Source: Escherichia coli (lineage in GTDB: Bacteria > Pseudomonadota > Gammaproteobacteria > Enterobacterales > Enterobacteriaceae). From it: 64,000 nt of DNA. The notes beneath the pieces were generated by a model. The model was not told the origin of the DNA. It was given only the letters and a program-made list of their open reading frames with translations, and searched no databases. Shown here piece after piece: positions 1 through 64,000 of the stretch. The stretch lies in NCBI RefSeq assembly GCF_050920415.1, contig NZ_CP169309.1; one strand, given 5' to 3'. Numbering within the stretch: position 1 is the stretch's first letter; every line of letters starts with the position of its first letter. The position numbers were made by a program, and so were the translations under genes.

Positions 1-1
1 T

Positions 2-850
2 CGATATCTGAAAATACAGGACACACGACTGAAAAATGGGGATATTGCAGCTACAACCCACAAAGAAAAAGCGCGAATGGCTGCATACCTGGTTTCCCGT
101 CTGGGAAACCACCCATTGAAAGAACTGGAAGTAAGAGACTTTGCATTAATACTGGACGAGTGGATGGATAAAGACATGGTCAGCACAGCGAGGGTAAATC
201 GCGGATTATGGGTTGATATTTATAAAGAAGCACAGCATGCAGGGGAAGTTCCTCCTGGATGGAATCCTCCGGAGGCTACCCGTAAACCGATCCCTAAAGT
301 AACCAGATCCAGACTTACCCTGGAAGACTGGCAAAAAATTTACAATGCAACACCAGAAAAACACTTTATCCGTAACGCAATGCTTCTTGCGATTGTCACT
401 GGTCAGCGCCGTGATGACATTTGCCATATGCGTTTTTCAGATGTGTGGAACGAACACTTGCATATCACCCAGGGAAAAACCGGAATGCGTCTGGCGTTAC
501 CGCTTACACTACGCTGTGATGCCATTGGTATAACGTTAAAAGAAGTTATTGATGGATGCCGAGACAGAATATTAAGTCCATATCTAATCCATAGTCGGCA
601 CCAGAAACAACCAAAGCCGATGAGTAAAGACAACCTGAGCGACTACTTTGCCAAAGCACGGGATCTGGCTGGGATAATTCCACCAGCAGGAAAAACCCCG
701 CCAACATTCCATGAACAACGCTCTCTATCAGAACGGCTGTACCGTGCACAAGGTATCGATACAAAAACATTACTGGGACATAAAGTCCAGGCAACTACCG
801 ATCGCTATAACGATACTCGAGGTCAGGAATGGGTTAAGTTGGTTGTTTGA
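2..850 (+). CDS. int: Tyrosine integrase, lambda Int family (C-terminal catalytic portion; 5' end outside window)
   Basis: Frame is open from the window edge to TGA at 848-850; sequence aligns with the lambda Int C-terminal domain (VTGQRxxD, HExRSLSxRLY, LLGH, Y..D.RG.EW motifs including catalytic Arg and Tyr). Confidence 0.9.
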   Translation, partial: RYLKIQDTRLKNGDIAATTHKEKARMAAYLVSRLGNHPLKELEVRDFALILDEWMDKDMVSTARVNRGLWVDIYKEAQHAGEVPPGWNPPEATRKPIPKVTRSRLTLEDWQKIYNATPEKHFIRNAMLLAIVTGQRRDDICHMRFSDVWNEHLHITQGKTGMRLALPLTLRCDAIGITLKEVIDGCRDRILSPYLIHSRHQKQPKPMSKDNLSDYFAKARDLAGIIPPAGKTPPTFHEQRSLSERLYRAQGIDTKTLLGHKVQATTDRYNDTRGQEWVKLVV

Positions 851-938
851 CAAAAATAACCATCCGGGATTATAGTCTGCGCACGCCAGCAAAATCTGGC
901 GTCGGGATTGGCGTCCCGGATAACATCACAACGCATAG

Positions 939-957
939 CCGCGTTTGCGGTTTTTTT
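939..957 (+). terminator. Putative weak intrinsic terminator downstream of int (4-bp GC stem, 7-T run)
   Basis: ccgc-gttt-gcgg followed by ttttttt about 90 nt after the int stop; stem is short so strength is uncertain. Confidence 0.3.
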
Positions 958-1056
958 GCGTTAAGCATTGCCACATTCGCATTATGGTGGGGCGTGCAGG
1001 GGCGGAGAAATCCGCGCCGGGTTTTGTGATGACCGGTTACGCCAACCCTGTACGTC

Positions 1057-1107
1057 TCACCACCTCCCTGATTGGCGTCAGAGGTGGTGATCATCCAATT
1101 AATTGGA
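1057..1107. promoter_or_regulatory. Operator-like symmetric elements upstream of rha: 10-bp inverted repeat with 14-bp spacer plus a 12-bp perfect palindrome overlapping the rha ribosome-binding site
   Basis: TCACCACCTC (1057-1066) and GAGGTGGTGA (1081-1090) are exact reverse complements; CCAATTAATTGG (1095-1106) is a perfect palindrome, with GGAG at 1105-1108. Confidence 0.35.
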
Positions 1108-1117
1108 GTCATCACAT

Positions 1118-1675
1118 ATGAATACAGCTATAACTTTTCCTAACGAGTCACCAAAAGTCTTTTTCAAAGATGGTCGCTTGGTTACCACCTCTCAAGCTGT
1201 TGCCGACTACTTCGATAAACAACATAAACACGTTTTAGCTAAGATTGACGCACTCGACTGCTCGCCCGAATTTACATCAGCCAACTTTTCGTCCGATGTT
1301 CAGACTGTCGAAATTGGCAACGGCGCAGAACGTGAATCACGATGCTACCTGATCACAAAAGACGGCTTCATGTTCCTCGTAATGGGATTTACTGGCAAAA
1401 AAGCAGCCAGACTAAAAGAAGCTTACATTGCAAAATTTAACGCAATGGAGGAAGAACTCCACAAACGCCCACCAGCAGCGCAGCAAACCTCGTCAGAAGA
1501 TGTCGGTTGCTCGTTGTTAATCCATTTCAATAACCACGGTCAGGTTGAGTTTACGGAAAAAGTCCCAGCCGACGCAATGGTGTGCACCCTCGAGCGTTTT
1601 AAGTTTTATCTGGAACAGCAAGGCTGGATAGTTGCCCGTAAGGAGCAACTGTTGGAAAGGTTAATGTCGCTTTAG
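1118..1675 (+). CDS. rha: Rha-family phage regulatory protein (antirepressor-like)
   Basis: 185-aa product with an N-terminal Rha/pRha-like domain (DGRLVTTSQAVADYF..KxHKHVL..I, KDGFMFLVMGFTGKKA); ATG at 1118 has GGAG 9 nt upstream; the ORF-track start at 1103 is TTG. Confidence 0.8.
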   Translation: MNTAITFPNESPKVFFKDGRLVTTSQAVADYFDKQHKHVLAKIDALDCSPEFTSANFSSDVQTVEIGNGAERESRCYLITKDGFMFLVMGFTGKKAARLKEAYIAKFNAMEEELHKRPPAAQQTSSEDVGCSLLIHFNNHGQVEFTEKVPADAMVCTLERFKFYLEQQGWIVARKEQLLERLMSL

Positions 1676-1682
1676 CTAATGC

Positions 1683-1706
1683 AAAAACCCCGGCATAGCC
1701 GGGGTT
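1683..1706 (-). terminator. Intrinsic terminator between convergent rha and the cargo operon (T-run on minus strand)
   Basis: ccccggc-ata-gccgggg hairpin at 1688-1704; A5 on the plus strand gives a U-run after the stem on the minus-strand transcript. Confidence 0.6.
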
Positions 1707-1711
1707 GGGAA

Positions 1712-2209
1712 TTATTTCAGGACAAGCGCATTCAGCGCCTCGATCACCTTTCCAAGATAACTGCCAAAAAGCCACCAGGTTACACCAGCACAGAATGAAA
1801 TCACCGCCAGACTCACGCCGATATAAACCTTTGCTTTCCTAATGGTATCATCTATGTCATCGAGTTTTTCGAGCTTTTTGTCTATTTGAGCTAACTCAGA
1901 CAATTTATGGGAATGCTCAGCAAGTGTCTTATTGATACTGTCCAGTGAGGACATTTTTTGCTCGATACCGGATAACGTTGTTTCCATACGAGTAACTGCG
2001 CATGCGAGAGACGCGTCATTTTTGACATCAGACAGGTGATTGTATACCTGATCAATTCTCTCATTCATACGCCTGTTATCCTCTTTCAGTTCATTGAAAG
2101 AATGGACGATCCATTGATGCTGTGAATGCCTTGACTCACCACCACCAGTAACTTGCGCATCTATATCCGGTGTGCGTTGGTCGCCACTATACGAAGATTC
2201 TCTCCCCAT
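1712..2209 (-). CDS. Hypothetical protein, 165 aa: predicted coiled-coil N-terminal region with a single C-terminal transmembrane helix (tail-anchored topology); function unknown
   Basis: ORF with ATG at 2209 preceded by AAGGGG 8 nt upstream and 2 nt after the upstream gene's stop; heptad-like charged region (KLSELAQIDKKLEKLDDIDDTIRKAK) then hydrophobic stretch VYIGVSLAVISFCAGVTWWLFGSYL; the longer ORF-track start at 2242 is TTG. Confidence 0.6.
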   Translation of the reverse strand: MGRESSYSGDQRTPDIDAQVTGGGESRHSQHQWIVHSFNELKEDNRRMNERIDQVYNHLSDVKNDASLACAVTRMETTLSGIEQKMSSLDSINKTLAEHSHKLSELAQIDKKLEKLDDIDDTIRKAKVYIGVSLAVISFCAGVTWWLFGSYLGKVIEALNALVLK

Positions 2210-2211
2210 AA

Positions 2212-2490
2212 TTATAGCCCCTTTGCACGCAACCACTCCCAAAGCGGCATTTTATGCCTTCCGTAATAAGAACTAACAGGGAGGATGATATATGAGTTCA
2301 AATTTTGTTCATCATTTCCACCATCCAGAACATTAAATAACTCCTGGGCAGTGGCGAGCTGGCTTTCGACGAACCAAAGGCAATCATCAACGTTCATGTG
2401 TTGCTCGGGGAATTTTTCTGCAACGACTTCCCTCATCAGCGCCCTGGTGTCATTATTTTCACTGGTTACTACGATAGCGAATATAGACAT
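2212..2490 (-). CDS. Hypothetical small acidic protein, 92 aa; first gene of the two-gene cargo operon; function unknown
   Basis: ATG at 2490 with AAAGGA upstream; appears translationally coupled to the downstream gene; no family recognised. Confidence 0.55.
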   Translation of the reverse strand: MSIFAIVVTSENNDTRALMREVVAEKFPEQHMNVDDCLWFVESQLATAQELFNVLDGGNDEQNLNSYIILPVSSYYGRHKMPLWEWLRAKGL

Positions 2491-2620
2491 GGGTGTGAGT
2501 CCTTTACGATAGTGCTCAAAAACAGTTCTGCAATAGAAATGTAAATCTGAGAAAACTGTCAGGTAAACCTAATGTTTAGCTATCTTATGTAGTTGACTTG
2601 AGCAAAACAAGAGAAAACAT
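2491..2620 (-). promoter_or_regulatory. Putative promoter region for the cargo operon
   Basis: AT-rich region upstream of the 2490 start; candidate sigma70-like hexamers on the minus strand (TTGCAG, 16 bp, TATCGT; TTTACC, 17 bp, TTACAT); none is a strong consensus match. Confidence 0.25.
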
Positions 2621-2739
2621 CACGAGACAGCAAATTTTGCAAACGAGCACAAAATATAAAAAGCTCCATCTATCAACAAAAGCTCGTCCGCAAACCAAGA
2701 AAAAATGTTGTAAAATGCGCAGCCTGTTTTGGGGAAAAG

Positions 2740-2759
2740 TTTTGGAGAGATTTTGGAGA
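2740..2759 (+). repeat. Direct repeat TTTTGGAGA x2 at 11-bp periodicity in an A-tract-rich segment next to the prophage-host junction
   Basis: Copies at 2740-2748 and 2751-2759. Confidence 0.5.
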
Positions 2760-2796
2760 AAGGAAAAAATTGAATAAATTCAAAATCCTGAAAGTG

Positions 2797-2832
2797 TCCC
2801 GCCTTATGAATAAGAAGGTGGAACTCGAATGA
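2797..2832 (+). other. potB: potB 3'-terminal remnant (about the last 11 codons, SRLMNKKVELE-stop) and probable prophage-chromosome junction (att core vicinity)
   Basis: Frame ending TGA at 2830-2832 in ATGA overlap with potC; C-terminal peptide resembles the PotB C-terminus as recalled; the same frame upstream is lysine-rich, unlike a permease, and stops at 2599-2601. Confidence 0.45.
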
Positions 2833-3623
2833 TCGGTCGACTGCTTCGCGGCGGTTTTATGACCGCTATCTACGCGTACCTGTATATCCCAATCATTATT
2901 TTGATTGTGAACTCTTTCAACAGCTCGCGCTTTGGCATCAACTGGCAGGGTTTTACCACCAAATGGTATAGCCTGCTGATGAACAACGACAGTCTGTTGC
3001 AGGCAGCTCAGCATTCACTGACGATGGCGGTGTTTTCGGCGACGTTTGCTACGCTTATCGGTTCACTGACGGCAGTTGCGTTGTACCGTTATCGCTTTCG
3101 TGGTAAGCCGTTCGTTAGCGGAATGCTGTTTGTGGTGATGATGTCGCCAGATATTGTGATGGCGATTTCTCTGCTGGTGCTGTTTATGCTGCTGGGTATT
3201 CAGCTTGGCTTCTGGTCGCTGCTGTTCTCGCATATCACCTTCTGCCTGCCGTTTGTGGTGGTGACGGTGTATTCGCGCCTGAAAGGTTTTGACGTGCGAA
3301 TGCTGGAAGCGGCGAAAGATCTCGGTGCCAGCGAATTTACCATTCTGCGAAAAATCATTCTGCCACTGGCAATGCCAGCGGTAGCGGCGGGCTGGGTGTT
3401 AAGCTTTACCCTGTCGATGGACGACGTGGTGGTTTCTTCGTTTGTCACCGGGCCGAGTTATGAAATTCTGCCGTTAAAAATTTATTCGATGGTCAAAGTC
3501 GGCGTATCGCCGGAAGTTAACGCGCTGGCAACCATATTACTGGTGCTGTCGCTGGTGATGGTAATTGCCAGCCAGCTTATTGCTCGTGATAAAACGAAAG
3601 GTAACACAGGGGACGTTAAATGA
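2829..3623 (+). CDS. potC: Spermidine/putrescine ABC transporter permease PotC
   Basis: 264-aa polytopic permease matching PotC; ATGA overlap with the potD start. Confidence 0.95.
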   Translation: MIGRLLRGGFMTAIYAYLYIPIIILIVNSFNSSRFGINWQGFTTKWYSLLMNNDSLLQAAQHSLTMAVFSATFATLIGSLTAVALYRYRFRGKPFVSGMLFVVMMSPDIVMAISLLVLFMLLGIQLGFWSLLFSHITFCLPFVVVTVYSRLKGFDVRMLEAAKDLGASEFTILRKIILPLAMPAVAAGWVLSFTLSMDDVVVSSFVTGPSYEILPLKIYSMVKVGVSPEVNALATILLVLSLVMVIASQLIARDKTKGNTGDVK

Positions 3624-4666
3624 AAAAATGGTCACGCCACCTGCTCGCGGCGGGTGCTCTGGCACTGGGCATGAGCGCCGCTCACGCCGATGACAACAAC
3701 ACGCTGTATTTCTACAACTGGACCGAGTACGTGCCGCCAGGACTGCTTGAACAGTTCACCAAAGAAACCGGTATTAAGGTTATCTATTCGACTTACGAGT
3801 CGAACGAAACCATGTACGCGAAGCTGAAAACGTACAAAGACGGTGCCTATGACCTGGTGGTTCCTTCAACCTATTACGTCGATAAAATGCGTAAAGAAGG
3901 GATGATCCAGAAGATCGACAAGTCGAAGTTAAGCAATTTCAGCAACCTCGATCCAGACATGCTCAACAAGCCGTTTGACCCGAATAACGACTATTCCATT
4001 CCGTATATCTGGGGTGCGACGGCGATTGGCGTTAACGGTGATGCGGTGGATCCGAAATCTGTCACCAGCTGGGCCGATCTGTGGAAACCTGAGTACAAAG
4101 GCAGCCTGCTGCTGACCGACGATGCCCGTGAAGTGTTCCAGATGGCGCTGCGCAAACTGGGCTACTCCGGTAACACCACCGATCCGAAAGAGATTGAAGC
4201 TGCGTATAACGAGCTGAAAAAACTGATGCCAAACGTAGCGGCGTTTAACTCCGATAACCCAGCTAACCCGTACATGGAAGGCGAAGTTAACCTCGGCATG
4301 ATCTGGAACGGTTCCGCTTTCGTTGCACGCCAGGCGGGTACGCCAATTGACGTGGTATGGCCGAAAGAAGGCGGCATTTTCTGGATGGACAGCCTGGCGA
4401 TCCCGGCAAATGCCAAAAACAAAGAGGGCGCGCTGAAATTGATCAACTTCCTGCTGCGCCCGGATGTGGCAAAACAGGTTGCTGAAACTATCGGTTATCC
4501 AACGCCAAACCTCGCCGCGCGTAAGCTGTTAAGCCCGGAAATAGCGGACGACAAGACGCTCTACCCGGATGCTGAAACCATTAAAAATGGCGAATGGCAG
4601 AATGACGTTGGCGCAGCCAGCAGCATTTATGAAGAGTATTATCAGAAGCTGAAAGCAGGACGTTAA
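3620..4666 (+). CDS. potD: Spermidine/putrescine ABC transporter periplasmic binding protein PotD
   Basis: 348-aa product with signal peptide; matches PotD. Confidence 0.95.
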   Translation: MKKWSRHLLAAGALALGMSAAHADDNNTLYFYNWTEYVPPGLLEQFTKETGIKVIYSTYESNETMYAKLKTYKDGAYDLVVPSTYYVDKMRKEGMIQKIDKSKLSNFSNLDPDMLNKPFDPNNDYSIPYIWGATAIGVNGDAVDPKSVTSWADLWKPEYKGSLLLTDDAREVFQMALRKLGYSGNTTDPKEIEAAYNELKKLMPNVAAFNSDNPANPYMEGEVNLGMIWNGSAFVARQAGTPIDVVWPKEGGIFWMDSLAIPANAKNKEGALKLINFLLRPDVAKQVAETIGYPTPNLAARKLLSPEIADDKTLYPDAETIKNGEWQNDVGAASSIYEEYYQKLKAGR

Positions 4667-4674
4667 TTCAGCAA

Positions 4675-4704
4675 GCGGGCGGTGGTATTACCGCCCGTTT
4701 TTTC
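4675..4704 (+). terminator. Intrinsic terminator after potD
   Basis: gcgggcgg...ccgcccg hairpin followed by a T6 run. Confidence 0.7.
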
Positions 4705-4841
4705 ATTTAGCAAGGATGTGGCTAATGTTGCTGTTATGGACGAGTAAACGCTAAAAGAGGCAGTAAATATGCCAGATGCGGCGTCAACGACTTCTCTGGT
4801 CTACGACACCCGCAAATTCAATTCATTGCGCCCCATCGCAG

Positions 4842-4866
4842 GCCTGATAAGCGTAGCGCATCAGGC
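4842..4866. repeat. REP (repetitive extragenic palindrome) element
   Basis: GCCTGATAAGCGTAGCGCATCAGGC palindrome typical of enterobacterial REP. Confidence 0.7.
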
Positions 4867-4879
4867 AATGCTTCCTGCT

Positions 4880-5701
4880 TTATAAGCCCTTCAGCAACTT
4901 TTCAACAAACTCTGGCACCACCTGGCTTGCCGGGCCGTAATATTTCTCGGCAAATTCATTACCGACCTGACTCGGTTCAAGATTGAGTTCCACAGTGTGC
5001 GCACCATGCAGTTTCGCTTCGTGAACAAATCCAGCCGCCGGATAAACATGCCCGGAAGTACCAATGGCAATGAAAATATCGGCCATCGACAACGCCATAT
5101 AAATTTCATCCATGCCGAGTGGCATTTCGCCAAACCAAACGACGTGCGGGCGCAAGGGTGCCGGGAACTGGCAACAATGGCATTTATCTTCTGGCGTAAC
5201 GTCTCCGGTCCAGTCGAGAATCTGACCACTTTGCGAACAGCGAACTTTCAGCAATTCCCCATGCATATGAATCACATTGGTATTACCTGCGCGTTCGTGC
5301 AGATTGTCGATATTCTGCGTCACCAGCAAAAAGCGATCGCCGAGAGCATCTTGCAGTTTAGCCAGCGCAAGATGCGCGGCGTTAGGCTGAATTTCTGGCT
5401 GCTGCAGCTGTCGACGGCGGGCGTTATAAAACGCTTGTACCAGTTCAGGATCGCGATCGAAACCTTCCGGCGTTGCCACATCTTCAACCCGATGTTCTTC
5501 CCACAGGCCATCTGCGGCGCGAAAGGTACGAATACCTGATTCCGCAGAAATACCTGCCCCAGTCAGTACGAGTACTCTTGGTTTTTCCATTGCTTCCGGC
5601 ACCACTTTATCTCTGAAAAAAATACGCTGACGCAAACGCTCGCGCAGGCGGCGTTTATTTTTACGAAAACGACTTAACCGATGACCCCGACGCGACAGCA
5701 T
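4880..5701 (-). CDS. cobB: NAD-dependent protein deacylase CobB (sirtuin), long isoform with Arg-rich N-terminal extension
   Basis: 273-aa product; [10 protein letters not shown] and sirtuin Zn-binding Cys motifs; ends KGL-stop. Confidence 0.93.
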
Positions 5702-5716
5702 AGCAACCTCTGTTGT

Positions 5717-6628
5717 TTAATCGGTTAGATGTAGGAAAGCCGCACCACGCATTCCTCCCGCATCACCGTGGCGCGCGCGTTCAATGCGCGGAACACGAGC
5801 TACAGGTAAGAGATGACGAGGCAGCCTGTCCGCCAGTTGCGTTGTGATTGCCGGGAAATTCGATAAGCCACCACCAATGACGACCAGGTCAGGGTCAACA
5901 ATGGTCAGGATATTTCCCAGACAAACCGCTAATAAATCCAGATAACGCTCAACGTGCGCCCTTGCCTGCTCATCGCCTTGATCATAAAGCGCAATAATTT
6001 CGGGAGCCTGCAACGGTTGATGATAATAGTGTTGATACAGCCACGCAAAACCGCGACCAGACAGATAATTTTCAATGCAGCCATGCTGACCACAGCCGCA
6101 GCGGCGTAATGGGAAATCCAGCCCCATCATGGTTAACGCATCAACCGGCAGACGCATATGGCCAAACTCGCCGGTAATATAGCTTTTACCGGTAATTGGT
6201 TTACCGTTGAAAATCAGCCCGCCGCCAACGCCGGTGCCGAGAATCAACCCCATCACCAGTGGATATTGAGTAAATTCATCATCCCAGGCTTCTGAAAGGG
6301 CAAAACAGTTGGCATCGTTATCAAGGCGGACATCGCGATCAAGACGTACGCTCAGGTCGGCACGCAGCGATTTACCGCTGGCAGCGGGGACATTGGCGGC
6401 ATACAGCGTACCATCTTCTGTTTCCGGCATTCCCGGAATACCGATGCCTACAGAACCTTTACAGCCAAAACGCTTATCGGCTTCAGCCACCAGCTCGCAC
6501 ACTGCATCTAAAAATGCGTCATAGCTGTCACGCGGTGTCGGCACCCGCTTTTCCCACTGCAACTGCCGACCGCTATCAAACACGCCAAGCGCAATTTTTG
6601 TTCCACCAATATCAAACCCGTAATACAT
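5717..6628 (-). CDS. nagK: N-acetyl-D-glucosamine kinase
   Basis: 303-aa ROK-family kinase starting [11 protein letters not shown]; ATG at 6628 with AAGGAG upstream; ORF-track start is an upstream extension. Confidence 0.93.
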
Positions 6629-6656
6629 TGCCGCTCCTTGTTTTAATGTACTGCCT

Positions 6657-9914
<3,258 letters not shown>

Positions 9915-10056
9915 CTAAATTGCCATGTTTTATCATCAATCTTGCCGCCTGATCTTAATCTGAAAAATCATCCAATACAGACAGATACCCATTACACCTC
10001 GGGTCATAACCCGCAGGATCAACCGCATGTAAATTAAAAAAGAGCGTGTTGTCCTG

Positions 10057-11130
10057 ATGAAACAAAAAGAGCTATGGATTAACCAGATCAAAGGGTTATG
10101 TATTTGTCTGGTGGTGATTTATCACTCGGTCATTACCTTTTATCCGCATCTGACCACTTTTCAGCATCCGTTATCGGAAGTCCTGAGCAAATGCTGGATC
10201 TATTTCAATCTTTACCTTGCCCCCTTTCGTATGCCGGTTTTTTTCTTTATTTCCGGCTATTTGATTCGCCGCTATATCGACAGCGTACCCTGGGGAAATT
10301 GTCTCGATAAACGGATCTGGAACATCTTCTGGGTGCTGGCGCTTTGGGGCGTAGTGCAGTGGCTGGCGATAAGTGCACTAAATCAGTGGCTGGCACCTGA
10401 GCGCAATTTAAGTAATGCCTCCAATGCCGCTTATGCCGATTCTACCGGTGAGTTCCTGCACGGGATGATCACCGCCAGCACCAGCTTGTGGTATCTGTAT
10501 GCTTTAATTGTCTATTTCGTGATATGTAAAATTTTTAACCGCCTGGCCCTGCCGTTATTTGTTCTGTTTGTACTGATGAGTGTGGCGGTTAATTTCGTAC
10601 CCACACCGTGGTGGGGAATGAACAGTGTGATCCGCAATTTGCCTTATTACAGCCTTGGCGCATGGTTTGGCGCAACATTAATGACCTGTGTTAAAGCGGT
10701 GCCGTTGCGCCGCCATCTGCTGATGGCTTCTTTGCTGGCTGTTCTGGCGGTCGGTGCCTGGTTGTTTACTATCTCGCTGCTGTTGTCGCTGGTATCGATT
10801 GTGGTGATCATGAAACTGTTTTATCAGTACGAGCAACGTTTCGGTATGCGCCCCACCAGCCTGCTGAATGTGATTGGCTCCAACACCATTGCTATCTACA
10901 CCACCCATCGCATTCTGGTTGAAATATTCAGCTTAAGCCTGATTCCACAAATGAACGCGGCACGCTGGTCGCCGCAAGTCGAACTGACGCTCCTGCTGGT
11001 TTACCCCTTTGTCAGTTTGTTGATTTGTACTGTTGCGGGCTTGCTGGTAAGAAAACTTTCACAGCGCGCATTCAGCGATCTGTTGTTCTCCCCGCCTTCT
11101 CTGCCCGCTGCCGTCAGTTACTCCCGCTAA
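10057..11130 (+). CDS. ycfT: Inner-membrane acyltransferase-family protein YcfT
   Basis: 357-aa polytopic membrane protein in the conserved position between lolC and mfd. Confidence 0.9.
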   Translation: MKQKELWINQIKGLCICLVVIYHSVITFYPHLTTFQHPLSEVLSKCWIYFNLYLAPFRMPVFFFISGYLIRRYIDSVPWGNCLDKRIWNIFWVLALWGVVQWLAISALNQWLAPERNLSNASNAAYADSTGEFLHGMITASTSLWYLYALIVYFVICKIFNRLALPLFVLFVLMSVAVNFVPTPWWGMNSVIRNLPYYSLGAWFGATLMTCVKAVPLRRHLLMASLLAVLAVGAWLFTISLLLSLVSIVVIMKLFYQYEQRFGMRPTSLLNVIGSNTIAIYTTHRILVEIFSLSLIPQMNAARWSPQVELTLLLVYPFVSLLICTVAGLLVRKLSQRAFSDLLFSPPSLPAAVSYSR

Positions 11131-11257
11131 GCCATCGCCCCAGCCGGGGCGATTCAATTTGCTAAACCATGTCGATTACGGATAATGAACAGCATTGCTT
11201 ATCAGAGATATGCCCCCATATGTTGAGGCATATCCTAACGAGAATCTGACAACCGTT

Positions 11258-14200
11258 ATGCCTGAACAATATCGTTATACGCTGCCCGTCAAAGCGGGTG
11301 AGCAGCGTCTGCTGGGCGAGTTAACTGGCGCTGCCTGCGCGACGCTGGTAGCGGAAATTGCCGAACGTCACGCCGGTCCGGTGGTACTTATTGCACCAGA
11401 TATGCAAAATGCTCTGCGTTTGCATGATGAAATCAGCCAGTTTACCGATCAGATGGTGATGAATCTGGCGGACTGGGAAACCCTTCCCTACGACAGTTTT
11501 TCACCTCATCAGGACATTATCTCCTCACGCCTTTCCACTCTTTACCAGCTACCGACGATGCAGCGTGGCGTACTGATTGTTCCGGTGAATACGCTTATGC
11601 AGCGCGTTTGCCCGCACAGTTTCCTCCACGGCCACGCGCTGATGATGAAAAAAGGTCAGCGGTTATCTCGTGATGCCTTGCGTACGCAACTGGACAGTGC
11701 CGGTTATCGCCATGTTGACCAGGTTATGGAGCACGGCGAATACGCCACGCGCGGCGCGTTGCTGGATCTTTTCCCGATGGGCAGCGACTTGCCTTATCGT
11801 CTTGATTTTTTTGATGATGAAATTGACAGTCTGCGGGTGTTTGACGTCGATAGCCAGCGCACGCTGGAGGAAGTAGAAGCGATCAATCTGTTGCCCGCGC
11901 ACGAATTTCCGACCGATAAAGCGGCGATTGAACTGTTCCGCAGCCAGTGGCGCGATACCTTCGAAGTGAAGCGCGACCCGGAACATATTTATCAGCAAGT
12001 GAGTAAAGGCACATTACCTGCCGGGATCGAGTACTGGCAGCCGCTATTCTTCAGCGAACCGCTGCCGCCACTGTTCAGTTATTTCCCTGCCAATACGCTG
12101 TTGGTGAATACTGGCGATCTGGAAAACAGTGCCGAACGTTTCCAGGCTGACACGCTGGCGCGTTTTGAAAATCGCGGCGTCGATCCGATGCGTCCACTGT
12201 TGCCACCACAATCGCTCTGGCTGCGGGTAGACGAGCTCTTTTCAGAGCTAAAAAACTGGCCGCGTGTGCAGCTAAAAACTGAACATTTACCGACAAAAGC
12301 AGCGAATGCCAATTTAGGTTTCCAGAAGCTGCCAGACCTGGCCGTTCAGGCACAACAAAAAGCGCCGCTGGATGCGCTGCGTAAGTTCCTCGAGTCTTTC
12401 GACGGTCCGGTGGTGTTCTCGGTAGAAAGTGAAGGTCGCCGTGAAGCGCTGGGTGAACTGCTCGCGCGAATTAAAATTGCTCCTCAACGCATTATGCGTC
12501 TTGATGAAGCCAACGACCGTGGGCGTTATCTGATGATTGGCGCTGCCGAACATGGTTTTGTCGATACGGTACGTAATCTGGCGCTGATTTGCGAAAGCGA
12601 TCTGCTCGGTGAACGCGTTGCCCGTCGTCGTCAGGATTCTCGCCGCGCCATCAACCCCGATACACTGATCCGTAACCTTGCGGAGCTGCATATTGGTCAG
12701 CCGGTGGTCCATCTGGAGCACGGCGTCGGGCGCTATGCAGGAATGACCACGCTGGAAGCCGGCGGCATTACCGGCGAGTATTTGATGCTCACCTATGCCA
12801 ACGACGCCAAACTGTATGTTCCGGTGTCGTCACTGCATCTGATTAGCCGGTACGCAGGTGGCGCGGAAGAAAATGCCCCGCTGCATAAACTTGGCGGCGA
12901 TGCGTGGTCACGCGCGCGGCAGAAAGCGGCGGAAAAAGTGCGTGATGTGGCGGCAGAATTGCTGGATATCTACGCGCAACGCGCCGCCAAAGAGGGCTTC
13001 GCGTTTAAACACGATCGTGAACAATATCAATTGTTCTGCGACAGCTTCCCGTTTGAAACCACGCCGGATCAGGCGCAAGCCATTAATGCAGTGCTTAGCG
13101 ATATGTGTCAGCCGCTGGCGATGGATCGTCTGGTGTGCGGCGATGTTGGCTTTGGTAAAACAGAAGTTGCGATGCGCGCCGCTTTCCTGGCGGTAGATAA
13201 CCACAAGCAGGTGGCGGTGCTGGTGCCTACCACCCTTCTCGCGCAGCAGCATTACGACAACTTCCGCGACCGTTTCGCCAACTGGCCGGTACGCATCGAA
13301 ATGATCTCCCGTTTCCGCAGCGCCAAAGAGCAGACGCAAATCCTTGCGGAAGTGGCGGAAGGGAAAATCGATATTCTGATCGGTACGCACAAACTGCTGC
13401 AAAATGACGTCAAGTTTAAAGATTTAGGTCTGCTGATTGTCGATGAAGAACACCGCTTCGGGGTGCGTCATAAAGAGCGCATTAAAGCGATGCGGGCGAA
13501 CGTGGATATTCTGACACTTACCGCAACGCCGATCCCACGTACGCTGAATATGGCGATGAGCGGAATGCGCGATCTGTCGATTATTGCCACGCCGCCAGCC
13601 CGTCGTCTGGCAGTTAAAACCTTTGTTCGTGAGTACGATAGTCTGGTGGTACGGGAGGCGATCCTGCGCGAAATTCTGCGCGGGGGGCAGGTTTATTATC
13701 TCTACAATGATGTGGAAAACATTCAGAAAGCCGCCGAACGAATGGCAGAACTGGTACCAGAAGCGCGGATCGCCATCGGTCACGGGCAGATGCGCGAGCG
13801 CGAACTGGAACGGGTGATGAATGATTTCCATCATCAACGTTTCAACGTGCTGGTTTGTACCACCATTATCGAAACCGGGATCGATATCCCGACTGCCAAC
13901 ACCATTATCATCGAGCGAGCGGATCACTTCGGTCTGGCGCAGCTGCATCAGTTGCGCGGTCGAGTCGGACGTTCGCATCATCAGGCATATGCATGGCTGC
14001 TGACGCCGCATCCAAAAGCGATGACCACCGATGCGCAAAAACGTCTTGAAGCGATTGCCTCGCTGGAAGATCTCGGTGCAGGTTTTGCGCTGGCAACGCA
14101 CGATCTGGAGATCCGCGGCGCAGGTGAACTGCTTGGCGAAGAACAAAGCGGCTCAATGGAAACCATCGGTTTCTCGCTGTATATGGAGTTGCTGGAAAAC

Positions 14201-14704
14201 GCCGTCGATGCGCTGAAAGCCGGACGCGAGCCATCGCTGGAAGATCTCACCAGTCAGCAAACAGAAGTCGAGCTGCGGATGCCGTCGCTATTGCCAGATG
14301 ATTTCATTCCTGACGTGAATACGCGTTTGTCGTTCTATAAACGTATTGCCAGCGCCAAAACGGAAAACGAACTGGAAGAGATCAAAGTTGAGCTTATCGA
14401 TCGCTTCGGCCTGCTGCCGGATCCGGCGCGTACCCTGCTGGATATTGCCCGTCTGCGCCAGCAAGCGCAGAAACTGGGGATCAGGAAGCTGGAAGGTAAT
14501 GAGAAAGGTGGGGTGATCGAATTTGCCGAGAAGAATCACGTTAATCCGGCCTGGTTGATTGGTTTGCTGCAAAAACAGCCACAGCATTACCGCCTTGATG
14601 GTCCGACGCGCCTGAAGTTTATTCAGGATTTGAGCGAGCGGAAAACGCGTATCGAATGGATTCGCCAGTTTATGCGTGAACTGGAAGAGAACGCGATCGC
14701 TTAA
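11258..14704 (+). CDS. mfd: Transcription-repair coupling factor Mfd
   Basis: 1148 aa from ATG at 11258 (MPEQYRYTLP); helicase motifs GDVGFGKTEVA and DEEHRFG. Confidence 0.96.
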   Translation: MPEQYRYTLPVKAGEQRLLGELTGAACATLVAEIAERHAGPVVLIAPDMQNALRLHDEISQFTDQMVMNLADWETLPYDSFSPHQDIISSRLSTLYQLPTMQRGVLIVPVNTLMQRVCPHSFLHGHALMMKKGQRLSRDALRTQLDSAGYRHVDQVMEHGEYATRGALLDLFPMGSDLPYRLDFFDDEIDSLRVFDVDSQRTLEEVEAINLLPAHEFPTDKAAIELFRSQWRDTFEVKRDPEHIYQQVSKGTLPAGIEYWQPLFFSEPLPPLFSYFPANTLLVNTGDLENSAERFQADTLARFENRGVDPMRPLLPPQSLWLRVDELFSELKNWPRVQLKTEHLPTKAANANLGFQKLPDLAVQAQQKAPLDALRKFLESFDGPVVFSVESEGRREALGELLARIKIAPQRIMRLDEANDRGRYLMIGAAEHGFVDTVRNLALICESDLLGERVARRRQDSRRAINPDTLIRNLAELHIGQPVVHLEHGVGRYAGMTTLEAGGITGEYLMLTYANDAKLYVPVSSLHLISRYAGGAEENAPLHKLGGDAWSRARQKAAEKVRDVAAELLDIYAQRAAKEGFAFKHDREQYQLFCDSFPFETTPDQAQAINAVLSDMCQPLAMDRLVCGDVGFGKTEVAMRAAFLAVDNHKQVAVLVPTTLLAQQHYDNFRDRFANWPVRIEMISRFRSAKEQTQILAEVAEGKIDILIGTHKLLQNDVKFKDLGLLIVDEEHRFGVRHKERIKAMRANVDILTLTATPIPRTLNMAMSGMRDLSIIATPPARRLAVKTFVREYDSLVVREAILREILRGGQVYYLYNDVENIQKAAERMAELVPEARIAIGHGQMRERELERVMNDFHHQRFNVLVCTTIIETGIDIPTANTIIIERADHFGLAQLHQLRGRVGRSHHQAYAWLLTPHPKAMTTDAQKRLEAIASLEDLGAGFALATHDLEIRGAGELLGEEQSGSMETIGFSLYMELLENAVDALKAGREPSLEDLTSQQTEVELRMPSLLPDDFIPDVNTRLSFYKRIASAKTENELEEIKVELIDRFGLLPDPARTLLDIARLRQQAQKLGIRKLEGNEKGGVIEFAEKNHVNPAWLIGLLQKQPQHYRLDGPTRLKFIQDLSERKTRIEWIRQFMRELEENAIA

Positions 14705-14847
14705 TGGTAAATCGGGGGCGTTTCTGCGCCCCCATATCCAACATTTACAAATTATTTGCACTTCCCTGCACTATCCGACACTGTCACCATCCATAATTCA
14801 TACTTATCTTTTTATTATAATAACCTTATATTTATTATGGATTTTTG

Positions 14848-15810
14848 GTGATGATCAAAACGCGTTTTTCTCGCTGGCTAACGTTTTTTACGTTCGCCGC
14901 TGCCGTGGCGCTGGCGCTACCGGTAAAAGCCAACACCTGGCCGCTGCCGCCAGCGGGCAGTCGTCTGGTTGGCGAAAACAAATTTCATGTGGTGGAAAAT
15001 GACGGTGGTTCTCTGGAAGCCATCGCCAAAAAATATAATGTCGGCTTTCTCGCTCTGTTACAGGCTAACCCCGGCGTTGATCCTTACGTGCCGCGCGCGG
15101 GTAGCGTGTTAACGATCCCGTTGCAAACCCTACTTCCAGATGCGCCGCGCGAAGGCATTGTGATCAATATTGCGGAACTGCGTCTCTATTACTACCCGCC
15201 GGGTAAAAATTCGGTAACCGTGTATCCCATCGGCATTGGTCAGTTGGGTGGTGACACGCTGACACCGACAATGGTGACCACCGTTTCTGACAAGCGTGCA
15301 AACCCAACCTGGACGCCAACGGCAAACATTCGCGCGCGGTATAAGGCACAGGGAATTGAGTTGCCTGCGGTAGTTCCGGCTGGACCGGATAACCCAATGG
15401 GCCATCATGCGATTCGTCTGGCGGCCTATGGCGGTGTTTATTTGCTTCACGGTACGAACGCCGATTTCGGCATTGGCATGCGGGTAAGTTCTGGCTGTAT
15501 TCGTCTGCGGGATGACGATATCAAAACACTCTTTAGCCAGGTCACCCCAGGTACCAAAGTGAATATCATCAACACCCCGATTAAAGTCTCTGCCGAACCA
15601 AACGGTGCGCGTCTGGTTGAAGTACATCAGCCACTGTCAGAGAAGATTGATGACGATCCGCAACTGTTGCCAATTACACTGAATAGCGCAATGCAATCAT
15701 TTAAAGATGCAGCGCAAACTGACGCTGAAGTGATGCAGCATGTGATGGATGTCCGTTCCGGGATGCCGGTGGATGTCCGCCGTCATCAAGTGAGCCCACA
15801 AACTTTGTAA
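14848..15810 (+). CDS. ldtC: L,D-transpeptidase LdtC (YcfS)
   Basis: LysM plus YkuD domain with catalytic Cys (SSGCIRL); start assigned to GTG at 14848 (ATG at 14851 is an alternative). Confidence 0.9.
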   Translation: MMIKTRFSRWLTFFTFAAAVALALPVKANTWPLPPAGSRLVGENKFHVVENDGGSLEAIAKKYNVGFLALLQANPGVDPYVPRAGSVLTIPLQTLLPDAPREGIVINIAELRLYYYPPGKNSVTVYPIGIGQLGGDTLTPTMVTTVSDKRANPTWTPTANIRARYKAQGIELPAVVPAGPDNPMGHHAIRLAAYGGVYLLHGTNADFGIGMRVSSGCIRLRDDDIKTLFSQVTPGTKVNIINTPIKVSAEPNGARLVEVHQPLSEKIDDDPQLLPITLNSAMQSFKDAAQTDAEVMQHVMDVRSGMPVDVRRHQVSPQTL

Positions 15811-15818
15811 ATCCTGGA

Positions 15819-15853
15819 TAAAAAAATCCCCGCGACACGGCATGTCGCGGGGA
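15819..15853 (-). terminator. Intrinsic terminator downstream of bhsA
   Basis: tccccgcgaca...tgtcgcgggga hairpin; the A-run on the plus strand gives a U-run on the minus strand. Confidence 0.65.
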
Positions 15854-15892
15854 AAAAAATCAGCAGTAGCAGGCATTAATGAGGGTTAATGC

Positions 15893-16150
15893 TTATTTAT
15901 AAATTACTGCTGTTCCATGGAGGGTATTCGGACCGGTTACAGAAGTAATACGGAAAGATTTTGCGCCCATCTCATCCGCTTTTTGCGCCAGCTGCTCTTC
16001 CAGCGATCCCAGATTTGTCCCCGCGTTAGCACTGATAGTACCGACTTTTTGTTGGCCTTCTGGCGTTGACTGAACTTCGACAGCCGCAAAGCTGGCAAAT
16101 GACATTGAGCTTAAAATCGCCGCAGCGATGAGGGTTTTTACGTTTTTCAT
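15893..16150 (-). CDS. bhsA: Stress/biofilm outer-membrane protein BhsA (YcfR, ComC)
   Basis: 85-aa secreted protein, YhcN/BhsA family. Confidence 0.92.
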   Translation of the reverse strand: MKNVKTLIAAAILSSMSFASFAAVEVQSTPEGQQKVGTISANAGTNLGSLEEQLAQKADEMGAKSFRITSVTGPNTLHGTAVIYK

Positions 16151-16218
16151 AATAGTGGCCTTATGCAGATGAATGACGTCGCAAGCAATTACTTAACGAT
16201 CGATAACTAAATGATAGA

Positions 16219-16234
16219 TGTGATCTGGATCACA
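16219..16234. promoter_or_regulatory. Perfect 16-bp palindrome TGTGATCTGGATCACA in the bhsA-comR divergent region (candidate ComR operator or CRP-like site)
   Basis: Exact palindrome; matches the TGTGA-N6-TCACA core. Confidence 0.4.
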
Positions 16235-16390
16235 TACAAGATATTTTTTATAACAATCATTAATTAATTTAAAAATCTTTAAATTTCAGTTAAATAGAAA
16301 GCAATTATTTTTATGGTTTGTGGACTGGTGAACGGAGGTGATTATTTTTATAATAACCTTTCATTCACAGTCACCAGGTACAACGGCATC

Positions 16391-17023
16391 ATGGCAACTG
16401 ACTCAACACAATGTGTAAAAAAAAGCCGTGGCCGCCCAAAAGTGTTCGACAGGGATGCCGCGCTTGATAAGGCCATGAAATTGTTCTGGCAGCACGGTTA
16501 TGAAGCGACTTCTCTTGCGGACCTCGTCGAAGCGACCGGAGCCAAAGCGCCCACGCTATACGCGGAATTTACCAACAAAGAGGGGTTATTCCGCGCCGTA
16601 CTCGACCGCTATATCGATCGTTTTGCCGCTAAGCATGAAGCACAGCTGTTTTGTGAAGAGAAAAGCGTGGAGTCTGCGCTGGCTGACTATTTTGCTGCCA
16701 TCGCCAACTGCTTTACCAGCAAAGACACCCCGGCTGGCTGCTTTATGATCAACAACTGCACCACCCTCTCCCCGGATTCCGGAGATATCGCCAATACGCT
16801 GAAATCACGCCATGCGATGCAAGAGCGCACTTTGCAGCAGTTTTTATGTCAACGACAAGCGCGCGGGGAAATCCCGACCCACTGTGATGTGACGCATCTG
16901 GCTGAATTCCTCAATTGTATTATTCAGGGGATGTCGATCAGCGCACGCGAAGGTGCATCGCTGGAAAAACTGATGCAGATTGCCCGAACGACTTTGCGTT
17001 TATGGCCCGAACTGGTGAAATAA
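16391..17023 (+). CDS. comR: TetR-family repressor ComR (YcfQ)
   Basis: 210 aa from ATG at 16391 (MATDSTQCVKK); N-terminal TetR helix-turn-helix. Confidence 0.92.
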   Translation: MATDSTQCVKKSRGRPKVFDRDAALDKAMKLFWQHGYEATSLADLVEATGAKAPTLYAEFTNKEGLFRAVLDRYIDRFAAKHEAQLFCEEKSVESALADYFAAIANCFTSKDTPAGCFMINNCTTLSPDSGDIANTLKSRHAMQERTLQQFLCQRQARGEIPTHCDVTHLAEFLNCIIQGMSISAREGASLEKLMQIARTTLRLWPELVK

Positions 17024-17085
17024 GGCGCAAAAAAAAGCCCCTCAGCCTGAGCGAATGGGGGGCTAAATTGCAGAATACAGCCTTG

Positions 17086-17625
17086 TTATACTTTGTTATT
17101 CAAAATCAGTTGCCCGTTGCCATCTAACGGGATCTGCGTACCCGGATCGCGGTCCATGCGGATTTTGCCCTGCTGATCGCCAATCTTATAGGTCACATCA
17201 TAACCGAGCATTTTTTCTGACTTGTCATACACCGTTTTACAACGCTGTTGCGTAGTCGTGTAAGTATCGCTTTCCTGGAGAGAGCCCTGGATCTGGTTAC
17301 CGGCATAGCCACCTCCCAGCGCCCCCACAACAGTGGCGACATCTTTACCGCGACCACCGCCAAACTGATGCCCTATCACGCCGCCAGCAACAGCGCCGAG
17401 CACCGACCCGGTAATGCGATTTTCATCCTGCACCGGTCGACGATGGGTCACTGTGACGTTGCGACACTCCTGACGCGGTGTTTTAACCGTTTCCTTGATT
17501 GGGGTTGCAGAAACAACCTGAGCGTATTGCGGGCCACGTTCAAACACGTTCAGACTGGCCACTGCCGCTACGCCCAACGCAGCTGCGACACCAATCCCCA
17601 TACCCGCCAACATTGATTTATTCAC
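17086..17625 (-). CDS. ycfJ: Glycine-zipper membrane protein YcfJ
   Basis: 179 aa from GTG at 17625 with AAGGAGGTG 5 nt upstream. Confidence 0.88.
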   Translation of the reverse strand: MNKSMLAGMGIGVAAALGVAAVASLNVFERGPQYAQVVSATPIKETVKTPRQECRNVTVTHRRPVQDENRITGSVLGAVAGGVIGHQFGGGRGKDVATVVGALGGGYAGNQIQGSLQESDTYTTTQQRCKTVYDKSEKMLGYDVTYKIGDQQGKIRMDRDPGTQIPLDGNGQLILNNKV

Positions 17626-17752
17626 GGGAACACCTCCTTCTTTGCTGTTATGCCAATCATGCAAGTGAAGGAGAAAAGCAGCTATCAGACAGAAGATGAA
17701 AAGCGCGGGAATGGCTGGAAATACTTAGGGATTCGGAGGAGTCTGAAGGAAT

Positions 17753-17841
<89 letters not shown>

Positions 17842-17851
17842 TACAAGCCGA

Positions 17852-19156
17852 TTAATGCAACTTCAAACGTGGACGGATAACGCGGTTAATACTCCCCACC
17901 AGCATCATTAATCCGGTTTTAAAGTAACCATGCAGCGCAATCTGATGCATTCTGTATAGCGAGATGTATACAAAGCGCGCAATTCGTCCTTCAATCATCA
18001 TTGAGCCGCGCGTCAGGTTACCCATCAGGCTACCAACGGTGGAGAAATTCGACAACGATACCAGCGAACCGTGATCTTTATACTGATAATTTTTCAGCGG
18101 CTTACCGTTCATCTGCGCCAGAATGTTGTTCATTGCGCAGGTTGCCATCTGGTGTGCGGCCTGCGCACGCGGCGGAACAAAGCCCCCTTCCGGACGCGGG
18201 CATGACGCGCAGTCGCCAATAGCGTATATGTCTGGATCGCGAGTGGTTTGCAGCGTCGGTTCCACCACCAGCTGGTTGATACGGTTGGTTTCAAGACCAC
18301 CGATATCTTTCAGGAAGTCTGGCGCTTTGATCCCGGCTGCCCACACCATCAGATCAGCCTCAATATATTCACCATCTTTAGTGTGCAGGCCGCCTTCATC
18401 AGCACTGGTGACCATGGTTTGCGTCAGCACGCGAACGCCAAGTTTCGTTAACTCATTATGGGCCGCAGCAGAAATACGTGGCGGCAACGCAGGCAAAATA
18501 CGTTCGCCCGCTTCTACCAGCGTTACGTTCAGGGCTTCGTTGGTCAGACCTTTATAACCGTAGCTGTGCAGTTGCTTGACCGCGTTGTGCAATTCTGCGG
18601 AGAGTTCTACACCCGTCGCGCCGCCGCCGACAATCGCAATGTTCACTTTACCATTCGCGCCCAGGTTGGCGGAGTATTTCAGGAACAGATTCAGCATCTC
18701 CTGGTGGAAACGACGCGCCTGATGCGGGTTATCGAGGAAAATGCAGTTCTCTTTGACTCCTGGCGTATTGAAATCGTTAGAGGTGCTGCCCAACGCCATT
18801 ACCAGGGTGTCATAGGCGATTTTACGTTCCGGAACCAGCAGTTCACCTTTCTCGTCGCGCAGTTCTGCAATAGTGATTGTTTTCGCTTCACGATCAATAT
18901 CAATGACGGAACCCAGCTGGAACTGGAAACCATGATTGCGCGCATGGGCCAGATAGCTCAACGCATCGACGCCTTCATCAAGCGAGCCAGTCGCCACTTC
19001 GTGCAGCAGCGGTTTCCACAAGTGGCTGTGGTTACGATCGACCAGCGTAATTTTGGCTTTTTTCTTGCGTCCCAGCTTATGTCCCAGCTGTGTCGCCATT
19101 TCCAGCCCACCAGCACCGCCGCCGACAATCACAATTTTTTTCAATGGCGTAGTCAA
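17852..19156 (-). CDS. ndh: Type II NADH:quinone oxidoreductase Ndh (NDH-2)
   Basis: 434 aa starting [17 protein letters not shown] from TTG at 19156 with AAGGGGGT upstream; FAD/NAD Rossmann motifs. Confidence 0.93.
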
Positions 19157-19417
19157 CGTGACCCCCTTAAATTTATTAACCAATTGTTAACTAATGGTTA
19201 TTAGCATAGCTCTTAATTAACAACAGGTTACAGCAATGAAAATGTTCTTCGTTATTGAGAATAACATGAATGGTGCATTGGTCATACCAAAATTGATGTT
19301 AATCAAGTTTTGTTGCTGAAAAGATAGGCTGATTTACCGGATGAGATCAAAAAATACAGCTTATTGTTTATTATTTAAACGAATTCAGGAGGGTGAGACG
19401 TATATGGAGGGCGTTTG

Positions 19418-19499
<82 letters not shown>

Positions 19500-19561
19500 A
19501 GAATTTACAGAATCTGGAACGCATCAGGTATCAGCAAGGTTACCTGATGCGACGAGGGCAT

Positions 19562-20104
19562 TTAACCGAGGGTTTTGAACGCTTTAATGCGCTGCAAATG
19601 CGGGGAGATATTCTTGAATTTGTGCGTCTGCTCTTCGTCCCAGACAATCTCGTAATAATGATGCAACTCTTCAGATGTCCGCTGGCTGTTAAGCGCTTCA
19701 TCGTTACGCGACAAAATCACCAGACAACGATCGCGATTCTTCTCGCGGAAGTTGGTCACACACTTAGTGGCAATATCGGCATACTCTTCCGGGCGATCAA
19801 TCTTGCCTTCCATGTTCTCATAAGGGAACAAATTAGGATTGAAGATCACCTGGCGGATATCGCAAAGAAAACCAATTCGCTCCGCCCAGTATCCGCCCAG
19901 ACCAACGCCGCATATCAGCGGACGCTCATCGACGTTTAGTTGCAGCATTTTGTCCACTTCTTTGAGCAGATGCTGCATATCATGTTTCGGATGCCGCGTA
20001 CTGTAGCTTATCAAGCGTACATCCGGGTCAATAAACTGCAATTGTAAGACTTTCTCGTGGTTACCCGGACTGTTAGAGTCAAAACCGTGTAAATAGATAA
20101 TCAT
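19562..20104 (-). CDS. ycfP: Alpha/beta hydrolase-fold protein YcfP
   Basis: 180 aa from ATG at 20104 ([10 protein letters not shown]). Confidence 0.9.
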
Positions 20105-20126
20105 CGCTTCCTCACATAAGCCAGGG

Positions 20127-21967
<1,841 letters not shown>

Positions 21968-21987
<20 letters not shown>

Positions 21988-22609
21988 CTTTACCTGACCA
22001 GATAATTTCACCCGTCTGCACCAGCATCAGCTGCATTTGTAGGGTCGGAGCGTTAACGTTGCCAGAGGCGCTGGAGTACAGCACGTAATGAGCGCCGACA
22101 TTGCGGGCAATGCCTATGGCTTTACTACGGGTACCTAAACTGTCCTGCGGCGACAAACCTAACTGTTGCTTCGCCATCGACAGCTGCTGGGCGGAAACCA
22201 GGGTAAATTTACCGTTATTAGCCAGTGCATTGCGCAGCGTTTCGGTCGCTTCTGCGGCATTCAGCGAACCGTTAGTACGGTTGTTAACACTATCAACCAG
22301 CAGGACGCTACCCGCAGTCACACCGTCAGCCCCAAGCATTTTACTGACCATCGGCTGCATTGCGCCATTCCAGTCATAATGGCGAATATGCGGTGCAGGC
22401 GGTGCGGTTTGATCTTCATGCTCAATTGGCCCTGGCTGCTGCGGGATCGTCGGCACCGAGGGCACTGTGGGGACAGGCTGTTGTGGCTCGGCTGGTTGTT
22501 CCGGCGCTGGTTTCACTTCTTCTACCGGTGCAGGTTCACGTTGCCCCACACACCCGGCGAGAAACATCGCCAGCGCGGTAATCAAGGCGTAGCGACTCAT
22601 TTTTGTCAT
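21968..22609 (-). CDS. lpoB: Outer-membrane lipoprotein LpoB (PBP1b activator)
   Basis: 213 aa with lipoprotein signal (LAGC) and Pro-rich linker. Confidence 0.93.
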
Positions 22610-22622
22610 CAAGATTCACCCC

Positions 22623-23000
22623 TTACAAATATAGATAAAGTCTGACTTTGTGCGCCCCCAGAAAATTGGCGCTGCCGTACAGCGTTACCGCCGAATGTGC
22701 GGGAATGGTAACGCTGCGTGGCCTTTCCAGAGGATGCATCTCCAGCCCTCTGGCGTCATACCAGTAAAAACGATAATGAACGGTAACGGGTTCTTGCCTT
22801 TCGTTATAAAGCGTTGAGGATGCTGAAGGTTGAATATCAGACGTCGAAAGGACGGGCTTTTCTGCACTGATGCCCGCAGCCAATAAAGATGACTCCATCA
22901 CCAGCGATTGCTCATCATTCACCGGAATTTCCGGATGTGAACGACAGCCCACCAGCACTAACAACGCCAGAGACACCAGCCCAAAGCATCCTTTTCTCAT
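22623..23000 (-). CDS. ycfL: Lipoprotein YcfL
   Basis: 125 aa with lipobox LVGC. Confidence 0.88.
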   Translation of the reverse strand: MRKGCFGLVSLALLVLVGCRSHPEIPVNDEQSLVMESSLLAAGISAEKPVLSTSDIQPSASSTLYNERQEPVTVHYRFYWYDARGLEMHPLERPRSVTIPAHSAVTLYGSANFLGAHKVRLYLYL

Positions 23001-23002
23001 CG

Positions 23003-23362
23003 TTACAGACCTTTATGCGCCAGCATTGGTCCCAGCGGACGGCCACCCAACAAGTGCATATGGATGTGATACACCTCTTGTCCGCCATGGCGATTGGTGT
23101 TCATGATCAGACGATAGCCATCTTCGGCAATACCTTCTTGCTCAGCAATTTTTGCCGCTACGGTGATCATGCGTCCCAGCGCCTGCTCGTGCTCAGCAGA
23201 CACGTCGTTCACAGTTGGAATAAGGATATTTGGAATGATCAGAATATGCGTTGGCGCTTGCGGCGAAATATCGCGAAACGCCGTTACCAGATCATCCTGG
23301 TAGACGATATCGGAGGGGATCTCACGACGAATAATTTTGCTGAATATAGTTTCTTCTGCCAC
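23003..23362 (-). CDS. hinT: Purine nucleoside phosphoramidase HinT (HIT family)
   Basis: 119 aa from GTG at 23362 ([16 protein letters not shown]); HIT motif HxHxH (HIHMHLL). Confidence 0.92.
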
Positions 23363-23695
23363 GACATTTTCCTTTTTCAAATAGCCATGCGTTGCGCCAT
23401 GCTACGCCGCGCCACACTGCGAGTATAGAGTATGGTCGAGTTAAACCTGCTCTTTCAACCTTAACTCACGATTTCTTAAGCAAAAAATCGTTTTGCTGCC
23501 GTATATATCGTCATTATTCCCATTTCTGCCTGCGAATTCGCTGAAAAGACATTCTCTGTTTGGTTTACACGCCAAATATGAATGCGTATATTTCTCATTT
23601 GCATTTACATGCAAAATTATTCGCACACTATATATAACCGCTCATCATCCTCCTCCTGCATGAGCCTGACGACAACATAAACCAAGAGATTTCAA

Positions 23696-38490: not shown

Positions 38491-38520
38491 AGAAAAAGGC
38501 AGCCTGTGGTTGCCTTTTGC
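38491..38520. terminator. Terminator-like hairpin with flanking A/T tracts in the yceD-yceF divergent region
   Basis: aaggcagcc-tgt-ggttgcctt with one G-U pair; A-run before and T-run after. Confidence 0.3.
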
Positions 38521-38650
38521 CAATAATTCGCACACATTGCGGGTTACTGCTTTATTTTCGTTCAGTGCTGATAACGAACATCAACCTGCAAAACGAAGCG
38601 CATAGTTTAAAATGGCTATCATCAATACGCTATATCTGATGGAAAAAAAT

Positions 38651-39235
38651 ATGCCTAAACTTATTTTAGCCTCCACCTCGCCCTGGCGCCGCGCGCTACT
38701 GGAAAAACTGCAAATCTCTTTTGAATGTGCAGCACCAGAGGTCGACGAAACCCCACGCAGTGACGAATCACCGCGACAGTTGGTGCTTCGACTGGCGCAG
38801 GAAAAAGCGCAATCTCTGGCGTCACGTTATCCGGATCATTTAATTATTGGTTCAGACCAGGTATGTGTTCTTGATGGCGAAATCACCGGTAAACCGTTAA
38901 CGGAAGAAAATGCCCGTCTGCAATTACGCAAAGCCAGCGGCAATATCGTCACCTTCTATACTGGACTGGCGTTGTTTAATTCGGCGAATGGGCATCTGCA
39001 AACAGAAGTGGAGCCTTTTGACGTCCATTTCCGTCACCTGAGCGAGGCGGAGATTGATAATTACGTGCGTAAGGAGCATCCCCTGCACTGCGCGGGTAGC
39101 TTTAAGAGTGAAGGATTTGGCATTACGCTGTTTGAGCGTTTAGAAGGGCGTGACCCTAACACGCTGGTTGGTTTACCGCTAATCGCGCTGTGTCAGATGT
39201 TACGTCGGGAAGGGAAAAATCCGCTAATGGGATAG
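38651..39235 (+). CDS. yceF: Maf-family nucleoside triphosphate pyrophosphatase YceF
   Basis: 194 aa from ATG at 38651 ([14 protein letters not shown]). Confidence 0.93.
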
Positions 39236-39243
39236 TTTTTTGC

Positions 39244-39318
39244 GCCGGATGCGGTTATGTCGCATCCGGCAATCGGTGCTGGCTGCCTGATGCGGCGTAA
39301 ACGCCTTATCAGGCCTAC
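39244..39318. repeat. REP elements (two copies) between yceF and rluC
   Basis: GCCGGATGCGGTTATGTCGCATCCGGC and GCCTGATGCGGCGTAAACGCCTTATCAGGC. Confidence 0.7.
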
Positions 39319-39346
39319 CGCCCATTATCAGGCTTATATGCACGTA

Positions 39347-40306
39347 TTAGCGCGCGTTACGCAGTTTCTGCAAACAACGCTTCAACCCCTCATCCATCGG
39401 TGCTTCGATACGCATCACCTCCCCGGTCCCCGGATGGGTAAATTTCAACGCGGCGGCGTGCAGGAACAGACGATTTAATCCCGTGCCAGCTTCAGTGAGC
39501 TGTCTGTCAAATTCACGGTCACCGTAGCGATCGTCAAAGGCAATCGGATGACCCGCATACTGTGTATGCACACGGATCTGATGAGTACGCCCTGTTACCG
39601 GGCTACAACGCACCAGGGTGGCAAAAGCATAGCGTTCTTCCACTTTAAAGCGTGTTTCCGACGGTTTGCCTTCCTGACTCACACGCACGATACGTTCGCC
39701 GCTTTGCAGAATATTTTTCAGCAACGGCGCTTGAACGCTCTTCACATGCGACTGCCACTGACCGCGCACCAGCGCCAGGTAATCTTTTTGCATCCCTTTT
39801 TCACGTAATTGCTCATGCAGAGAACGCAACGCCGAGCGTTTTTTCGCTACCAGCAACACACCTGAAGTGTCCCGGTCGAGACGATGTACCAGTTCAAGGA
39901 ACCGCGCTTCCGGGCGCAACGCCCGTAAACCTTCGATAACGCCGAAGCTTAAACCACTGCCGCCATGTACTGCCGTACCGGAAGGTTTATTCAGCACCAG
40001 GATATGCTCATCTTCATATAAGATGACGTCCGCCAGCGCCGCCACCTTTTGCAGATGTGGCGAAACCGCCTCCTCTTCACGTTCAGCAACGCGAACCGGT
40101 GGAATACGCACCTCATCACCTGCTTCGAGTTTATATTCAGGCTTAATGCGTTTTTTGTTCACCCGCACTTCGCCTTTACGCAAAATACGGTAAATCATAC
40201 TTTTAGGTACGCCTTTCAATTGGGTACGCAAAAAGTTGTCAATACGTTGCCCCGCTTCGTCCGCGGTGATAGCAACAATTTTTACGGATGGAGTCTCTGT
40301 TTTCAT
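39347..40306 (-). CDS. rluC: 23S rRNA pseudouridine synthase RluC
   Basis: 319 aa; S4 domain plus RluA-family catalytic motif (HRLDRDTSG). Confidence 0.95.
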   Translation of the reverse strand: MKTETPSVKIVAITADEAGQRIDNFLRTQLKGVPKSMIYRILRKGEVRVNKKRIKPEYKLEAGDEVRIPPVRVAEREEEAVSPHLQKVAALADVILYEDEHILVLNKPSGTAVHGGSGLSFGVIEGLRALRPEARFLELVHRLDRDTSGVLLVAKKRSALRSLHEQLREKGMQKDYLALVRGQWQSHVKSVQAPLLKNILQSGERIVRVSQEGKPSETRFKVEERYAFATLVRCSPVTGRTHQIRVHTQYAGHPIAFDDRYGDREFDRQLTEAGTGLNRLFLHAAALKFTHPGTGEVMRIEAPMDEGLKRCLQKLRNAR

Positions 40307-40517
40307 GGTGGGCGATTCTAATTAGCCAACAGGATTCGCGCCACTCATTTTTCTATGCTTATATTTAGTTTTGCACCTTATTACTTCACTACGTCATCAC
40401 TTTATTGATGGTTATTAAACCAATCACCATTAAGAAGTGAAAAAACTGTGAGTAAGCGGGTGATAAATGGTAAAAGTCATCTTGCTATAACAAGGCTTGC
40501 AGTGGAATAATGAGAAC

Positions 40518-40878
40518 GTTTCCGTGTCCATCCTTGTTAAAACAAGAAATTTTACGGAATAACCCATTTTGCCCGACCGATCATCCACGCAGCAATGGCG
40601 TAAGACGTATTGATCTTTCAGGCAGTTAGCGGGCTGCGGGTTGCAGTCCTTACCGGTAGATGGAAATATTTCTGGAGAGTAATACCCAGTCTGTTTCTTT
40701 GATAATTGCGCTGTTTTTCCGCATGAAAAACGGGCAACCGACACTCTGCGCCTCTTTGAGCTGACGATAACCGTGAGGTTGGCGACGCGACTAGACACGA
40801 GGCCATCGGTTCACACCCGGAAAGGCGTTACTTTGCCCGCAGCTTAGTCGTCAATGTAAGAATAATGAGTAAGTTACG
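40518..40878 (+). promoter_or_regulatory. rne long structured 5' leader (autoregulatory), approximate extent
   Basis: About 570-bp non-coding gap before rne; leader length of about 361 nt is from established knowledge, exact 5' end not determined here. Confidence 0.5.
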
Positions 40879-43800
40879 ATGAAAAGAATGTTAATCAACG
40901 CAACTCAGCAGGAAGAGTTGCGCGTTGCCCTTGTAGATGGGCAGCGTCTGTATGACCTGGATATCGAAAGTCCAGGGCACGAACAGAAAAAGGCAAACAT
41001 CTACAAAGGTAAAATCACCCGCATTGAACCGAGTCTGGAAGCTGCTTTTGTTGATTACGGCGCTGAACGTCACGGTTTCCTCCCACTTAAAGAAATTGCC
41101 CGCGAATATTTCCCTGCTAACTACAGTGCTCATGGCCGTCCCAACATTAAAGATGTGTTGCGTGAAGGTCAGGAAGTTATTGTTCAGATTGATAAAGAAG
41201 AGCGCGGTAACAAAGGCGCAGCACTGACCACCTTTATCAGCCTGGCAGGTAGCTATCTGGTTCTGATGCCAAACAACCCGCGCGCGGGTGGTATTTCTCG
41301 CCGTATTGAAGGCGACGACCGTACCGAATTAAAAGAAGCACTGGCAAGCCTTGAACTGCCGGAAGGCATGGGGCTTATCGTGCGCACCGCTGGCGTCGGC
41401 AAATCTGCAGAGGCGCTGCAATGGGATTTAAGCTTCCGCCTGAAACACTGGGAAGCTATTAAAAAAGCCGCTGAAAGCCGCCCTGCCCCGTTCCTGATCC
41501 ATCAGGAGAGCAACGTAATCGTTCGCGCATTCCGCGATTACTTACGTCAGGACATCGGCGAAATCCTTATCGATAACCCAAAAGTGCTCGAACTGGCGCG
41601 TCAGCATATCGCTGCATTAGGTCGCCCGGATTTCAGCAGCAAAATCAAGCTGTACACTGGTGAAATTCCGCTGTTCAGCCACTACCAGATCGAGTCGCAG
41701 ATCGAATCCGCCTTCCAGCGTGAAGTCCGTCTGCCGTCTGGTGGTTCTATTGTTATCGACAGCACTGAAGCGTTAACTGCCATCGATATCAACTCCGCAC
41801 GCGCGACCCGCGGCGGCGATATCGAAGAAACCGCGTTTAACACCAACCTCGAAGCTGCCGATGAGATTGCTCGTCAGCTGCGCCTGCGTGACCTCGGCGG
41901 CCTGATTGTTATCGACTTCATTGACATGACGCCAGTCCGCCACCAGCGTGCGGTAGAAAACCGTCTGCGTGAAGCGGTGCGTCAGGACCGTGCACGTATT
42001 CAAATCAGCCATATTTCTCGCTTTGGTCTGCTGGAAATGTCCCGTCAGCGGCTGAGTCCATCGCTGGGTGAATCCAGCCATCACGTCTGCCCGCGCTGCT
42101 CCGGTACCGGCACCGTGCGTGACAACGAATCCCTGTCGCTCTCTATTCTGCGTCTGATTGAAGAAGAAGCGCTGAAAGAGAACACCCAGGAAGTCCATGC
42201 CATTGTTCCTGTGCCAATCGCTTCTTACCTGCTGAACGAAAAACGCTCTGCGGTAAATGCCATTGAAACTCGTCAGGACGGCGTGCGCTGTGTGATTGTG
42301 CCAAACGATCAGATGGAAACCCCGCACTACCATGTGCTGCGCGTACGCAAAGGGGAAGAAACCCCAACCTTAAGCTACATGCTGCCGAAACTGCATGAAG
42401 AAGCGATGGCGCTGCCGTCTGAAGAAGAGTTCGCTGAACGTAAGCGTCCGGAACAACCTGCGCTGGCAACGTTTGCCATGCCGGATGTGCCGCCAGCGCC
42501 AACGCCAGCTGAACCTGCCGCGCCTGTCGCAGCCCCAGCACCTAAAGCTGCATCAACAACACCAGCAGCTCCTGCACAACCAGGGCTGTTAAGCCGCTTC
42601 TTCGGCGCACTGAAAGCGCTGTTCAGCGGTGGTGAAGAAACCAAACCGACCGAGCAACCGGCACCGAAAACTGAAACGAAACCGGAACGTCAACAGGACC
42701 GCCGTAAGCCACGTCAGAACAACCGTCGTGACCGAAATGAACGCCGCGACACACGTAGCGAACGTAATGAAGGCAGCGATAATCGCGAAGAAAACCGCCG
42801 TAATCGTCGCCAGGCACAGCAGCAGACTGCCGAGACGCGTGAGAGCCGTCAGCAGGCTGAGGTAACGGAAAAAGCGCGTACCACCGACGAGCAGCAAGCG
42901 CCGCGTCGTGAACGTAGCCGCCGCCGTAATGATGATAAACGTCAGGCGCAACAAGAAGCGAAAGCGCTAAATGTTGAAGAGCAATCTGTTCAGGAAACCG
43001 AACAGGAAGAACGTGTACGTCCGGTTCAGCCGCGTCGTAAACAGCGCCAGCTGAATCAGAAAGTGCGTTACGAGCAAAGCGTAGCCGAAGAAACGGTAGC
43101 CGCACCAGTGGTTGAAGAAACTGCCGCTGCCGAAACCATCGTTCAGGAAGTGCCTGCTCCGCGTACAGAACTGGCGAAAGTCCCGCTGCCAGTCGTAGCG
43201 CAAACTGCGCCGGAACAGCAGGAAGAGAACAATGCTGATAACCGTGATAACGGTGGCATGCCGCGTCGCTCTCGCCGCTCGCCTCGTCACCTGCGCGTAA
43301 GTGGTCAGCGTCGTCGTCGCTATCGTGACGAGCGTTACCCGACCCAGTCGCCAATGCCGTTAACCGTAGCGTGCGCGTCTCCGGAACTGGCCTCTGGCAA
43401 AGTCTGGATCCGCTATCCGATTGTACGTCCGCAAGATGTACAGGTTGAAGAGCAGCGCGAACAGGAAGAAGTACAAGTGCAACCGATGGTGACTGAGGTC
43501 CCTGTCGCCGCCGCTGTCGAACCGGTTGTTAGCGCACCGATTGTTGAAGAAGTGGCTGAAGTCGTAGAAGCCCCCGTTCAGGTTACCGAACCGCAACCGG
43601 AAGTGGTTGAAACGACGCATCCTGAAGTGATTGCCGCCGCGGTAACTGAACAGCCGCAGGTGATTACCGAGTCTGATGTTGCCGTAGCCCAGGAAGTTGC
43701 AGAACACGCAGAACCGGTGGTTGAACCGCAGGAAGAGACGGCTGATATTGAAGAAGTTGCCGAAACTGCTGAGGTTGTGGTTGCTGAGCCTGAAGTTGTT

Positions 43801-44064
43801 GCTCAACCTGCCGCGCCAGTCGTCGCTGAAGTCGCAGCAGAAGTTGAAACGGTAGCTGCGGTTGAACCTGAGGTCACCGTTGAGCATAACCACGCTACCG
43901 CGCCAATGACGCGCGCTCCGGCACCGGAATATGTTCCGGAGGCACCGCGTCACAGTGACTGGCAGCGCCCTACTTTTGCCTTCGAAGGTAAAGGTGCTGC
44001 AGGTGGTCATACGGCAACGCATCATGCATCTGCCGCGCCTGCGCGTCCGCAACCTGTTGAGTAA
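40879..44064 (+). CDS. rne: Ribonuclease E
   Basis: 1061 aa; N-terminal S1/catalytic domain, Arg-rich and acidic low-complexity C-terminal scaffold. Confidence 0.98.
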
Positions 44065-44084
44065 TAATTAGCTCAAGTAATCAA

Positions 44085-44112
44085 GCCCTGGTAACTGCCA
44101 GGGCTTTTTTAT
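44085..44112 (+). terminator. Intrinsic terminator after rne
   Basis: gccctgg-taactg-ccagggc followed by a T6 run. Confidence 0.8.
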
Positions 44113-44181
44113 TTCATCTTTAAATCAACATATTAAAATTCATCGAATGGCATCCTTGCTAACCAACAATACAAAATAGGC

Positions 44182-44258
44182 AAAAAAATGCCCGCCCCGG
44201 CGATCCCAGAGCGGGCAGACAAAACATACCCAGTTTCATGATATGTTTTAAAGCGAGC
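44182..44258 (-). ncRNA. flgO: flgL 3' UTR with terminator; region of the 3'UTR-derived sRNA FlgO
   Basis: About 77-nt 3' UTR ending in tgcccgc...gcgggca hairpin plus U-run; sRNA identity is by position and recalled literature, ends not defined. Confidence 0.3.
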
Positions 44259-45212
44259 TTATTTGTTGAGCTGGAAGAGCGACAATCCCTGCATATCGGT
44301 AAATGCTTTATACGATGCCTGCAATGCCGTTTGCTGCATGATGTAAGATGAAATAGTTGCATTCCAGTCCACATCAACCAGATCGCTCATCTGCTGCGTT
44401 TGCCCTAAAGCGCGATCGCTACCTAATGAATCCAGCGACTCCAGTTCGTTCAGCTGCGTGCCTAATTCCGCGCGAACGGTCAGCACATTGTTCAGCGAGT
44501 TTTTCAGTCCGCGGTTGGTTTTATCCAGTGCCGCAGCGGTGGTTTCTTTATCCGCTTCGCTTTCCGCGACCGGCGTTTTCAGGGCTGCGATGGCGCTATC
44601 CAGCATGGCAAAAAGATTGGTTTCAGAAGCGCTACCGTCTGGTTCCGCTACCGCGTTGCTGGTAATACTGTCGAAAATTTTGTCACCCGTGTGCCCTATC
44701 ACCATCGAACGCGAAGCATCGACCTGTTGTTTAATACTTTCTGCTCCGCCAACATATTCGCCGTCTGCCTCACTAAACGGCGCAGTTTCTGTTTTATAAC
44801 CGGCAAAAATGTAGCGCCCGTTACCATCCGTAGTGTTCGCCAGATTCAGCAACTGGTCACGAATACCCTGGATATCGGTTGCCAACGACGCCCGGTCATC
44901 ATCACTCAAGGTGCCATTGCTGGCGTAGACAATTTTTTCCTGAGCATTCTGGATAGCAGTGGTGACCTGGCTAAGCACACTCTCTTCCAGTGACACTTTT
45001 TGAGTGGCGAAAGTACGCGCCAGCGTGTACTGACTGTTTTGCGCCTGTGCCTGGGAGAGAACAACAGCTTGTGATGCAGCAATGGGATCATCTGAAGGGT
45101 TAACGACTCGCTTACCCGTCGACATCTGTTCGCCGTACTTCATCCATTCGGCCTGAGAATTGGTGATGCCACGCATGTTTTGCTGGTACATCATCTGGGT
45201 ACTGAAACGCAT
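44259..45212 (-). CDS. flgL: Flagellar hook-filament junction protein FlgL
   Basis: 317 aa. Confidence 0.96.
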   Translation of the reverse strand: MRFSTQMMYQQNMRGITNSQAEWMKYGEQMSTGKRVVNPSDDPIAASQAVVLSQAQAQNSQYTLARTFATQKVSLEESVLSQVTTAIQNAQEKIVYASNGTLSDDDRASLATDIQGIRDQLLNLANTTDGNGRYIFAGYKTETAPFSEADGEYVGGAESIKQQVDASRSMVIGHTGDKIFDSITSNAVAEPDGSASETNLFAMLDSAIAALKTPVAESEADKETTAAALDKTNRGLKNSLNNVLTVRAELGTQLNELESLDSLGSDRALGQTQQMSDLVDVDWNATISSYIMQQTALQASYKAFTDMQGLSLFQLNK

Positions 45213-45223
45213 TTTATCTCCCC

Positions 45224-46867
45224 TTAACGAATGTTAATCAGCGCATCAAAAATCGCGTTTGCCGTCTGCAGAACCTGTGCATTCGCCAGATAATACTGCT
45301 GAAAACGTTGCAGATTTCCGTACTCCTCATCGAGATTGACACCGGAAATCGACTGCTGCTGATTGGAAAGCTGCGTTACCACATTACCTTGCGTGGTGCT
45401 ACTGGTTTTCAACGTCGCGGTTTTATTACCGATATCACTCACTAACGATGCATAAGCGTCGTTAAAGGATTTCGCACCGCCCACCGTTTTACTGTTGCTT
45501 TGCAGATCCAGCAGGGCCTGACCGTTGCGGTTGTCGCTATCACCCGCATCTTCTTCGCTCGCCATGGCGATTTTCGCTTCGTCAGTGATTAATACATCCA
45601 TGTTGACGATGGCGTCACTTACCGGTTTCAGCGTGAAGCTGTCGTTAACGGCAGGCGTTCCTGTAAACGTCAACTCCAGACCATCAAATGCCACTTTACC
45701 GTTGGCATCCGGCGTCACCGTAAAAGTGGTATTGCTGGCAAGGCGGGTGACCTGCCACTGATTATTATCGAACGAGATTTTGTAATCTGTCGCCAGTACC
45801 GCGGAGGCATCAGTTACCGTGGCACCGATCGCAACGTCACCGTTGTTTTTAGTGTTTTGCAGAACCGCGGGCTTACCGATAGCAAAGAAATCTTCACCGG
45901 CATCGCCGTTAGCATCAAATCCGGCTTTGTGTTGGGTGTTGAAAGCCTCGGCAAATGCCAGCGCCAGTTGTCCGAGCGTATTACGCGTCTGGTCCAGATC
46001 CTGAGAACGGAATGTCAGAATGCCGCCCAGTGACCCGGTATTCAGCAATTTCTCCGGGATCTCAAGATTGCCCGCAGTCCCATCAACATAAGCGACAGTC
46101 GTACGAGAAGGGTCGGCGCTGGAAGGAACTGCCGCTAGCTGCCGCGCCGTACTACCCTGAACCAGTGAGTAACCATTGGCCATCGTGATGTTATAAGTGC
46201 CGCCATCCTGAACGCTGACTTCTACACCAACAATCTGGTTTAATTCGCTCACCAGTTGATCGCGTTGATCCAACAGATTGTTAGGTGACGCCCCTGCTCC
46301 CACGCCTGTCAGACGGGAGATTTGATCGTTCAGGCTGGCGATTTGTTTAGCGTAATTGTTGATCTGATCAACGCTGGCACCTATCGCGATATTGACCTGT
46401 TTGTCCTGGTCGCGCAGATATTGATCGGTGGTTTTAAACTGATTCACCAACCCTTCTGATTTCCCAATCAGCGCCTGGCGTGCTGCCGGGTCTTCCGCGT
46501 TACTTACCAGCGTTTGCAGGCTTGTGAAGAAATCCTGCATCTGTGTTGCCAGCGAAGAGGTACTGGTGGAGAGCATATTGTCGATTTTCGACATCTGCTC
46601 ATAGCGGGCAGTCAGGCCGCTACTTTGCGTCTGCGCAGCACGTAACTGGTTGGTAATAAACGCATCATACTCACGCTGCACACCAGAAACGTAGACGCCA
46701 TTGCCAACCCAGCCGCCAGCGCCCAACGTGCTATTGGCCTGCGCCATAATAGTGGTTTGGCGGGTATATCCGGCAACGTTATAGCTGGAGATATTATTAC
46801 TTGCCGTATTTAACGCCGCCTGGGCCGCGTTCAGTCCGCTCATGGCGTTATTGATCAAGCTGGACAT
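45224..46867 (-). CDS. flgK: Flagellar hook-associated protein 1 FlgK
   Basis: 547 aa. Confidence 0.96.
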   Translation of the reverse strand: MSSLINNAMSGLNAAQAALNTASNNISSYNVAGYTRQTTIMAQANSTLGAGGWVGNGVYVSGVQREYDAFITNQLRAAQTQSSGLTARYEQMSKIDNMLSTSTSSLATQMQDFFTSLQTLVSNAEDPAARQALIGKSEGLVNQFKTTDQYLRDQDKQVNIAIGASVDQINNYAKQIASLNDQISRLTGVGAGASPNNLLDQRDQLVSELNQIVGVEVSVQDGGTYNITMANGYSLVQGSTARQLAAVPSSADPSRTTVAYVDGTAGNLEIPEKLLNTGSLGGILTFRSQDLDQTRNTLGQLALAFAEAFNTQHKAGFDANGDAGEDFFAIGKPAVLQNTKNNGDVAIGATVTDASAVLATDYKISFDNNQWQVTRLASNTTFTVTPDANGKVAFDGLELTFTGTPAVNDSFTLKPVSDAIVNMDVLITDEAKIAMASEEDAGDSDNRNGQALLDLQSNSKTVGGAKSFNDAYASLVSDIGNKTATLKTSSTTQGNVVTQLSNQQQSISGVNLDEEYGNLQRFQQYYLANAQVLQTANAIFDALINIR

Positions 46868-46900
46868 GGAGGTTCCTTATAAGCCTTCAATTACAGAGTA

Positions 46901-46927
46901 TTATCGGCAGCGACCCGCCGGACTTGA
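46901..46927 (-). promoter_or_regulatory. Putative sigma28 (class 3) promoter for flgKL
   Basis: Minus strand TCAAGTCC-N11-GCCGATAA; the -10 element is a perfect match, the -35 matches 5 of 8. Confidence 0.4.
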
Positions 46928-46932
46928 GTTAT

Positions 46933-47874
46933 TCAGAACAGATTATCAATGTTCATGCTGTAGGTTTTGCTCACCTTGTCGCTTATCGATTTCATCTGCT
47001 GAATCATGCTGGTGAGTTTGCGGGCATAGTGAGGATCGGTGGCATAGCCCGCGTCCTGTAGGGCCTGCGCCCCCTGCTCAGCACTCGCGGCGGTCGTCAC
47101 GGCGGCGTAGCGCGGGTTACGCGTTAACAGCCCAACGTAATCCGACAATGCTTCCAGATACGAGCTGTAGACCCGAAACTTCGCTTTTACTTTCTTCGCT
47201 TCGCCATTTTCATATTCAGTCGTGGTGATTTCAGTGACTGGCCCTTTCCAGTTGCCAGAGGCTTTGACGCCAAACAGGTTATAGCTCGGCTCGCCGTTTT
47301 CACGGCGGATTTGCCGTTGTCCCCAGCCAGATTCCAGCGCCGCCTGAGCGAGGATCAAATGATGTGGCACACCGCTTTGCTGGCTTGCCAGTTGGGCGGG
47401 CAACGAGAGTTGCGCGAGGAATGCTTTACTGTCACCCGGCAGCGAATCATCGTAGTTACGTGGTACGGCCTTTTGCACCAGCTGCGAAAGCGTCTGATTT
47501 TGATAACGCACCACGGTTTCGAGCGGGAATTTCATCGGTGCTGCTGGCGTGGACTCATCTGGCAACGGTTGTTCTGGCGTCATCTGTTTAACAATCATCT
47601 CTGCCAGCCCCAGGCCTTTGCCCGCCGTCATCTGTTGGGCAATCTGCTGGTCATACATACTGGTGTAGAGGCGAGTGTGCTCGCTGCTGAACAGGCCATC
47701 TTTTGGCAAAGCGTCGCGCATGCTTTTCAGCATCATCTGCACGAACATCCCTTCCACCTGGCGGGCCACCGGACGGATATTTGCCGCCGGATCTTCGCCC
47801 GCTTTCGCCTTAAGTTCGTTGAGCGATTGTGCATCCCAGGCCGCACTTGCCAGTAGTTTGCTGTCGCTGATCAT
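46933..47874 (-). CDS. flgJ: Flagellar rod assembly protein / peptidoglycan hydrolase FlgJ
   Basis: 313 aa from ATG at 47874 ([14 protein letters not shown]), in TGATG overlap with the flgI stop. Confidence 0.94.
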   Translation of the reverse strand: MISDSKLLASAAWDAQSLNELKAKAGEDPAANIRPVARQVEGMFVQMMLKSMRDALPKDGLFSSEHTRLYTSMYDQQIAQQMTAGKGLGLAEMIVKQMTPEQPLPDESTPAAPMKFPLETVVRYQNQTLSQLVQKAVPRNYDDSLPGDSKAFLAQLSLPAQLASQQSGVPHHLILAQAALESGWGQRQIRRENGEPSYNLFGVKASGNWKGPVTEITTTEYENGEAKKVKAKFRVYSSYLEALSDYVGLLTRNPRYAAVTTAASAEQGAQALQDAGYATDPHYARKLTSMIQQMKSISDKVSKTYSMNIDNLF

Positions 47875-48971
47875 CAGATGATTTCCAGTTTTGCCCGCAG
47901 ACATCCCGCACTTTGCATTGATTGCAAAATAGACATCAGATCCATCGGCGTAGCACCCAGCGCATTGAGCGCGCGCACCACGTTATTGAGGCTGGCACTG
48001 GAGCGTACGCTTTGCAGCGAACCGCCGCTCTGGCGTAAGTCGATCTGTGTTTGTGGAGTAACCACAGTCTGCCCGCCACCAAACGGTGTATCTGGCTGGC
48101 TGACATTGGCCTGCCGATTTACCGTAACCGAGAGATTACCCTGCGCTACCGCGCAGCTGTCGAGGGTCACTTCGCGATTCATCACCACCGAACCAGTGCG
48201 CGAGTTAATCACTACTTTAGCGTCCTGCGGGGTAACATTAACCTGCATATTCTGGATATCGGCAAGGAAACGGACCTGGGAACTGTTGCCACTCGGTACG
48301 CGCACCTGAATAGTCCGCGCATCTAACGCGGTGGCGCTGCCATATCCACGCACGCGGTTGATGGTGTCAGCGATTTGCTGCGCCATACTGAAATCTTCGT
48401 CGTTAAGTTGCAAATTAAGGGTATTCCCGACGCCAAACTGGCTGGGCAATTCACGTTCAATAACCGCACCATTGGTGATCCGTCCACCGTTCAGTTGGTT
48501 CACCTGAACACTGCTACCGCCAGCGGAGGCCCCTGCGCCGCCAACCAGAATATTGCCCTGTGCCAGCGCATACACCTGACTGTCAACGCCCTTAAGCGGT
48601 GTCATCAATAACGTACCGCCACGCAGACTTTTGGCATTTCCCATGGAAGAAACCACCACGTCAATGGTTTGCCCCTGACGTCCAAACGGTGGAAGTGACG
48701 CCGTCACCATTACCGCAGCGACGTTTTTTAGCTGCATATTAGTGCCCGTCGGAACGGTAATTCCCAGCTGTGAGAGCATGTTATTAAGCGTTTGTGTGGT
48801 AAACGGCGTCTGAGTTGTCTGGTCACCGGTGCCATCCAGCCCCACCACCAGGCCATAGCCAATCAGTGAGTTTTGCCTTACCCCCTGAACACTGGTGAGA
48901 TCGCGAATACGCTCAGCCTGAGCTGCCGTGATAACCAGTAGAAGAATTAATGCAGAGAGAAATTTAATCAC
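47874..48971 (-). CDS. flgI: Flagellar P-ring protein FlgI
   Basis: 365 aa from the second of two tandem GTG codons (48971); signal peptide. Confidence 0.93.
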
Positions 48972-48982
48972 CACAGCCTCAC

Positions 48983-49681
48983 TTACATTGGCGACAGGTT
49001 AAGGAAGAAACGCTGCAACCAGCCCATATTTTGCGCTTCGTTAATGTAGCCATTGCCTACGTATTCAATGCGCGCATCCGCCACCTGAGTAGACGGTACG
49101 GTATTACTGCCGCTGATGGTGCGAGGATTAACTACACCAGAGAAGCGAATAAATTCGGTACCCTGATTAATGGCGATCTGTTTTTCACCCACCACATGCA
49201 GGTTGCCGTTGACCAGTACCTGGTCAACCGTCACCGTCAACGTGCCGCTAAAGGTATTGCTGGCATTGGCCCCGCCTTTTCCGTTGAACGTGTTACCACC
49301 GGAGGCTTCGACATCGGCACGAGCGTTTCCAAACAGCCCCTGCAAATAGCGCGGCACAGTATCAAAGCCAAAATTAGTTTTACCGTCACGGCTGGCATTC
49401 GCAGAGGAGCTTTTGCTGGCGCTGACGTTCTCCTGCAACACGATGGTCAGCGTATCGCCAATATTGCGTGGTCGACGATCTTCAAACAGCGGTTGATAGC
49501 CATAGTTAATCGGCTGAGCAGACTGGAAAATAGAACCGTTGGCGACGGGCGTCGGACCGGGAACCGGTTGTGCACTGGTCGCCCCCTGTACCAGCGGCGT
49601 GGAGGGTATCCAGGCGCAGCCGGTTAGTGAAAGCACCAACAAGCTGGAAATGGCATAAGTATGCGCAGCGTTTTTTTGCAT
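48983..49681 (-). CDS. flgH: Flagellar L-ring lipoprotein FlgH
   Basis: 232 aa from ATG at 49681 ([22 protein letters not shown] lipobox). Confidence 0.94.
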
Positions 49682-49733
49682 GGCTATCATCTTCAAAAAT
49701 CAGTAAACCGGTGAATCTGCCACCGGTTATGCC

Positions 49734-50534
<801 letters not shown>

Positions 50535-50561
50535 TTATTGACAAAATGCATATGTCTTCAT

Positions 50562-50595
<34 letters not shown>

Positions 50596-50686
50596 AAGGG
50601 ATAGAAAAATCAATAAATTGCGATGTACCCCGTAGACCGATAAGTTTGCACACTGGGCAACTTACATTTGTCATGTATCCGTTCAA

Positions 50687-51442
50687 TTAACTCATCGACA
50701 GCAGTTGGTTGGCACGGCCTGCGTTATCATCAACGCTGCTGATCACCTTCATCTGCATTTCAAAACGCCGCGCGCTGGCAATCATGTCGCTCATTGCCGC
50801 AACGGCATTGACGTTACTGCCTTCCAGAACCCCCGACATCACACGTAAGGTTGGATCTGCCTGCAGTACCGGCCCACGCGTAGCCTGGCTTTCTGCGCTT
50901 AAACGAAACATGCCGTCGTCACCGCGCTGCACTTCGCTGCCCGTGGCTTTCACCAGCTTCAGACGCCCCACTGGCGCGACAGTATTTGCCGGATCGCCAG
51001 AATTCAGCGCCGAGATTGTGCCATCGGCAGCAACAGTGATTTCCGCCCCTTCCGGCACAGCAATTGGCCCCGCCTCGCCGATCACCGGATGCCCCTGAAT
51101 TGTCAGTTGCCCGGTGGGATCAACCTGAATGCTGCCATTACGCGTATATCCTTCGCTGCCGTCAGCGGTCTGCACGGCCAGCCAGCCGTCCTGCTGCAAC
51201 GCGACGTCCAGCGGGCGCGAGGTGTAATCCATCTTACCGGGCGTCATGTCAGCACCCGGTGTTGACGCCGTAACCAGCGTGCGCGTGGGTAGTGAAAGCC
51301 CTTCCACCGGCACTGCACGCAAGGCGTTTAACTGTGCGCGAAAACCGGGCGTAGAGGCATTGGCCAGATTACTGGCGGTCACCGCCTGTTGATTCAGCGT
51401 CTGGCTGGCTGCCCCCATCGCGGTATAAATTGCGTGATCCAT
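50687..51442 (-). CDS. flgF: Flagellar proximal rod protein FlgF
   Basis: 251 aa. Confidence 0.96.
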   Translation of the reverse strand: MDHAIYTAMGAASQTLNQQAVTASNLANASTPGFRAQLNALRAVPVEGLSLPTRTLVTASTPGADMTPGKMDYTSRPLDVALQQDGWLAVQTADGSEGYTRNGSIQVDPTGQLTIQGHPVIGEAGPIAVPEGAEITVAADGTISALNSGDPANTVAPVGRLKLVKATGSEVQRGDDGMFRLSAESQATRGPVLQADPTLRVMSGVLEGSNVNAVAAMSDMIASARRFEMQMKVISSVDDNAGRANQLLSMS

Positions 51443-51461
51443 TGAGCTATCCCGTCAGCGA

Positions 51462-52667
51462 TTAGCGTAAGTTAACCAGCGTGTTGAGGATCTGGTCCTG
51501 AGTTTTGATGGTCTGGGCGTTAGACTGATAGTTACGCTGGGCAACGATCATATTGACCAGTTCTTTGCTGAGATCGACGTTGGACGCTTCCAGCGCACCG
51601 TTGGTCAGGGTGCCAAAGTTGCCCGTCCCGGCAGTCCCCAACAGCGCCACGCCAGAAGATTGCGTCGCAGACCAGACATTGTCACCTTCAGATGCCAAAC
51701 CTTCGTTGTTGGCAAAGTTCGCCAGTACAATCTGCCCCAGCAGTTGGGTTTGTTCGTTGGAATAGTTGCCGACAACCGTACCGTCATCATTGATTTGATA
51801 ACTCACCAGATCGCCCGGTTTATAGCCGTTCTGGGTGGTTGCCACAATGTTGTTAGCACCGGTATTTTGCTGCATGGAGTTGAGGAAGCTCAGGCTAAAC
51901 GTGGCGGGATCTGCGCCGTTAATTGCGCCGGTGGTAATATCCTTTGTTGGATCTGAGGTCAGAACGCCATTGGCATTAAACAACAGCGTCGTTGCAGGGT
52001 TAGCTGTGCCTTTTGGATCACTGCTATCCAGGGTGTAAACATCCCAGTTATTATCCCCGGTCTTCACAAAATAAACGCTCATATCATGAGCATTACCCTG
52101 ACTATCGAAAACAGTCACCGAACCTTTTTTGTTATAGCTATCCGCATTGCTGGCATCGAATCCTTTAACAGAGGGAAGCGGATCACTGGAATTCAGGTTG
52201 ATCTGCATCGACGCCGTGGTGGTAGTTTTCGCTGCCATCAGGGTATTCGGGATCGAAATATTGGTCGGATTCGCCCCTTGTTGAATAGTCGGCGGCGTAC
52301 CGGTTGCCGGGTAACCCGTCAGCTGTAAACCTTGCATATTCACCAGGTTACGGTTTTCATCCAGCTTAAATTGTCCGTTACGGCTGTAGAACACCGAACC
52401 GTTGCTGTCTACCAGACGGAAAAAACCGTTCTGGCTGATAGCAACGTCCAGACCACGCCCGGTGTTGGTGGTCGTGCCATCGGTAAAGTCCTGAGTGATA
52501 CCGGCAACTTTTACCCCCAGTCCCACTTTCGAACCGGCAAACATATCGGCAAAAGAGGCCGTGCCTGATTTAAAGCCGTAGGTGGCGGAGTTGGCGATAT
52601 TGTTGCCAATAACATCGAGGTTGGTGGCGGCAGCGTTTAATCCGCTAACCGCTTGAGAAAAGGCCAT
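51462..52667 (-). CDS. flgE: Flagellar hook protein FlgE
   Basis: 401 aa; conserved termini, variable central domain. Confidence 0.96.
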   Translation of the reverse strand: MAFSQAVSGLNAAATNLDVIGNNIANSATYGFKSGTASFADMFAGSKVGLGVKVAGITQDFTDGTTTNTGRGLDVAISQNGFFRLVDSNGSVFYSRNGQFKLDENRNLVNMQGLQLTGYPATGTPPTIQQGANPTNISIPNTLMAAKTTTTASMQINLNSSDPLPSVKGFDASNADSYNKKGSVTVFDSQGNAHDMSVYFVKTGDNNWDVYTLDSSDPKGTANPATTLLFNANGVLTSDPTKDITTGAINGADPATFSLSFLNSMQQNTGANNIVATTQNGYKPGDLVSYQINDDGTVVGNYSNEQTQLLGQIVLANFANNEGLASEGDNVWSATQSSGVALLGTAGTGNFGTLTNGALEASNVDLSKELVNMIVAQRNYQSNAQTIKTQDQILNTLVNLR

Positions 52668-52692
52668 GACTGACTCCTGAAATTTGAGGGCT

Positions 52693-53388
52693 TTAAATTA
52701 TCTGCCGTACTTCGTCGAGGGTGGTGGTGCCGTAAGTGCCGAGATCCAGCGTATTACCGTTGTTGCCGCGGATCACCCCCTGCACCAGAGCAAACTGCAG
52801 CGGCTGGGCAACCAGTTGTGTACCACCGCTACTGGCGCTAATCGCTACATTGTAAGAACCGTTCGGCGCAGTGCTGCCGTCAGTCAACGTACCGTCCCAG
52901 GTGAAACTGTGGACTCCGGCAGTCAGTTCACCGATATCAATGGTACGGACAACCGCGCCGTTTTTATCGGTGATGGTGGCCGTAACTTTGTCTGCCGCCT
53001 GCTGCAACTCAACACCAAACGGTGTGGTCGTGGTCACAGCCCCTTCTTCACTGCCGGTTCCGGCAAGAACTGTGGTGCCGGGGATCATCACACCGTGACC
53101 GATCAGGTTACTGGCCTGTAACGACTGGCTGTTATCAATCTGTCCGGAAATAGATCCGAGCGTGGTATTGAGTTTTTCAATCCCGCTGACCGTGCTGATT
53201 TGCGCCAATTGCGACGTCAGCTCGTTGTTTTCCATTGGATTGGTCGGGTCCTGGTTTTTCAGCTGCGCCACCAGCAAAGTCAGAAAACTGCTTTGTAAAT
53301 CTGCGGCGTTGCTACCCGTGAGCGAGCTACTGCTGGTGGTGCTAACGCCGGTATTTGTCGGATCGGTGGTGGTTACCGCAATGGACAT
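52693..53388 (-). CDS. flgD: Flagellar hook capping protein FlgD
   Basis: 231 aa. Confidence 0.96.
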   Translation of the reverse strand: MSIAVTTTDPTNTGVSTTSSSSLTGSNAADLQSSFLTLLVAQLKNQDPTNPMENNELTSQLAQISTVSGIEKLNTTLGSISGQIDNSQSLQASNLIGHGVMIPGTTVLAGTGSEEGAVTTTTPFGVELQQAADKVTATITDKNGAVVRTIDIGELTAGVHSFTWDGTLTDGSTAPNGSYNVAISASSGGTQLVAQPLQFALVQGVIRGNNGNTLDLGTYGTTTLDEVRQII

Positions 53389-53399
53389 AGCTTTCTCCT

Positions 53400-53804
53400 T
53401 TATTGACCGAGCGTAAGGGTTTTCAGCATCATGCTTTTCACCGTGTTGAGCACTTCAACATTGGCCTGATAGCTGCGTGACGCCGACATGGTGTTAACCA
53501 TCTCCCCGACAACATCAACGTTTGGCATTTTCACGTAGCCCTTTGCATCCGCCAGCGGATTACCCGGTTCATAAACCAGTTTGTCCGGAGCCTGACTTTC
53601 TATAACATCGGCAACCTTTACGCCGCCTGTCGCAGCACCTGGCGCAGCGTTAACCTGAAATACCACCTGTTTTGCCCGATATGGCTGTCCATCGGGACCG
53701 GTCACGCTATCAGCATTCGCCAGATTACTGGCCGCCACGTTCAGGCGCTGGGACTGGGCAGTTAACGCCGACCCGGCGATATCAAAAATATTCAGCAGTG
53801 CCAT
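53400..53804 (-). CDS. flgC: Flagellar proximal rod protein FlgC
   Basis: 134 aa. Confidence 0.97.
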
Positions 53805-53807
53805 CCG

Positions 53808-54224
53808 TTAATTTCCGCTCTGTAAAACGTTCATCATGCCTTTGATTTGCCCGCTCAACGCGCTAAGGCTCATCTGGTATTGCAGGCTATTATCGGCAAA
53901 CTGGGTGCGTTCGCGATCCATATCGACGGTATTACCATCCAGCGAAGGCTGGTCCGGAATACGGTATTGCAGTTCTGCGGTAGGAGGCGTCAGCGCCTGC
54001 GCCGGAATGTGTTGCGTTGAGGTCATCGTCAGCGCAACCATGCTGGTTTCATCCCGTCCACGCTGCATGACCTTTTTAAGTTCACTGGCAAAATCGATAT
54101 CGCGTGCCTGATAACCAGGGGTATCGGCATTGGCGATGTTTGCTGCCAGCACTTCCTGACGCTGGGCGCGCAGATTGAGCGCCTCTTGTTGAAAACGTAA
54201 GGCGGCGTCGAGCTTATCGAGCAT
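53808..54224 (-). CDS. flgB: Flagellar proximal rod protein FlgB
   Basis: 138 aa. Confidence 0.97.
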
Positions 54225-54378
54225 ATCTCCTCCGCAAGTATCAAAATTCTGCCATCAGCTTAAATGCCTTTACGCGCGCGTTATCGGCGGAATAAACGCA
54301 AAATGGGTCGCTATTTATGCCGTTGATGGTCATTGCGTACAGGTACAATTCACGTTGTAGAAATGGCTGGGAGCGAAA
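54225..54378. promoter_or_regulatory. Divergent flgB / flgA class 2 promoter region (FlhDC-dependent by established knowledge)
   Basis: 154-bp divergent intergenic region; binding sites not individually mapped here. Confidence 0.5.
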
Positions 54379-55038
54379 ATGCTGACAATAAAACGTAGCG
54401 TGGCGATCATTGCGATACTGTTCAGTCCGTTAAGTGCGGCGAGCAATCTCACATCGCAGTTACAAACCTTTTTTAGCGCCCAGCTCGCGGGAGTAAGTGA
54501 TGAGGTTCGTGTTTCTATTCGTACATCGCCCCATCTACTTCCGCCGTGCGAGCAACCACTGCTTTCGATAAGCAATAATTCCCGCCTGTGGGGAAATGTG
54601 AATGTGCTGGCACGCTGCGGTAACGACAAACGATATTTGCAAGTCAATGTACAGGCCACAGGAAATTATGTGGTTGCCGCGATGCCCATTGTGCGGGGAG
54701 GAAAGCTGGAAGCTGGCAATGTAAAACTGAAACGCGGACGACTGGACACCTTGCCGCCGCGTACTGTGTTGGATATCAATCAACTTATTGATGCCGTTAG
54801 CCTGCGCGATCTATCACCCGAACAACCTATCCAATTAACCCAGTTGCGCCAGGCCTGGCGTGTAAAAGCGGGACAACGCGTCAACGTGATCGCCAGTGGT
54901 GATGGGTTTAGCGCCAACGCTGAAGGTCAGGCGCTGAACAATGCTGCCGTCGCACAGAATGCGCGGGTGCGCATGGTATCGGGACAGGTGGTCAGCGGCG
55001 TTGTTGATGCAGATGGGAATATTCTTATAAACCTGTAA
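54379..55038 (+). CDS. flgA: Flagellar P-ring assembly chaperone FlgA
   Basis: 219 aa with signal peptide. Confidence 0.95.
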   Translation: MLTIKRSVAIIAILFSPLSAASNLTSQLQTFFSAQLAGVSDEVRVSIRTSPHLLPPCEQPLLSISNNSRLWGNVNVLARCGNDKRYLQVNVQATGNYVVAAMPIVRGGKLEAGNVKLKRGRLDTLPPRTVLDINQLIDAVSLRDLSPEQPIQLTQLRQAWRVKAGQRVNVIASGDGFSANAEGQALNNAAVAQNARVRMVSGQVVSGVVDADGNILINL

Positions 55039-55043
55039 GCTAT

Positions 55044-55070
55044 TAAAGATTACCCGTCCCTTGCCGATAA
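55044..55070 (+). promoter_or_regulatory. sigma28 (FliA) class 3 promoter for flgMN
   Basis: TAAAGATT-N11-GCCGATAA, near-perfect match to the TAAAGTTT-N11-GCCGATAA consensus, about 45 bp upstream of flgM. Confidence 0.8.
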
Positions 55071-55113
55071 ATAAGCAACACATGATAAAAGCGCCCTCAA
55101 TGAGGAATAAACC

Positions 55114-55407
55114 ATGAGTATTGACCGCACTTCACCTCTGAAGCCCGTAAGCACCGTTCAACCGCGTGAAACCACTGACGCGCCGGTAACGAATACCCGG
55201 GCGGCAAAAACAACCGCCGCCACCAGCACCAGTGTGACGTTAAGCGACGCGCAAGCAAAACTAATGCAACCCGGCAGCAGTGATATCAATCTTGAACGTG
55301 TCGAAGCGTTAAAACTGGCGATTCGTAACGGTGAACTAAAAATGGACACCGGCAAAATTGCCGATGCGCTAATCAACGAAGCGCAGCAAGACTTGCAGAG
55401 TAACTGA
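55114..55407 (+). CDS. flgM: Anti-sigma-28 factor FlgM
   Basis: 97 aa. Confidence 0.97.
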
Positions 55408-55411
55408 TCGT

Positions 55412-55828
55412 ATGACGCGTCTTGCAGAGATCCTCGACCAGATGTCCGCAGTGCTTAACGATCTCAAAACGGTAATGGATCAAGAGCAGCAACATCTCTC
55501 AATGGGGCAGATCAACGGCAGCCAGTTGCAATGGATTACAGAACAAAAAAGCTCACTGCTGGCGACGTTGGATTACCTCGAACAGTTACGCAGAAAAGAA
55601 CCCAATGCAGAAAATAGCGTTGATATTAGTCAACGTTGGCAGGAAATTACGGTGCAAACTCAGCAACTACGTCAAATGAATCAACATAATGGCTGGTTAC
55701 TGGAAGGACAGATTGAGCGCAATCAACAGGCGCTGGAAATGTTAAAACCGCATCAGGAACCGACGCTGTACGGGGCGAACGGTCAGACATCAATACCCCA
55801 TCGCGGCAGTAAAAAGATTTCGATCTGA
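55412..55828 (+). CDS. flgN: Flagellar export chaperone FlgN
   Basis: 138 aa. Confidence 0.96.
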   Translation: MTRLAEILDQMSAVLNDLKTVMDQEQQHLSMGQINGSQLQWITEQKSSLLATLDYLEQLRRKEPNAENSVDISQRWQEITVQTQQLRQMNQHNGWLLEGQIERNQQALEMLKPHQEPTLYGANGQTSIPHRGSKKISI

Positions 55829-55867
55829 AGATTATCTCCGGCCTGCAGTGCAGGCCGGAATGCATTG

Positions 55868-57490
<1,623 letters not shown>

Positions 57491-57512
57491 CTACCGCCAG
57501 ATGTTACAGGGT

Positions 57513-58436
57513 TTATTCACTCATCGCATCGCGCCAGATCTTGTCAACGATGCGTTGCGCCAGTATTGCCTGTTCTCCGGCAGTTTGTGGAACTGTCTGA
57601 TTTTGCACGCAATCAATGAAGTGACGCGCACAGCCAACAAATCCACGTTGCTCAAGAGTACTCTGCCAACCTGGAATAGGTTTATGCACCACGCCCTGCC
57701 CGCGCTCCTCACGCCATTCGCGCATATCCGTAATGTCGATGAGCGCACCGTCAGTCACGGCCTGCACGGTTTCACGCTGACTTCCGGCACGGCGATGCAT
57801 ACAGGTGGTGATCTGCAAAGGACCGGCCGAAAAATGGTGCTCGGCAAACAGCATTTCGCCAGCGTCATTAGTCAGTAGCGTACCGCCATCCAGAGAGACT
57901 TTGCCGCCCGACAACCACAGCACGGTATCCACCACATGCAGATAATCATCCAGCAACGTGAAATAAAGGTCGTGTGGCCCGACGCTATTACTACGATGTT
58001 TATCCATTCTTAGCGAGGCGGCGGTGGAGAGTTGTGTTTTTAACTCAACGTAGAGTGGTGCGAAGCGACGGTTAAAACCGACCATCAACGTCAGTTTTTT
58101 CCGCGCCGCCAGTTCAACCAGCCGTTCAGCATCGCGCAGATTTTCTGCCAGCGGTTTATCGACACAGACATGTACCCCCGCATTGAGTAACGCACTGACC
58201 ACGTCAAGGTGGCTGGCGGTGCTGGAATGCACAAAAACTGCATCGCAACTGGCGGCAAGGCTGGATAACGAATCGGCATAAGGAATGCGCCAGCTGTCAC
58301 AAATTGGCAAGGCTTTCGCGCGCGTAGGCGACCACGCACCTTGTAACGTCCAGTCAGACGCTGCCGCCAGCACCGGTAACCACGCCTTTTGCGCGATGCC
58401 GCCTAACCCCACTACGCCGATACGTAATTTTTTCAC
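57513..58436 (-). CDS. yceM: Gfo/Idh/MocA-family oxidoreductase YceM (MviM)
   Basis: 307 aa from GTG at 58436 (MKKLRIGVVGLGGIAQKA, Rossmann fold). Confidence 0.9.
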   Translation of the reverse strand: MKKLRIGVVGLGGIAQKAWLPVLAAASDWTLQGAWSPTRAKALPICDSWRIPYADSLSSLAASCDAVFVHSSTASHLDVVSALLNAGVHVCVDKPLAENLRDAERLVELAARKKLTLMVGFNRRFAPLYVELKTQLSTAASLRMDKHRSNSVGPHDLYFTLLDDYLHVVDTVLWLSGGKVSLDGGTLLTNDAGEMLFAEHHFSAGPLQITTCMHRRAGSQRETVQAVTDGALIDITDMREWREERGQGVVHKPIPGWQSTLEQRGFVGCARHFIDCVQNQTVPQTAGEQAILAQRIVDKIWRDAMSE

Positions 58437-58437
58437 T

Positions 58438-59680
<1,243 letters not shown>

Positions 59681-59915
59681 TCTATACCTACTCCTTCCCG
59701 TAACGTCTTTAATACGCTGTAAGTATTACTATACCTGCGCAACCAGACCCTGTGAAAAGTCCAGAATGCCGTTTTCTGCATTATTCACATATTTGATAAA
59801 AACTCTCTATCAAAGCGACGTTTTGATAAAAAAATATTGTCCCCGAAGTGATGGGAAAAGTCTTAGCGGCAATGCAGAATAGAAAGTGCTCATCTTTTAT
59901 TTCCCGGGAGGGGAA

Positions 59916-61124
59916 ATGTCCCGCGTGTCGCAGGCGAGGAACCTGGGTAAATATTTCCTGCTCATCGATAATATGCTGGTCGTGCTGGGGTTCTTTGTTG
60001 TCTTCCCGCTGATCTCTATCCGCTTCGTTGATCAAATGGGCTGGGCCGCCGTCATGGTCGGTATTGCCCTTGGTCTACGTCAGTTTATTCAGCAAGGTCT
60101 GGGGATTTTCGGCGGCGCAATTGCCGACCGCTTTGGTGCCAAACCGATGATTGTCACCGGTATGCTGATGCGTGCCGCCGGATTCGCCACAATGGGTATC
60201 GCCCACGAACCGTGGCTACTGTGGTTTTCATGCCTGCTTTCGGGACTCGGCGGCACGTTGTTTGATCCTCCGCGTTCGGCGCTGGTGGTGAAACTAATCC
60301 GTCCACAACAGCGTGGTCGTTTTTTCTCGCTGTTAATGATGCAGGACAGTGCCGGTGCGGTCATTGGCGCATTGTTGGGGAGCTGGCTGTTGCAATACGA
60401 CTTTCGCCTGGTCTGCGCCACAGGGGCAGTTTTGTTTGTGCTGTGTGCAGCGTTCAATGCGTGGTTGTTACCGGCATGGAAACTCTCCACCGTACGCACG
60501 CCCGTTCGCGAAGGCATGACCCGCGTGATGCGCGACAAGCGTTTTGTCACCTATGTCCTGACGCTGGCGGGTTACTACATGCTGGCTGTACAAGTGATGC
60601 TGATGCTGCCAATTATGGTCAACGACGTCGCGGGCGCGCCGTCTGCCGTTAAATGGATGTATGCCATTGAGGCGTGTCTGTCGTTAACGTTGCTCTACCC
60701 TATCGCCCGCTGGAGTGAAAAACATTTTCGTCTGGAACACCGATTGATGGCTGGGCTATTAATAATGTCATTAAGCATGATGCCAGTGGGTATGGTCAGC
60801 GGCCTGCAACAACTTTTCACTCTGATTTGTCTGTTTTATATCGGGTCGATCATTGCTGAGCCTGCGCGTGAAACCTTAAGTGCTTCGCTGGCAGATGCAA
60901 GAGCACGCGGCAGCTATATGGGGTTTAGCCGTCTGGGTCTGGCGATTGGCGGCGCGATTGGTTATATCGGTGGTGGCTGGCTATTTGACTTGGGTAAATC
61001 AGCGCACCAACCAGAGCTTCCGTGGATGATGCTGGGCATTATTGGCATCTTCACTTTCCTTGCGCTGGGTTGGCAGTTTAGCCAGAAACGCACCGCGCGT
61101 CGTTTGCTGGAACGCGACGCCTGA
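59916..61124 (+). CDS. mdtH: MFS multidrug efflux transporter MdtH
   Basis: 402 aa from ATG at 59916 ([11 protein letters not shown]) with a GGGAGGGG SD; 12-TM MFS. Confidence 0.94.
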
Positions 61125-61187
61125 TTTGATACTCCCCCCTGACTCCTCCATACTGAAAGTGAACTGACAGCCAAATGGAGGAGTCAC

Positions 61188-61835
61188 GTGAAGCTATACA
61201 TTTACGATCACTGCCCTTACTGCCTCAAAGCCCGCATGATTTTCGGCCTGAAAAATATCCCCGTCGAATTACATGTTCTGCTCAATGACGACGCAGAAAC
61301 ACCCACCCGGATGGTCGGTCAAAAACAGGTTCCCATTCTGCAAAAAGATGACAGCCGCTATATGCCAGAAAGCATGGACATCGTTCACTATGTCGATAAA
61401 CTCGACGGCAAACCGTTACTGACCGGCAAACGTTCACCTGCCATTGAAGAATGGCTGCGCAAGGTCAACGGCTACGCCAACAAACTGCTGTTACCGCGTT
61501 TTGCCAAATCGGCATTTGATGAGTTTTCTACTCCCGCCGCACGCAAATATTTTGTCGACAAGAAAGAAGCCAGCGCGGGTAATTTTGCCGACCTGCTGGC
61601 CCACTCTGACGGTCTGATTAAGAATATCAGCGATGATTTACGTGCGCTGGACAAACTTATCGTCAAACCGAACGCCGTGAATGGCGAACTTTCGGAAGAC
61701 GATATTCAGCTATTTCCGCTCCTGCGTAATCTGACGCTGGTAGCCGGAATCAACTGGCCAAGCCGCGTTGCTGATTACCGCGATAATATGGCGAAACAGA
61801 CACAAATCAATTTGTTATCATCAATGGCGATTTAA
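61188..61835 (+). CDS. grxB: Glutaredoxin 2
   Basis: 215 aa; CPYC active site. Confidence 0.96.
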   Translation: MKLYIYDHCPYCLKARMIFGLKNIPVELHVLLNDDAETPTRMVGQKQVPILQKDDSRYMPESMDIVHYVDKLDGKPLLTGKRSPAIEEWLRKVNGYANKLLLPRFAKSAFDEFSTPAARKYFVDKKEASAGNFADLLAHSDGLIKNISDDLRALDKLIVKPNAVNGELSEDDIQLFPLLRNLTLVAGINWPSRVADYRDNMAKQTQINLLSSMAI

Positions 61836-61968
61836 TCCTGACCCGCCGCGGCAGCCTGTATTCGTGGGTTGCCGCCGTTTTCAGTTTTTTCTGCTGGCGA
61901 GTTTATCGCTGGTGACACATGCTGCGTTGTGTCAGGATATTGACGCAGATTTCATGTCGAGGACTACC

Positions 61969-62529
61969 ATGAACAAGTTTTTATTTGCCGCTGTATTGTT
62001 CGTCAGTGGCCTGCTCGTTGGCTGTAATCAACTCACCCAATACACCATCACCGAACAAGAAATTAACCAGTCGCTTGCGAAACATAATAATTTCTCAAAA
62101 GATATCGGTTTACCCGGCGTGGCTGACGCTCATATTGTTCTGACAAACCTGACCAGCCAAATTGGTCGCGAAGAGCCGAATAAGGTTACCCTAACCGGAG
62201 ACGCCAATCTGGACATGAACTCCCTGTTCGGTAGCCAGAAAGCGACCATGAAACTGAAGCTGAAAGCGCTGCCTGTGTTTGATAAAGAAAAAGGCGCGAT
62301 CTTCCTGAAAGAGATGGAAGTAGTCGATGCGACGGTACAACCGGAAAAAATGCAAACGGTGATGCAAACGTTGCTTCCCTATTTGAACCAGGCATTACGC
62401 AATTACTTTAACCAGCAACCTGCTTATGTCCTGCGCGAAGATGGCAGTAAGGGCGAAGCAATGGCGAAGAAACTGGCGAAAGGTATTGAAGTGAAGCCTG
62501 GTGAAATTGTCATTCCGTTTACTGATTAA
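61969..62529 (+). CDS. yceB: Lipoprotein YceB (DUF1439)
   Basis: 186 aa from ATG at 61969 (MNKFLFAAVLFVSGLLVGC lipobox); ORF-track start is an upstream extension. Confidence 0.92.
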   Translation: MNKFLFAAVLFVSGLLVGCNQLTQYTITEQEINQSLAKHNNFSKDIGLPGVADAHIVLTNLTSQIGREEPNKVTLTGDANLDMNSLFGSQKATMKLKLKALPVFDKEKGAIFLKEMEVVDATVQPEKMQTVMQTLLPYLNQALRNYFNQQPAYVLREDGSKGEAMAKKLAKGIEVKPGEIVIPFTD

Positions 62530-62634
62530 TCACGAGGGCGCATTTGCGCCCTTTATTTTTCGTGCAAAGGAAAACGTTTCCGCTTATCCTTTGTGTCCGG
62601 CAAAAACATCCCTTCAGCCGGAGCATAGAGATTA

Positions 62635-63681
62635 ATGACTGCACCATCCCAGGTATTAAAGATCCGCCGCCCAGACGACTGGCACCTTCACCTCCGCGAT
62701 GGCGACATGTTAAAAACTGTCGTGCCTTATACCAGCGAAATTTATGGACGGGCTATCGTAATGCCCAATCTGGCTCCGCCCGTGACCACCGTTGAGGCTG
62801 CCGTGGCATATCGCCAGCGTATTCTCGACGCCGTACCTGCCGGGCACGATTTCACCCCGCTGATGACCTGTTATTTAACAGATTCGCTGGACCCTAATGA
62901 GCTGGAACGTGGATTTAACGAAGGCGTGTTCACCGCTGCAAAACTTTACCCCGCAAACGCAACCACTAACTCCAGCCACGGCGTGACGTCGGTTGATGCA
63001 ATCATGCCGGTACTTGAGCGCATGGAAAAAATCGGTATGCCGCTACTGGTGCATGGTGAAGTGACACATGCAGATATCGACATTTTTGATCGTGAGGCGC
63101 GCTTTATAGAAAGCGTAATGGAACCGCTTCGCCAGCGCCTGACCGCGCTGAAAGTCGTTTTTGAGCACATCACCACCAAAGAAGCTGCCGACTATGTCCG
63201 TGACGGAAATGAACGTCTGGCGGCCACCATCACTCCTCAGCATCTGATGTTTAACCGTAACCATATGCTGGTTGGTGGCGTGCATCCACACCTGTACTGT
63301 CTGCCAATACTCAAACGCAATATTCACCAACAGGCATTACGTGAACTGGTCGCCAGCGGTTTTAATCGTGTATTCCTCGGCACGGATTCTGCGCCGCATG
63401 CACGTCATCGCAAAGAAAGCAGTTGCGGCTGTGCGGGCTGCTTCAACGCACCTACTGCGCTGGGCAGTTACGCTACCGTCTTTGAAGAGATGAATGCTCT
63501 ACAGCACTTTGAAGCATTCTGTTCTGTAAACGGACCGCAGTTCTATGGTTTGCCGGTCAACGACACATTCATCGAACTGGTCCGCGAAGAACAGCAGGTT
63601 GCTGAAAGCATCGCATTGACTGATGACACACTGGTGCCATTCCTCGCCGGGGAAACGGTACGCTGGTCCGTTAAACAATAA
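62635..63681 (+). CDS. pyrC: Dihydroorotase
   Basis: 348 aa; HxH metal-binding motif (DWHLHLRDG). Confidence 0.97.
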
Positions 63682-63715
63682 AAATCGTAGCTTCCTGTTG
63701 TCATTAGGTTATTTT

Positions 63716-63735
63716 AACTGTATAAATAACCAGTA
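63716..63735 (+). promoter_or_regulatory. LexA (SOS) box upstream of dinI
   Basis: CTGTATAAATAACCAG at 63718-63733 matches CTGT-N8-ACAG with one mismatch, about 20 bp upstream of the dinI ATG. Confidence 0.7.
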
Positions 63736-63754
63736 TATTCAACAGGGGGCTATT

Positions 63755-64000
63755 ATGCGAATTGAAGTCACCATAGCGAAAACTTCTCCATTGCCAGCGG
63801 GGGCTATTGACGCCCTGGCTGGCGAACTTTCCCGCCGTATTCAGTATGCGTTTCCTGATAATGAAGGCCACGTATCGGTACGTTATGCCGCAGCGAATAA
63901 TTTATCGGTTATTGGCGCGACAAAAGAAGATAAACAGCGCATTAGCGAAATTCTCCAGGAAACGTGGGAAAGCGCCGATGACTGGTTTGTCAGCGAATAA
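63755..64000 (+). CDS. dinI: DNA damage-inducible protein I
   Basis: 81 aa from ATG at 63755 (MRIEVTIAKTSPLPAGAIDAL...DDWFVSE); stop is the last codon of the window. Confidence 0.96.
   Translation: MRIEVTIAKTSPLPAGAIDALAGELSRRIQYAFPDNEGHVSVRYAAANNLSVIGATKEDKQRISEILQETWESADDWFVSE

Follow-up and report, generated by a model that had tools for sequence, protein, structure and literature searches.

The boundary between potB and potC in Escherichia coli is a published integration site for prophages and Stx phages (PMC8065619, PMC9997748, PMC3486847, PMC10925052, PMC7067040). Its occupants include PP_potB of O157:H7 clade 8 and O145:H28, prophage J of O104:H4, and the Stx phages found at potC in LEE-negative STEC (PMC9997748, PMC3486847, PMC8065619). 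The locus described here lies at the left end of a 64,000-nucleotide stretch of E. coli DNA (the window; contig NZ_CP169309.1). It shares with these prophages the same 14-bp core, the int-proximal arm, a 98%-identical integrase, the xis-int orientation toward potC, and the separation of potAB from potCD, but it adds 1841 bp of cargo between int and the arm. Phage lambda provides a second comparison: the integrases are homologous, int reads toward att, and relatives of the element have xis upstream of int. Three tandem candidate repeats in the int-proximal arm, ~50–80 bp away from the core, resemble lambda P'1–P'3, and the far arm of relatives holds a further copy. In contrast, the core sequence and the target differ, the latter being the 3' end of potB here and the gal-bio intergenic site in lambda; the lambda arm consensus also differs from the repeat motif of this element, TTTTGGRGA. 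The closest described layouts for part of the cargo are isrK-orf45-anrP of Gifsy-1 (PMC4825925) and the c4-icd-ant operon of P1 immI.

Positions 1–2820 of the window very probably represent the integrase-proximal end of a lambdoid prophage inserted at the 3' end of potB. The 3' three-quarters of a lambda-type tyrosine integrase gene (codons 91–372) occupy 2–850 on the plus strand, the 5' end lying to the left of the window; the frame is open from base 2 through the stop codon at 848–850, and the 282 visible codons are intact. A preliminary description of this DNA had recognized a lambda-Int-like integrase running rightwards to 850, and the match to lambda Int (PDB 1z19; phmmer, E = 4.7e-48) bears this out. 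The product is 98% identical to residues 91–372 of a 372-aa ‘Arm DNA-binding domain’ integrase, matches PHROG integrase families, and aligns with the catalytic R, K, H-x-x-R, H and Y of lambda Int (VTGQR, KTG, HExR, GHK and the final Y). An N-terminal arm-binding domain is predicted from full-length homologues, the first 90 codons being outside the window; metagenome contigs that share this layout carry Pfam Arm-DNA-bind_1 (PF09003) and Phage_integrase annotations on the same int gene. In all relatives examined, xis lies directly upstream of int, in a region that is outside the window here.

The exact junction was fixed by comparing the K-12 empty site, the window, and both prophage junctions of two relatives, CUVET18-1475 and MFDS1022581. 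In K-12, as the preliminary description had stated, potB abuts potC directly, and homology with the window begins only at TGAATAAGAAGG, at position 2807. Common to the empty site and to both junctions in each relative is a 14-bp core, TGAATAAGAAGGTG (2807–2820, no strand assigned), which by inference is also part of attP; it encodes the potB codons N-K-K-V and holds the potC Shine-Dalgarno sequence. In the two relatives the core is duplicated, and in the window it lies slightly to the right of the interval first proposed for it (2790–2810). These alignments show, at the level of sequence, that a lambda-type tyrosine integrase joined phage and chromosome within TGAATAAGAAGGTG, in the last codons of potB. 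By the lambda convention the window junction is attL, with host DNA, core, and the P' arm beside int. A contiguous attP was not found in the deposited phage genomes, so the core position was deduced solely from the comparison of junctions and empty site; the two E. coli ‘phage’ records that match are prophage-derived and include potC. The value of this result is mainly for annotation.

The int-proximal attachment arm (P' arm in lambda terms; 2696–2806, no strand assigned) contains three tandem TTTTGGRGA repeats, at 2727–2735, 2740–2748 and 2751–2759, which are the sole matches to this motif within the 64 kb and may serve as arm-type sites for Int. Two relatives have an extra copy in the far arm, and a Klebsiella phage keeps the repeat cluster behind a related int, with a different host junction. 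GC content is 0.38–0.47 on the left vs. ~0.50–0.53 in potCD, and no tRNA or tmRNA that might serve as an integration target was found within 1–6000. Of 5426 complete E. coli genomes, 1634 (~30%) have the arm and ~70% lack it, and different prophages share the same 14-bp core as their insertion site. The prophage at this junction is therefore real but ordinary and already known, because potB/potC is very commonly used by phages and well documented as an insertion site; that potC is a prophage integration site had been stated correctly at the outset (PMC8065619, PMC9997748, PMC3486847, PMC10925052).

The far junction of the element lies outside the window, and its size, its completeness and the state of potB were inferred from relatives. 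In CUVET18-1475, a single prophage of ~42 kb begins beside potC with the same cargo and int, continues with xis, exo and a full complement of lambdoid genes, and ends at potB-potA. The chromosome of MFDS1022581 matches the window at 100% identity across 21 kb; there, a Stx2g lambdoid prophage of 49 kb separates potB from potC, with xis and then int at the potC end. In these relatives potA and potB thus lie 42–49 kb from potC, at the other junction, where potB is full-length and untruncated, in agreement with the earlier proposal that the main potB body would be at the far end. Its last three codons (ELE) are swapped for phage-encoded SELDD or SEIGD; with these replacement terminal codons from the phage arm, potB keeps its full length. 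The phage preserves the coding capacity of both potB and potC, yet it splits the potABCD operon. Since an Stx2g phage occupies the same site in the closest chromosome, the unseen part of the window element is relevant for stx surveillance.

The relatives also bear on whether the element is a decayed, non-inducible remnant, well preserved only at its int end. The window shows just 2.8 kb of the element, whose relatives carry lesions: in the Stx2g prophage of MFDS1022581 the terminase, tape-measure and tail-fibre genes are frameshifted and J carries an IS2, an IS110-family transposase lies among the tail genes of CUVET18-1475, and in the SC516 relative an IS1 lies in the cargo. Against such decay, every visible int codon is intact, with 98% identity to full-length integrases, and no interruption affects the arm, the core or either cargo module. 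We consider a remnant possible but rather unlikely; this reading touches completeness alone and leaves the identity of the junction unaffected.

The feature that sets the window apart from cargo-less relatives is the distance from the int stop to potC, which is 166 bp in the latter and 1.98 kb here. When the int-potC spacer of MFDS1022581 was aligned with the window by BLAST, homology stopped at 854 and restarted at 2696, so that a mosaic cargo (moron) block of 1841 bp (855–2695, no strand assigned) replaces 27 bp of the cargo-less relatives. This insertion, immediately behind int, explains why 1.95 kb separate the int stop from the core, and, judging from the alignment, no tandem element is needed to account for that distance. 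The two halves of the cargo are distributed differently across E. coli genomes, and both modules are also inserted in single prophages elsewhere. The int-cargo-arm arrangement covering at least 80% of a query of positions 1–3400 was found in only two complete genomes. The cargo lies outside the ~110-bp att arm with its three tandem candidate arm-type sites, and integration and excision should be unaffected by it.

The preliminary description had taken the same gap as a reason to suspect a composite or tandem element, in which 855–2695 would be the leftover of a second prophage in an array at potB/potC. Compound prophages, and a second prophage at potB/potC, are reported in O157:H7 (PMC10925052, PMC9997748), the window does not reach the left part of the element, and the cargo is indeed mosaic. 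However, a second int, att core or arm is absent from the cargo; there is no gap between the conserved arm and the core, and the replacement just after the int stop has clean boundaries. Moreover, the prophage of CUVET18-1475 that carries this cargo is a single one of 42 kb, and each module is known as an insert in single prophages. An array is accordingly very improbable, and with a moron-type insertion placed after the int stop and ahead of the att arm, the unusual int-to-att distance calls for no second element. Finally, the reading of 1–2806 as ancestral chromosome that was lost from K-12, with no phage insertion at all, found no supporting evidence and has a negligible probability, being refuted by the K-12 empty site and by both junctions in CUVET18-1475 and MFDS1022581, and opposed by the int, xis, exo and full lambdoid genome to the left in relatives, by the different prophages at the same 14-bp core, by the ~70% of complete genomes without the arm, and by the drop in GC content.

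Little of potB remains beside potC. Positions 2797–2832 translate as SRLMNKKVELE-stop, and the ATGA at their end overlaps the start of potC. The preliminary description had noted that these ~11 codons look like PotB; the translation and the overlap are as it stated, but a clear chromosomal origin holds for ELE-stop only. SRLM (2797–2808) is phage arm that merely resembles the SRLL of K-12, and NKKV lies within the shared core, leaving ELE-stop (2821–2832, plus strand, identical to K-12) as the sole unambiguously host-derived part. These last three chromosomal codons and stop are separated from the body of potB, no part of which was found upstream of potC in the window. As also described earlier, the frame of SRLMNKKVELE is lysine-rich and open back to a TGA at 2599–2601 (2602–2832 open, 77 codons). 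We rejected the idea that this frame substitutes functionally for potB or serves as a coupling ORF: in the cargo-less arm of MFDS1022581, small indels bring a stop ~36 codons upstream in the PotB frame (read by hand), and the first possible start lies fewer than 30 codons from the end. Because the frame is not conserved in this cargo-less relative, the long ORF was taken as a chance occurrence in A-rich DNA.

Downstream of the junction, potC (2829–3623) and potD (3620–4666; together 2829–4666, plus strand) are intact and severed from the potA promoter, as judged from identity with K-12, the list of open reading frames, and the annotation of relatives. PotC is identical to K-12 PotC at 264 of 264 residues (100%). 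Both genes are physically intact because the core retains the ribosome-binding site of potC and ends shortly before its start codon. The internal potABCD promoter reported for K-12 is located upstream of potB (PMC3946193), and we therefore rejected it as a source of potCD transcripts in the lysogen, since it stays on the potAB side. The search for a sigma-70 promoter of potCD gave nothing convincing, only weak promoter-like matches at 2484–2513 (9/12), at 2711 (TAAAAT, with a poor −35), and at 2743–2770 (8/12). In the lysogen, potCD may depend on a phage-borne or read-through promoter, as the preliminary description had proposed; it would be transcribed from within or to the right of the cargo, or else be poorly expressed. 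That the phage arm itself serves as the potCD promoter is a tentative suggestion at best; if it were true, ~30% of E. coli strains would run polyamine uptake under phage-borne control. The expression of potCD in the ~30% of E. coli with a prophage here and the role of the orphan cassette described below are minor points of interest.

The preliminary description had reported rha followed by a ‘cargo operon’. The rha gene is present, but the cargo consists of two unrelated modules on opposite strands. The first begins with a promoter-like TTGACA-18-TATAGT (847–876, plus strand, 11/12 consensus match), which overlaps the int stop codon and is a candidate promoter for IsrK/c4-rha. Rfam places a c4 a1/b1 target element at 870–922 and an IsrK-like Hfq-binding sRNA at 883–957 (together 870–957, plus strand; RF03163, 51.9 bits against a gathering threshold of 46.7, and RF01394, 76.9 bits against 50). 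A terminator scan ends the IsrK-like sRNA in a hairpin and T-run at 937–952. It is followed by a C4-type antisense RNA element (980–1067, plus strand; RF01695, 75.9 bits against 45) and a translated 45-codon leader ORF equivalent to orf45 (984–1121, plus strand), whose stop overlaps the rha ATG (ATGA); PGAP names the equivalent ORF ‘ash family protein’. The Rha-family, antirepressor-like protein of 185 aa (1118–1675, plus strand), equivalent to AnrP, matches Pfam Phage_pRha (1.7e-26), TIGR02681 (81 bits vs. a cutoff of 46), and the Rha-like and anti-repressor families of PHROG.

The c4 loops show exact complementarity, over 7–9 nt in each case, to sites on both sides. The loop UGUGAUGAC (1025–1033) is complementary to 1108–1116, between GGAG and the rha ATG at 1118, the loop ACGCCAA (1039–1045) is complementary to 1072–1078 and to 908–914, and 1024–1031 is complementary to 924–931. 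By analogy with isrK-orf45-anrP of Gifsy-1 and immI of P1, the c4 loops could therefore pair with the rha ribosome-binding region, and module 1 may act as an IsrK/c4 antisense-RNA gate on a Rha-type antirepressor. The analogy extends to the elements themselves, with isrK, c4-a1b1 and C4 above their gathering thresholds and in the same order. As in Gifsy-1, a short terminated sRNA precedes a 45-codon ORF that overlaps the start of a Rha/antirepressor-like gene (PMC4825925). As in both systems, the c4 loops complement an upstream and a downstream target, the latter between the rha Shine-Dalgarno sequence and ATG. In contrast to Gifsy-1, the module adjoins int and att rather than a Q-like antiterminator gene; in contrast to c4-icd-ant of P1 immI, it has no icd gene.

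A GC-rich hairpin (1686–1706, no strand assigned), terminator-like for the minus strand, lies between rha and the convergent second module, which comprises two minus-strand genes. The upstream gene (2212–2490) encodes a 92-aa protein with a ferredoxin-like fold. After a 2-nt gap comes the gene for a 165-aa protein (1712–2209, with the ORF open up to 2242) that has a disordered N-terminus, a long coiled coil and a C-terminal hydrophobic helix. AlphaFold models the latter as one very long helix plus a short one (pLDDT 69.6), and its hydrophobic segment was read from the homologue alignment. No specific family for either protein was found in Pfam, PHROGs, NCBIfam or PADLOC, the 165-aa protein giving generic coiled-coil matches only; among PADLOC defence models these were weak (E ≥ 1e-4, SMC-like regions), and the 92-aa protein gave none. 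Neither matched deposited phages by tblastn, and fold searches returned only uncharacterised proteins and generic ferredoxin-like folds. The 92-aa protein shares at most 11% identity with BPSL1038 of Burkholderia pseudomallei (PDB 7vxr), Cas2 and GhoS, and the fold is very common, so that transfer of function from any of these is unjustified. It is conceivable, though doubtful, that the 92-aa protein and the tail-anchored coiled-coil 165-aa protein form an undescribed module for superinfection exclusion, abortive infection or toxin-antitoxin activity. The 165-aa protein has 19 homologue clusters, of which the named ones are all Enterobacterales. The pair, probably a rare but conserved two-gene prophage cassette, occupies varied positions in prophages of Escherichia, Enterobacter and Serratia.

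The window comes from the E. coli chromosome, and bases 2833–24000 are 100.0% identical to strain MFDS1022581. The Rfam features to the right of the prophage end are ordinary core-genome elements. GC content shifts from ~0.50–0.53 in potCD to 0.38–0.47 on the left. The integrase frame is open throughout, from base 2 to its stop at 848–850. It is 98% identical to residues 91–372 of a 372-aa 'phage integrase Arm DNA-binding domain-containing protein' and matches phage lambda Int crystal structures (E = 4.7e-48), with the catalytic Arg, Lys, His-x-x-Arg, His and Tyr positions in alignment. On the host side, the product of potC (2829–3623) is identical to PotC of K-12, and potD comes next (3620–4666). 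Translation of 2797–2832 yields SRLMNKKVELE-stop in a frame that overlaps potC by ATGA and extends back to a TGA at 2599–2601. Translation and comparison showed that the preliminary description of the integrase, the PotB-like tail, the frame stop and the potC overlap was accurate.

In strain CUVET18-1475, int, cargo and potC are arranged as in the window (94–96% identity) and belong to a single 42-kb lambdoid prophage that ends at potB–potA, with the gene order xis, exonuclease, dicB, repressor and cro, replication genes, Q, lysis, terminase, head and tail. In MFDS1022581, potB and potC are separated by a 49-kb lambdoid prophage that is Stx2g-converting; the integrase of this strain (NZ_CP169399.1; locus L012, 29546–30787) is 98% identical to that of the window, and its chromosome is 100% identical over 21 kb. 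The same layout is present in metagenome contigs, and the 111-bp phage arm next to the host junction (2696–2806) has matches in 1634 of the 5426 complete genomes of E. coli. The proposed prophage at potB/potC is therefore real, as the relatives' full prophages, the frequency of the arm and the literature attest, and its integration site is already known, well documented and very common. The site potC is used by Stx phages in LEE-negative STEC (PMC8065619), and O157:H7 carries 'Prophage 5 (potC)' (PMC10925052); PP_potB is named in O157:H7 clade 8 (PMC9997748) and also in O145:H28 (PMC7067040), and O104:H4 has a prophage at 'potB/potC' (PMC3486847). Our finding is a further instance of this site, with potential novelty limited to an orphan two-gene cassette and to the question of potCD transcription in lysogens.

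In the empty site of K-12, potB abuts potC. The window is identical to K-12 from TGAATAAGAAGGTG onward and departs from potB to the left of it. At the potB-side junction of CUVET18-1475 and MFDS1022581, ...SRLL-NKKV is followed by phage DNA, AGCGAATTAGATGATTAA or AGCGAAATAGGTGATTAA. We defined the core by comparing the K-12 empty site with both prophage ends in these two strains: the sole stretch common to all is the 14-bp TGAATAAGAAGGTG, at 2807–2820 in the window, and both relatives carry the duplicate at their other junction. An earlier placement of the core at about 2790–2810 was thus correct as to neighborhood, though not as to exact position. By this alignment, SRLM represents four phage-arm codons that merely resemble potB, NKKV lies inside the core, and unambiguous host DNA is limited to ELE-stop. 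The body of potB, predicted to lie at the far end of the element, is indeed there in the relatives, where it is not truncated but annotated at full length (864 nt), its last three codons replaced by phage-supplied codons for SELDD or SEIGD (CUVET18-1475 locus L005, ~42960–43000; L012, ~110–150). Since the Shine-Dalgarno sequence of potC (AAGGTGG) also lies in the core, potB and potC keep their coding capacity, although the operon is split. The change from ELE to SELDD or SEIGD lengthens PotB by two residues in these lysogens and alters its tail.

The ~1.95 kb between the int stop and the core had raised the suspicion of a tandem or composite element. In relatives that lack the cargo, the int stop lies 166 bp from the potC start, and the homology of this spacer to the window breaks off after 854 and restarts at 2696; thus, 855–2695 (1841 bp) replaces 27 bp. 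The arm contains three tandem TTTTGGRGA repeats at 2727–2759, 48–80 bp from the core, which are the only matches in the 64-kb window. The far arm of both relatives has one further copy in the same orientation, ~120–130 bp beyond the core, with different intervening sequence. The repeats are arranged like lambda P'1–P'3 and fit candidate arm-type Int sites, in which case the junction would be attL in lambda terms. In Klebsiella phage ST13-OXA48phi12.4 (MK422450.1; locus L016, 2501–2550), a related int is followed at 57–106 bp by the conserved three-repeat cluster, and the host junction is dcp, not potB, so that the two prophages appear to share arm sites but differ in core target. Because the cargo lies outside the arm and accounts for the distance, a second element is not needed to explain it, and a moron-type insert is the supported reading. 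Compound prophages have nevertheless been reported at this locus (PMC10925052, PMC9997748), and the part of the prophage left of the window could still be of this kind.

The first cargo module (~847–1706, plus strand) opens with a strong promoter-like site, TTGACA-18-TATAGT (847–876). Rfam matches above the gathering score identify a c4 a1/b1 target element (870–922), IsrK (883–957) and C4 antisense RNA (980–1067). A terminator hairpin (937–952) closes the IsrK-like RNA, and the stop of a 45-codon ORF (984–1121) overlaps the ATG of a Rha-family gene (1118–1675). The two C4 loops are exactly complementary, over 7–9 nt, to a pair of sites on each side: 908–914 and 924–931 upstream, and 1072–1078 and 1108–1116 downstream, the last of which falls between GGAG and the start codon of rha. 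The layout is that of Gifsy-1 isrK-orf45-anrP, here placed directly after the int stop, and it also follows the logic of P1 immI. By this likeness, the gene first described as rha most probably encodes an antirepressor-type regulator gated by RNA, within a c4/IsrK module. In Gifsy-1, the short IsrK RNA turns on translation of a read-through mRNA, and the antirepressor-like AnrP is made (PMC4825925). The cargo query had matches in 1182 of 5426 complete genomes; outside two close relatives, the listed matches are to this module, at ~91–92% identity. Among complete genomes, this cargo arrangement is otherwise shared only by CUVET18-1475 and SC516, and in the latter (NZ_CP025048.1) an IS1A is inserted within the matching region.

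The second module (2490 to 1712, minus strand) consists of two genes, of 92 and 165 aa, separated by two bases. Neither protein has a specific family match in Pfam, PHROG, NCBIfam or PADLOC, and neither has a match among deposited phages. Homologues of the 165-aa protein fall into 19 clusters; those with a named source are from E. coli, Klebsiella, Enterobacter and Serratia. In three distant relatives, Enterobacter and Serratia prophages (L006, 5717–6498; L008, 5737–6495; L010, 5741–6492), its homologue is again preceded by a homologous 86–93-aa gene, so that a ferredoxin-like protein of 86–93 aa and a coiled-coil protein of 163–165 aa, the latter ending in a hydrophobic helix, are conserved as a pair. 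This pair occupies three prophage positions: the int–host junction interval, a prophage edge adjoining fis, and the nin region. In the predicted structure of the 165-aa protein, a disordered N-terminus is followed by a short helix and a single very long one, and its C-terminal part aligns as a hydrophobic segment. From these sequence comparisons, we read the cassette as a putative mobile prophage moron; plausible, if speculative, roles are exclusion, abortive infection or that of a toxin-antitoxin pair.

Some 40–50 kb now separate potCD from the potA promoter. An internal RpoD promoter is reported to precede potB in K-12 (PMC3946193), which places it, too, on the far side from potCD. Read-through from int or from the IsrK–rha transcript would have to cross a hairpin at 1686–1706 and the convergent two-gene cassette, and promoter-like matches between 2484 and 2828 are weak only. 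In the lysogen, potCD may be transcribed from within the arm or may be mostly silent. Downstream, cobB directly follows potD (4667–4879), and the ymfA–ycfZ pair, present between potD and cobB in K-12 and CUVET18-1475, is absent, as in MFDS1022581.

Follow-up and report, generated by a model that had tools for sequence, protein, structure and literature searches.

The perfect inverted repeat and the perfect palindrome found shortly 5' of the rha start codon (ATG at 1118) in this Escherichia coli sequence are, with a probability that we put at about 80%, RNA elements that belong to the downstream target region (a2 to b2) of a C4 module of the phage P1 immI type, located in the rha leader. The region is of a known kind, a leader with the targets a2 and b2 of a C4/IsrK antisense RNA module; what is new here is a specificity allele that controls a Rha-domain gene. 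By homology and prediction, the mechanism is most likely a translational control of an antirepressor-like gene resembling that of P1 immI or of Gifsy-1 IsrK. Positions are given throughout for the window, by which we mean the whole 64-kb stretch of DNA that was analysed.

Both symmetries described in the sequence-only reading were confirmed by direct reading and by script. The left arm of the inverted repeat, TCACCACCTC (1057-1066), has its exact reverse complement, GAGGTGGTGA, at 1081-1090, and the two are separated by a 14-nt spacer, CCTGATTGGCGTCA, so that the 10-bp repeat is perfect. The 12-bp palindrome CCAATTAATTGG (1095-1106) is likewise perfect and overlaps the GG of GGAG (1105-1108), the Shine-Dalgarno (SD) sequence of rha. 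The repeat is unlikely to have arisen by chance: perfect 10-bp inverted repeats with a spacer of 3-20 nt occur at seven loci in the window versus 1.2 per dinucleotide shuffle, the whole pattern with up to three mismatches occurs once in the window versus 0 in 100 shuffles, and folding of the repeat as RNA gives -19.5 kcal/mol (z = -4.2). The palindrome by itself is within chance expectation, with 12 perfect 12-bp palindromes in the window versus 20 +/- 4.7 in shuffles and a hairpin of just -3.5 kcal/mol (z = -2.15). It is meaningful only in context, as the tip of a longer hairpin that covers the ribosome-binding site (RBS) and that has structural counterparts in homologs. A third copy of the left arm, TTACCACCTC, lies with one mismatch within the rha coding sequence (1182-1191); pairing of this copy with the right arm GAGGUGGUGA is conceivable too, and it is probably a chance occurrence.

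The window starts within a phage integrase gene (to 850), and potC and potD begin at 2829. A related E. coli genome carries a complete lambdoid prophage which ends in the order xis, int, C4/IsrK module, two small ORFs, potC. The near-consensus promoter-like site at the end of the integrase gene is the sole strong one, lies directly 5' of position 1 of the Rfam isrK model (883) and is presumed to be the promoter of the whole module (Table 1); none was predicted beside the inverted repeat or the palindrome. Downstream of it, the IsrK-like RNA has three hairpins and finishes in an intrinsic terminator, as expected of an IsrK locus (RF01394), and carries a1 and b1, the decoy or target sites which in RF03163 stand on the same transcript as C4; b1 covaries with the C4 loop b'. 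The C4 RNA itself displays the long closing stem (985-1001 with 1046-1062), the two internal hairpins and the single-stranded a' (1038-1045, with ACGCCAA at 1039-1045) of RF01695. Its b' loop (1021-1032) pairs through 1025-1033 (UGUGAUGAC), and its predicted fold (-47.4 kcal/mol, z = -5.9) is identical to that of the Rfam model. Downstream again, a2 and b2 are complementary to a' and b', respectively, and b2 is positioned at the first RBS that follows. When the duplexes were restricted to the loops, since whole-molecule RNAduplex of C4 against its targets over-extended, energies of -15.5 (a':a1), -12.2 (b':b1) and -13.8 kcal/mol (b':b2) were obtained. Rfam found no second C4 module in the 64-kb window.

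Table 1. Features of the C4/IsrK-type module and of rha in the window.
Feature	Position	Strand	Remarks
Sigma-70 promoter-like site	847-876	+	TTGACA-18-TATAGT, 11/12 matches; near-consensus
c4-a1b1 (Rfam RF03163)	870-922	+	51.9 bits, gathering score 46.7
IsrK-like small RNA, a1b1 region (Rfam RF01394)	883-957	+	76.9 bits, gathering score 50
5' hairpin of IsrK-like RNA	883-902	+	
a1 hairpin of IsrK-like RNA	903-918	+	a1 UUGGCGU at 908-914
b1 CAUCACAA	924-931	+	Complementary to C4 b'
Intrinsic terminator ending the IsrK-like RNA	937-957	+	Terminator scan
C4 antisense RNA (Rfam RF01695)	980-1067	+	75.9 bits, gathering score 45; full-length model match
45-codon ORF over the C4-like RNA	984-1121	+	TGA overlaps rha ATG (ATGA)
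Predicted mature C4-like RNA, 79 nt	986-1064	+	Ends set by analogy with the annotated P1 c4 RNA (GGUGGGG...GCCACC)
Inverted repeat, two-tier hairpin presenting a2	1057-1090	+	Right arm GAGGUGGUGA at 1081-1090
a2 UUGGCGU	1072-1078	+	Loop/apical region of the inverted repeat; complementary to C4 a' ACGCCAA
Predicted RBS-sequestering hairpin	1084-1115	+	GUGGUGAU (1084-1091) with GUCAUCAC (1108-1115)
Palindrome CCAATTAATTGG	1095-1106	+	This allele's version of the variable hairpin between a2 and b2
b2 GUCAUCACA	1108-1116	+	Between SD and AUG of rha; perfect 9-nt complement of 1025-1033
rha, 185 aa, N-terminal Phage_pRha domain	1118-1675	+	Pfam PF09669, E = 9.5e-27

The flagged motifs fall into place on this map. 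The left arm of the repeat starts with the 3'-terminal 8 nt of the predicted mature C4 and adds two further nucleotides (UC); by its sequence, this arm provides the closing stem of C4 with its 3' strand and tail. The spacer holds an inner stem (about 1068-1072 with 1077-1081). Homologs of rha are named "Rha family transcriptional regulator" or "ORF6N domain-containing protein" by PGAP and are annotated as antirepressor or Rha in phage records, and an antirepressor role for Rha here is putative. Beyond rha, a bidirectional terminator (1686-1706) divides the gene from two minus-strand ORFs (1712-2209 and 2212-2490) that precede potC and are without a significant Pfam family. The first of these is coiled-coil-like with a hydrophobic C-terminus, and both are probably prophage cargo. 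The remainder of the window is ordinary E. coli chromosome, in which other known RNA elements were seen (naRNA4, SraB, the rne 5' UTR and the PyrC leader, at 19421-19496, 38489-38657, 40518-40854 and 62585-62634).

Homologs of the locus came from blastn of phage records (277 records), from a pattern scan of viral contigs, of which about half of the matches were chance occurrences in unrelated coding DNA and were filtered out, and from five diverse phage records taken from the blastn matches together with phage P1, taken by accession. Every one of 26-27 distinct b' loops finds a perfect complement of 6-11 nt at its own RBS, with a mean in exact-complement counts of 8.5-8.6 nt for cognate versus 3.9-4.05 nt for non-cognate pairs. 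The complement of b' to b1 of its own locus is weaker (6.9 nt versus 3.9 nt non-cognate). In addition, a', a1 and a2 switch together between subfamilies (UUGGCG, UUUCCAC, GUGGAAA, UUCGAA and UUCGCAG, with UUGACAG in P1). This covariation implies that the main regulator would be loop b' of C4, acting in trans or in cis on b2 at the RBS.

The sequence-only reading had made both motifs depend on being conserved in homologous rha loci, and this is borne out for the repeat, as a hairpin, and fails for the palindrome, as a sequence. All 29 distinct versions of the repeat that were extracted fold as a two-tier hairpin with an outer CACCACC/GGUGGUG stem. In an alignment of 27 distinct homologs, 93.7% of cells are paired versus 84.1 +/- 1.0 in shuffled alignments, and the covariation score is 0.237 versus 0.103; none of 500 shuffles reached either value, and slid controls dropped to 28-71% paired. 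All three pairs of the inner helix have compensatory changes. As the search pattern fixed CACCACC, the outer left arm, support for the outer stem comes from the right arm, whose GGUGGUG is retained in 27 of the 27 homologs, and from the comparison with P1; the terminal pair changes from U-A to C-G in two sequences. The architecture of the module, the complementarity and covariation of its sites and the conserved a2 hairpin are thereby demonstrated at the level of sequence comparison.

Beyond the right arm the picture changes. Homology to phage records in blastn stops at 1090-1098, at the end of the right arm, and what follows is an allele-specific segment made up of a hairpin and b2, which explains why the sequence of the palindrome is unique to this allele. 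Homologs of other specificities lack that sequence and have at its position unrelated sequences which are likewise hairpin-forming. Whereas b2 in the window is placed 3' of the SD, it overlaps the SD in most homologs. Of 5426 complete E. coli genomes, 445 (about 8%) carry the module at 95% identity or more, and ETEC1730 is identical from 937 to the rha start.

Folding of the rha 5' region, a check proposed in the sequence-only reading, buries the SD. The minimum-energy structure of 980-1125 (-65.3 kcal/mol) has C4 closed and a small a2 hairpin on the inner stem. In it the right arm also pairs (1084-1091 with 1108-1115), the palindrome sits on top (stem 1094-1098 with 1103-1107) and the GGAG lies inside; pair probabilities of this RBS-covering hairpin are 0.67-0.90. 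The leaders that follow C4 in 43 homologs behave alike, with a mean z of -3.0 and a mean pairing probability in the SD region of 0.78. The suggestion that the motifs form an RNA hairpin sequestering the RBS is upheld, then, for a predicted helix between the right arm and b2 with the palindrome at its tip, but not for the inverted repeat itself, which leaves the RBS uncovered, its left arm being part of C4 and its loop displaying a2. Sequestration of the SD by the right arm, b2 and the palindrome, with the inverted repeat as an alternative helix, is what the folding predicts. Forcing the full repeat in the intact leader costs 3.5 kcal/mol, and in the ensemble its outer stem is a minority state, the pair probabilities ranging from less than 0.01 to 0.27, so that the perfect 10-bp helix may rarely form. 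When the C4 5' strand is absent, the repeat forms in the predicted structure and b' pairs with b2 in cis; the full 10-bp helix is predicted only where the left arm has been released by the C4 5' strand or was never bound by it. In a subgroup of homologs (L006, L007, L011, L015, L018 and similar sequences), the 3' flank of a2, AAAUUGGCGUUUCC, pairs with the SD region GGAGGCUGCC, which means that the SD is sequestered there by a helix other than that of the window. In this subgroup, C4 on a2 might free the SD while b' blocks it.

The P1/P7 immI region is reported by Citron and Schuster in 1990 to hold a c4 antisense RNA and the sites a1, b1, a2 and b2, which are said to control icd-ant. The annotated order in the P1 record NC_005856 is a1, b1, c4, a2, b2 and icd, with b2 at the icd RBS. 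Part by part, the window matches this layout: a promoter, a 5' hairpin, an a1 hairpin, b1, a terminator-like hairpin, a tRNA-like C4, an a2 hairpin to which the C4 3' strand contributes, then a small hairpin, b2 at the RBS and an operon that in the window is putatively of antirepressor type. The two C4 RNAs share their fold and their pairing sites (single-stranded a' and a hairpin loop b'), along with the UUAU|GGUGGGG junction at the 5' end and CCACC at the 3' end. The inverted repeat has its counterpart in P1 in the C4 3' strand CCUGCCACCUG, which pairs with the downstream CGGGUAGCAGG around a2; the arm sequences are other ones, and three pairs of the hairpin are compensatory relative to the window. 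The counterpart of the palindrome is the small hairpin CAGGUU-guua-AACCUG between a2 and b2. The two systems differ in their a and b sequences and hence in specificity, in the regulated gene (a Rha-domain protein directly in the window, icd and then ant1/2 in P1), in the upstream ORF, which in the window lies over C4 (orf45 type), in the place of b2 (between SD and AUG in the window, on the SD in P1) and in setting (a lambdoid prophage at potC, with the module between its int and attR, versus a plasmid prophage). P1 has a C1 operator at the c4 promoter, 5' of a1, whereas no C1-type operator was identified at the promoter of the window. The C4 RNA of P1 represses icd/ant via sites around the RBS and is a substrate of RNase P (PMC12197685, PMC8198154, PMC11143913), a processing for which a passage of PMC11143913 cites Hartmann 1995.

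The second relative is the isrK-orf45-anrP operon of Gifsy-1. It is transcribed from the isrK promoter into a long transcript that is translationally silent; short IsrK RNA acting in trans switches on orf45, to which anrP is coupled (PMC4825925; Hershko-Shalev et al. 2016). Two processed species, of about 180 nt and about 80 nt (STnc1160), were found, and IsrK activation was attributed to orf45 translation with no structural change at the anrP RBS (PMC4825925). From the promoter to the right arm, Gifsy-1 and the window share about 75% nucleotide identity, an IsrK-like RNA with a terminator, and the invariant blocks TCACCACC, GATTGGCGTC and GGTGGTGAT. The C-terminal ~67 aa of Rha resemble Gifsy-1 AnrP, and the N-terminal domains of the two downstream proteins differ, as do the specificities of b', b1 and b2 (CGGUGAU/AUCACCG in Gifsy-1, UGUGAUGAC/GUCAUCACA in the window) and the sites of the module, which follows Q in Gifsy-1 and lies between int and attR in the window. 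No isrJ was found after rha by Rfam in the window. The published Gifsy-1 structure model covers nt 1-180 and stops within the left arm, leaving out the inverted repeat, the hairpin equivalent to the palindrome and b2; the end of the ~180-nt RNA coincides with the predicted 3' end of C4 in that arm. The authors of the Gifsy-1 study also regarded IsrK as a structural homolog of the SeqA RNA of P4 (PMC4825925). The CI RNA of satellite phage P4 is similar to the module of the window in being a processed small RNA cut from a transcript with complementary sites on both sides (seqA, seqC); it leads to premature transcription termination, however, whereas in the window and P1 the downstream site overlaps the RBS. 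No Rfam match to the P4 CI RNA model was reported for the window.

By its sequence the locus is one transcription unit comprising an IsrK-like a1b1 RNA with its terminator, a tRNA-like C4, a leader and rha. By analogy with P1 and Gifsy-1, read-through transcripts would yield a C4 RNA of about 79 nt, with its 5' end made by an RNase P cut at U985/G986 and its 3' end, near C1064, falling within the left arm. After folding or excision of C4, the right arm is predicted to pair with b2, with the palindrome stacked atop and the SD buried. C4 could then dock on a2 and b2 through a' and b' and block 30S binding, so that the antirepressor-like Rha would be off. The short a1b1 RNA could compete for a' and b' or open the structure, turning translation on; relief may come from this RNA and/or from orf45 translation. 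The experiments on P1 and Gifsy-1 are what suggest the processing, the occlusion and the relief. A model of C4 repression does not readily accommodate the activation in Gifsy-1, in which the structure at the anrP RBS was seen to stay the same.

We tentatively consider that the leader may be a four-strand RNA switch with the 10-bp repeat as a functional alternative helix, a plausible scheme that we hold to be possible and not probable. Its strands would be the C4 5' strand (1), the left arm, that is the C4 3' strand (2), the right arm GGUGGUGA (3), and b2 with the RBS (4). In the OFF state, 1:2 and 3:4 would be paired, with C4 folded and the RBS buried; in the ON state, 2:3 would form the inverted repeat, freeing the RBS and giving access to the start of orf45. 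In this scheme the right arm would be an internal imitation of loop b' of C4, and the IsrK-like a1b1 RNA would trip the switch by sponging or by strand invasion. If true, such a switch would unify the P1 repression and Gifsy-1 activation models and explain why GGUGGUGA is invariant across alleles with differing specificity sites.

A competing thought, and one that we take seriously while doubting it, is that the 10-bp repeat is a by-product which at no time forms in vivo. The C4 stem alone would then constrain the left arm, and the right arm would be kept solely for pairing to b2 or for some other role, the arms being complementary because resemblance to GGUGG is required of the right arm and of the C4 5' strand alike. 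The rarity of the outer pairs in the predicted ensemble is in keeping with this, processing at the 3' end of C4 would part the arms, and in several homologs the right arm pairs with the region before the AUG. But the retention of GGUGGUG extends to homologs whose minimum-energy fold lacks such pairing, as in the AAAUUGGCGUUUCC group, P1 has altered both arms in compensatory fashion, and the change of the terminal pair also speaks for a helix.

It is improbable that the leader is purely cis-acting, sequestering the RBS constitutively or in a temperature- or translation-coupled manner, with the complementarity to C4 incidental. Folding does predict burial of the SD by the leader alone, the long Gifsy-1 transcript is silent by itself and needs orf45 translation, and the orf45 counterpart of the window ends in ATGA on the rha start. 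Incidental complementarity, however, cannot explain how 26-27 independent b' alleles match their own RBS, it leaves the parallel covariation of b1 and a1/a2 without explanation, and the orf45 frame is not kept among homologs.

That same frame bears on the proposal that protein coding by the 45-aa ORF (984-1121), and not RNA structure, is what has been conserved, which we regard as very unlikely. The ORF is intact, it equals Gifsy-1 orf45 in length and shares its ATGA overlap with the downstream start, and orf45 translation was demonstrated in Salmonella (PMC4825925). Against this, no SD was visible in the sequence 5' of the ATG at 984, and in homologs the ORFs from the conserved AUG are closed by a stop at 15, 33, 35, 38 or 40 codons or continue into the gene that follows. 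Coding as the cause of the conservation was rejected on the finding that the frame is not kept among 51 homologs: frames that are broken or fused to the downstream gene place the conservation at the RNA level. The Salmonella authors, too, found the nucleotide sequence of orf45 conserved and the amino-acid sequence not (PMC4825925). In many homologs the conserved AUG is in frame with the downstream gene, with 46 codons free of stops, which suggests a possible N-terminally extended isoform of the downstream protein.

The sequence-only reading had also offered a repressor operator pair, that is, DNA sites at which a prophage repressor bound to the inverted repeat and/or the palindrome blocks rha transcription. 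Both motifs are perfectly symmetric and lie just 5' of a regulatory gene, and P1 does have a C1 operator at its c4 promoter; that operator, though, is at the promoter 5' of a1 and not at this position. The motifs here are inside the transcribed leader, some 180-220 nt 3' of the only good promoter-like site (847-876). As to the further motif copies that the same reading proposed to look for, neither the repeat nor the palindrome recurs in the window. (A search with single arms gave just scattered one-mismatch GGTGGTGA-like matches in chromosomal genes.) What homologs conserve in the inner stem is pairing, maintained by compensatory changes, and not the sequence of half-sites, the palindrome sequence is not kept across specificity alleles, and the left arm is wholly accounted for as the C4 3' strand. 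Repeated half-sites near a promoter and conserved as sequence, the marks of a protein operator pair, were not found, and we consider operators at this place highly implausible. Least credible of all is that the repeat ends transcription ahead of rha as an intrinsic terminator or attenuator stem, since the GC-rich 10-bp stem, for all its position between the small RNA genes and rha, is followed by UCAUCCAAUUAAUU with no U-tract 3' of 1090, lacks in this way the stem-plus-U-tract make-up of an intrinsic terminator, and was not reported by the terminator scan.

The IsrK/C4 module is a mobile cassette that takes differing prophage positions (L001, Gifsy-1; L127, Stx2a_1447; L002; L129; L130). It follows Q in Gifsy-1 and cII in an Stx2a phage; in prophages at potC it lies between int and attR, and in those integrated at ompW it is at the end. 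In some viral contigs, such as L058 (5545-5568 and 6393-6416), L079 and L087, two C4 modules with different b' loops lie less than 1 kb apart, and in two cases a' differs as well (CGCCAA versus CUGCGAA); one phage therefore has two RNA specificities. A degraded prophage of E. coli 2013C-3181 (L130, around 4100-4240) carries a decayed copy of the same allele as the window, with the orf45 AUG changed to UUG, G to U in a', G to A in the right arm and C to A in b2. PGAP calls proteins over the IsrK/C4 RNA, namely an "ash family protein" of 91 aa (L129, 3985-4260) and a "hypothetical protein" of 44 aa (L130, 4106-4240). Such genes are likely an over-annotation of structured RNA.

C4/IsrK modules gate antirepressor-type genes, and hence prophage induction, in E. 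coli, in Shiga toxin phages and in Salmonella. The many b'/b2 and a'/a2 alleles resemble RNA-based immunity specificities and could be used to predict cross-regulation among prophages. For annotation, the "ash family" and hypothetical ORF calls over this stretch coincide with structured RNA. The region studied here lies just past the part modelled experimentally in Gifsy-1, and the pairing of the right arm with b2, together with the inverted repeat, provides concrete candidates for how the RBS of an antirepressor stays silent and gets released.

What the first reader, a model, noticed from the sequence alone, without database searches (positions are those of the whole stretch)
1683..2620. Uncharacterised two-gene cargo operon between integrase and the prophage-chromosome junction (candidate exclusion, defence or toxin-immunity module)
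Seen in sequence: two tightly coupled minus-strand genes (2490 to 2212, then 2209 to 1712; stop and next start 2 nt apart, each with an SD) with an AT-rich upstream region and a terminator hairpin. Gene 1 encodes a 92-aa acidic soluble protein. Gene 2 encodes a 165-aa protein with a charged coiled-coil-like N-terminal region and one C-terminal transmembrane helix (tail-anchored topology). I recognise no family for either. Established knowledge: the integrase-proximal cargo position is where lysogenic-conversion and anti-phage genes often sit (e14 lit, Shigella gtr loci, P2 old/tin, P4-like hotspots). Inference: a small acidic partner plus a membrane-inserting coiled-coil protein fits a superinfection-exclusion, abortive-infection or toxin-immunity pair. 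This is the best candidate for an undescribed system in the window.
Basis: partly seen in the sequence, partly recalled or inferred. Interest (0 to 1): 0.75.

Follow-up and report, generated by a model that had tools for sequence, protein, structure and literature searches.

The report
Conserved two-gene prophage membrane cassette
At the right end of an E. coli prophage sits a mobile two-gene cassette (a small soluble protein plus a membrane-anchored coiled-coil protein) whose pairing is conserved in many bacteria, matches no described family, and is a testable but unproven anti-phage candidate.

Summary
Two translationally coupled minus-strand genes lie at 2490-2212 (92 aa, pI 4.7) and 2209-1712 (165 aa). 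The second protein has a disordered N-terminus, long helices and one C-terminal membrane helix. Each gene has a Shine-Dalgarno site, a hairpin terminator follows, and both are under purifying selection.

The genes form a 990-bp swappable block (1711-2700) in a lambdoid prophage integrated at potB/potC. Only 2 of 5,426 complete E. coli genomes carry it. Other strains hold a different two-gene membrane cassette in the same slot.

Neither protein matches Pfam, NCBIfam or PADLOC. Gene 1 belongs to an unannotated family of about 473 clusters, with a predicted fold closest to BPSL1038 (Cas2/VapD-like) but no conserved catalytic Asp. In 40 distinct loci from several bacterial groups it is followed, within -11 to +6 nt, by a tail-anchored coiled-coil protein. 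One genome apparently fuses the two genes.

The pair sits in classic accessory slots: next to int, after cI, in the nin/Q region, and in the P2 gpQ-gpA defence hotspot.

The best reading, which is inferred and not shown, is a lysogen-expressed, Rex-like membrane-acting exclusion or abortive-infection pair. A toxin-antitoxin role and non-defence roles remain open.

The parts
1711..2700 (-). The exchangeable cassette: terminator, gene 2, gene 1 and about 210 bp of upstream leader or promoter region.
   Evidence: BLASTN of window 1-3200 against E. coli RSHH22 (L002) shows shared DNA at 1-1091, 1460-1710 and 2701-3200. The stretch 1711-2700 is replaced there by an 830-bp block encoding DUF2335 plus a 67-aa ORF. 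The 990-bp block is found in only 2 of 5,426 complete E. coli genomes.
2212..2490 (-). [quoted passage not shown] Its signature motif is Y75-[YWF]-G77-x-[H/A]-x4-W84-[E/D]-W86-[L/I].
2500..2504 (-). Shine-Dalgarno AAGGA of gene 1, 9 nt before the ATG.
   Evidence: Read from the minus-strand sequence.
1712..2209 (-). Gene 2: a 165-aa tail-anchored inner-membrane protein. Residues 1-26 are disordered, helices span 27-61 and 65-164 and carry LxxI[D/E/N] repeats, the TM helix lies at about 128-150, and a 14-17 aa tail follows.
   Evidence: ORF. Hydropathy. AF2 secondary structure and pLDDT of the fused construct. K/R residues are more frequent on the N-side of the TM helix in 35 of 40 homologues. 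Residues 115-165 match phrog_6136, E 6e-11. dN/dS 0.18.
2218..2223 (-). Shine-Dalgarno AAGGGG of gene 2, lying inside the 3' end of gene 1 and 8 nt before the ATG. The stop of gene 1 and the start of gene 2 are 2 nt apart, which indicates translational coupling.
   Evidence: Read. The same tight spacing (-11 to +6 nt) is seen in all 40 distinct pairs.
1686..1706 (-). Intrinsic terminator hairpin (AACCCCGGC-TAT-GCCGGGGTT followed by TTTTG). It ends the pair and lies back-to-back with the end of the Rha-type gene.
   Evidence: Terminator scan. Relatives L003, L016, L018 and L025 also have G+C-rich hairpins after gene 2.
2491..2700 (-). AT-rich leader that travels with the cassette and presumably holds its promoter, which is not identified in this copy.
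   Evidence: 38-39% GC. It lies inside the exchangeable block. The promoter scan finds no minus-strand hit. Relatives carry TTGCxx/TAGACA-N17-TAATAT/TATAGT boxes 60-130 nt upstream of gene 1.
2701..2806 (.). Conserved right end of the prophage up to the junction with potB/potC. This is context, not cargo.
   Evidence: Shared with RSHH22 and CUVET18-1475 prophages. K-12 homology begins at 2807 and potC starts at 2829.

Best explanation
Shown: this is a mobile, self-contained two-gene cassette (a moron) carried by temperate phages. Gene 1 encodes a small acidic cytosolic alpha/beta protein. Gene 2 encodes an inner-membrane protein whose disordered N-terminus and variable-length helical stalk face the cytoplasm and which is held by one C-terminal membrane helix. 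The two genes are translationally coupled, co-inherited across distant bacteria and, in one genome, apparently fused, so they very probably act as one unit.

Inferred: the cassette is expressed from the prophage in the lysogen and protects it from other phages in the manner of lambda RexA/RexB. The gene 1 protein would be the cytosolic sensing or regulatory subunit, using its invariant aromatic Y-x-G...W-E-W surface. The gene 2 protein would be the membrane effector, oligomerising through its stalk to disturb the inner membrane (depolarisation or leak) or to block a step at its cytoplasmic face. The outcome would be exclusion or abortive infection.

Expression, any phenotype and the direction of control between the two proteins are inference only.
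For: Anatomy: the coupled genes, Shine-Dalgarno sites and terminator are confirmed.

Moron behaviour: the block 1711-2700 is swapped for another two-gene membrane cassette in related prophages. It is present in 2 of 5,426 E. coli genomes.

Pairing:
- All nine distinct Enterobacterales contexts inspected for gene 2 homologues have an 86-94 aa gene 1 homologue immediately upstream.
- In 40 distinct loci from Gamma- and Alphaproteobacterial genomes, IMG/VR contigs and metagenome contigs, gene 1 homologues are followed within -11 to +6 nt by a partner protein. That partner has a disordered N-terminus, a helix or coiled coil, one C-terminal TM helix and a short tail.
- The partner families are related by profile comparison (hhalign probability 95.9%, E 6e-9).
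- L048 (Vicinamibacterales MAG, Acidobacteria) has the two parts in one reading frame with no stop.

Topology: K/R residues are more frequent on the N-side of the TM helix in 35 of 40 partners, which indicates an N-in orientation.

Accessory or defence-type positions:
- next to int, in the window and in L007, L011, L015 and L024;
- directly downstream of a CI-type repressor on the same strand, in L019 (Rahnella) and, with one intervening gene, in L046 (Serratia sp. M24T3);
- in the nin/Q region, in L003, L018, L025 and L044;
- between portal gpQ and replication gpA of a P2-like Vibrio prophage, L041. This locus was shown in E. coli P2-like phages to be an anti-phage hotspot (PMC9122126);
- beside a ThsA-like SIR2 gene in Pluralibacter.

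Orientation: the pair is mostly antisense to the flanking phage operons or co-oriented with cI.

Gene 2 is dispensable and gene 1 is harmless alone. IS1 interrupts gene 2 in E. coli SC516 while gene 1 stays intact, and solo gene 1 homologues exist.

The pair is almost absent from 72,556 plasmids.
Against: - There is no sequence or profile similarity to any known defence protein. PADLOC hits to gene 2 are coiled-coil noise and gene 1 has none.
- No Pfam RexA/RexB, Abi or Sie family is matched.
- A fusion-style AF2 model gives pTM 0.42 and a disordered link, so a g1:g2 interface is not supported structurally.
- No promoter is recognisable in this copy, and expression in the lysogen is untested.
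- Location in accessory slots also fits virulence, fitness or addiction cargo.
- The pair is absent from 50,697 sequenced phage genomes by tblastn, and gene 1's fold has no match in BFVD.
- Five distinct gene 1 homologues lack a partner.
Confidence: 0.36

Rival explanations
1. A toxin-antitoxin or addiction module. Gene 2 would be a membrane-damaging toxin and gene 1 its protein antitoxin (or regulator), stabilising the prophage or cassette rather than primarily acting against phages. This overlaps with abortive infection.
For: - The gene order is small gene first, then the membrane protein, with tight translational coupling.
- Minimal partners of only 70-80 aa are little more than a helix plus a TM segment, like small membrane toxins.
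- Gene 2 can be knocked out by IS1 with gene 1 left intact.
- Solo gene 1 copies exist, but no solo gene 2 was seen in the contexts read.
Against: - The pair is virtually absent from 72,556 plasmids, where addiction modules abound.
- Gene 1 has no DNA-binding domain for autoregulation and no Pfam GhoS or antitoxin match.
- The long, length-variable cytoplasmic stalk and disordered head region are not typical of small membrane toxins.
- An apparent natural fusion of the two parts is unusual for a toxin and its antitoxin.
- The GhoS similarity is no better than about 200 other ferredoxin-like chains.
Confidence: 0.2
2. Superinfection exclusion without cell death. The membrane-anchored protein, with its partner, would block DNA entry or an early step of incoming phages at the inner membrane, like HK97 gp15, P22 SieA or T4 Imm.
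For: - It is an inner-membrane protein encoded by a prophage accessory cassette next to int or cI.
- A different membrane-protein cassette occupies the same slot in related prophages.
- The family shows rapid sequence and length diversification.
Against: - Nearly all of the protein is predicted to be cytoplasmic, with only 5-33 residues (up to 45 in a few metagenome variants) beyond the membrane helix. Known injection blockers act from the periplasmic side (own knowledge).
- This reading does not explain the need for a conserved soluble cytosolic partner.
- No similarity to known Sie proteins was found in Pfam, PHROGs or PADLOC.
Confidence: 0.13
3. A non-defence accessory or phage life-cycle function. 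Examples are an XhlA-like lysis helper or lysis-timing factor, a YqjD/ElaB-like tail-anchored stress or ribosome-associated protein, or another lysogenic-conversion trait that alters host envelope physiology.
For: - One relative of gene 2 (Rahnella type) weakly matches phrog_937 'hemolysin' (E 1.3e-4) and phrog_6136. The window protein matches phrog_6136, of unknown function.
- Some copies lie near lysis or packaging genes (L018, L050, L005).
- The architecture (cytoplasmic helices plus a C-terminal anchor) is that of E. coli YqjD/ElaB/YgaM (own knowledge).
Against: - The pair has no fixed place relative to lysis genes and is usually antisense to late operons.
- There is no Pfam XhlA, holin or DUF883 match for any of 33 pairs.
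- It is absent from 50,697 phage genome records, which is unexpected for a core lysis function.
- Presence/absence polymorphism in otherwise similar prophages shows it is dispensable for the phage.
Confidence: 0.15
4. Gene 1 is an active Cas2/VapD/BPSL1038-type nuclease, acting as toxin or effector. Gene 2 would be its membrane tether, inhibitor or activator.
For: The best structural match of the gene 1 model is BPSL1038 (7vxr_A). [quoted passage not shown] BPSL1038 was reported to be a DNase of a Cas2/VapD sub-family (PMC10491678).
Against: - Sequence identity is only 10%, and there is no profile match to any PDB chain or to Pfam CRISPR_Cas2.
- The position of the catalytic Asp at the end of beta-1 holds D/E in only 39% of 126 family members, and no D(X20)SST motif is conserved.
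- His79 is present in only 56% of members.
- Gene 1 persists intact where gene 2 is destroyed and occurs alone, which is hard to reconcile with an unguarded toxin.
Confidence: 0.06

Closest known systems
Lambda RexA/RexB (and Rex-like prophage pairs such as mycobacteriophage Sbash gp30/gp31; the latter from my own knowledge)
   Same: It is a two-gene prophage module with one cytosolic protein and one inner-membrane protein. In Rahnella and Serratia relatives the pair lies directly downstream of the CI-type repressor on the same strand, the position of rexAB.
   Different: There is no sequence or Pfam relationship. RexB is polytopic (4 TM) and RexA is about 279 aa, whereas here the membrane protein has a single C-terminal helix and the soluble partner is about 90 aa. 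In the window the pair is at the int end, not after cI.
Cargo of the P2 gpQ-gpA hotspot (old, tin and the systems of Rousset et al. 2022, PMC9122126)
   Same: A distant copy of the pair (L041, Vibrio) lies between portal gpQ and replication gpA of a P2-like prophage. It shows the same presence/absence polymorphism as hotspot cargo.
   Different: It is not homologous to any PADLOC model, a library that includes those systems. Anti-phage activity is untested.
BPSL1038 / Cas2 / VapD ferredoxin-like nucleases
   Different: Identity is 10% and there is no profile match. The catalytic Asp and the SST motif are not conserved. The family's invariant residues are aromatic (Y75, G77, W84, W86), which suggests binding rather than catalysis.
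GhoS/GhoT type V toxin-antitoxin
   Different: GhoT is a 57-aa two-helix peptide (own knowledge). There is no Pfam GhoS match. The fold score is in the generic range shared by about 200 chains.
XhlA-type 'hemolysin' (phrog_937) and phrog_6136 phage membrane proteins
   Same: They share a coiled-coil or helical region followed by a C-terminal membrane helix. Gene 2 residues 115-165 match phrog_6136 (E 6e-11), and a relative matches phrog_937 weakly (E 1.3e-4).
   Different: phrog_6136 has no known function. The XhlA-like match is weak, prone to composition bias and absent for the window protein. There is no linkage to holin or endolysin genes.
E. coli tail-anchored proteins YqjD/ElaB/YgaM (DUF883)
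   Same: The topology is the same: a cytoplasmic helical N-terminal part and a single C-terminal anchor (own knowledge for these proteins; for gene 2).
   Different: There is no Pfam DUF883 match. Those are chromosomal stress genes without a coupled partner gene.

Membership tests
Moron (autonomous accessory cassette of temperate phages, sensu Hendrix/Juhala) | Present in some and absent from other otherwise similar phage genomes, inserted between conserved genes. | tested here: met
   Block 1711-2700 is flanked by DNA shared with the RSHH22 prophage, which carries a different block there. It is found in 2 of 5,426 E. coli genomes. The same pair occurs at different positions in other prophages.
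Moron (autonomous accessory cassette of temperate phages, sensu Hendrix/Juhala) | Own terminator. | tested here: met
   Hairpin plus T run at 1706-1686. Hairpins follow gene 2 in L003, L016, L018 and L025.
Moron (autonomous accessory cassette of temperate phages, sensu Hendrix/Juhala) | Own promoter, active in the lysogen. | tested here: inconclusive
   No consensus promoter is found on the minus strand in the window. Promoter-like boxes occur upstream in five relatives. Expression is not testable here.
Known anti-phage defence systems (PADLOC-DB 2.0) | Significant match of at least one component to a system model. | tested here: not met
   Gene 1 and five diverse homologues have 0 hits. Gene 2 has only weak hits (E >= 1e-4) to coiled-coil parts of LmuB, DndD, JetC and similar proteins.
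Lambda RexAB | RexA and RexB protein families (Pfam), with RexB polytopic. | tested here: not met
   No Pfam match for either protein or for any of 33 pairs. Gene 2 has one TM helix.
Lambda RexAB | Co-transcribed with cI in the immunity region. | tested here: not met
   In the window the pair is at the int end. The rex-like position is seen only in the Rahnella (L019) and Serratia (L046) relatives.
Cas2/VapD/BPSL1038 nucleases | [quoted passage not shown] | tested here: met
Cas2/VapD/BPSL1038 nucleases | Conserved catalytic Asp at the end of beta-1 (D11, and the D(X20)SST motif in BPSL1038). | tested here: not met
   D/E is present at that position in 39% of 126 members, and no SST motif is conserved. 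The motif definition is from PMC10491678.
Cas2/VapD/BPSL1038 nucleases | Sequence or profile membership (Pfam CRISPR_Cas2; PDB sequence match). | tested here: not met
   There is no Pfam hit in 126 members and no relevant PDB sequence hit at E<=10.
GhoS/GhoT type V toxin-antitoxin | GhoS family antitoxin and a ~57-aa two-helix GhoT toxin. | tested here: not met
Toxin-antitoxin system (general) | Toxicity of one component neutralised by the other. | not testable with these tools
   Only indirect hints are available. IS1 disrupts gene 2 with gene 1 intact. Solo gene 1 copies exist. The pair is almost absent from plasmids.
XhlA / holin-associated lysis proteins | Pfam XhlA or holin match and linkage to endolysin or holin genes. 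| tested here: not met
   There is no such Pfam match. One relative has only a weak phrog_937 hit. There is no conserved linkage to lysis genes.

The most novel reading that the evidence does not exclude
The pair is the founding example of a widespread, undescribed two-component anti-phage system of temperate phages. It is found in Gamma-, Beta- and Alphaproteobacteria and in Acidobacteria, with about 473 gene 1 clusters at 50% identity. In this reading a non-catalytic Cas2/VapD-fold 'head' protein docks on, or in rare cases is fused to, a tail-anchored stalk protein of variable length. Infection would then be turned into inner-membrane failure or exclusion.
Probability: 0.3. Interest if true: 0.72.

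Novelty: new variant of a known kind. Interest (0 to 1): 0.55.

Why it matters
If the pair is a defence or exclusion system, it adds a compact module of about 0.8 kb built from two protein families with no annotation in Pfam, NCBIfam, PHROGs (function) or PADLOC. The module is spread over several bacterial phyla and sits in the best-known prophage cargo slots. It would also give a function to a Cas2/VapD-like fold that has lost the catalytic residues, and would add a bacterial example of a tail-anchored effector with a length-variable stalk. Even if it is not a defence system, the strict gene 1-gene 2 coupling defines a new conserved prophage module worth naming. The int-proximal slot at potB/potC is shown to swap alternative two-gene membrane cassettes, which makes it a convenient natural comparison for experiments.

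Tried and rejected
- Family searches. Pfam, NCBIfam, PHROGs and PADLOC on both proteins gave nothing beyond coiled-coil noise and phrog_6136. Pfam on 126 gene 1 homologues and on 33 pairs gave nothing consistent; one partner hit DUF1515.
- PDB by sequence or profile returned only spurious ferritin hits.
- tblastn against 50,697 phage records found no match for either protein. Against plasmids there was one distant Rhizobium hit for gene 1.
- The search for related loci with the broad gene 1 alignments failed because no stretch was conserved enough. With the gene 2 alignment it found nothing in GTDB genomes and one truncated IMG/VR contig. I replaced it with a degenerate DNA pattern for YYGxH-x4-W[DE]W, which worked. 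About half to three-quarters of its hits in genomes and metagenomes were chance matches, which I filtered out with an HMM.
- AF2 of gene 1 joined to gene 2 in the natural fusion order gave no confident inter-domain geometry (pTM 0.42). It therefore neither supports nor excludes a complex.
- BFVD fold search gave no significant viral match.
- Literature searches for the protein accessions, for tail-anchored prophage defence proteins and for DUF2335 found no relevant description.
- I rejected the view that gene 1 is a nuclease, because of the conservation pattern.
- I rejected the view that the ORFs are chance ORFs, because of dN/dS and cross-genus conservation.
Full report
**Setting.** The window is an Escherichia coli-type chromosome. 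From about 2807 onward it is 97% identical to K-12 potB(3' end)-potC-potD, followed by cobB, nagK, lolE and lolD. To the left of 2807 lies the right end of a lambdoid prophage. The window opens inside a tyrosine integrase (ORF 77-850, phrog_7244/phrog_1). In E. coli CUVET18-1475, which has the same arrangement, the integrase is preceded by xis, a RecE-type exonuclease, dicB, ydfABC and cI/cro-type genes. potC is a documented prophage integration site in E. coli (papers listed). Between int and the finding lie three Rfam-significant RNA elements: c4-a1b1, isrK and C4 antisense RNA, at 870-1067. A Rha/ORF6N-type regulator follows at 1103-1675.

**The observation.**
- Gene 1 runs from ATG 2490 to TAA 2214-2212 (92 aa, pI 4.66).
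- Gene 2 runs from ATG 2209 to the stop at 1712 (165 aa).
- The two genes are 2 nt apart.
- AAGGA lies 9 nt before the first ATG and AAGGGG lies 8 nt before the second.
- A 9-bp G+C-rich hairpin with a T run at 1706-1686 ends the operon.
- The 316 bp upstream have 38-39% GC against about 52% in the chromosome.
- Gene 2 has one hydrophobic segment at about residues 128-150 and a 14-17 aa tail. Gene 1 has none.

Both genes are under purifying selection. dN/dS is 0.06 and 0.18 against the closest E. coli copy, and the proteins are retained where dS is saturated. The longest mechanical ORF for gene 2 starts at TTG 2242, but the Shine-Dalgarno site and the homologue N-termini support ATG 2209. The promoter is the weak point: the consensus scan finds none on the minus strand. 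Five relatives do carry good -35/N17/-10 boxes 60-130 nt upstream of gene 1.

**It is a swappable cassette.** Compared with the prophage at the same site in E. coli RSHH22, the shared DNA is 1-1091, 1460-1710 and 2701-3200. The stretch 1711-2700, which is exactly terminator, two genes and leader, is replaced there. The replacement is an unrelated 830-bp block encoding a 67-aa ORF and a 155-aa DUF2335 protein with C-terminal hydrophobic segments, also on the minus strand. The 990-bp block occurs in only 2 of 5,426 complete E. coli genomes. In one of them (SC516) IS1 has split gene 2 while gene 1 is intact.

**Known families.** Neither protein matches Pfam, NCBIfam or PADLOC beyond coiled-coil noise. 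Residues 115-165 of gene 2 match phrog_6136, a family of unknown function. tblastn finds neither protein in 50,697 phage records. It finds essentially neither in 72,556 plasmids.

**Gene 2 family.** In a database of 5.8 billion proteins the close family has 29 clusters, all from Enterobacterales: Escherichia, Klebsiella, Enterobacter, Serratia, Pluralibacter, Kluyvera and Salmonella. All are annotated as hypothetical. Lengths fall into classes of 136-141, 163-174 and 189 aa (a 198-aa form occurs in an IMG/VR relative). The differences are insertions or deletions of 24-27 residues in a central region with LxxI[D/E/N] repeats spaced 10, 17 and 27 residues apart.

**The pairing.**
- All nine distinct Enterobacterales contexts read for gene 2 homologues have an 86-94 aa gene 1 homologue immediately upstream.
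- A degenerate DNA pattern for the YYGxH-x4-W[DE]W motif recovered gene 1 homologues from IMG/VR (8 of 11 hits true), GTDB genomes (11 of 22) and metagenomes (31 of 120).
- This yields 40 distinct pairs in all. In each, the next ORF starts -11 to +6 nt from the gene 1 stop.
- Each partner has an N-terminus that is 50-73% P/S/G/T/N/Q, a helical or coiled-coil segment, one hydrophobic helix near the C-terminus and a short tail. Total length is 70-227 aa.
- Lys/Arg residues are more frequent on the N-side of the helix in 35 of 40 partners, indicating an N-in, tail-anchored topology.
- The distant partners are related to the Enterobacterales gene 2 family by profile comparison (hhalign probability 95.9%, E 6e-9). 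The match spans the start of the first helix and the TM region, with the central repeats deleted.
- In a Vicinamibacterales MAG the two parts are in one reading frame without a stop. This is a Rosetta-stone hint, with two caveats: it is a single MAG record, and the held locus ends before the TM helix.
- Exceptions exist. Five distinct gene 1 homologues have no partner ORF, one partner has its TM helix mid-protein, and one looks frameshifted.

**Where the pair sits.**
- Next to int at a prophage end: the window, Enterobacter soli, Pluralibacter, Kluyvera and an IMG/VR contig.
- In the nin/Q region, or between Q and the lysis genes (L003, L018, L025, L044).
- Beside the terminase at a prophage end, or upstream of TerL (L005, L050).
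- Directly downstream of a CI-type repressor on the same strand in Rahnella (L019). The same position, with one intervening gene, occurs in Serratia sp. M24T3 (L046).
- Between portal gpQ and replication gpA of a P2-like Vibrio prophage (L041). In E. coli P2-like phages this locus is a demonstrated reservoir of anti-phage systems (PMC9122126).
- In Pluralibacter strains without the prophage, the pair remains beside a ThsA-like SIR2 gene.

In most of these contexts the pair is antisense to the neighbouring phage operons or co-oriented with cI. Some alphaproteobacterial and MAG loci show no clear phage neighbours.

**Structure of the pair.** I joined the two proteins in the natural fusion order and ran AF2 with 33 paired sequences. 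The gene 1 domain stays confident. Gene 2 residues 1-26 are disordered (pLDDT 47-62). Two helices follow, at residues 27-61 and 65-164, the second running straight through the membrane segment. pTM is 0.42, so no fixed arrangement is predicted. The tool gives no PAE, so an interface cannot be judged.

**Interpretation.** The following are shown: a conserved, translationally coupled, mobile two-gene module of temperate phages, with a cytosolic ~90-aa alpha/beta protein and a tail-anchored stalk protein of variable length. The function is inferred. The accessory-slot distribution (rex-like, old/tin-like, int-adjacent), the antisense orientation, the rarity and the swapping with another membrane cassette all fit a lysogen-expressed competition or defence function. 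The architecture fits a Rex-like division of labour, with a soluble sensor or regulator and a membrane effector. I put this at about 0.36.

The main rivals are as follows.
- A membrane-toxin/antitoxin addiction module (0.20). It is supported by the gene order, by the IS1-disrupted gene 2 with gene 1 intact, and by solo gene 1 copies. It is weakened by near-absence from plasmids and by the fusion.
- Non-lethal superinfection exclusion (0.13). It is weakened by the almost entirely cytoplasmic topology.
- A non-defence accessory or lysis-related role (0.15). It has weak support from phrog_937/phrog_6136 similarity and is weakened by the lack of linkage to lysis genes.
- An active Cas2/VapD-type nuclease (0.06). 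It is weakened by the conservation pattern and by the persistence of gene 1 without gene 2.

**Novelty and score.** The kind of object, a prophage moron with a small membrane-acting pair, is familiar. The two protein families and their strict coupling are, as far as these libraries and literature searches show, undescribed. This is a solid lead that can be tested directly, not a demonstrated system. I give it interest 0.55 and file it as a new variant of a known kind.

Noticed in passing
window 870-1067 (+), with the Rha-type gene at 1103-1675: Between int and the Rha/ORF6N gene, Rfam finds three elements, all above their gathering scores: c4-a1b1 (870-922), isrK Hfq-binding sRNA (883-957) and C4 antisense RNA (980-1067). 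With the downstream Rha-type gene this resembles the Gifsy-1 isrK-orf45-anrP unit, or a P1 immI-type antirepressor control unit (PMC4825925).
   Followed up: partly
L002 4710-5358 (E. coli RSHH22; the same slot as window 1711-2700): Related prophages at potB/potC carry a different minus-strand two-gene cassette in the same slot. It encodes a 67-aa ORF plus a 155-aa DUF2335 protein with C-terminal hydrophobic segments. It has no PADLOC match. The slot therefore exchanges alternative small membrane-protein cassettes.
   Followed up: partly
L177 1502-3057 (E. coli SC516, NZ_CP025048.1): IS1A is inserted inside gene 2 of the cassette while gene 1 is intact. Truncated 115-118 aa gene 2 products form clusters with 15 and 1 member sequences in the protein database (P0004, P0005).
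   Followed up: partly
L048 613-1064 (Vicinamibacterales MAG chromosome OY282382.1): The gene 1-like and gene 2-like parts are in a single reading frame with no stop codon (...WEWLAAKRG-MMTSSSEP...HSWVLQTVTDLQ). The held locus ends before any TM helix, so the fusion could not be confirmed.
   Followed up: partly
window 2701-2832: The prophage is inserted in the last ~25 nt of potB. K-12 homology resumes at 2807 and potC (start 2829) is intact. potC/potD are thereby separated from the potA promoter by the prophage. I did not examine whether they are transcribed from within the phage end.
   Followed up: no
window 1092-1459: The N-terminal two-thirds of the Rha/ORF6N gene is not alignable at the DNA level with the otherwise similar prophages of RSHH22 and CUVET18-1475, whereas its 3' end (1460-1710) is. 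This indicates a mosaic joint inside the gene.
   Followed up: no
L012/L013 5982-7849 (Pluralibacter gergoviae): Where the prophage is absent, the pair sits next to a SIR2 protein (PADLOC ThsA-like, E 1.4e-16) and a ParA/CbiA-type ATPase. No complete known system was recognised.
   Followed up: partly
alignment A6 (33 pairs): One partner protein hits Pfam DUF1515 (E 1.6e-4), so part of the partner superfamily may already be covered by that DUF. I did not identify which member it was.
   Followed up: no

Follow-up and report, generated by a model that had tools for sequence, protein, structure and literature searches.

The integrase gene and the potB junction

The window, a 64,000-nucleotide stretch of Escherichia coli DNA (contig NZ_CP169309.1), begins inside the integrase gene of a lambdoid prophage and runs through cargo genes and an attachment-site arm into the 3' end of potB. 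The potC start codon (ATG at 2829) overlaps the potB stop, and potD starts at 3620. The features that concern the junction, in window coordinates, include:

2..850, plus strand: prophage integrase gene, 3' part (residues 91-372 and the stop; the N-terminal arm-binding domain precedes the window start)
2696..2806, plus strand: integrase-proximal att arm (the P' arm in lambda nomenclature), common to potB prophages with differing left DNA
2706..2719: conserved 14-mer TGTTGTAAAATGCG, which precedes the repeats and can be recognised in every E. coli arm, as an exact match in most and in diverged form in two
2726..2735, plus strand: P'3, candidate arm-type integrase site GTTTTGGGGA, the copy most distant from the core
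2739..2748, plus strand: P'2, candidate arm-type integrase site GTTTTGGAGA, which starts 13 bp past P'3, a spacing as in relatives
2750..2759, plus strand: P'1, candidate arm-type integrase site ATTTTGGAGA, which starts 11 bp past P'2, again as in relatives, and is closest to the core
2760..2795: A/T-rich spacer that separates the repeats from the core, with one variable position among nine E. coli potB arms
2763..2775, minus strand: weak candidate IHF site (H'-like) ATTCAATTTTTTC, with two mismatches to WATCAANNNNTTR
2807..2820, plus strand: core TGAATAAGAAGGTG, 14 bp shared by attB, the two prophage junctions and the reconstructed attP
2807..2832, plus strand: host-derived final 8 codons and stop of potB, which the prophage separates from the rest of potB

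The translation of the integrase gene matches the 372-aa integrases of strain SC516 and of O157:H7, and the full-length protein was read from the SC516 and O157 copies (97-99% identical). The full-length protein, a tyrosine integrase, includes an N-terminal lambda Arm-DNA-binding domain (Pfam PF09003, Arm-DNA-bind_1; E 3.8e-21, residues 1-64) and the catalytic domain PF00589, and can be aligned over its length to structures of lambda Int (1z1b, E 5e-54; 1z1g; 5j0n). Over the full length, it shares 44% identity with phage 21 Int and likewise with the IntE-like integrase of the ompW prophage, compared to 35% with lambda Int. Judged from these comparisons, the enzyme is a member of the clade that includes the phage 21 and e14 integrases. 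A scan of viral contigs with the integrase alignment finds 80 loci, all at least 98% identical, which end at the int stop and so are devoid of arm DNA.

A megablast search of window positions 2400-3000 against 5,426 complete E. coli genomes returns three classes of match: (i) two genomes that match along the entire segment, (ii) many genomes, including O157:H7 and O145:H28, that match from 2696 onward, and (iii) genomes with an uninterrupted potB-potC, which match only from 2807 onward. The third class confirms the prophage-host junction that the initial annotation had placed at potB-like codons. The arm is present in 1,634 of the 5,426 genomes, and the empty site is seen in those that are arm-less (~70% of complete E. 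coli genomes). In O157:H7, potB has been described as a site of prophage insertion (PMC9997748).

The core was delimited by comparison of the window junction with attB of K-12 and with the opposite junction of the near-identical SC516 prophage, and was confirmed by script. Matches to the opposite junction in empty-site genomes stop exactly at the last base of the core; on these alignments, strand exchange must fall inside the 14 bp of 2807-2820. Inspection of the core flanks for core-type inverted repeats reveals no convincing symmetry. A search for a phage genome with a contiguous potB-type attP returned prophage-derived records only, and the attP is therefore reconstructed from the two junctions. 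At position 8 of the core (window 2814), the base is G here and A in several other lysogens at the same junction (L002 8115, L102 and L105, where L numbers designate loci of the analysis); it is G in the O157 opposite junction, which was taken from a different O157:H7 strain. If the A is phage-derived, the crossover would lie to the right of it, within AAGGTG.

In a lysogen, the functional potB resides at the other junction and ends in phage-supplied codons, with a product of 287 aa compared to 285 aa. On integration, the C-terminus of PotB is swapped from ...NKKVELE to either ...NKKVSELDD (SC516 type; opposite junction at L003 19753-19790) or ...NKKATEIDN (O157 type; L093 1597-1628). The phage thus brings its own, diverged sequence that mimics the end of potB. 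The far arm of O157:H7 is followed by espK, a type III effector gene.

Extent and conservation of the integrase-proximal arm

The integrase-proximal arm is delimited by an alignment of nine E. coli arms, drawn from four different left contexts, in which 2727-2795 is almost invariant. The variable positions are 2796-2806 and those upstream of 2726, and the DNA left of ~2700 is specific to each context. The interval of the initial annotation had started at 2660; its first 36 bp (2660-2695) are cargo of this prophage, missing from other potB prophages, and thus fall outside the arm. Most lysogens, O157:H7 among them, have xis-int directly against the arm; here, the int stop is separated from 2696 by 1.8 kb of cargo. 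The 14-mer TGTTGTAAAATGCG is also noted in a Raoultella-type prophage, where it is ~50 bp further away from the repeats. This displacement suggests that the 14-mer probably reflects common descent of the DNA downstream of int, and not a site of fixed position.

Tandem repeats of the arm

The arm carries a short word in three tandem copies. Two were recognized in the initial annotation, which described TTTTGGAGA as occurring twice, 11 bp apart; the window sequence bears out these copies at 2740-2748 and 2751-2759, with 11 bp from start to start. The third copy, absent from that annotation, is TTTTGGGGA at 2727-2735, which differs by one mismatch and starts 13 bp upstream of 2740. When both strands of the 64-kb window are searched, TTTTGGRGR occurs three times, all at 2727-2759 and on one strand. 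A total of three is unremarkable, as shuffled sequences give an expectation of 2.24 per 64 kb; three matches within 33 bp on one strand are, by calculation from the shuffle rate, expected in ~1e-6 of such windows. The repeats start at -80, -67 and -56 relative to the core start (i.e., 47-80 bp from the core), and the word is absent from the core itself. P'3 is invariant across the nine E. coli arms and has an equivalent copy in all relatives examined.

The far arm and the reconstructed attP

The opposite end of the prophage, where the initial annotation had proposed to look for the same repeat, carries the word at a fixed position. A further TTTTGGAGA of like orientation is located on the far arm of the reconstructed attP, +130 bp from the core start. 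The distance is exactly +130 in three far-arm variants (SC516, O157:H7 and CRE78-type), in which the DNA between the core and the word is largely diverged. The far-arm word is part of a conserved island with an IHF-consensus 13-mer (AATCAAACAGTTG, AATCAATCAATTG or TATCAGTCTATTG); all three variants match the consensus WATCARNNNNTTR, 8 bp ahead of the word. The far arm has one clear copy of the word compared to two in lambda, and a search for a second (P2-like) or inverted far-arm copy gives only degenerate candidates at ~+61 (TTTTGAAGG, TTTTGAGTG or ATTTGGCAT).

Within the SC516 prophage, clustered or att-associated copies of the word are found on the two arms only, with one isolated copy in the cargo at chance level. 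Across 82 kb of SC516, the sole other cluster is a TTTTGGGGA triple (L003 32592-32617) directly after a second, 21-type integrase at icd. Strain SC516 includes a second prophage, at icd, with the phage 21-type word.

Triples associated with related integrases

Integrases that share 43-77% identity with the enzyme of the potB prophage and reside at other chromosomal sites are followed, directly or after cargo, by a 13/11-spaced triple on the int strand. The comparison with related attP sequences, also raised in the initial annotation, thus recovers a triple of the same spacing after int in related phages and prophages elsewhere. The elements, with integrase identity and the words of the triple, include:

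Klebsiella phage ST13-OXA48phi12.4, near dcp (integrase 43%): TTTTGGGGA / TTTTGGAGG / TTTTGGGGA
K. aerogenes (integrase 74%): TTTTGGGGA, then TTTTGGAGA twice
Buttiauxella (integrase 65%): TTTTGGAGA three times
C. koseri (integrase 65%): TTTTGGAGA three times
Raoultella-type element, likewise at potB-potC (integrase 75%): TTTTGGTGA, then TTTTGGAGA twice
Providencia phage (integrase 44%): TTTTGGGGA / TTTTGGTGG / TTTTGGGGA
ompW prophage (integrase 44%): TTTTGCAGA three times
Klebsiella and Salmonella elements at icd (integrase ~49%): TTTTGATAA three times
e14 of K-12, at icd: TTTTGATAA three times

Across these relatives, TTTTG and the spacing are constant, while the following four bases vary with the integrase lineage, giving word endings of GGAGA, GGGGA, GCAGA and GATAA. 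In the alignment of N-domains, integrase residue 28 is Q in the enzymes associated with GG words and R in those associated with other words, a correspondence that spans few independent lineages. Residue 28 aligns with C25 of lambda Int, in the YYCYR segment. Residues 16-22 of the integrase also differ between word lineages. In the Providencia phage, a search of the far arm finds no clear copy of the word.

A blind scan for three TTTTGGNG words, in one genome per species of 100,044 species, detects at least 120 loci. Among the matches listed with 13/11 spacing, 11 of 12 follow a same-strand integrase homologue at a distance of 12-71 bp; among those listed with 12/12 spacing, none of 93 is near an integrase homologue. 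Triples with 12/12 spacing are typical of in-frame coding repeats.

Comparison with phage 21, e14 and lambda

Phage 21, which integrates in icd, is similar to the potB prophage in several respects. It has three tandem TTTTGGGGA words directly after the int stop and on the int strand, an additional (fourth) copy, oriented alike, past the icd fragment on the opposite arm, and an integrase of the same domain architecture at 44% identity. The differences include (i) the word, which ends in GGGGA compared to GGAGA in two of the three window copies, (ii) the spacing, 13/12 compared to 13/11, (iii) the target, icd instead of potB, and (iv) a 165-bp copy of the icd 3' end that separates the triple from the presumed crossover, such that the arm is ~230-265 bp in phage 21 compared to 47-80 bp here. 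The phage 21 record (GenBank OL657228.1) annotates, right after int, an 'attP' composed of three subsites, P1P2P3, with the consensus YYTTCCCCAAAA. This consensus is the reverse complement of TTTTGGGGAARR, and the annotation is a note in the record. Text searches of the literature for the word and for phage 21 arm sites retrieve unrelated papers only.

The cryptic prophage e14 of K-12 (intE/xisE, at icd) and its Klebsiella and Salmonella icd relatives similarly have a 13/11 triple beside the junction, and e14 resembles this window in the presence of cargo (lit, ymfD and ymfE) between int and the triple. By contrast, the e14 type is distinguished by the word TTTTGATAA, by R rather than Q at integrase residue 28, and by different residues at 16-22.

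The general layout resembles that of lambda. The lambda P' arm consists of P'1, P'2 and P'3 with the IHF site H', and the lambda arm consensus is C/AAGTCACTAT with a spacing of 10/11. Like the arm described here, lambda has three tandem int-proximal arm-type sites ~50-85 bp from the core, a distal site (P1) that is oriented alike on the opposite arm, and a heterobivalent integrase with a PF09003 N-domain, though the identity between the two integrases is only 35%. Lambda P'2, which is ATTTTGACTG when read in the int direction, has TTTTG and orientation in common with the window word. Lambda also has a second, inverted site on the P arm (P2), of which no clear equivalent was found on the far arm of the potB prophage.

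Assignment of the repeats and alternative explanations

The words at 2727-2759 are very probably the arm-type integrase sites P'3, P'2 and P'1 of a phage 21/e14-type att site, carried by a prophage at the 3' end of potB. The initial annotation had suggested arm-type integrase sites within an att arm, and this suggestion gains support from the far-arm word, the triples of the relatives, the blind scan, the PF09003 domain and the phage 21 annotation. At the level of sequence comparison, the feature appears to be an ordinary attachment-site arm of the known 21/e14 type.

Of the proteins that may read the word, the integrase is weighed against Xis or another accessory bending protein, for which tandem words would nucleate a short filament as lambda Xis does at X1-X1.5-X2. 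The lambda Xis sites are, likewise, three direct repeats about one helical turn apart. In addition, xis is located just upstream of int in every relative and Xis is homologous across the clade; since Xis is co-inherited with Int, the comparative data fit either protein as the reader of the word. A role as Xis sites is, nonetheless, considered unlikely. Presence of the word on both arms is a hallmark of arm-type integrase sites, whereas the lambda Xis sites are restricted to the int-distal arm, and the triple is on the int-proximal arm, as are lambda P'1-P'3. The motif and orientation that lambda P'2 has in common with the word, as well as the phage 21 record, in which the words are named as attP P subsites, also point away from Xis. 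The both-arm presence and the phage 21 annotation favour the integrase over Xis. A different explanation dispenses with a specific reader: the region may be mainly an intrinsically bent element of phased A-tracts, possibly with IHF sites, and the words a by-product. A-tracts are present at 2700, 2712, 2735, 2764 and 2782, as the initial annotation had described, and AA dinucleotides have a periodicity of 11-11.5 bp. The phasing to which that annotation attributed a bend is marginal (p ~0.02-0.03 compared to shuffles, with six periods tested), and much of it follows from the 11-13 bp repeat units themselves. Nor is the curvature predicted from wedge parameters distinctive: the peaks of ~50 degrees per 31 bp are equalled in neighbouring non-att DNA, positions 2564, 2637 and 2949 have peaks as high as those of 2696-2760, and the prediction for 2760-2810 is straight DNA. 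The A/T-rich segment 2760-2795 is nearly invariant in E. coli and includes the IHF-like match at 2763-2775; however, relatives keep the exact word and its spacing, while the adjacent A/T-rich DNA is unalignable between insertion sites. The word, moreover, shifts discretely with integrase lineage, which is unexpected for a purely structural element, and a bend without a specific reader is considered very unlikely. The proposal that the repeats themselves are IHF sites is not upheld, as the only IHF-like match of this arm, with two mismatches, adjoins them. A closer version (TATCAATTTTTTC, one mismatch to the IHF consensus) is present in the corresponding segment beside the repeats of the Raoultella-type potB prophage, and relatives inserted elsewhere do not conserve the match.

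Functions tied to the host genes or to a coding sequence are less plausible still. Insertion of the prophage cuts potC and potD off from the potA promoter, and the arm, conserved in 1634 genomes, could supply a promoter or other expression signal to these genes, which are immediately downstream in the same orientation and for which the potC ribosome-binding site is inside the core. A search of 2696-2828 finds no sigma-70-like site (-35/-10 with 16-18 bp spacing), the arm has no RNA structure signal (z 0.04) and no Rfam match, and the same triple follows int at unrelated sites (dcp, icd and ompW), where the neighbours are different or convergent. Thus, the repeats are not specific to potC, and an expression signal in the arm is highly improbable; transcription of potCD from a promoter elsewhere in the prophage, or by read-through from int, is possible. 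Open frames do extend across the repeats, namely a 59-aa ORF (2598-2777) and a 38-codon frame from the ATG at 2716 that, on inspection, runs into the potB stop. That the words are part of a small coding gene is scarcely credible, as each word falls in a different reading frame at spacings of 13 and 11 bp, the 59-aa ORF begins in cargo DNA that is missing from other potB prophages, and the relatives keep the DNA word and no ORF. In the blind scan, repeats of the coding type are all 12/12-spaced, with none integrase-associated among the matches listed.

Proposed mechanism and a possible word code

As arm-type integrase sites, the words would function by analogy with lambda. A single integrase subunit would bind an arm word through its N-domain and bind and cut the core through its C-terminal domains, as lambda Int does. 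DNA-bending proteins would fold the arms back onto the core; of these, IHF is the likely candidate, based on the consensus site beside the distal far-arm word and the weak candidate at 2763-2775. As in lambda, the direction of the reaction (integration or excision) may be set by the use of differing subsets of arm sites together with an excisionase. In the prophage state, the junction described here holds the P' half only and would act in excision.

The variation among relatives raises the possibility, advanced here tentatively, that 21/e14-type integrases recognize an arm word composed of an invariant TTTTG and a four-base code (GGAG, GGGG, GCAG or GATA) that a few N-domain beta-sheet residues would read. 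If this two-part code is true, arm specificity would be predictable and re-engineerable from sequence, and with it the failure of prophages in the same host to excise each other.

The value of the assignment is mainly one of annotation, as it concerns routine phage biology and has little bearing on open questions. It defines the core (2807-2820) and the arm limits of a potB prophage family that is found in ~30% of complete E. coli genomes and includes O157:H7, O145 and O104:H4. It also provides a DNA signature for the att-proximal end of 21/e14-clade prophages, in which three TTTTG-words with 13/11 spacing come after int, and shows sites where cargo modules insert without disturbing the att site.

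Cargo between the integrase and the arm

Between the int stop and the outermost word, different elements repeatedly have different genes. These include lit, ymfD and ymfE in e14, Bro-N genes in Buttiauxella, a 314-aa ORF in K. pneumoniae and a DUF2335 gene in another E. coli. The cargo loci of this type are window 850-2696, L089 3616-4510, L090 3634-4610, L100 1480-4680 and L105 596-1500. From these sequences, the int-to-arm gap looks like a preferred slot for cargo insertion that leaves the att site intact. One of the loci (L105) is from NZ_CP074792.1, which is labelled as a 155-kb plasmid and in which int, the arm, potC and potD are arranged as on the chromosome; this record may be a misassembly or a plasmid-borne chromosomal segment.

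In the window, the int-proximal part of the cargo includes RNA elements and a regulatory gene. Rfam matches are detected to the isrK Hfq-binding RNA (883-957, 76.9 bits), to c4-a1b1 targets (870-922) and to the C4 antisense RNA (980-1067, 75.9 bits), followed by an ORF with a Rha phage regulatory domain (1103-1675, Pfam Phage_pRha). Based on these matches, the segment 870-1675 looks like a P1/P7-like c4-antirepressor immunity module. The remaining cargo consists of two overlapping ORFs on the minus strand (1712-2490) that encode proteins of 176 aa and 92 aa with no Pfam match. In SC516, the 176-aa cargo ORF is interrupted by IS1 (L001 19087-19784).

Follow-up and report, generated by a model that had tools for sequence, protein, structure and literature searches.

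The potD-cobB spacer of an Escherichia coli lineage as the probable scar of a ymfA-ycfZ deletion beside an intact cobB gene

Introduction

Between potD and the 3' end of cobB, the window (the whole 64,000-nucleotide stretch of Escherichia coli DNA analysed here, from contig NZ_CP169309.1 of assembly GCF_050920415.1) holds a spacer of only 213 bp (4667-4879), and its cobB encodes 273 amino acids. E. coli K-12 carries ycfZ and ymfA at this place, and its CobB has 279 amino acids with the end ...KGLKAGSIA. The locus raises the question of whether the two genes were lost from this lineage or never entered it, and whether the shorter CobB is a truncated protein, an assembly error or the original form. 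A sequence-only reading of the window had noticed both features and had set them against the K-12 arrangement. Its description of the junction agrees with the sequence throughout (the 213-bp spacing, the cobB stop codon at 4880-4882, the 273 amino acids, and KAGSIA-TGA in the +1 frame), what it says of the two genes and of the CobB end in K-12 is correct for MG1655, and an alignment with K-12 places the differences at exactly the two points it named, one base at the cobB 3' end and the islet.

The explanation favoured here, and held to be very probable, is that a natural deletion of about 1.22 kb removed ymfA and ycfZ and left the spacer as its scar, next to an intact cobB with the ancestral stop codon, the K-12 form of the gene having arisen later. 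What the locus shows is ordinary variation between lineages, which annotated public genomes already display, and its importance is small for biology and lies mainly in annotation.

Genomic context

In MG1655 the gene order is lolCDE-nagK-cobB, then ycfZ, ymfA, potD, potC, potB and potA on the opposite strand. The region corresponds to b1120-b1123, with a cobB of 840 nt, and the K-12 laboratory strain ME8067 has the same locus. In the window, nagK is found immediately upstream of cobB, and the potC-lolE flanks are about 96-97% identical to those of K-12 and of O157, ST131 and 118UI/TUM20902 representatives, which agrees with the non-K-12 lineage proposed in the earlier reading. Strain MFDS1022581 is 100% identical to the window over 4500-7900 and differs in its prophage cargo. 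The features of the junction are as follows.

3620-4666, plus strand: potD coding sequence, 348 aa (open reading frame list), with TAA at 4664-4666; an identical stretch is annotated as PotD in RefSeq (strain MFDS1022581)
4673-4704, plus strand: predicted intrinsic terminator of potD (terminator scan), a 12-pair G+C-rich hairpin at 4673-4700 followed by the T run TTTTCATTT
4708-4727, plus strand: left end of the lost islet, comprising the ymfA upstream region, AAGGA and the ymfA ATG (4725-4727); homology to K-12 and O104:H4 ends at 4727
4725-4754, plus strand: 9-codon mini-ORF of the scar (MLLLWTSKR-stop), in which the ymfA ATG runs in frame into the final ycfZ codons
4732-4754, plus strand: terminal 23 nt of ycfZ with the stop TAA (4752-4754), marking the right edge of the lost islet in the K-12 and multi-species alignments
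4771-4804, plus strand: decayed REP, Y-type, with about six mismatches (hand count) against the copies in islet-bearing strains
4808-4837, no strand assigned: inter-REP linker of about 30 nt holding GCAAATTCAATTCATTGC (4812-4829, motif search), conserved in all aligned Escherichia loci
4838-4866, minus strand: intact REP, reading GCCTGATGCGCTACGCTTATCAGGCCTGC on the minus strand; exact match, hairpin in the RNA fold, conserved in all Escherichia
4880-4882, minus strand: cobB stop codon TAA (complement); base 4882 is the one nucleotide that K-12 lacks
4880-5701, minus strand: cobB, full length, 273 aa, Sir2-family NAD+-dependent protein deacylase (open reading frame list), with the protein end ...EKLLKGL

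With its G+C-rich hairpin and T run right after the stop codon, the structure behind potD has the make-up of a predicted Rho-independent terminator. Its RNA fold reaches -20.3 kcal/mol (z = -5.0), none of 200 shuffles folds equally well, and alignments show it to be common to K-12, O157 and the cryptic clade. Both potD and cobB have retained their own 3' structures in the window.

A deletion scar between potD and cobB

The sequence-only reading had accounted for the spacer as the potD terminator plus one REP. Both are present, and the spacer additionally holds pieces of both islet genes, ymfA and ycfZ, as well as a further REP in a decayed state. Positions 4640-4727 match K-12 at 97.7% identity through the ymfA ATG, and positions 4732-4761 match the 3' end of K-12 ycfZ (L003 3952-3981) at 93% identity. 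Comparison with O104:H4 gives the same two homology blocks as K-12, flanking a single junction, and the ycfZ tail with the downstream REP-linker-REP aligns with nine Escherichia loci. By this homology the 213-bp spacer is best described as a remnant that matches both islet ends around one junction. The earlier statement that the islet is lacking holds for the genes, which are absent; both ends of the islet are retained, hence it appears to have been deleted and is not simply missing.

The deletion would start just past the ymfA start codon and end 23 nt before the ycfZ stop. Left behind would be the terminator of potD, then the ribosome-binding site and ATG of ymfA, now joined to the tail of ycfZ, and finally the REP-linker-REP that separates ycfZ from cobB in all Escherichia. 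The fusion creates the mini-ORF ATG-TTG-CTG-TTA-TGG-ACG-AGT-AAA-CGC-TAA, which is a by-product of the deletion and for which no function is proposed. Because homology at the junction amounts to at most a few bases, an illegitimate deletion, through microhomology or slippage, would be the most likely mechanism. The junction bases themselves (4728-4731, TTGC) are assignable to neither side with the alleles compared.

No direct islet-bearing ancestor allele was found among the genomes compared, the closest flank haplotypes beyond the 14 carriers of this junction being also without the islet (O157-type deletion). Compared with all islet-bearing E. coli examined, the remnant shows unusual divergence, both in the mismatches of the decayed REP and in a 12-bp deletion at 4768/4769, just upstream of that REP, which is unique among the aligned sequences. 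It may be that the scar arose in an unsampled lineage and reached this one by recombination, instead of having formed in place.

Frequency of the junction and the O157-type loss

Among 5426 complete E. coli genomes, potD and cobB are adjacent in 576. The exact window junction, represented by a 52-mer, occurs in 14 of the 5426 genomes, from dog, human, cattle, goat, pig and food, with no annotated feature at that place. In the cobB-lolE flank, no other genomes come as close to the window as these 14 carriers (98.7-100% identity). Since the exact junction recurs in 14 complete genomes from varied hosts, which are also closest in the flank, the deletion is best regarded as natural and not as an artefact.

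A second type of junction, that of O157:H7, is far from identical with the one in the window. It is present in about 559 genomes and also in the cryptic-clade Escherichia sp. E1V33 (L009). O157:H7 strains (LSU61, TW14359, Xuzhou21) resemble the window in that ymfA-ycfZ is gone, cobB has 822 nt with TTATAA, the same REP follows cobB, and a prophage integrase lies just upstream of potC. In contrast to the window, their spacer measures 155 bp, about 45 nt of ymfA are kept, and the ycfZ tail, the first REP and the linker are lost; the ymfA remnant, of an O104:H4-like, B1-like allele, is joined directly to the sequence before the second REP. This stretch was considered as foreign filler DNA, having no match in the K-12 islet, but it corresponds to the beginning of ymfA in a divergent, B1-like allele. 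The O157-type loss is best explained as a separate deletion with other endpoints.

That both junction types go back to one deletion event, one having later been modified into the other, might be suspected because the next-closest flank genomes after the 14 carriers (2017-02-2CC and 2020CK-00188) have the O157-type junction and because both scar types share the TTATAA stop. The shared stop is explained by its being the ancestral allele, however, and the O157 type keeps ymfA from nt 4 to about 45 whereas the window keeps the ycfZ tail, first REP and linker. As each retains islet sequence that the other has lost, neither type would derive from the other by further deletion, and a common event is very unlikely. 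Slightly less credible still is the idea that the spacer represents an ancestral empty site, which ymfA-ycfZ never entered in this lineage, a state seen in Salmonella and Citrobacter. In genera other than Escherichia, potD and cobB are indeed adjacent without the islet, and the empty state is ancestral at the family level. The spacer, though, has kept the start codon of ymfA with its ribosome-binding site, the final 23 nt of the ycfZ reading frame with the stop codon, and the REP-linker-REP found 3' of ycfZ elsewhere, and the spacers of other genera, compared by length alone, have 35-110 bp against the 213 bp observed here.

The shape of the scar, with an ATG in frame with the last eight codons, is like that of a designed in-frame deletion, and a laboratory construct was considered for this reason. 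Such an origin is hardly conceivable given that FRT, lox or restriction-site scars are absent at the junction, that the 14 isolates sharing the junction come from several hosts, have at least two countries on record and differ by up to 1.3% in their flanks, and that strain E69 (L010) has a similar near-precise natural deletion, of ycfZ alone. A natural deletion of the islet is the preferred reading over all three.

Ancestral and derived forms of CobB

The window CobB matches the Pfam SIR2 family (PF02146, E = 3.5e-54) with residues 48-221 over the complete profile (1-180 of 180), and it is identical to K-12 CobB at 272 of 273 positions over residues 1-273. Near-identity, nagK-cobB synteny and the ...LLKGL end mark it as the ortholog of E. 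coli/Salmonella CobB, with predicted deacylase activity. The sole difference at the cobB 3' end is one base, with GCTTTATAAG in the window and GCTTT-TAAT in K-12, the extra base being window position 4882. Read in the cobB sense, this gives TTA TAA in the window and TTA AAA in K-12. On the minus strand from 4881 to 4861, one base out of frame, the window still reads AAA GCA GGA AGC ATT GCC TGA, that is KAGSIA-stop. The window equivalent of the K-12 cobB TGA (4861-4863) falls within the REP sequence at 4842-4866, and the K-12 cobB stop (L003 4094-4096) is inside the REP at L003 4075-4099.

The window cobB had been described as ending six codons early relative to K-12; the comparative data reverse this direction. 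To place the change, one genome per GTDB species was scanned for CobB relatives, and 80 loci were kept and each read to its stop. CobB ends in KGL at 75 of these 80 Enterobacteriaceae species loci, with lengths of 272-276 aa, mostly 273. The end ...LLKGL followed by a stop is found at all Citrobacter and Salmonella loci and at nearly all loci of Enterobacter, Kosakonia, Cedecea and Leclercia. All six species-level genomes of Escherichia (L008 and L010, which are deposited as E. coli and whose flanks are about 93% identical to the window, together with sp. E1V33, E. whittamii, sp. MOD1-EC7003 and E. albertii) encode a CobB of 273 aa with KGL and then the stop, and in a nine-locus nucleotide alignment TTTATAA stands at the cobB stop of every Escherichia locus but K-12.

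Within E. coli, alleles were counted with 44/45-mers centred on the indel; an exact 28-mer was required, and any such seed spans the indel. The extra-base state was assigned to 3657 of the 5426 complete genomes (2956 with an O157-like flank and 701 with a window-like flank) and the K-12 stop-loss state to 1702, including K-12 derivatives, BAP1 and SEC470, with 67 genomes (1.2%) unclassified. An 822-nt cobB encoding 273 aa is confirmed by RefSeq annotation in the seven extra-base genomes inspected for it. Because all Escherichia species-level loci end in KGL-stop, the family-wide loci mostly do so in KGL and the majority of E. coli share this state, the 273-aa CobB is taken to be the ancestral form, and it is that of the majority (at least 67% of complete E. 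coli genomes). The 279-aa CobB of K-12 is accordingly a derived stop-loss allele: through a 1-nt deletion, one T was lost from TTATAA to give TTAAAA, the stop was removed, and ribosomes can read KAGSIA on to the TGA within the REP, an extension of the frame by six codons.

The earlier reading had kept a single-base assembly error as its alternative, in which the true gene would be the 279-aa K-12 form. The sole point in its favour is general: errors that add or drop one nucleotide are frequent in short homopolymers. Against this stand the same indel state in 3657 complete genomes and in all other aligned Escherichia species and clades, the KGL end in 75 of 80 species representatives of the family, and the complete identity of MFDS1022581 over 4500-7900. 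On account of these counts of the indel state across genomes, an assembly or sequencing error at 4882 is ruled out for practical purposes.

Nor do the two differences from K-12 form one linked signature. In 118UI, TUM20902, O104:H4 and an ST131 strain, cobB has the 273-aa allele and the ymfA-ycfZ islet is still intact. Islet loss and cobB stop allele are therefore independent of each other, and the presence of both here means only that the lineage is unlike K-12. At cobB the exception is K-12, and pipelines or readers that measure other strains by it will misflag a widespread allele as a truncation or a frameshift error.

REP elements of the spacer

The spacer holds two REPs in inverted orientation around the conserved 30-nt linker, the left one being decayed in the window. 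In BIME-1/RIP elements, an L motif of roughly 30 nt that carries a binding site for IHF lies between two inverted REPs, and the linker sequence GCAAATTCAATTCATTGC may resemble this motif and its IHF site. The REP consensus has the arms GCCKGATGCG ... CTTATCMGGCCTAC. The minus strand of 4838-4866 reads GCCTGATGCG-CTACG-CTTATCAGGCCTGC, an imperfect palindrome that fits these arms. With a 601-bp query that includes the spacer, the median number of matching places per genome is 8 (57,864 in all), against a single place for adjacent 45-mers that take in no more of the REP than its last 7 nt. Consensus arms, many copies per genome and an extragenic position at this locus argue for the assignment of the intact element as a REP. 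Two perfect matches to the canonical 37-nt REP consensus lie elsewhere in the window, at 17753-17789 and 19418-19454, on opposite strands and about 1.6 kb apart, and the arms of the intact REP recur in both.

The decayed REP has a fold that is indistinguishable from shuffles. A scan of 4500-5000 for small RNAs against Rfam returned only spurious matches and sub-threshold ones of the REP-type naRNA4, a REP-derived family with a weak match at 4730-4801.

The intact REP begins 13 nt 3' of the window cobB stop, and the distance between cobB and the REP is fixed in all nine aligned loci. Only in K-12-type strains is the REP overlapped by the cobB 3' end. REPs at most 15 nt from a stop codon are reported to stall terminating ribosomes and to lower translation, according to the summary of Liang, Rudd and Deutscher (2015) given in PMC12306157. 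By the distance given there, both cobB alleles fall into this stop-proximal class (at most 15 nt), with the difference that the K-12 stop lies inside the hairpin. PMC12306157 does not mention cobB.

Distribution and decay of ymfA-ycfZ

According to Pfam, the product of ymfA carries DUF3592 and that of ycfZ a TPM domain. No YmfA or YcfZ match lies beside cobB at any of the 74 non-Escherichia species loci, at which potD is mostly 35-110 bp from cobB. The pair is best viewed as an Escherichia-specific insertion at a variable site that has been secondarily lost several times. In strain E69 (L010 4320-4907), ycfZ alone was lost almost precisely, with 14 nt kept at its 5' and 15 nt at its 3' end. 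MOD1-EC7003 (L012 4320-4912) has two internal deletions, one covering the ymfA 3' end and the ycfZ 5' end and the other the 3' part of ycfZ. In Escherichia sp. E1V33 (L009 4322-4481) the O157-type junction is present although the flanks share only about 93-96% identity with the window. Together with the O157 type, E69 and MOD1-EC7003, the window type points to at least four independent decays of the islet.

Loss of a defence island is unsupported as an explanation, since a PADLOC search of YmfA and YcfZ against known anti-phage defence models gave no match. One paper lists ycfZ and ymfA, without functional test, among genes that are variably present in field isolates. As an accessory pair restricted to Escherichia and repeatedly lost, ymfA-ycfZ provides background for work on these uncharacterised membrane proteins. 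Perhaps recurrent loss of the islet reflects selection against the two membrane proteins in certain hosts or niches and not neutral decay, and the stop-loss of K-12 and phylogroup A alters CobB levels; taken jointly, these two proposals are unlikely to hold. If they did, a cobB stop within a REP could shift global lysine acetylation in the strain behind nearly all CobB biology.

MG1655 is like the window in the flanking genes, the potD terminator, the REP-linker-REP and a near-identical CobB. It differs in that the 1.25-kb islet is kept and in the 1-nt deletion that turns TAA into AAA, adds KAGSIA and places the stop within the REP. Salmonella and Citrobacter share with the window a CobB of 273 aa with the LLKGL end and the arrangement of potD and cobB as convergent neighbours. 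They differ from it in their spacers, which are mostly 49-106 bp long (84-87 bp in Salmonella), and in having no YmfA or YcfZ match beside cobB. The convergent potD/cobB site is variable across the Enterobacteriaceae.

Several other genes were observed at the potD/cobB junction of individual genera. Some Citrobacter carry a PEMT/ICMT-like membrane protein of 168-172 aa (L016 4344-4850), and several Enterobacter an EAL/HDOD protein (L043 4546-5775). Cedecea sulfonylureivorans has an amidase there (L070 4330-5808), to which an ORF in Dryocola is very similar, and Superficieibacter a 107-aa protein with no Pfam family (L080 4425-4748).

Prophage neighbourhood

On the potC side, the window begins within a prophage that continues to the left past its first position. 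Positions 1-854 align to the integrase of the potB prophages in MFDS1022581 and O157. The segment 2696-2832 holds the right prophage end in potB, with homology to K-12 only from 2807 onward, so that no more than the last 26 nt of potB are left ahead of potC (start 2829); the part 2696-2806 is common to the potB prophages of O157:H7 and MFDS1022581. Window positions 1-3000 have no full-length match at 99% identity or more among the 5426 RefSeq complete E. coli genomes. Between the integrase gene and the potC-side prophage end lies a cargo of 1.84 kb (855-2695) with the following genes.

1103-1675: Rha-family regulator (Pfam Phage_pRha)
1712-2242, minus strand: 176-aa protein with weak, partial PADLOC matches to long SMC-like defence proteins
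2212-2490, minus strand: 92-aa protein, no family

This cargo is absent from the otherwise closest genome, and it is found at about 94% identity in only 2 of the 5426 complete genomes.

Follow-up and report, generated by a model that had tools for sequence, protein, structure and literature searches.

Between the divergently transcribed Escherichia coli genes bhsA and comR lies a striking inverted repeat, and the question that it raises is which protein recognizes it and to what effect on the two genes. We addressed this question in a 64,000-nucleotide stretch of E. coli DNA (the whole of which is called the window below), a piece of the chromosome with the gene order ldtC-bhsA-comR-ycfJ according to the annotations of its best E. 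coli genome matches. The 1.3-kb stretch around the repeat has a match in 5424 of 5426 complete E. coli genomes. The two genes are separated by 240 bp, and this intergenic region is AT-rich (31% GC) and contains many short inverted repeats. The RefSeq record of MG1655 has no binding-site feature annotated in the bhsA-comR intergenic region, where the window departs from MG1655 at three positions only, near 16317-16320; there, the window reads GGTTTGTGG and MG1655 reads GGGATCTGG, so that the window strain is without a GATC site at this point, immediately before the predicted −35 region of comR. The features of the locus are collected in Table 1.

Table 1. Features of the bhsA-comR region, in window coordinates; promoter positions are relative to the bhsA transcription start site
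Feature	Position	Strand	Description or basis
bhsA (ycfR/comC) CDS	15893-16150	−	85 aa, DUF1471 outer-membrane stress protein
26-bp imperfect palindrome, candidate ComR operator	16187-16212		−8 to +18, center +5.5; E. coli ATTTAGTTATCGATCGTTAAGTAATT
bhsA transcription start site (A)	16204	−	MG1655 1169019, 54 nt upstream of ATG; 5′ RNA-seq, PMC4488433
bhsA −10 hexamer TATCAT	16211-16216	−	−12 to −7, from the mapped start; conserved
cAMP-CRP site	16219-16234		−30 to −15 of the bhsA promoter, center −22.5
bhsA −35 hexamer TTGTAT	16234-16239	−	−35 to −30; ends on the opening T of the CRP site
A-rich, UP-element-like tract	16241-16250		Beside the upstream block 16251-16262
Upstream block with CGATCGTTA motif	16251-16262		Center ~−52.5; possible second operator (speculative)
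Predicted comR −10 hexamer TATAAT	16349-16354	+	Sequence, conservation, and spacing to the CRP center
comR (ycfQ) CDS	16391-17023	+	210 aa, TetR-family repressor

The preliminary description of this DNA had placed the element at 16219-16234 between the divergent genes and had presented it as a perfect 16-bp palindrome with a TGTGA-N6-TCACA core. Both the coordinates and the genome annotations bear out the location, and the core is exact, without a mismatch in either pentamer. The symmetry had been overstated: on the + strand the element reads TGTGATCTGGATCACA and its reverse complement is TGTGATCCAGATCACA, and the two differ at positions 8-9 (TG versus CA), so that the center is not self-complementary. 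The element consists of two 7-bp arms (TGTGATC and GATCACA) that form a perfect inverted repeat around a 2-bp spacer, and inclusion of the flanking bases extends the arms to 8 bp (ATGTGATC and GATCACAT, 16218-16235). When both strands of the window were scanned for TGTGA-N6-TCACA, this was the single match, compared with 0.03 expected from dinucleotide shuffles, only 3 of 100 of which gave any match. Dam sites (GATC) occur within the 16-mer at 16222 and 16228, and another lies at 16198 in the palindrome centered at +5.5.

To score the element as a CRP site, we derived a symmetrized position weight matrix from Table 1 of Haycocks 2015 (PMC4287617), using the 106 ChIP-seq CRP sites given there besides this one. 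The 16-mer scored 21.39 of a maximum of 21.93 bits, higher than each of the 106 sites that make up the matrix (median, 13.1), and 18 positions of the 22-bp CRP consensus are matched. The next-best match anywhere in the 64-kb window reached 14.27 bits. This second sequence, TGTGGTCGTGGTCACA at 53023-53038, lies in surroundings that match flgD and flgC annotations (701-bp query, 52700-53400); it is apparently intragenic and may be a chance match. A further sequence in the window, TTTGACGGCTATCACG at 27513-27528, is identical to the ptsG CRP site of the enterotoxigenic (ETEC) ChIP-seq table and scored 12.1 bits on the matrix.

Binding of CRP at this locus has been recorded repeatedly. For CRP binding to the ycfR upstream region, PMC5521740 cites an EMSA by Zhang 2007, whose abstract reportedly agrees. 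Table S3 of Shimada 2011 (PMC3105977) lists "ycfQ< >bhsA, TGTGATCCAGATCACA" among the cAMP-CRP targets found by genomic SELEX-chip, and Table 1 of Haycocks 2015 (PMC4287617) gives a high-confidence CRP ChIP-seq peak at 1274886 of ETEC H10407, assigned to ycfQ/bhsA with the site TGTGATCTGGATCACA. A full-text search of the literature for the literal 16-mer returned only the latter paper, and the locus is absent from the CRPBSFinder paper. CRP binding at TGTGATCTGGATCACA, in vitro as well as in vivo, is therefore already established knowledge, and the link between CRP and bhsA has been in the literature since the EMSA of 2007, followed by SELEX-chip in 2011 and ChIP-seq in 2015. The resemblance to a CRP site that the preliminary description had remarked on thus extends beyond the matching core to published binding of exactly this sequence.

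The conservation of the element is informative as to its binder. With BhsA as the query and each species represented by a single genome, a search yielded 80 loci, drawn from Escherichia, Citrobacter, Enterobacter, Salmonella, Klebsiella, Raoultella, Buttiauxella, Lelliottia, Cedecea, Trabulsiella, and other genera, with 74 usable intergenic regions. The divergent bhsA-comR arrangement occurs in nearly all 80 loci, none of which has bhsA without comR, apart from truncations at contig ends; E. fergusonii, reported to be without ycfQ, is absent from the set. A (T/C/A)GTGA-N6-TCAC(A/G) sequence stands at the same place in all 74 species and shows zero mismatches to TGTGA/TCACA in 49 of them. The half-sites are near-invariant, with GTGA at positions 2-5 in 73 to 74 of the 74 species and TCAC at positions 12-15 in 74/74. 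Positions 6-9 are freely variable across the 74 species and differ even among Escherichia with 97 to 98% identical ComR proteins (TCCA, TCAA, and CGCA), lineages that carry TGTGATCAAGATCACA or TGTGACGCAGATCACA, and the 7- to 8-bp arms of E. coli are unconserved in other species. Conservation confined to two pentamers around a free center is the signature of CRP, unlike that of an operator co-evolving with a dedicated TetR regulator. The median matrix score over the 74 species was 19.7 bits, and 73 of these sites exceeded the median of the known sites.

One half of the site is more uniform than the other. Numbered in bhsA orientation, position 10 is G in 74/74 species and position 11 is A in 69/74 (window 16224-16225), while their symmetric partners, positions 6-7, vary. 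As judged from the alignment, the constraint on the promoter-proximal half, including its GATC, exceeds what CRP alone explains. Of 5422 E. coli genomes, 5225 match a 76-bp core (16187-16262) at 100% identity; the surrounding 1.3 kb (15800-17100) shows at least 99% identity to the window in just 26 genomes and 95 to 99% in almost all E. coli. These comparisons speak for a core promoter under strong purifying selection. Three loci in the set depart from the usual comR arrangement. The comR gene of Citrobacter koseri (L021) is apparently split into two overlapping reading-frame segments, through what could be a frameshift or a sequencing error, and in two Buttiauxella species (L042 and L056) another comR-like gene stands some 1.3 kb farther upstream. 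All three loci have retained both the CRP site and the +5.5 dyad.

Where the site lies relative to the bhsA promoter was established in two steps. We predicted the promoter from the alignment, and the prediction was then confirmed by a 5′ RNA-seq start (PMC4488433): the tables of Druzhinin 2015 in that paper give the bhsA promoter as atatcttgtatgtgatccagatcacatctatcatttagttAtcg, with its start at MG1655 1169019. A simple promoter scan of the window had missed this real promoter, whose −35 hexamer matches at 3 of 6 positions only. In other species, the −10 hexamer is TATCAT, TATGAT, or TATTAT and starts 9 to 10 bp from the CRP center in 74/74 species, and the −35 hexamer in most other Enterobacteriaceae is TTGACG, directly abutting the CRP site. 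The CRP-type site thus fills the −35/−10 spacer of the σ70 bhsA promoter, a spacer of 17 bp in E. coli and of 17 to 18 bp across species. Altogether, we regard the 16-mer as a functional CRP site inside the bhsA promoter spacer, with a probability of about 85%.

The position of the site bears on what CRP would do there. Its center at −22.5 coincides with none of the class I and class II positions (−41.5, −61.5, −71.5, −82.5, and −92.5); class I/II CRP-activated promoters such as lac (−61.5) and galP1 (−41.5) have the protein and the motif in common with bhsA, but −22.5 fits neither class. Such a center is incompatible with class I/II activation and typical of repression by occlusion. CRP represses by overlapping the core promoter at proP P1 (−34.5), gal P2 (−36.5), and cyaA P2. 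The bhsA site is like these in its TGTGA-N6-TCACA dyad, in its recognition by a cAMP-CRP dimer, in overlapping the −35/−10 region, and in the competition with polymerase that this entails; it differs from them in being centered at −22.5, wholly in the spacer, with a near-optimal consensus, and repression at bhsA is deduced from position. MerR-family operators also sit in the −35/−10 spacer, and MerR-type spacers are 19 to 20 bp long. The dyad here is similarly centered, near −22 to −24 in the spacer, which is 18 bp in most species; MerR-type promoters, however, are bound by MerR-family proteins, and nothing at bhsA suggests that CRP activates by distorting the spacer.

A closer parallel comes from Klebsiella pneumoniae, in which CRP leaves a footprint 49 to 85 bp upstream of the ATG of KP1_4563, a DUF1471 paralogue, and represses it 3.7- to 6-fold (PMC5521740). 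Direct negative regulation by CRP was documented there by qRT-PCR, a lacZ fusion, EMSA, and footprinting (PMC5521740). KP1_4563 belongs to the same protein family, and its footprint compares with a bhsA site 69 to 84 bp upstream of the ATG; it differs in standing at another locus, where no TetR regulator adjoins it, and the paper gives no start site for it. CRP ChIP-seq peaks are likewise recorded at further bhsA paralogues of the DUF1471 family, namely, ybiJ, yahN/yahO, and yjfY/rpsF (PMC4287617, Table 1). Small DUF1471 envelope stress proteins may be under CRP control as a family.

Taken together, the geometry makes it probable that cAMP-CRP represses bhsA by promoter occlusion. The CRP dimer would recognize the TGTGA and TCACA half-sites, 6 bp apart; at high cAMP, when glucose is lacking, bound CRP would keep RNA polymerase off the bhsA promoter and lower bhsA transcription, and glucose, by lowering cAMP, would relieve this repression. 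ComR, a TetR repressor released by copper, would act separately at the adjacent 26-bp palindrome centered at +5.5, so that a single strong bhsA promoter would be gated by two repressors, CRP and ComR. During stationary phase in LB, cAMP-CRP should be high. The same bhsA promoter is well used under these conditions, as read counts indicate (PMC4488433), and any repression by CRP would therefore be partial or overridden. A search of the accessible papers for crp or cya expression data on bhsA or comR found none, and ycfR and ycfQ are missing from the supplements of PMC5974110.

The palindrome at +5.5 is the best-conserved block of the bhsA-comR intergenic region, ahead of the CRP site, from whose center it lies 27 bp away. 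Its family consensus, ATTTACCTATCGATCGTTAAGTAAAT, is symmetric at 22 of 26 positions; of the 74 species, 67 carry its segment TATCGATCGTTAA (16193-16205) unchanged, and none departs from it by more than one mismatch. It has the dimensions and symmetry expected of a TetR-family operator, and it covers the bhsA start, as suits a repressor; both favor ComR as its ligand. Furthermore, a review has ComR binding "60 bp upstream of comC," in agreement with the palindrome's distal edge (62 bp), although the CRP site is not far off (69 to 84 bp), so that some overlap of ComR with it is conceivable. We came across no assignment of this palindrome to any factor, and on the above grounds we rate the odds that it is the ComR operator as roughly even. 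A further, weaker block upstream of the promoter, 30 bp from the CRP center, has the family consensus TAACGATCGTTA, of which E. coli carries a degenerate form (TAATGATTGTTA); in the species with a match, the spacing of both CGATCGTTA blocks to the CRP site is fixed to within 1 bp.

Genome-wide binding data for ComR (YcfQ) come from a ChIP-exo study that lists only cspA, metR, and uxuA (PMC8464067). Its peak coordinates refer to U00096.2, and we added 1977 bp for mapping. All three peaks then fall within promoters or 5′ UTRs, and no motif was found that they have in common with the CRP-like site or with the +5.5 palindrome, so that they tell nothing about the ComR operator. The nearest solved structure to ComR is that of CifR, and a PDB search returned no ComR-DNA structure.

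Could the 16-mer itself nevertheless be the ComR operator, where a ComR dimer would block the bhsA promoter until released by copper, as the preliminary description had entertained? It is the most striking inverted repeat of the E. coli intergenic region and sits inside the promoter; the usual target of a TetR regulator is its divergent neighbor, ComR has been reported to bind a comC promoter fragment (in the same review), and a short intergenic dyad beside a divergent TetR-family gene is what tetO and the operators of QacR, AcrR, and CifR look like. A dyad with 7- to 8-bp arms near the regulated neighbor is, however, unspecific to TetR operators, and the operator as a whole is not conserved, positions 6-9 varying even where ComR is nearly identical. 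In the 74 species, only the half-sites that CRP contacts are retained, the sequence is near-optimal for CRP and bound by it in vitro and in vivo, and the longer, better-conserved dyad that adjoins it is the better TetR-type candidate. ChIP-exo gave no ComR peak here (PMC8464067), a finding of little weight, since the dataset has no peak anywhere in the known target region. ComR as the ligand of the 16-mer is thus quite improbable, and the element is a high-affinity cAMP-CRP site rather than a ComR operator. The preliminary description had held that the binding protein cannot be told from sequence; comparison across species combined with matrix scoring discriminates clearly between the two. It is also hard to dismiss the CRP site as a chance palindrome, or as a DNA or RNA structure (cruciform, hairpin, or terminator) that serves no particular protein. 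An AT-rich region full of short inverted repeats could supply such a sequence, but only 0.03 matches are expected by chance in the window, and the position is fixed in 74/74 species. The site lies upstream of the bhsA start and hence outside that transcript, no T-run follows it, its 2-nt center is too short for a hairpin loop, and an Rfam search gave no match inside the intergenic region. This possibility is negligible, being refuted by the conservation and the published CRP binding data. At the other end of bhsA, the small RNA BhsB (b4832) is annotated in MG1655 over the 3′ end and terminator of the gene (window ~15821-15920, − strand), and the sub-threshold Rfam matches NsiR1 and anti-hemB fall on the bhsA terminator hairpin (15827-15853); they are probably terminator look-alikes.

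If CRP is the ligand, its main target could still be comR, or both genes, and activation of comR from an upstream position would then create a feed-forward loop that lowers bhsA under carbon limitation. The distance from the CRP center to the comR −10 is 122 to 124 bp in 73 of 74 species, but such rigid spacing may simply reflect the scarcity of indels in a densely packed regulatory region. Were the conserved T-rich block at 16305-16314 the −10, CRP would be near −92, and ~−92.5 is a common CRP position (Haycocks 2015, PMC4287617); the clear comR −10 listed in Table 1 instead puts CRP at ~−135, outside the usual class I positions. Up-regulation of ycfQ has been reported in glucose-limited and stationary cultures, and no comR start was present in the 5′ RNA-seq tables that we searched (PMC4488433). 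On balance, comR as the main or joint target is unlikely, and we retain bhsA as the gene that CRP would control from this site. The ycfQ unit in S1 Table of the Crp ChIP-exo study of Latif 2018 was left unused, as the "TSS" given there for minus-strand units is the left (3′) coordinate (e.g., ycfQ 1167422). The GATC sequences raise the further idea of a methylation-sensitive switch, in which CRP would shield them from Dam, or methylation would alter the binding of CRP or RNA polymerase, and bhsA would be set heritably on or off. Both arms of the site and the +5.5 palindrome contain a GATC, the promoter-proximal one is retained in 69 of 74 species with its G at position 10 in 74/74, and a Dam methylome paper mentions bhsA once. 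Yet GATC belongs to the CRP consensus itself (TGTGATCTAGATCACA) and so needs no extra explanation, and only the E. coli clade has the distal GATC; a switch of this kind is very unlikely. Equally far-fetched is a composite repression module in which a sharp CRP-induced bend at −22.5 would bring together two ComR-type CGATCGTTA operators, at −52.5 and +5.5, with CRP as an architectural co-repressor of a TetR-family protein, possibly modulated by Dam through the GATC found in all three elements. Its one positive support is the conserved geometry, and the upstream block is degenerate in E. coli. Separate action of CRP in the promoter spacer and of ComR, probably elsewhere, remains the reading that we prefer.

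With CRP binding at this locus already on record, our analysis adds three points, each of them modest. The published start and site coordinates, when combined, place CRP in the promoter spacer, which is a repressing geometry; the CRP-type site is conserved in all 74 Enterobacteriaceae species examined; and a separate conserved 26-bp dyad is a better candidate for the poorly defined ComR operator. Current understanding is not changed by this in any surprising way. bhsA is widely used as a stress and biofilm marker, and CRP would add an input of carbon status to the copper input that reaches the gene via ComR.

Follow-up and report, generated by a model that had tools for sequence, protein, structure and literature searches.

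The small RNA SraB of Escherichia coli was found by Argaman et al. (2001) and is also known under the alias pke20. According to the account given in PMC7967276, the 2001 study mentioned a SraB product of 105 nt and confirmed the RNA by in vitro transcription. The 5′ end of SraB is debated, the annotated RNA comprising 169 nt and the RNA-seq form about 110 nt; a transcriptional start site (TSS) '60 bp downstream' of the annotated start is seen in several datasets (PMC7967276). In the annotation of K-12 MG1655, the ncRNA gene sraB (b4418) occupies 1146589-1146757 (+) and ends 36 nt before yceD. SraB is highly enriched in co-immunoprecipitations of ProQ, forms a 1:1 complex with this protein and is bound in vitro by the N-terminal (FinO) domain on its own (PMC5393179).

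Three groups of described elements are relevant for comparison. ProQ-type terminators, such as those of the cspE and malM 3′UTRs and of the Sib sRNAs (Stein et al. 2020), consist of a hairpin with an A-rich 5′ flank and at least four U. The FinO domain of ProQ recognises terminator hairpins followed by at least four U, and an A-rich stretch directly 5′ of the stem, which pairs with the U tail, distinguishes ProQ-specific from Hfq-specific RNAs (PMC7367173). 5′UTR-derived sRNAs (Adams et al. 2021) arise when a single TSS gives rise to a short terminated RNA as well as to a read-through mRNA. Finally, bidirectional terminators between convergent genes are perfect or near-perfect palindromes that have an A run on one side and a T run on the other and can fold on both strands.

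Here we analyzed a hairpin located between the divergent genes yceD and yceF in a stretch of 64,000 nt of E. coli DNA (NCBI RefSeq assembly GCF_050920415.1, contig NZ_CP169309.1), referred to as the window. The hairpin is, with high confidence, the intrinsic terminator of SraB, transcribed towards yceD. As such the element is already known: SraB has been in the literature since 2001, both Rfam and the K-12 annotation include it, and its 3′ end is contained in a published map. Compared with SraB (b4418, RF00077), the element of the window has the same locus, strand, 3′ hairpin and U tail, and there is no substantial difference. Transcript data were taken from K-12 or Salmonella, which are strains other than that of the window. 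K-12 coordinates were converted by the relation window = 38489 + (1146757 - K-12 coordinate), which was checked on the start codons of yceD, yceF and plsX. The features of the region are compiled in Table 1.

Table 1. Features of the yceD-yceF intergenic region in window coordinates.
Feature	Position	Strand	Details and basis
SraB terminator hairpin	38494..38518	-	RNA AAAAGGCAACC-ACA-GGCUGCCUUUU; sequence, fold, Rfam model positions 140-164, conservation/covariation
SraB terminator parts	5′ arm 38518..38508, loop 38507..38505, 3′ arm 38504..38494	-	
U tract UUUUUCUUU	38489..38497	-	A run pairs with the initial four U; mapped SraB 3′ end at 38489
SraB sRNA as annotated, 169 nt	38489..38657	-	RF00077 match; equivalent of K-12 b4418
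Short SraB form, ~110 nt	38489..38598	-	Start at K-12 1146648/9; RNA-seq, SMRT-Cappable-seq, fold
Content of short SraB	helix 2 38557-38597, helix 3 38523-38547, terminator	-	Fold
Inferred -10 TAAACT of the short SraB / long-leader yceD promoter	38605..38610	-	Position relative to mapped TSSs; hexamer inferred
yceD core promoter	38462..38490	-	-35 TTGACT 38490..38485, 17-bp spacer, -10 TAATAT 38467..38462; consensus scan
yceD TSS	38454 (K-12 1146792)	-	After GCGCGCC, 2 nt before AUG 38452; SMRT-Cappable-seq
yceD coding sequence	37931..38452	-	ORF list, RefSeq annotations; downstream gene into which read-through transcripts extend
yceF coding sequence	38651..39235	+	ORF list, annotation

On the plus strand, the sequence contains the 9-bp stem with one G-U pair, an A run before it and T residues after it, as the original prediction had described (aaggcagcc 38496-38504, tgt 38505-38507, ggttgcctt 38508-38516; G.T pair G38502.T38510). 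Two extra A-T pairs lengthen this stem to 11 bp, including the one G.T, and extend the hairpin to 38494-38518 (AAAAGGCAGCC-TGT-GGTTGCCTTTT). An A run at 38493-38497 precedes the stem, and TT followed by GCC comes after it. On the minus strand, the G.U pair appears as a single A.C mismatch (A38510.C38502). The core of the intrinsic terminator reads GGCAACC-ACA-GGCUGCC with this one mismatch, is extended by four A-U pairs and runs into UUUUUCUUU, a U tract broken by one C.

RNA folding of the plus-strand hairpin yielded -15.2 kcal/mol (z = -3.26), a value reached by none of 200 dinucleotide shuffles, while the minus-strand hairpin folded with -11.6 kcal/mol (z = -2.09; 4 of 200 shuffles as good). 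The minus-strand fold is weaker because the G.U pair turns into an A.C mismatch. In the fold of the 110-nt SraB transcript, the pairs of the core hairpin had probabilities of 0.96-1.00. When all hairpins with a fixed geometry of 11 bp and a 3-nt loop were scored for their tails across the 64-kb window, the minus-strand reading was the most T-rich of all (4.63), and the plus-strand reading scored 3.17. The hairpin escaped a simple terminator scan on both strands, because the stem is mismatched on the minus strand and the tail is short of T on the plus strand. We rejected this miss as a sign that no terminator is present, as the Rfam match and Term-seq agree with each other. The hairpin is real, is not a chance palindrome and is conserved.

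The Rfam model of SraB (RF00077) matched the minus strand over its entire length (model positions 1-169 of 169) with a score of 209.8 bits, the gathering score being 130, and an E-value of 5e-46 to about 1e-45. In this model the hairpin corresponds to the last helix (positions 140-164), which is directly followed by the UUUUUCUUU tail, and the consensus structure leaves the A.C position unpaired. Over 231 aligned nucleotides the window differs from K-12 by one substitution; hairpin, tail and yceD promoter are identical. SraB is situated between yceF and yceD on the yceD strand, and the same layout was found in the best 80 of 296 loci (see below). The hairpin lies between both genes, as originally proposed, and is not an orphan element of their promoter region, since it belongs to SraB on the minus strand. 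The closest RefSeq genome carries no PGAP annotation of sraB, and the region therefore probably looks like an empty 'promoter region'. RepRanger labels sraB as 'REP'; we rejected an assignment to REP elements, as this program tags generic palindromes. The hairpin is single-copy in E. coli (median of one place per genome) and thus does not belong to a repeat family.

Term-seq data of K-12 show that RNA 3′ ends map to this hairpin, so that the lack of 3′ ends, given in the original prediction as grounds for refuting it, does not apply. A 3′ end at K-12 1146757 (+), equivalent to position 38489 of the window, is classified as 'primary' for sraB (Adams et al. 2021, PMC7815308, supplementary file 1). 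It coincides with the last U of the CUUU tail, and the flanking sequence given in the table ends with ...GGCUGCCUUUUUCUUU. The name 'sraB' occurs three times in this file, covering three growth conditions, and the coordinate prefixes 114675 and 114676 appear there solely as the 3′ end at 1146757. The Rho-termination table of the same study (file 2) contains no coordinate with the prefixes 114670-114676; Rho-independence of the SraB terminator is supported only indirectly. A GC-rich stem with a U tract, a 3′ end mapped to the end of this tract in K-12 and compensatory changes in the stem together make up the picture of an intrinsic terminator.

In the best-supported reading, RNA polymerase starts at the sraB promoter (mapped start at ~38598, annotated start at 38657) and copies the GC-rich stem followed by the U tract; release of the RNA most likely takes place at 38489. 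The product is an RNA of ~110 nt (or 169 nt) ending in the hairpin. Not all transcription ends there: some polymerases run on through yceD-rpmF and give rise to a long-leader mRNA, and a second promoter, starting right after the U tract, yields an almost leaderless yceD mRNA.

To describe the conservation of the hairpin, we used a scan anchored on YceD and considered the best 80 of 296 confirmed loci, all from Enterobacteriaceae species and with YceD identities of 88-100%. In every one of these 80 loci the hairpin was present at equal distance from yceD, and 45 distinct variants of it were found among them. The lower seven base pairs (AAAAGGC/GCCUUUU) are almost invariant, while the upper pairs and the loop vary across the same best 80 of 296 loci, as seen in Leclercia (GGCAGCC-UGA-GGUUGCC), Cedecea (GGCGCUG-UUUC-CAGGCC) and one Citrobacter sp. 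(GGCUU...AAGCC). Pairs 8-11 of the upper stem covary (A-U/U-A/G.U; C-G/U-A/G-C). The A.C mismatch occurs in E. coli, Salmonella, Kosakonia and Kluyvera, and its position is taken by G.U, U.G, G-C, C-G or U-A elsewhere. Among 5424 complete E. coli genomes, 5113 showed an identity of at least 99% over the 60 nt that surround the hairpin, and the region is single-copy.

RNAalifold, applied to a MAFFT alignment, did not recover the terminator, and the five pairs that it returned were spurious, because differences in loop length had been gapped asymmetrically. We therefore replaced it by a hand-specified structure and by outside-in pairing. Under the hand-specified structure, 87.9% of the cells of the terminator helix were paired, and changes on both sides were found in 4 of 11 pairs. 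For the whole two-helix structure, 83% pairing was observed versus 34-51% in slid controls. The covariation signal is modest, because most of the stem, namely its lower part, never varies. Folding energies failed to indicate the strand, as sense and antisense folds were better in 24 and 21 of the 45 variants, respectively. The assignment to the minus strand is instead based on the U tail, the Rfam match and Term-seq. On the sRNA strand, CCTTTTTCTTTGACT was identical in 75 of 80 species (best 80 of 296 loci), and the tail of the opposite strand reads TTTTGCC, or TTTCGCC in several genera. The overlapping yceD promoter, and not the RNA, could account for much of the invariance of the sequence.

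The upstream part of the RNA is less widely distributed. Helix 2 represents an insertion of ~57 nt, confined to sequences of the Escherichia, Salmonella, Citrobacter and Intestinirhabdus types (compared with loci L023, L036 and L074 at 1053-1164). In 70 of 80 species (best 80 of 296 loci), the transcript predicted between the conserved TAAACT -10 region and the U tract would comprise only 51-53 nt, corresponding to helix 3 and the terminator. Rfam matches in species lacking helix 2 remained under the gathering score (44-105 bits). Matches of ~112 nt in other genera might be taken for a conserved counterpart of the E. coli 'short form'; this was rejected, as the alignment shows that helix 2 is missing there.

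The sequence of the SraB 3′ end resembles ProQ-type terminators, as the stretch GCAAAAGGC...GCCUUUUUCUUU combines an A-rich 5′ flank, a hairpin and a U tail of the kind described in PMC7367173. The four A before the stem pair with the first four U of the tail, which leaves little single-stranded U. We infer that the hairpin may also be a ProQ-binding and stabilizing 3′ module. A difference from the other ProQ-type terminators is that, as HDX suggests, the linker and the C-terminal domain of ProQ also bind the longer SraB (PMC5393179).

Downstream of the terminator, the SraB U tract runs straight into the -35 region of yceD, so that the terminator ends exactly there. The genes rpmF and plsX are located downstream of yceD. 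A missing 5′ leader has already been noted for yceD (PMC4378010), and we noticed no Shine-Dalgarno sequence in front of yceD, in line with a near-leaderless mRNA. The segment 38450-38497 (-), CCTTTTTCTTTGACT-N17-TAATAT-GCGCGCCCT-ATG, was almost invariant in the best 80 of 296 loci (around 1155-1203 in L003-L082). From its sequence, the GC-rich discriminator of the yceD promoter suggests stringent-type control. Termination just upstream may limit occlusion of the yceD promoter by upstream transcription.

On the other side of the intergenic region, the 169-nt SraB is antisense to the yceF 5′UTR and the first yceF codons. The sequence TTTTAAACT is nearly invariant across genera. The same applies to ATTTTAAACT (38605-38621), which contains overlapping putative -10 regions, TAAACT on the minus strand (TSS 38598) and TAAAAT at 38608-38613 on the plus strand (yceF TSS 38621). 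Judging from hexamers assigned by the mapped TSSs, sraB and yceF appear to be served by two divergent promoters arranged back to back, and 23 bp separate their start sites. A distal yceF TSS lies at 38546 (K-12 1146700); a -35-like TTGCCT (38510-38515) in the right arm of the hairpin and a weak -10 CACATT (38533-38538, both +) are its presumed promoter elements.

One alternative is a regulated attenuator, an idea already contained in the original prediction. The hairpin would then terminate transcription conditionally within the yceD-rpmF(-plsX-fab) leader, switched by an alternative fold, a protein such as ProQ or the growth rate, and SraB would be a by-product. Part of this idea was borne out, as transcripts starting at sraB do read through into yceD-rpmF. 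SMRT-Cappable-seq of K-12 (PMC6131387 supplementary data 1-2) recovered full-length primary transcripts from 1146648 to 1147708, which span yceD-rpmF. In the two condition tables, 429 and 320 reads started at TSS 1146648 (window 38598), and 681 and 595 at TSS 1146792. Arithmetic on these counts places ~35-39% of the yceD-rpmF primary reads of at least 1 kb at the sraB TSS; this method drops RNAs below 1 kb, SraB-sized ones included, and its read counts give no termination efficiency. The SraB terminator is thus leaky.

The TSS at 1146648, the 3′ end at 1146757 and the full-length transcripts 1146648-1147708 correspond to the layout of an attenuator, in which a terminated product (Term-seq) and read-through mRNAs (SMRT-Cappable-seq) coexist from one TSS, the latter with the substantial share of long reads given above. 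Further points in its favor are that the order promoter-hairpin-yceD is kept in the best 80 of 296 loci, even where the RNA would have only ~52 nt, and that SraB of Salmonella is repressed by ppGpp (PMC3963941). A switch, however, was not apparent. A search for an antiterminator in the nascent SraB RNA found no competing fold; the nascent 5′ arm is unpaired, and the core pairs form with a probability of at least 0.96. The read proportions of the two TSSs were alike in M9 and rich medium, and the literature consulted documents no effect of a ligand or protein on termination. Moreover, read-through of more than 5% occurs at 75% of E. coli termination sites (PMC6131387), so that leakiness alone is no evidence of regulation. 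We therefore regard a regulated attenuator as unlikely.

The comparison with 5′UTR-derived sRNAs (Adams et al. 2021) leads to the same point. SraB shares with them the single TSS from which both a read-through mRNA and a short terminated RNA arise, but has no evident sensor or antiterminator, is catalogued as an independent sRNA gene and precedes an operon with a strong promoter of its own right past the terminator. A related proposal is that the SraB terminator is a tunable gate, at which ProQ, NusA or growth rate/ppGpp would divide the transcription from a promoter conserved across Enterobacteriaceae between a stable, ProQ-bound sRNA and the long-leader yceD-rpmF(-plsX-fab) mRNA. We give this proposal little chance of being correct. 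If it were true, the long-leader mRNA would be translated differently from the near-leaderless yceD mRNA, and the mismatch would keep the stem weak and thereby allow the partition.

A quite improbable explanation assigns the conserved sequence to the DNA level. Palindrome and T run would be promoter architecture, such as an upstream flank or UP-like region of the yceD promoter and/or the -35 region of the distal yceF promoter, or the site of a dimeric regulator, and the RNA hairpin would be incidental. The T run indeed adjoins the yceD -35 region TTGACT, and the promoter-proximal base (GCCTTTTT) is the most invariant part of the hairpin; the putative TTGCCT at 38510-38515 (+) is positioned 17 bp upstream of the weak -10 region belonging to the yceF TSS 38546. 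This TTGCCT is not conserved, however, and reads CTGCCT in Enterobacter-type sequences. In addition, the upper stem changes its sequence yet keeps its pairing, unlike a sequence-specific DNA site, and the RNA 3′ end maps exactly to the end of the U tract. A role at the DNA level can coexist with terminator function and cannot replace it.

Least of all do the data fit a bidirectional terminator or insulator, in which the palindrome would stop transcripts on both strands and shield yceF and the yceD operon from antisense or incoming transcription, and we consider it highly improbable: biophysically possible, it lacks a substrate and supporting data. In its favor, the hairpin folds more stably on the plus strand (-15.2 kcal/mol, z = -3.26), its flanks are symmetric with four A and four T, and of the comparable hairpins in the window only the minus-strand reading exceeds its tail score of 3.17; about half of the species variants, too, fold more stably in the antisense direction. 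Against this stands that both yceF TSSs listed by SMRT-Cappable-seq, 38546 (K-12 1146700) and 38621 (1146625), are downstream of the hairpin, so that yceF mRNA does not contain it, and that none of the listed plus-strand operon entries starts inside yceD. Neither the insulation from antisense transcription nor the termination in either direction that had been suggested earlier is supported. No plus-strand transcript across the hairpin and no plus-strand 3′ end was found in the SMRT-Cappable-seq and Term-seq tables; the latter contain no 3′ end at K-12 1146700-1146749. A search of the Adams 2021 supplements for plus-strand 3′ ends and yceF entries returned no entry with the prefixes 114670-114674 and no mention of yceF, and none of the searched coordinates was present in the text form of the Cappable-seq supplements (PMC4782308). 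The plus-strand tail consists of only four T, or three in several genera, and varies (TTTTGCC/TTTCGCC), whereas the minus-strand tail is invariant. Unlike bidirectional terminators, which separate convergent genes, SraB is flanked by divergent protein genes, and its plus-strand T tail is short and not conserved.

Several other elements were observed in the neighborhood and in related genomes. A strong 11-bp hairpin, CAGTGCCTGCAGCATTGCAGGCACTG, is located inside plsX at 37538-37567 (-), 87 nt after the plsX start at 37625. Both SMRT-Cappable-seq and Term-seq (1147708, 'internal' to plsX; its score was very high in one condition) place the end of yceD-rpmF transcripts at this hairpin. As the tail AATTCTAATT is not U-rich, this 3′ end may reflect processing or blockage of an exonuclease rather than classical termination. 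In the spacer between the convergent genes yceF and rluC, the Rfam model naRNA4 (RF02564, REP-derived nucleoid-associated RNA) matched 39243-39315 on both strands with 55-56 bits against a gathering score of 59.5, which is probably an ordinary REP element. Weak matches to the Vibrio RNA AS5 (RF02818), below the threshold of 96 bits, were obtained in the rpmF-plsX spacer of Pseudescherichia (L051, 1950-2072, +; 56.8 bits) and upstream of yceD in an Enterobacter sp. with a Cedecea-type upstream sequence (L053, 1006-1129, -; 37.3 bits).

The identification of the hairpin as the SraB terminator holds a lesson for annotation, as sraB is missing from the PGAP annotation of most E. coli genomes and its terminator then appears as an unexplained hairpin in a 'divergent promoter region'. 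A modest point of biological interest is that the arrangement places a terminator, a promoter and a start codon within about 70 bp. Since the 3′ end of SraB abuts the -35 region of the near-leaderless yceD promoter and a substantial share of the long yceD-rpmF transcripts cross the terminator, the output of SraB is physically coupled to the expression of an operon for ribosome and lipid synthesis.

Follow-up and report, generated by a model that had tools for sequence, protein, structure and literature searches.

The window analysed here, a stretch of 64,000 nt of Escherichia coli DNA, carries a minus-strand flg cluster in which flgJ lies upstream of flgK, together with a plus-strand rne gene (40879..44064) that converges on this cluster. 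On the same strand as flgL, directly downstream of its stop codon and with its 3′ end at the flgL intrinsic terminator, lies the segment 44259..44182, which, by its sequence, is almost certainly flgO, the gene segment of the known small RNA FlgO. The features of the locus are as follows.

46901..46927, minus strand: sigma28-type promoter motif ahead of flgK, reading TCAAGTCC-N11-GCCGATAA and perfect in its −10 element, assigned by motif match alone
45224..46867, minus strand: flgK coding sequence, the first gene of the flgKL transcript
44259..45212, minus strand: coding sequence of the parent gene flgL, 317 amino acids, with its TAA stop at 44261..44259
44182..44259, minus strand: flgO (FlgO sRNA), 78 nt, assigned by homology to K-12 b4826, beginning on the final A of the flgL stop codon and ending on the final U of the terminator tail
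44251..44259, minus strand: 5′ single-stranded tail AGCUCGCUU, holding two of the four differences from K-12 (GC for UU at nt 2–3)
44220..44250, minus strand: stem-loop SL1, with an 11-bp stem here (nine pairs conserved) and a 9-nt loop, AUGAAACUG, at 44239..44231
44219..44241, minus strand: predicted base-pairing (seed) region, FlgO nt 19–41, made up of the SL1 loop and 3′ arm and the same in K-12 and the window
44217..44189, minus strand: intrinsic terminator hairpin TGCCCGCTCTGG-GATCG-CCGGGGCGGGCA, 12 bp (nine of them G-C) with the 5-nt loop GAUCG
44182..44188, minus strand: U7 terminator tail (TTTTTTT), its U-run invariant in alignment A2 (see below)
44083..44106, plus strand: intrinsic terminator of rne, a 10-bp stem followed by a T-run

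On the minus strand, flgL finishes with ...CAACAAATAA and the sequence continues as GCUCGCUUUAAAACAUAUCAUGAAACUGGGUAUGUUUUGUCUGCCCGCUCUGGGAUCGCCGGGGCGGGCAUUUUUUU. The window is chromosomal DNA of a non-K-12 strain, and around FlgO it shows 100% identity to strains such as Nissle 1917 and CFT073 and to their relatives. Because each has its own terminator flanking 44107..44181, the convergent rne and flgL/FlgO transcripts end on either side of this AT-rich gap, with 75 nt between the rne terminator and the FlgO 3′ end. A bidirectional terminator serving rne was considered and rejected, since rne has its own and the FlgO hairpin is without a T-run on the plus strand. RNA elements matched elsewhere in the window include the SraB sRNA (Rfam; 38489..38657, minus strand, 209.8 bits) and rne5, the RNase E 5′ UTR autoregulatory element (40518..40854, plus strand, 260.1 bits), both in their expected places, as well as the nucleoid-associated RNA naRNA4 (19421..19496, minus strand) and the PyrC leader (62585..62634, plus strand). 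At 870..1067 on the plus strand, adjacent gathering-level Rfam matches to isrK, C4 antisense RNA, and the c4 a1/b1 targets mark a phage P1/P7-type immunity RNA module, which suggests prophage DNA at the start of the window.

Aligned with K-12 flgO (b4826), window positions 44259..44182 (minus strand) are identical at 74 of 78 nucleotides without a gap. RefSeq annotates this gene in MG1655 as an ncRNA ("small RNA FlgO") at NC_000913.3 1,140,986–1,141,063, its first base being the last base of the flgL stop codon. The FlgO coordinates in Table 2A of Bar et al. 2021 (PMC8175672) are identical to these, and the 5′ end of cloning primer SM041 (Melamed et al. 2023, eLife 12:RP87151, PMC10578931) is that same start base. 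The covariance model R1, described below, scores 83.4 bits at this position. A sequence-only reading of the locus had named the flgL 3′ UTR as the likely source of FlgO by position; the alignment to published FlgO, which it had proposed as a check, now gives that identity a sequence basis, and the published coordinates map to this site and not elsewhere. Its description of a flgL stop followed by a hairpin and a U-run is borne out (TAA at 44261..44259, GC-rich hairpin at 44217..44189, U7 at 44188..44182), and the sigma28-dependent sRNA from the flgL 3′ UTR that it cited as already described corresponds to the processed, Hfq-bound, approximately 75-nt doublet of K-12 FlgO (PMC10578931). One figure needs amending: 77 nt is exactly the length of the interval 44182..44258, from the first base past the flgL stop to the last U, with hairpin and U-run included, and not the distance from stop to hairpin, which begins 41 nt after the stop. 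The upstream hairpin SL1 (44250..44220) was absent from that reading.

FlgO is already known, having first been published in 2020–2023 as an RNA cut from the end of the flgL message. Since the stretch after flgL is the E. coli copy of this published sRNA, the finding is correct but not new, and as a re-identification it carries little weight as a discovery; what is added is confirmation of identity by sequence, a structure and family model supported by covariation, and a testable prediction of seed and targets. A gathering-mode Rfam scan of the whole window gave no match at the FlgO position, and an E-value-mode scan of 43500..45500 with Rfam 15 gave only sub-threshold, terminator-driven matches (anti-hemB, L20 leader, BSnc120, and others), the best overlap being anti-hemB at 17.6 bits against a threshold of 49.5. 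FlgO appears to be without a family in Rfam 15, and flgO was left unannotated in the single non-K-12 (PGAP) record inspected. Literature searches can also be misled by a clash of names with the FlgO protein of Vibrio (flgOP), an outer-membrane flagellar protein encoded by an unrelated gene, which has the name alone in common with the sRNA.

In K-12, FlgO falls sharply in a fliA deletion, which establishes its sigma28 dependence, and its level peaks late, along with that of FliX (PMC10578931). It runs as a doublet of about 75 nt and is depleted by a 5′-phosphate-dependent exonuclease, and is therefore a processed RNA; the paper names no nuclease for its release (PMC10578931). It ranked fourth among Hfq-enriched sRNAs, with Hfq binding published for K-12, EPEC, and Salmonella, yet among the four sigma28-dependent sRNAs it has the fewest RIL-seq partners, these being condition-specific and gatC the sole one found in four conditions (PMC10578931). 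Overexpression left flagella number and motility unchanged, and the authors suggested that FlgO may not be a conventional base-pairing sRNA, naming Hfq titration or protein recruitment as possibilities (PMC10578931). A RIL-seq-based classifier gave FlgO a low score as an sRNA (0.07–0.15), in a listing where FliX, NarS, and MalH appear beside it (PMC8175672).

The 78-nt FlgO of the window folds at −33.6 kcal/mol, compared with −19.5 ± 2.8 for 200 dinucleotide shuffles, none of which is as good; with z = −5.1, it folds beyond chance. The fold comprises two hairpins, SL1 followed by the terminator with its U tail, and the terminator hairpin is common to the flgL mRNA and FlgO. The U7 tail is the expected binding site for the Hfq proximal face. 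Four substitutions separate the window allele from that of K-12, two at nt 2–3 (GC in the window, UU in K-12) and two in the terminator stem, where the window has G-C and K-12 has G-U. Because these differences swap G-C and G-U, stem pairing is kept in both alleles, and their dot-bracket structures are identical, with the window allele the more stable (−33.6 versus −28.5 kcal/mol). Among 5426 complete E. coli genomes, 5424 carry a single copy of FlgO and two give no match; the exact window allele occurs in 1288 and the exact K-12 allele in 1593. Five of the approximately 5424 matches lie on records typed as plasmids.

For a broader survey, we compared the DNA past each flgL stop codon in the loci of 80 Enterobacteriaceae species representatives (FlgL identity 66–97%); alignment A2 holds 75 sequences, and per-column conservation was computed from 72 distinct ones. 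The order of elements is the same in most loci: first a U-rich tract, then a hairpin whose loop reads NUGAAACUGG, and, after a short linker, a GC-rich terminator followed by a U-run. The RNAalifold consensus of A2 contains 18 pairs, 14 with compensatory changes (8 of 9 in SL1 and 6 of 9 in the terminator). Pairing cells amount to 97.5%, against 87.4% in column shuffles and 25–53% with partners slid; none of 500 shuffles reaches any of five pairing measures, although these counts are not probabilities because the species in A2 are related. Even so, the controls with slid partners and the many different pair types argue for a real structural constraint on FlgO. The SL1 loop, UGAAACUG, is 82–100% conserved (U.82, G.99, A.99, A 1.00, A.97, C.96, U.85, G.92) and no other single-stranded segment is conserved; the 5′ tail varies freely except for an invariant UU just 5′ of SL1, and the DNA past the U-run also diverges freely. 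SL1 follows the stop directly in most species, with the distance ranging from 9 to more than 70 nt (e.g., Intestinirhabdus, locus L027).

The terminator loop is more variable at the genus level. In Citrobacter, Salmonella, Buttiauxella, Kluyvera, Kosakonia, Cedecea, and Atlantibacter it reads CACCCC(GG) (A2 columns 73–79; L007–L079), which is replaced in Escherichia (by GAUCG) and in the Enterobacter/Lelliottia/Leclercia group; this agrees with the authors' remark that one FlgO loop differs in Salmonella (PMC10578931). Outside Escherichia, this conserved C-rich loop, carried on a stem that covaries, could serve as a second functional site.

Searched against the same loci, R1 gives a single full-length FlgO-like match, placed immediately past flgL, in each of 77 out of 80 (30.9–94.4 bits), including L033 and L066, which are both outside the model seed. 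It finds no match in three Pseudocitrobacter loci (L021, L023, L025) and merely marginal ones in L056 and L080; all five carry another hairpin or terminator after the flgL stop and no FlgO-like element, which means that a few lineages have lost FlgO or replaced it. Neither the loci nor the window gave a second match of comparable kind, and A2 and R1 show that a FlgO family is definable. The second R1 match in the window, at 15820..15893 (minus strand, 28 bits), was rejected as FlgO, being a GC-rich terminator with a T-run and no SL1-like loop; it follows an 85-aa ORF (16150..15893) and was judged a terminator-driven false positive. Among the surveyed loci, L059 (CACSKA010000011.1), labelled Chryseobacterium sp. 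18061, has an Enterobacteriaceae-type flgL-FlgO locus near-identical to that of Citrobacter sp. 18056 (L058), and this assembly is probably mislabelled or contaminated.

An AUG within the SL1 loop (44239..44237) opens a 26-codon frame, which raises the question of a small protein. We rejected this candidate and give it a negligible probability, as it has no Shine-Dalgarno sequence and no in-frame stop before the 3′ end of the transcript, its start reads AUG, UUG, GUG, CUG, ACG, AAG, or UGG across species, and one-base indels in the linker shift the frame.

With regard to biogenesis, flgK is known to have a class 3 promoter, and sigma28-dependent transcription of flgKL-FlgO probably starts from the sigma28-type motif upstream of this gene. 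Simple consensus scans recovered neither a sigma70-like site within 43800..44600 nor a sigma28 motif close to the flgL 3′ end; this lack of a promoter-like site and the motif upstream of flgK both fit release from the flgKL mRNA. It is accordingly very unlikely that a separate promoter within the 3′ end of flgL produces FlgO as a primary transcript: the scans speak against it, we found no point in its favour, and the depletion by 5′-phosphate-dependent exonuclease indicates processing (PMC10578931). The best match to the sigma28 consensus in the window lies elsewhere, at 55044..55070 on the plus strand (TAAAGATT-N11-GCCGATAA, one mismatch), just past flgA and upstream of flgM. This is the position of the known class 3 flgMN promoter.

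RNase E reportedly cuts at RN|WUU with a preference for U at +2 (Salmonella TIER-seq). The context of the mapped 5′ end in K-12, UA|AUUU, fits this preference in part, and the same position in the window reads UA|AGCU, while a well-fitting site, GC|UUUA, lies 7 nt downstream of the mapped end in both alleles. Cleavage at two sites could underlie the published doublet, with the shorter form possibly favoured by the window allele. Given that the window and K-12 alleles are unlike at the mapped 5′ end, E. coli lineages may not all share one processed end.

In the mechanism that we propose, the flgKL mRNA would be transcribed from the sigma28 promoter upstream of flgK and end at the intrinsic terminator (44217..44182); a further source of flgKL mRNA is read-through from the class 2 flgB operon. 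An endonuclease, presumably RNase E, would cut at or just past the flgL stop codon, releasing a 5′-monophosphate RNA of about 78 nt that consists of the short tail, SL1, the terminator hairpin, and U7. The released FlgO would be bound by Hfq, and the SL1 loop would then nucleate pairing that extends into the SL1 3′ arm, with predicted targets inside mRNAs such as gatC. Taken as a whole, this explanation, with the known FlgO derived from the flgKL mRNA at its core, is one that we hold with high confidence; its pairing step is rated lower, as set out below.

The pairing step was examined with a candidate seed set a priori as the conserved SL1 loop, using FlgO nt 19–35 and comparing the 15 sense-strand partners in the published RIL-seq table with 63 other E. 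coli genes from the window and K-12 loci, a small and local background. Hybridisation z-scores averaged −0.87 for partners and +0.18 for the background (Mann–Whitney p = 1.5e-4), and the enrichment persisted after length regression of the energy (p = 0.0026). The only other 17-nt windows of FlgO below 0.05 were the overlapping 21–37 (p = 0.006) and 25–41 (p = 0.0095), and none of 60 composition-matched shuffled seeds reached the partner enrichment. Among the 15 partners, single-target scores were non-significant apart from gatC and, marginally, msrB, which has a 10-bp match to GAAACUGGGU (p = 0.013–0.037); for ptsG, a 9-bp match lies immediately 5′ of the Shine-Dalgarno sequence (p about 0.1). 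Whole-molecule duplexes of FlgO with the ptsG leader and flgA were dropped, as nearly all 78 nt were paired via long loops, with p = 0.07–0.10 against shuffles. In the window, the exact complement of the SL1 loop (CCAGTTTCA) occurs nowhere except on the opposite strand of FlgO itself.

The predicted gatC duplex joins gatC nt 1244–1264 to FlgO nt 21–41 through 20 bp at −25.1 kcal/mol, arranged as 11 bp, a U/U 1x1 loop, and 9 bp, with three G-U pairs; its formation at full length requires SL1 to open. Tested with FlgO nt 19–41, it was matched by none of 1000 dinucleotide shuffles of gatC (z = −4.9), and it is the best non-self site in 164 real E. coli chunks (223 kb). Of the 5426 complete E. coli genomes, 5075 contain the gatC segment; NZ_CP025916.1 carries the window FlgO allele together with the K-12 gatC site. 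In MG1655, the gat operon (L083, NC_000913.3 2169000-2179000) has gatC annotated as a pseudogene and gatR split by IS3 (IS3E). Because gatR is interrupted, gat mRNA is constitutively high in this strain; the most frequent FlgO partner thus comes from a constitutive, partly defective operon of a laboratory strain, and its abundance could inflate the chimera counts.

These data bear on several accounts of what FlgO does. It might have no function of its own, the flgL terminator and 3′ UTR being all that matters and the 78-nt RNA a decay remnant protected by the terminator hairpin and Hfq. The absence of an overexpression phenotype and the few, condition-specific partners (PMC10578931) point that way, as does the low classifier score of 0.07–0.15 (PMC8175672). 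Nevertheless, we regard it as unlikely: SL1 is dispensable for termination, yet 8 of its 9 pairs are compensated and its loop is near-invariant across many Enterobacteriaceae genera, whereas the 5′ tail and the DNA past the U-run diverge freely; nor would the long gatC complementarity be expected by chance. The same conservation pattern would be expected if SL1 were a cis element of the flgKL mRNA, either a stability or processing determinant or a protein-binding site, with the fragment incidental. The location of SL1 directly after the stop in most species suits this idea, as does the fact that the flgL mRNA itself, as the annotated CDS, is a RIL-seq partner of UhpU. It is made distinctly improbable by the variation of the stop-to-SL1 distance from 9 to more than 70 nt, by the accumulation of the fragment on Hfq (PMC10578931), and by no cis effect having been reported.

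The authors' own proposal is that FlgO works through occupancy of Hfq and not through pairing, by titrating Hfq or recruiting a protein late in flagellar assembly. This would reconcile its fourth rank in Hfq enrichment with its few partners (PMC10578931), and the strong terminator with its U7 tail and the U-rich tract adjoining the hairpin are consistent with it. As an alternative to pairing we nonetheless find it rather doubtful, since titration would select Hfq-binding features and not a specific 8-nt loop sequence, the loop contains a single ARN triplet, and partner complementarity maps specifically to the loop and the 3′ arm; Hfq occupancy and base pairing are, in any case, not mutually exclusive. 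For base pairing itself, the enrichment and duplex predictions lead us to a tentative position. That FlgO may act at least partly in this manner, the SL1 loop nucleating and the SL1 3′ arm following (nt 21–41), we rate at only a little under an even chance. Somewhat less probable is the fuller proposal that it would be a conventional base-pairing sRNA, with UGAAACUG as seed, pairing that extends into the SL1 3′ arm, and target sites within the coding sequence or leader of mRNAs for sugar uptake and carbon metabolism, foremost gatC and perhaps also ptsG, ptsH, and lamB.

If conventional pairing holds, the last stage of flagellar assembly would be tied to carbohydrate transport, and the conservation of the loop in genera well beyond Escherichia would imply an older core target. 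Of the four sigma28-dependent sRNAs, FlgO alone has no known function, and the near-constant loop on a covarying stem, together with the specific 20-bp gatC match, supplies a concrete mutation and a concrete site to test.

Compared with known systems, FlgO of the window resembles K-12 FlgO in its locus after flgL, its convergence with rne, and its two hairpins followed by U7. UhpU, MotR, and FliX belong to the same sigma28 regulon, were reported in the same paper, and are all Hfq-bound like FlgO, but they alter flagellin level, flagella number, or motility, whereas FlgO did not in the assays used. More broadly, processed 3′UTR-derived Hfq sRNAs such as CpxQ, SdhX, NarS, MalH, and FliX share the terminator of their parent mRNA; members of this class have no promoter of their own, are released by cleavage near the stop codon, and combine a U-tailed, Hfq-type terminator with a conserved short single-stranded segment. 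FlgO differs from them in having no validated target or phenotype so far, and in carrying its candidate seed in a hairpin loop and the adjoining arm instead of an open 5′ region. It agrees with the class in that the simple consensus scans recovered no promoter of its own, in its release near the stop codon, in its terminator with a U tail, and in its conserved single-stranded segment.

Follow-up and report, generated by a model that had tools for sequence, protein, structure and literature searches.

Sequence context, conservation and published FliA data support two internal class 3 (sigma-28) promoters, of flgKL and flgMN, in the flg cluster of Escherichia coli

Two short motifs in the flagellar flg cluster of Escherichia coli, one located between flgJ and flgK and the other between flgA and flgM, are almost certainly internal class 3 promoters of FliA (sigma-28), from which flgKL and flgMN, respectively, are transcribed. 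Both are identical to motifs recovered by FliA ChIP-seq and to the RegulonDB promoters flgKp and flgMp, which bears out the sigma-28 class 3 assignment made in the initial annotation of this DNA. The two promoters are already catalogued and belong to textbook biology.

The DNA analysed (hereafter the window) is a stretch of 64,000 nucleotides of the E. coli chromosome that contains the flg region, with the gene order reversed relative to K-12. The 901 nt around the flgK site have matches in 5,425 of the 5,426 complete E. coli genomes, and are 100% identical to strain MFDS1022581, whose record annotation, together with the list of open reading frames, is the basis of the gene order in Table 1. 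The gene context assumed in the initial annotation is right; Table 1 includes the stops of flgJ and flgA and the starts of flgK and flgM.

Table 1. Coordinates of the genes, promoter elements and related features in the window.
Feature	Position	Strand	Remarks
rne	40879-44064	+	
flgL 3'UTR with intrinsic terminator	44182-44258	-	12-bp stem 44217-44189 plus T-run (terminator scan)
flgL, hook-filament junction protein 3	44259-45212	-	
flgK, hook-filament junction protein 1	45224-46867	-	ATG at 46867
flgKp catalogued +1	46894	-	G of TACTCTG; RegulonDB, HIPP code only
flgKL -10 element GCCGATAA	46901-46908	-	perfect match; extended -10 GC plus core CGATAA
flgKL 11-nt spacer GGCGGGTCGCT	46909-46919	-	length kept, sequence variable
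flgKL -35 element TCAAGTCC	46920-46927	-	part of FliA ChIP-seq motif; TCAAG in 53/53 flgK loci
flgJ	46933-47874	-	stop at 46933
flgI through flgB	flgB at 53808-54224	-	
flgA	54379-55038	+	stop at 55038
flgMN -35 element TAAAGATT	55044-55051	+	7/8; 6 nt past flgA stop; FliA ChIP-seq motif
flgMN -10 element GCCGATAA	55063-55070	+	
flgMp catalogued +1	55077	+	A of AAGCA; RegulonDB, HIPP code only
flgM, anti-sigma-28	55114-55407	+	ATG at 55114
flgN, FlgK/FlgL export chaperone	55412-55828	+	
murJ	after flgN	-	convergent
Copies of GCCGATAA	6474, 6888, 8756, 30953, 31825, 33593, 46901, 53890, 54281, 55063, 56195		

The flgK motif, TCAAGTCC-N11-GCCGATAA at 46901-46927 on the minus strand, occurs once in the window and is located inside the 65-nt flgJ-flgK spacer, which reads on the minus strand TGA (flgJ stop) ATAAC TCAAGTCC GGCGGGTCGCT GCCGATAA TACTCTG TAATTGAAGGCTTAT AAGGAA CCTCC ATG. 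Its -35 element starts 5 nt past the flgJ stop codon in Escherichia, and its -10 element ends 33 nt before the ATG of flgK, which has the same orientation. From the catalogued start at 46894, the 5'UTR would be 27 nt long, with the Shine-Dalgarno sequence AAGGAA at 46878-46873. The flgM motif, TAAAGATT-N11-GCCGATAA at 55044-55070 on the plus strand, is also present as one copy and lies in the flgA-flgM spacer (plus strand: TAA (flgA stop) GCTAT TAAAGATT ACCCGTCCCTT GCCGATAA ATAAGCA... ATG). Here, 43 nt separate the end of the -10 element from the flgM ATG on the same strand, and the start catalogued at 55077 would give a 37-nt 5'UTR ahead of the ATG at 55114.

Both motifs share the architecture of the consensus sigma-28 promoter, TAAAGTTT-N11-GCCGATAA (Koo et al., 2009, as quoted by Hollands et al., 2010), that is, two blocks with an 11-nt spacer and a perfect -10 element. 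The flgM motif departs from the consensus by a single mismatch (A for T at -35 position 6), while the flgK motif has three, all of them in the -35 element (5/8), namely C for A at position 2 and CC for TT at positions 7-8. The -35 positions 1, 3 and 5, which mutagenesis of the aer promoter has found to be critical (Hollands et al., 2010), are kept in flgK (T1, A3, G5). The initial annotation had described a near-consensus motif for flgMN and, on the minus strand upstream of flgK, a perfect -10 with a weaker -35, and both descriptions are accurate, with zero and three mismatches in the two flgK elements.

In E. coli K-12, the corresponding 28-mers, TCAAGTCCGGCGGGTCGCTGCCGATAAT for flgKp (RegulonDB ECK120009892; ChIP site 1137565) and TAAAGATTACCCGTCCCTTGCCGATAAA for flgMp (RegulonDB ECK120009891; ChIP site 1129384), are identical to the window and occupy the same positions relative to flgJ/flgK and flgA/flgM, respectively. 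For flgKp, the surrounding 81 nt quoted by RegulonDB are also identical; at flgMp, the window has A at 55042 (+) versus G in the RegulonDB K-12 sequence, a SNP two bases upstream of the -35 element. In Salmonella enterica, TCAAGTCC-N11-GCCGATAA is found at the same distance to the flgK ATG as in the window, with the spacer ACACAGTAGCT in place of the E. coli GGCGGGTCGCT.

The conservation of the flgK site was examined by scanning one genome per species with a degenerate FlgK N-terminal coding pattern (AMSGLNAAQAA), which yielded 55 loci, and the promoter motif played no part in their choice. The loci come from Escherichia, Salmonella, Citrobacter, Proteus, Rahnella, Hafnia, Ewingella, Cedecea, Trabulsiella, Pluralibacter, Phytobacter, Chimaeribacter, Edaphovirga and other genera. 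For 52 loci, 200 nt of upstream sequence was available, and in 51 of them the best match to the weight matrix described below is TCAAG...N11...(G/A)CCGATAA; the one exception has an identical motif farther out, about 180 nt from the coding anchor (about 155 nt before the ATG). With the window included, TCAAG-N(3+11)-(G/A)CCGATAA is present upstream of flgK in all 53 loci with enough upstream sequence, which represent about 20 genus-level groups of Enterobacterales. In a set of one sequence per genus-level group (n=20), the -10 octamer had a mean pairwise identity of 0.98. The -35 element, whose first five bases are invariant, reached 0.84, the spacer only 0.35, and the flanks only 0.41 (10 nt upstream) and 0.30 (20 nt downstream). 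The 20 spacers are all distinct and all 11 nt long. The same pattern is seen within E. coli. Across the flgJ-flgK junction, 3,430 of 5,424 genomes show an identity of at least 99%, and the genome that diverges most has its intergenic substitutions immediately before the -35 element, within the spacer and immediately after the -10 element, with none in the boxes.

Then, could the two blocks upstream of flgK have been kept for a reason other than FliA, such as the coding of the flgJ C-terminus, the initiation of flgK translation or an RNA element in the read-through transcript, their promoter-like look being incidental? The closeness of the -35 element to the flgJ stop codon in Escherichia would fit such an explanation, and some FliA-like sites are conserved even in species without fliA (Fitzgerald et al., 2018). 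However, the blocks lie outside the flgJ coding sequence in all the aligned genera, and they lie anywhere from about 30 to about 160 nt ahead of the flgK start codon (5'UTR lengths from about 27 to about 155 nt across the loci). Therefore, neither flgJ coding nor the ribosome-binding site fixes the place of the boxes. In addition, exactly the two sigma-28 boxes are kept at the fixed 11-nt spacing across 20 different spacers, and the spacer keeps no complementary sequence for a conserved hairpin. Conservation for a purpose other than FliA binding is consequently very improbable, and FliA promoters remain the reading that we adopt.

Loci outside the Escherichia-Salmonella group have a flgK 5'UTR of about 80-160 nt, which contains segments with inverted repeats that are conserved within each genus, such as CACGGTGG...CACCGGCAG in Rahnella (loci L003, L009, L012, L018 and similar ones), GAGCAT...ATGCTC in Proteus (L010, L014, L044 and similar ones) and CGTCAGCCGGCGTCAC in Hafnia, Ewingella and relatives (L017, L040 and L030). 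Judged from these sequences, the long flgK leaders may indicate a post-transcriptional regulation that is absent from E. coli.

The two promoters differ in their -35 elements in a consistent way. Upstream of flgM, TAAAG...N11...G(C/T)CGATA, with scores of 23-26 bits, is found in all eight loci that reach flgM. At flgK, TCC at -35 positions 6-8, which weakens the 3' half of the element further relative to TTT or TTC, is confined to Escherichia, Salmonella and Citrobacter, and most other genera have TCAAGTTC or TCAAGTTT as the -35 element, with scores of 20-26 bits. The C at position 2 is invariant at flgK and the A is invariant at flgM in the same genomes, which suggests promoter-specific tuning under selection. 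That is, each promoter may hold its own -35 variant (TCAAG at flgK in 53/53 loci, from Escherichia to Proteus; TAAAG at flgM in 8/8), so that A and C at position 2 would not be interchangeable. Selection could then be keeping the flgK promoter at a set strength or timing with respect to class 2 read-through, one probably below the maximum, and the promoter would be more than a "weak" copy of the consensus. We advance this proposal tentatively, giving it somewhat less than even credence. A limited survey of the FliA literature revealed no discussion of promoter-specific tuning at -35 position 2. The idea that TCAAG is the usual FliA -35 element of Pseudomonas was also considered, but finds no support in the structural paper on P. 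aeruginosa, which gives TCTAAAG (NAR 2026).

How far the motifs stand out by score was assessed with a weight matrix constructed from 23 strongly bound FliA ChIP-seq sites (Fitzgerald et al., 2014), with flgMN and flgKL left out. For the full 27-mers of both motifs, the number expected in shuffled sequences is 0. The flgM motif scores 28.1 bits, which exceeds everything in 150-200 random windows. The flgK motif scores 16.3 bits, a level at which a first-order Markov null predicts about 0.2 sites in a window of 64 kb. It ranks only fifth in the window, and three of the sites above it, at 21193-21220 (-), 31331-31358 (+) and 52963-52990 (-, within flgD), score 17.9-18.4 bits and are absent from the FliA ChIP-seq list. 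Since these unbound sites outscore it, the flgK motif is unconvincing by sequence match alone, and a claim of significance on that ground was rejected; the three sites could serve as useful negative controls for motif-only prediction. The outcome is different when position is counted: the spacer offers 38 possible positions, and the null predicts about 6e-5 correctly oriented matches of the flgK quality among them, a figure that rises to about 1e-3 if the window's own rate of look-alikes is used instead. The flgM promoter is thus unambiguous by motif score, while flgK is significant only with position counted. As a benchmark, the two sites show that the initial annotation recognised sigma-28 promoters correctly. 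A consensus match would not by itself part the genuine flgK site from the unbound look-alikes; it is position together with conservation that does so and settles the case of flgK.

The GCCGATAA octamer is itself over-represented in the window, with 11 copies (Table 1) against 2.1 expected from shuffles, and no shuffle gave as many. Of these copies, only those at flgK and flgM are accompanied by a usable -35 element at N11; most of the others lie inside genes, and they are absent from the FliA ChIP sites. Codon usage may be the cause of this excess.

The published occupancy data treat the two sites almost equally. The FliA ChIP-seq list contains the identical 28-mers, with a fold-above-threshold (FAT) of 48 for flgMN and 47 for flgKL, both among the stronger of the 52 sites, and it shows no further site in the part of the K-12 map matching the window (Fitzgerald et al., 2014, Table 2); the published correction to that paper changes only a footnote. 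In the supplement of the same paper, flgKp and flgMp are reproduced from RegulonDB with human inference (HIPP) as the only evidence code, whereas the tsr and aer promoters also carry transcription-initiation mapping. No entry was found in the supplementary tables of a Cappable-seq study at the predicted K-12 start coordinates, which in NC_000913.2 are 1137574 for flgK and 1129388 for flgM. The flgKL promoter has been counted as one of "eight well characterized" E. coli sigma-28 promoters, and no CRP binding was found at flgKL (Hollands et al., 2010).

Among the expression data, those from qRT-PCR are decisive. By this method, with values relative to wild type (Fitzgerald et al., 2014, Table S2), deletion of flhD reduced flgK to 0.003, flgB to 0.001, flgM to 0.016 and flgA to 0.009, and pBAD-fliA in this background brought flgK to 1.44 and flgM to 3.37, while flgB stayed at 0.0018 and flgA at 0.012. 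Deletion of fliA lowered flgK to 0.21 (p = 1.4e-6), flgM to 0.23 and flgB to 0.65, and the drops in flgK and flgM were both complemented (Fitzgerald et al., 2014). In an earlier microarray study of a fliA deletion, the changes were -5.5 fold for flgK, -4.9 for flgL, -6.9 for flgM and -4.6 for flgN. By RNA-seq, the fliA deletion changed flgKL from 318 to 138 and flgMN from 451 to 318, neither of which was flagged as significant, and the authors concluded that FliA adds little to the dual-regulated flgKL and flgMN transcripts under their conditions (Fitzgerald et al., 2014). With lacZ fusions (-200 to +10), the Wade laboratory found FliA dependence for 15 of 20 intergenic sites. Those named as failing are fliA, fliD and fliL, together with pntA and cvrA, which had a high background; flgK and flgM are absent from them, and are thus positive by elimination. 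According to the same laboratory, the classical flagellar FliA promoters are well conserved except fliL.

These data bear directly on the possibility that the flgK motif is a chance match and that flgKL is expressed only by class 2 read-through from flgB. As noted above, a score of 16.3 bits can be reached by chance at the scale of the window, and three unbound sites score higher; read-through from the flgB promoter is real, as RT-PCR across flgJ-flgK has demonstrated it (Fitzgerald et al., 2014), and the effect of the fliA deletion in RNA-seq is modest. However, the FliA ChIP peak lies at the exact flgK motif, FliA supplied in the flhD deletion restores flgK while flgB stays at 0.0018x, the motif is retained in every orthologous locus amid randomised non-coding sequence, and the expectation within the spacer is very small (~6e-5 to 1e-3). 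A chance match is therefore effectively refuted, with a probability that we regard as negligible. A lack of FliA-dependent transcription downstream of the motifs, named in the initial annotation as grounds for giving up the promoter reading, is contradicted by the published flgK and flgM data. Its ranking of flgK as the weaker candidate stands for the match to the consensus (16 versus 28 bits), but not for FliA occupancy (FAT 47 versus 48), for the level in the fliA deletion (0.21 versus 0.23) or for conservation (53/53).

A sigma-70 (class 2, FlhDC-activated) promoter at the flgK site, for which it could be said that a GCCGATAA-like octamer near flgB (54281-54288) indicates CGATAA-type -10 elements in class 2 promoters as well, is just as negligible, since no sigma-70-type -35/-10 match was found in 46600-47200, FlhDC ChIP shows a single site in the cluster, at the flgA/flgB divergent region (Fitzgerald et al., 2014, Table 1), and FliA alone restores flgK in the flhD deletion.

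The octamer near flgB deserves a separate description. It is a third perfect GCCGATAA, located in the flgA/flgB divergent region at 54281-54288 (-), 57 nt upstream of the flgB ATG, and it has a poor -35 element, CCCATTTT. Other genera keep only CGAT(A/G) there (GGCGATAAC, GACGATAGG, CGCGATGGG), beside a conserved CATTTTGCGCTTATTC block; CCGATAA is kept in none of the other-genus loci, and the matrix gives at most 7 bits in that register. A third sigma-28 promoter at this position was rejected, given the poor -35 element, the unconserved octamer, the lack of a FliA ChIP peak and the lack of flgB rescue by FliA. The octamer looks like the -10 region of the class 2 FlhDC/sigma-70 promoter.

Taking the two sites as FliA promoters, a scheme for their action can be proposed. 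RNA polymerase carrying FliA binds each promoter. Sigma domain 4 would read the -35 element (TCAAGTCC or TAAAGATT), and 11 bp farther downstream sigma domains 2 and 3 would read the -10 element, both its extended GC and its core CGATAA. We infer these contacts by analogy with the sigma-28 holoenzyme-promoter structures of E. coli (PDB 6PMI) and P. aeruginosa (NAR 2026). Transcription would be expected to start 6-7 nt past the -10 octamer, which places the start near 46894 for flgK and near 55077 for flgM, and the exact +1 nucleotides should be read as predicted ones.

The promoters are located 5-6 nt past the stop codon of the last class-2-only gene (flgJ or flgA), and no terminator was predicted in the flgJ-flgK spacer; flgKL and flgMN are therefore transcribed twice. 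In the early phase, polymerase reads through into them from the class 2 promoters (FlhDC/sigma-70) of flgB and flgA; later, after the hook-basal body exports FlgM, the output comes from the FliA promoters and is independent of FlhDC. In Salmonella, too, a class 3 promoter is nested behind a class 2 operon, and the flgB-L and flgKL operons overlap (Kutsukake and Ide, 1995; Wozniak et al., 2010, both as cited in Fitzgerald et al., 2014).

The flgKL transcript would end at the terminator at 44217-44182 and would also yield the sRNA FlgO. FlgO is an Hfq-binding sRNA of about 75 nt with few known targets that is processed from the flgL 3'UTR, and it is reduced in a fliA deletion on northern blots (Melamed 2023). 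In the window, the flgL stop codon and the end of the terminator are 77 nt apart, and this 3'UTR matches the sigma-28-dependent FlgO. No Rfam family was hit between 43900 and 56000, so FlgO has no entry in that database. At the other end of the cluster, the 39-nt gap between the convergent flgN and murJ contains a perfect GC-rich palindrome, CCGGCCTGCAGTGCAGGCCGG, at 55838-55858. It is likely a bidirectional terminator hairpin; it has no clear T-run, and a simple terminator scan did not call it.

For the annotation of this region, the two sites set the internal boundaries of the overlapping flg units, that is, flgBCDEFGHIJ(KL) with flgKL, and flgA(MN) with flgMN, and in this respect the flgK and flgM motifs do provide the anchor points for operon structure that the initial annotation expected of them. 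Beyond correct annotation, the sites matter little. For the biology of the flagellum, they explain how the junction proteins, FlgN, FlgM and FlgO can be supplied independently of FlhDC after completion of the hook-basal body.
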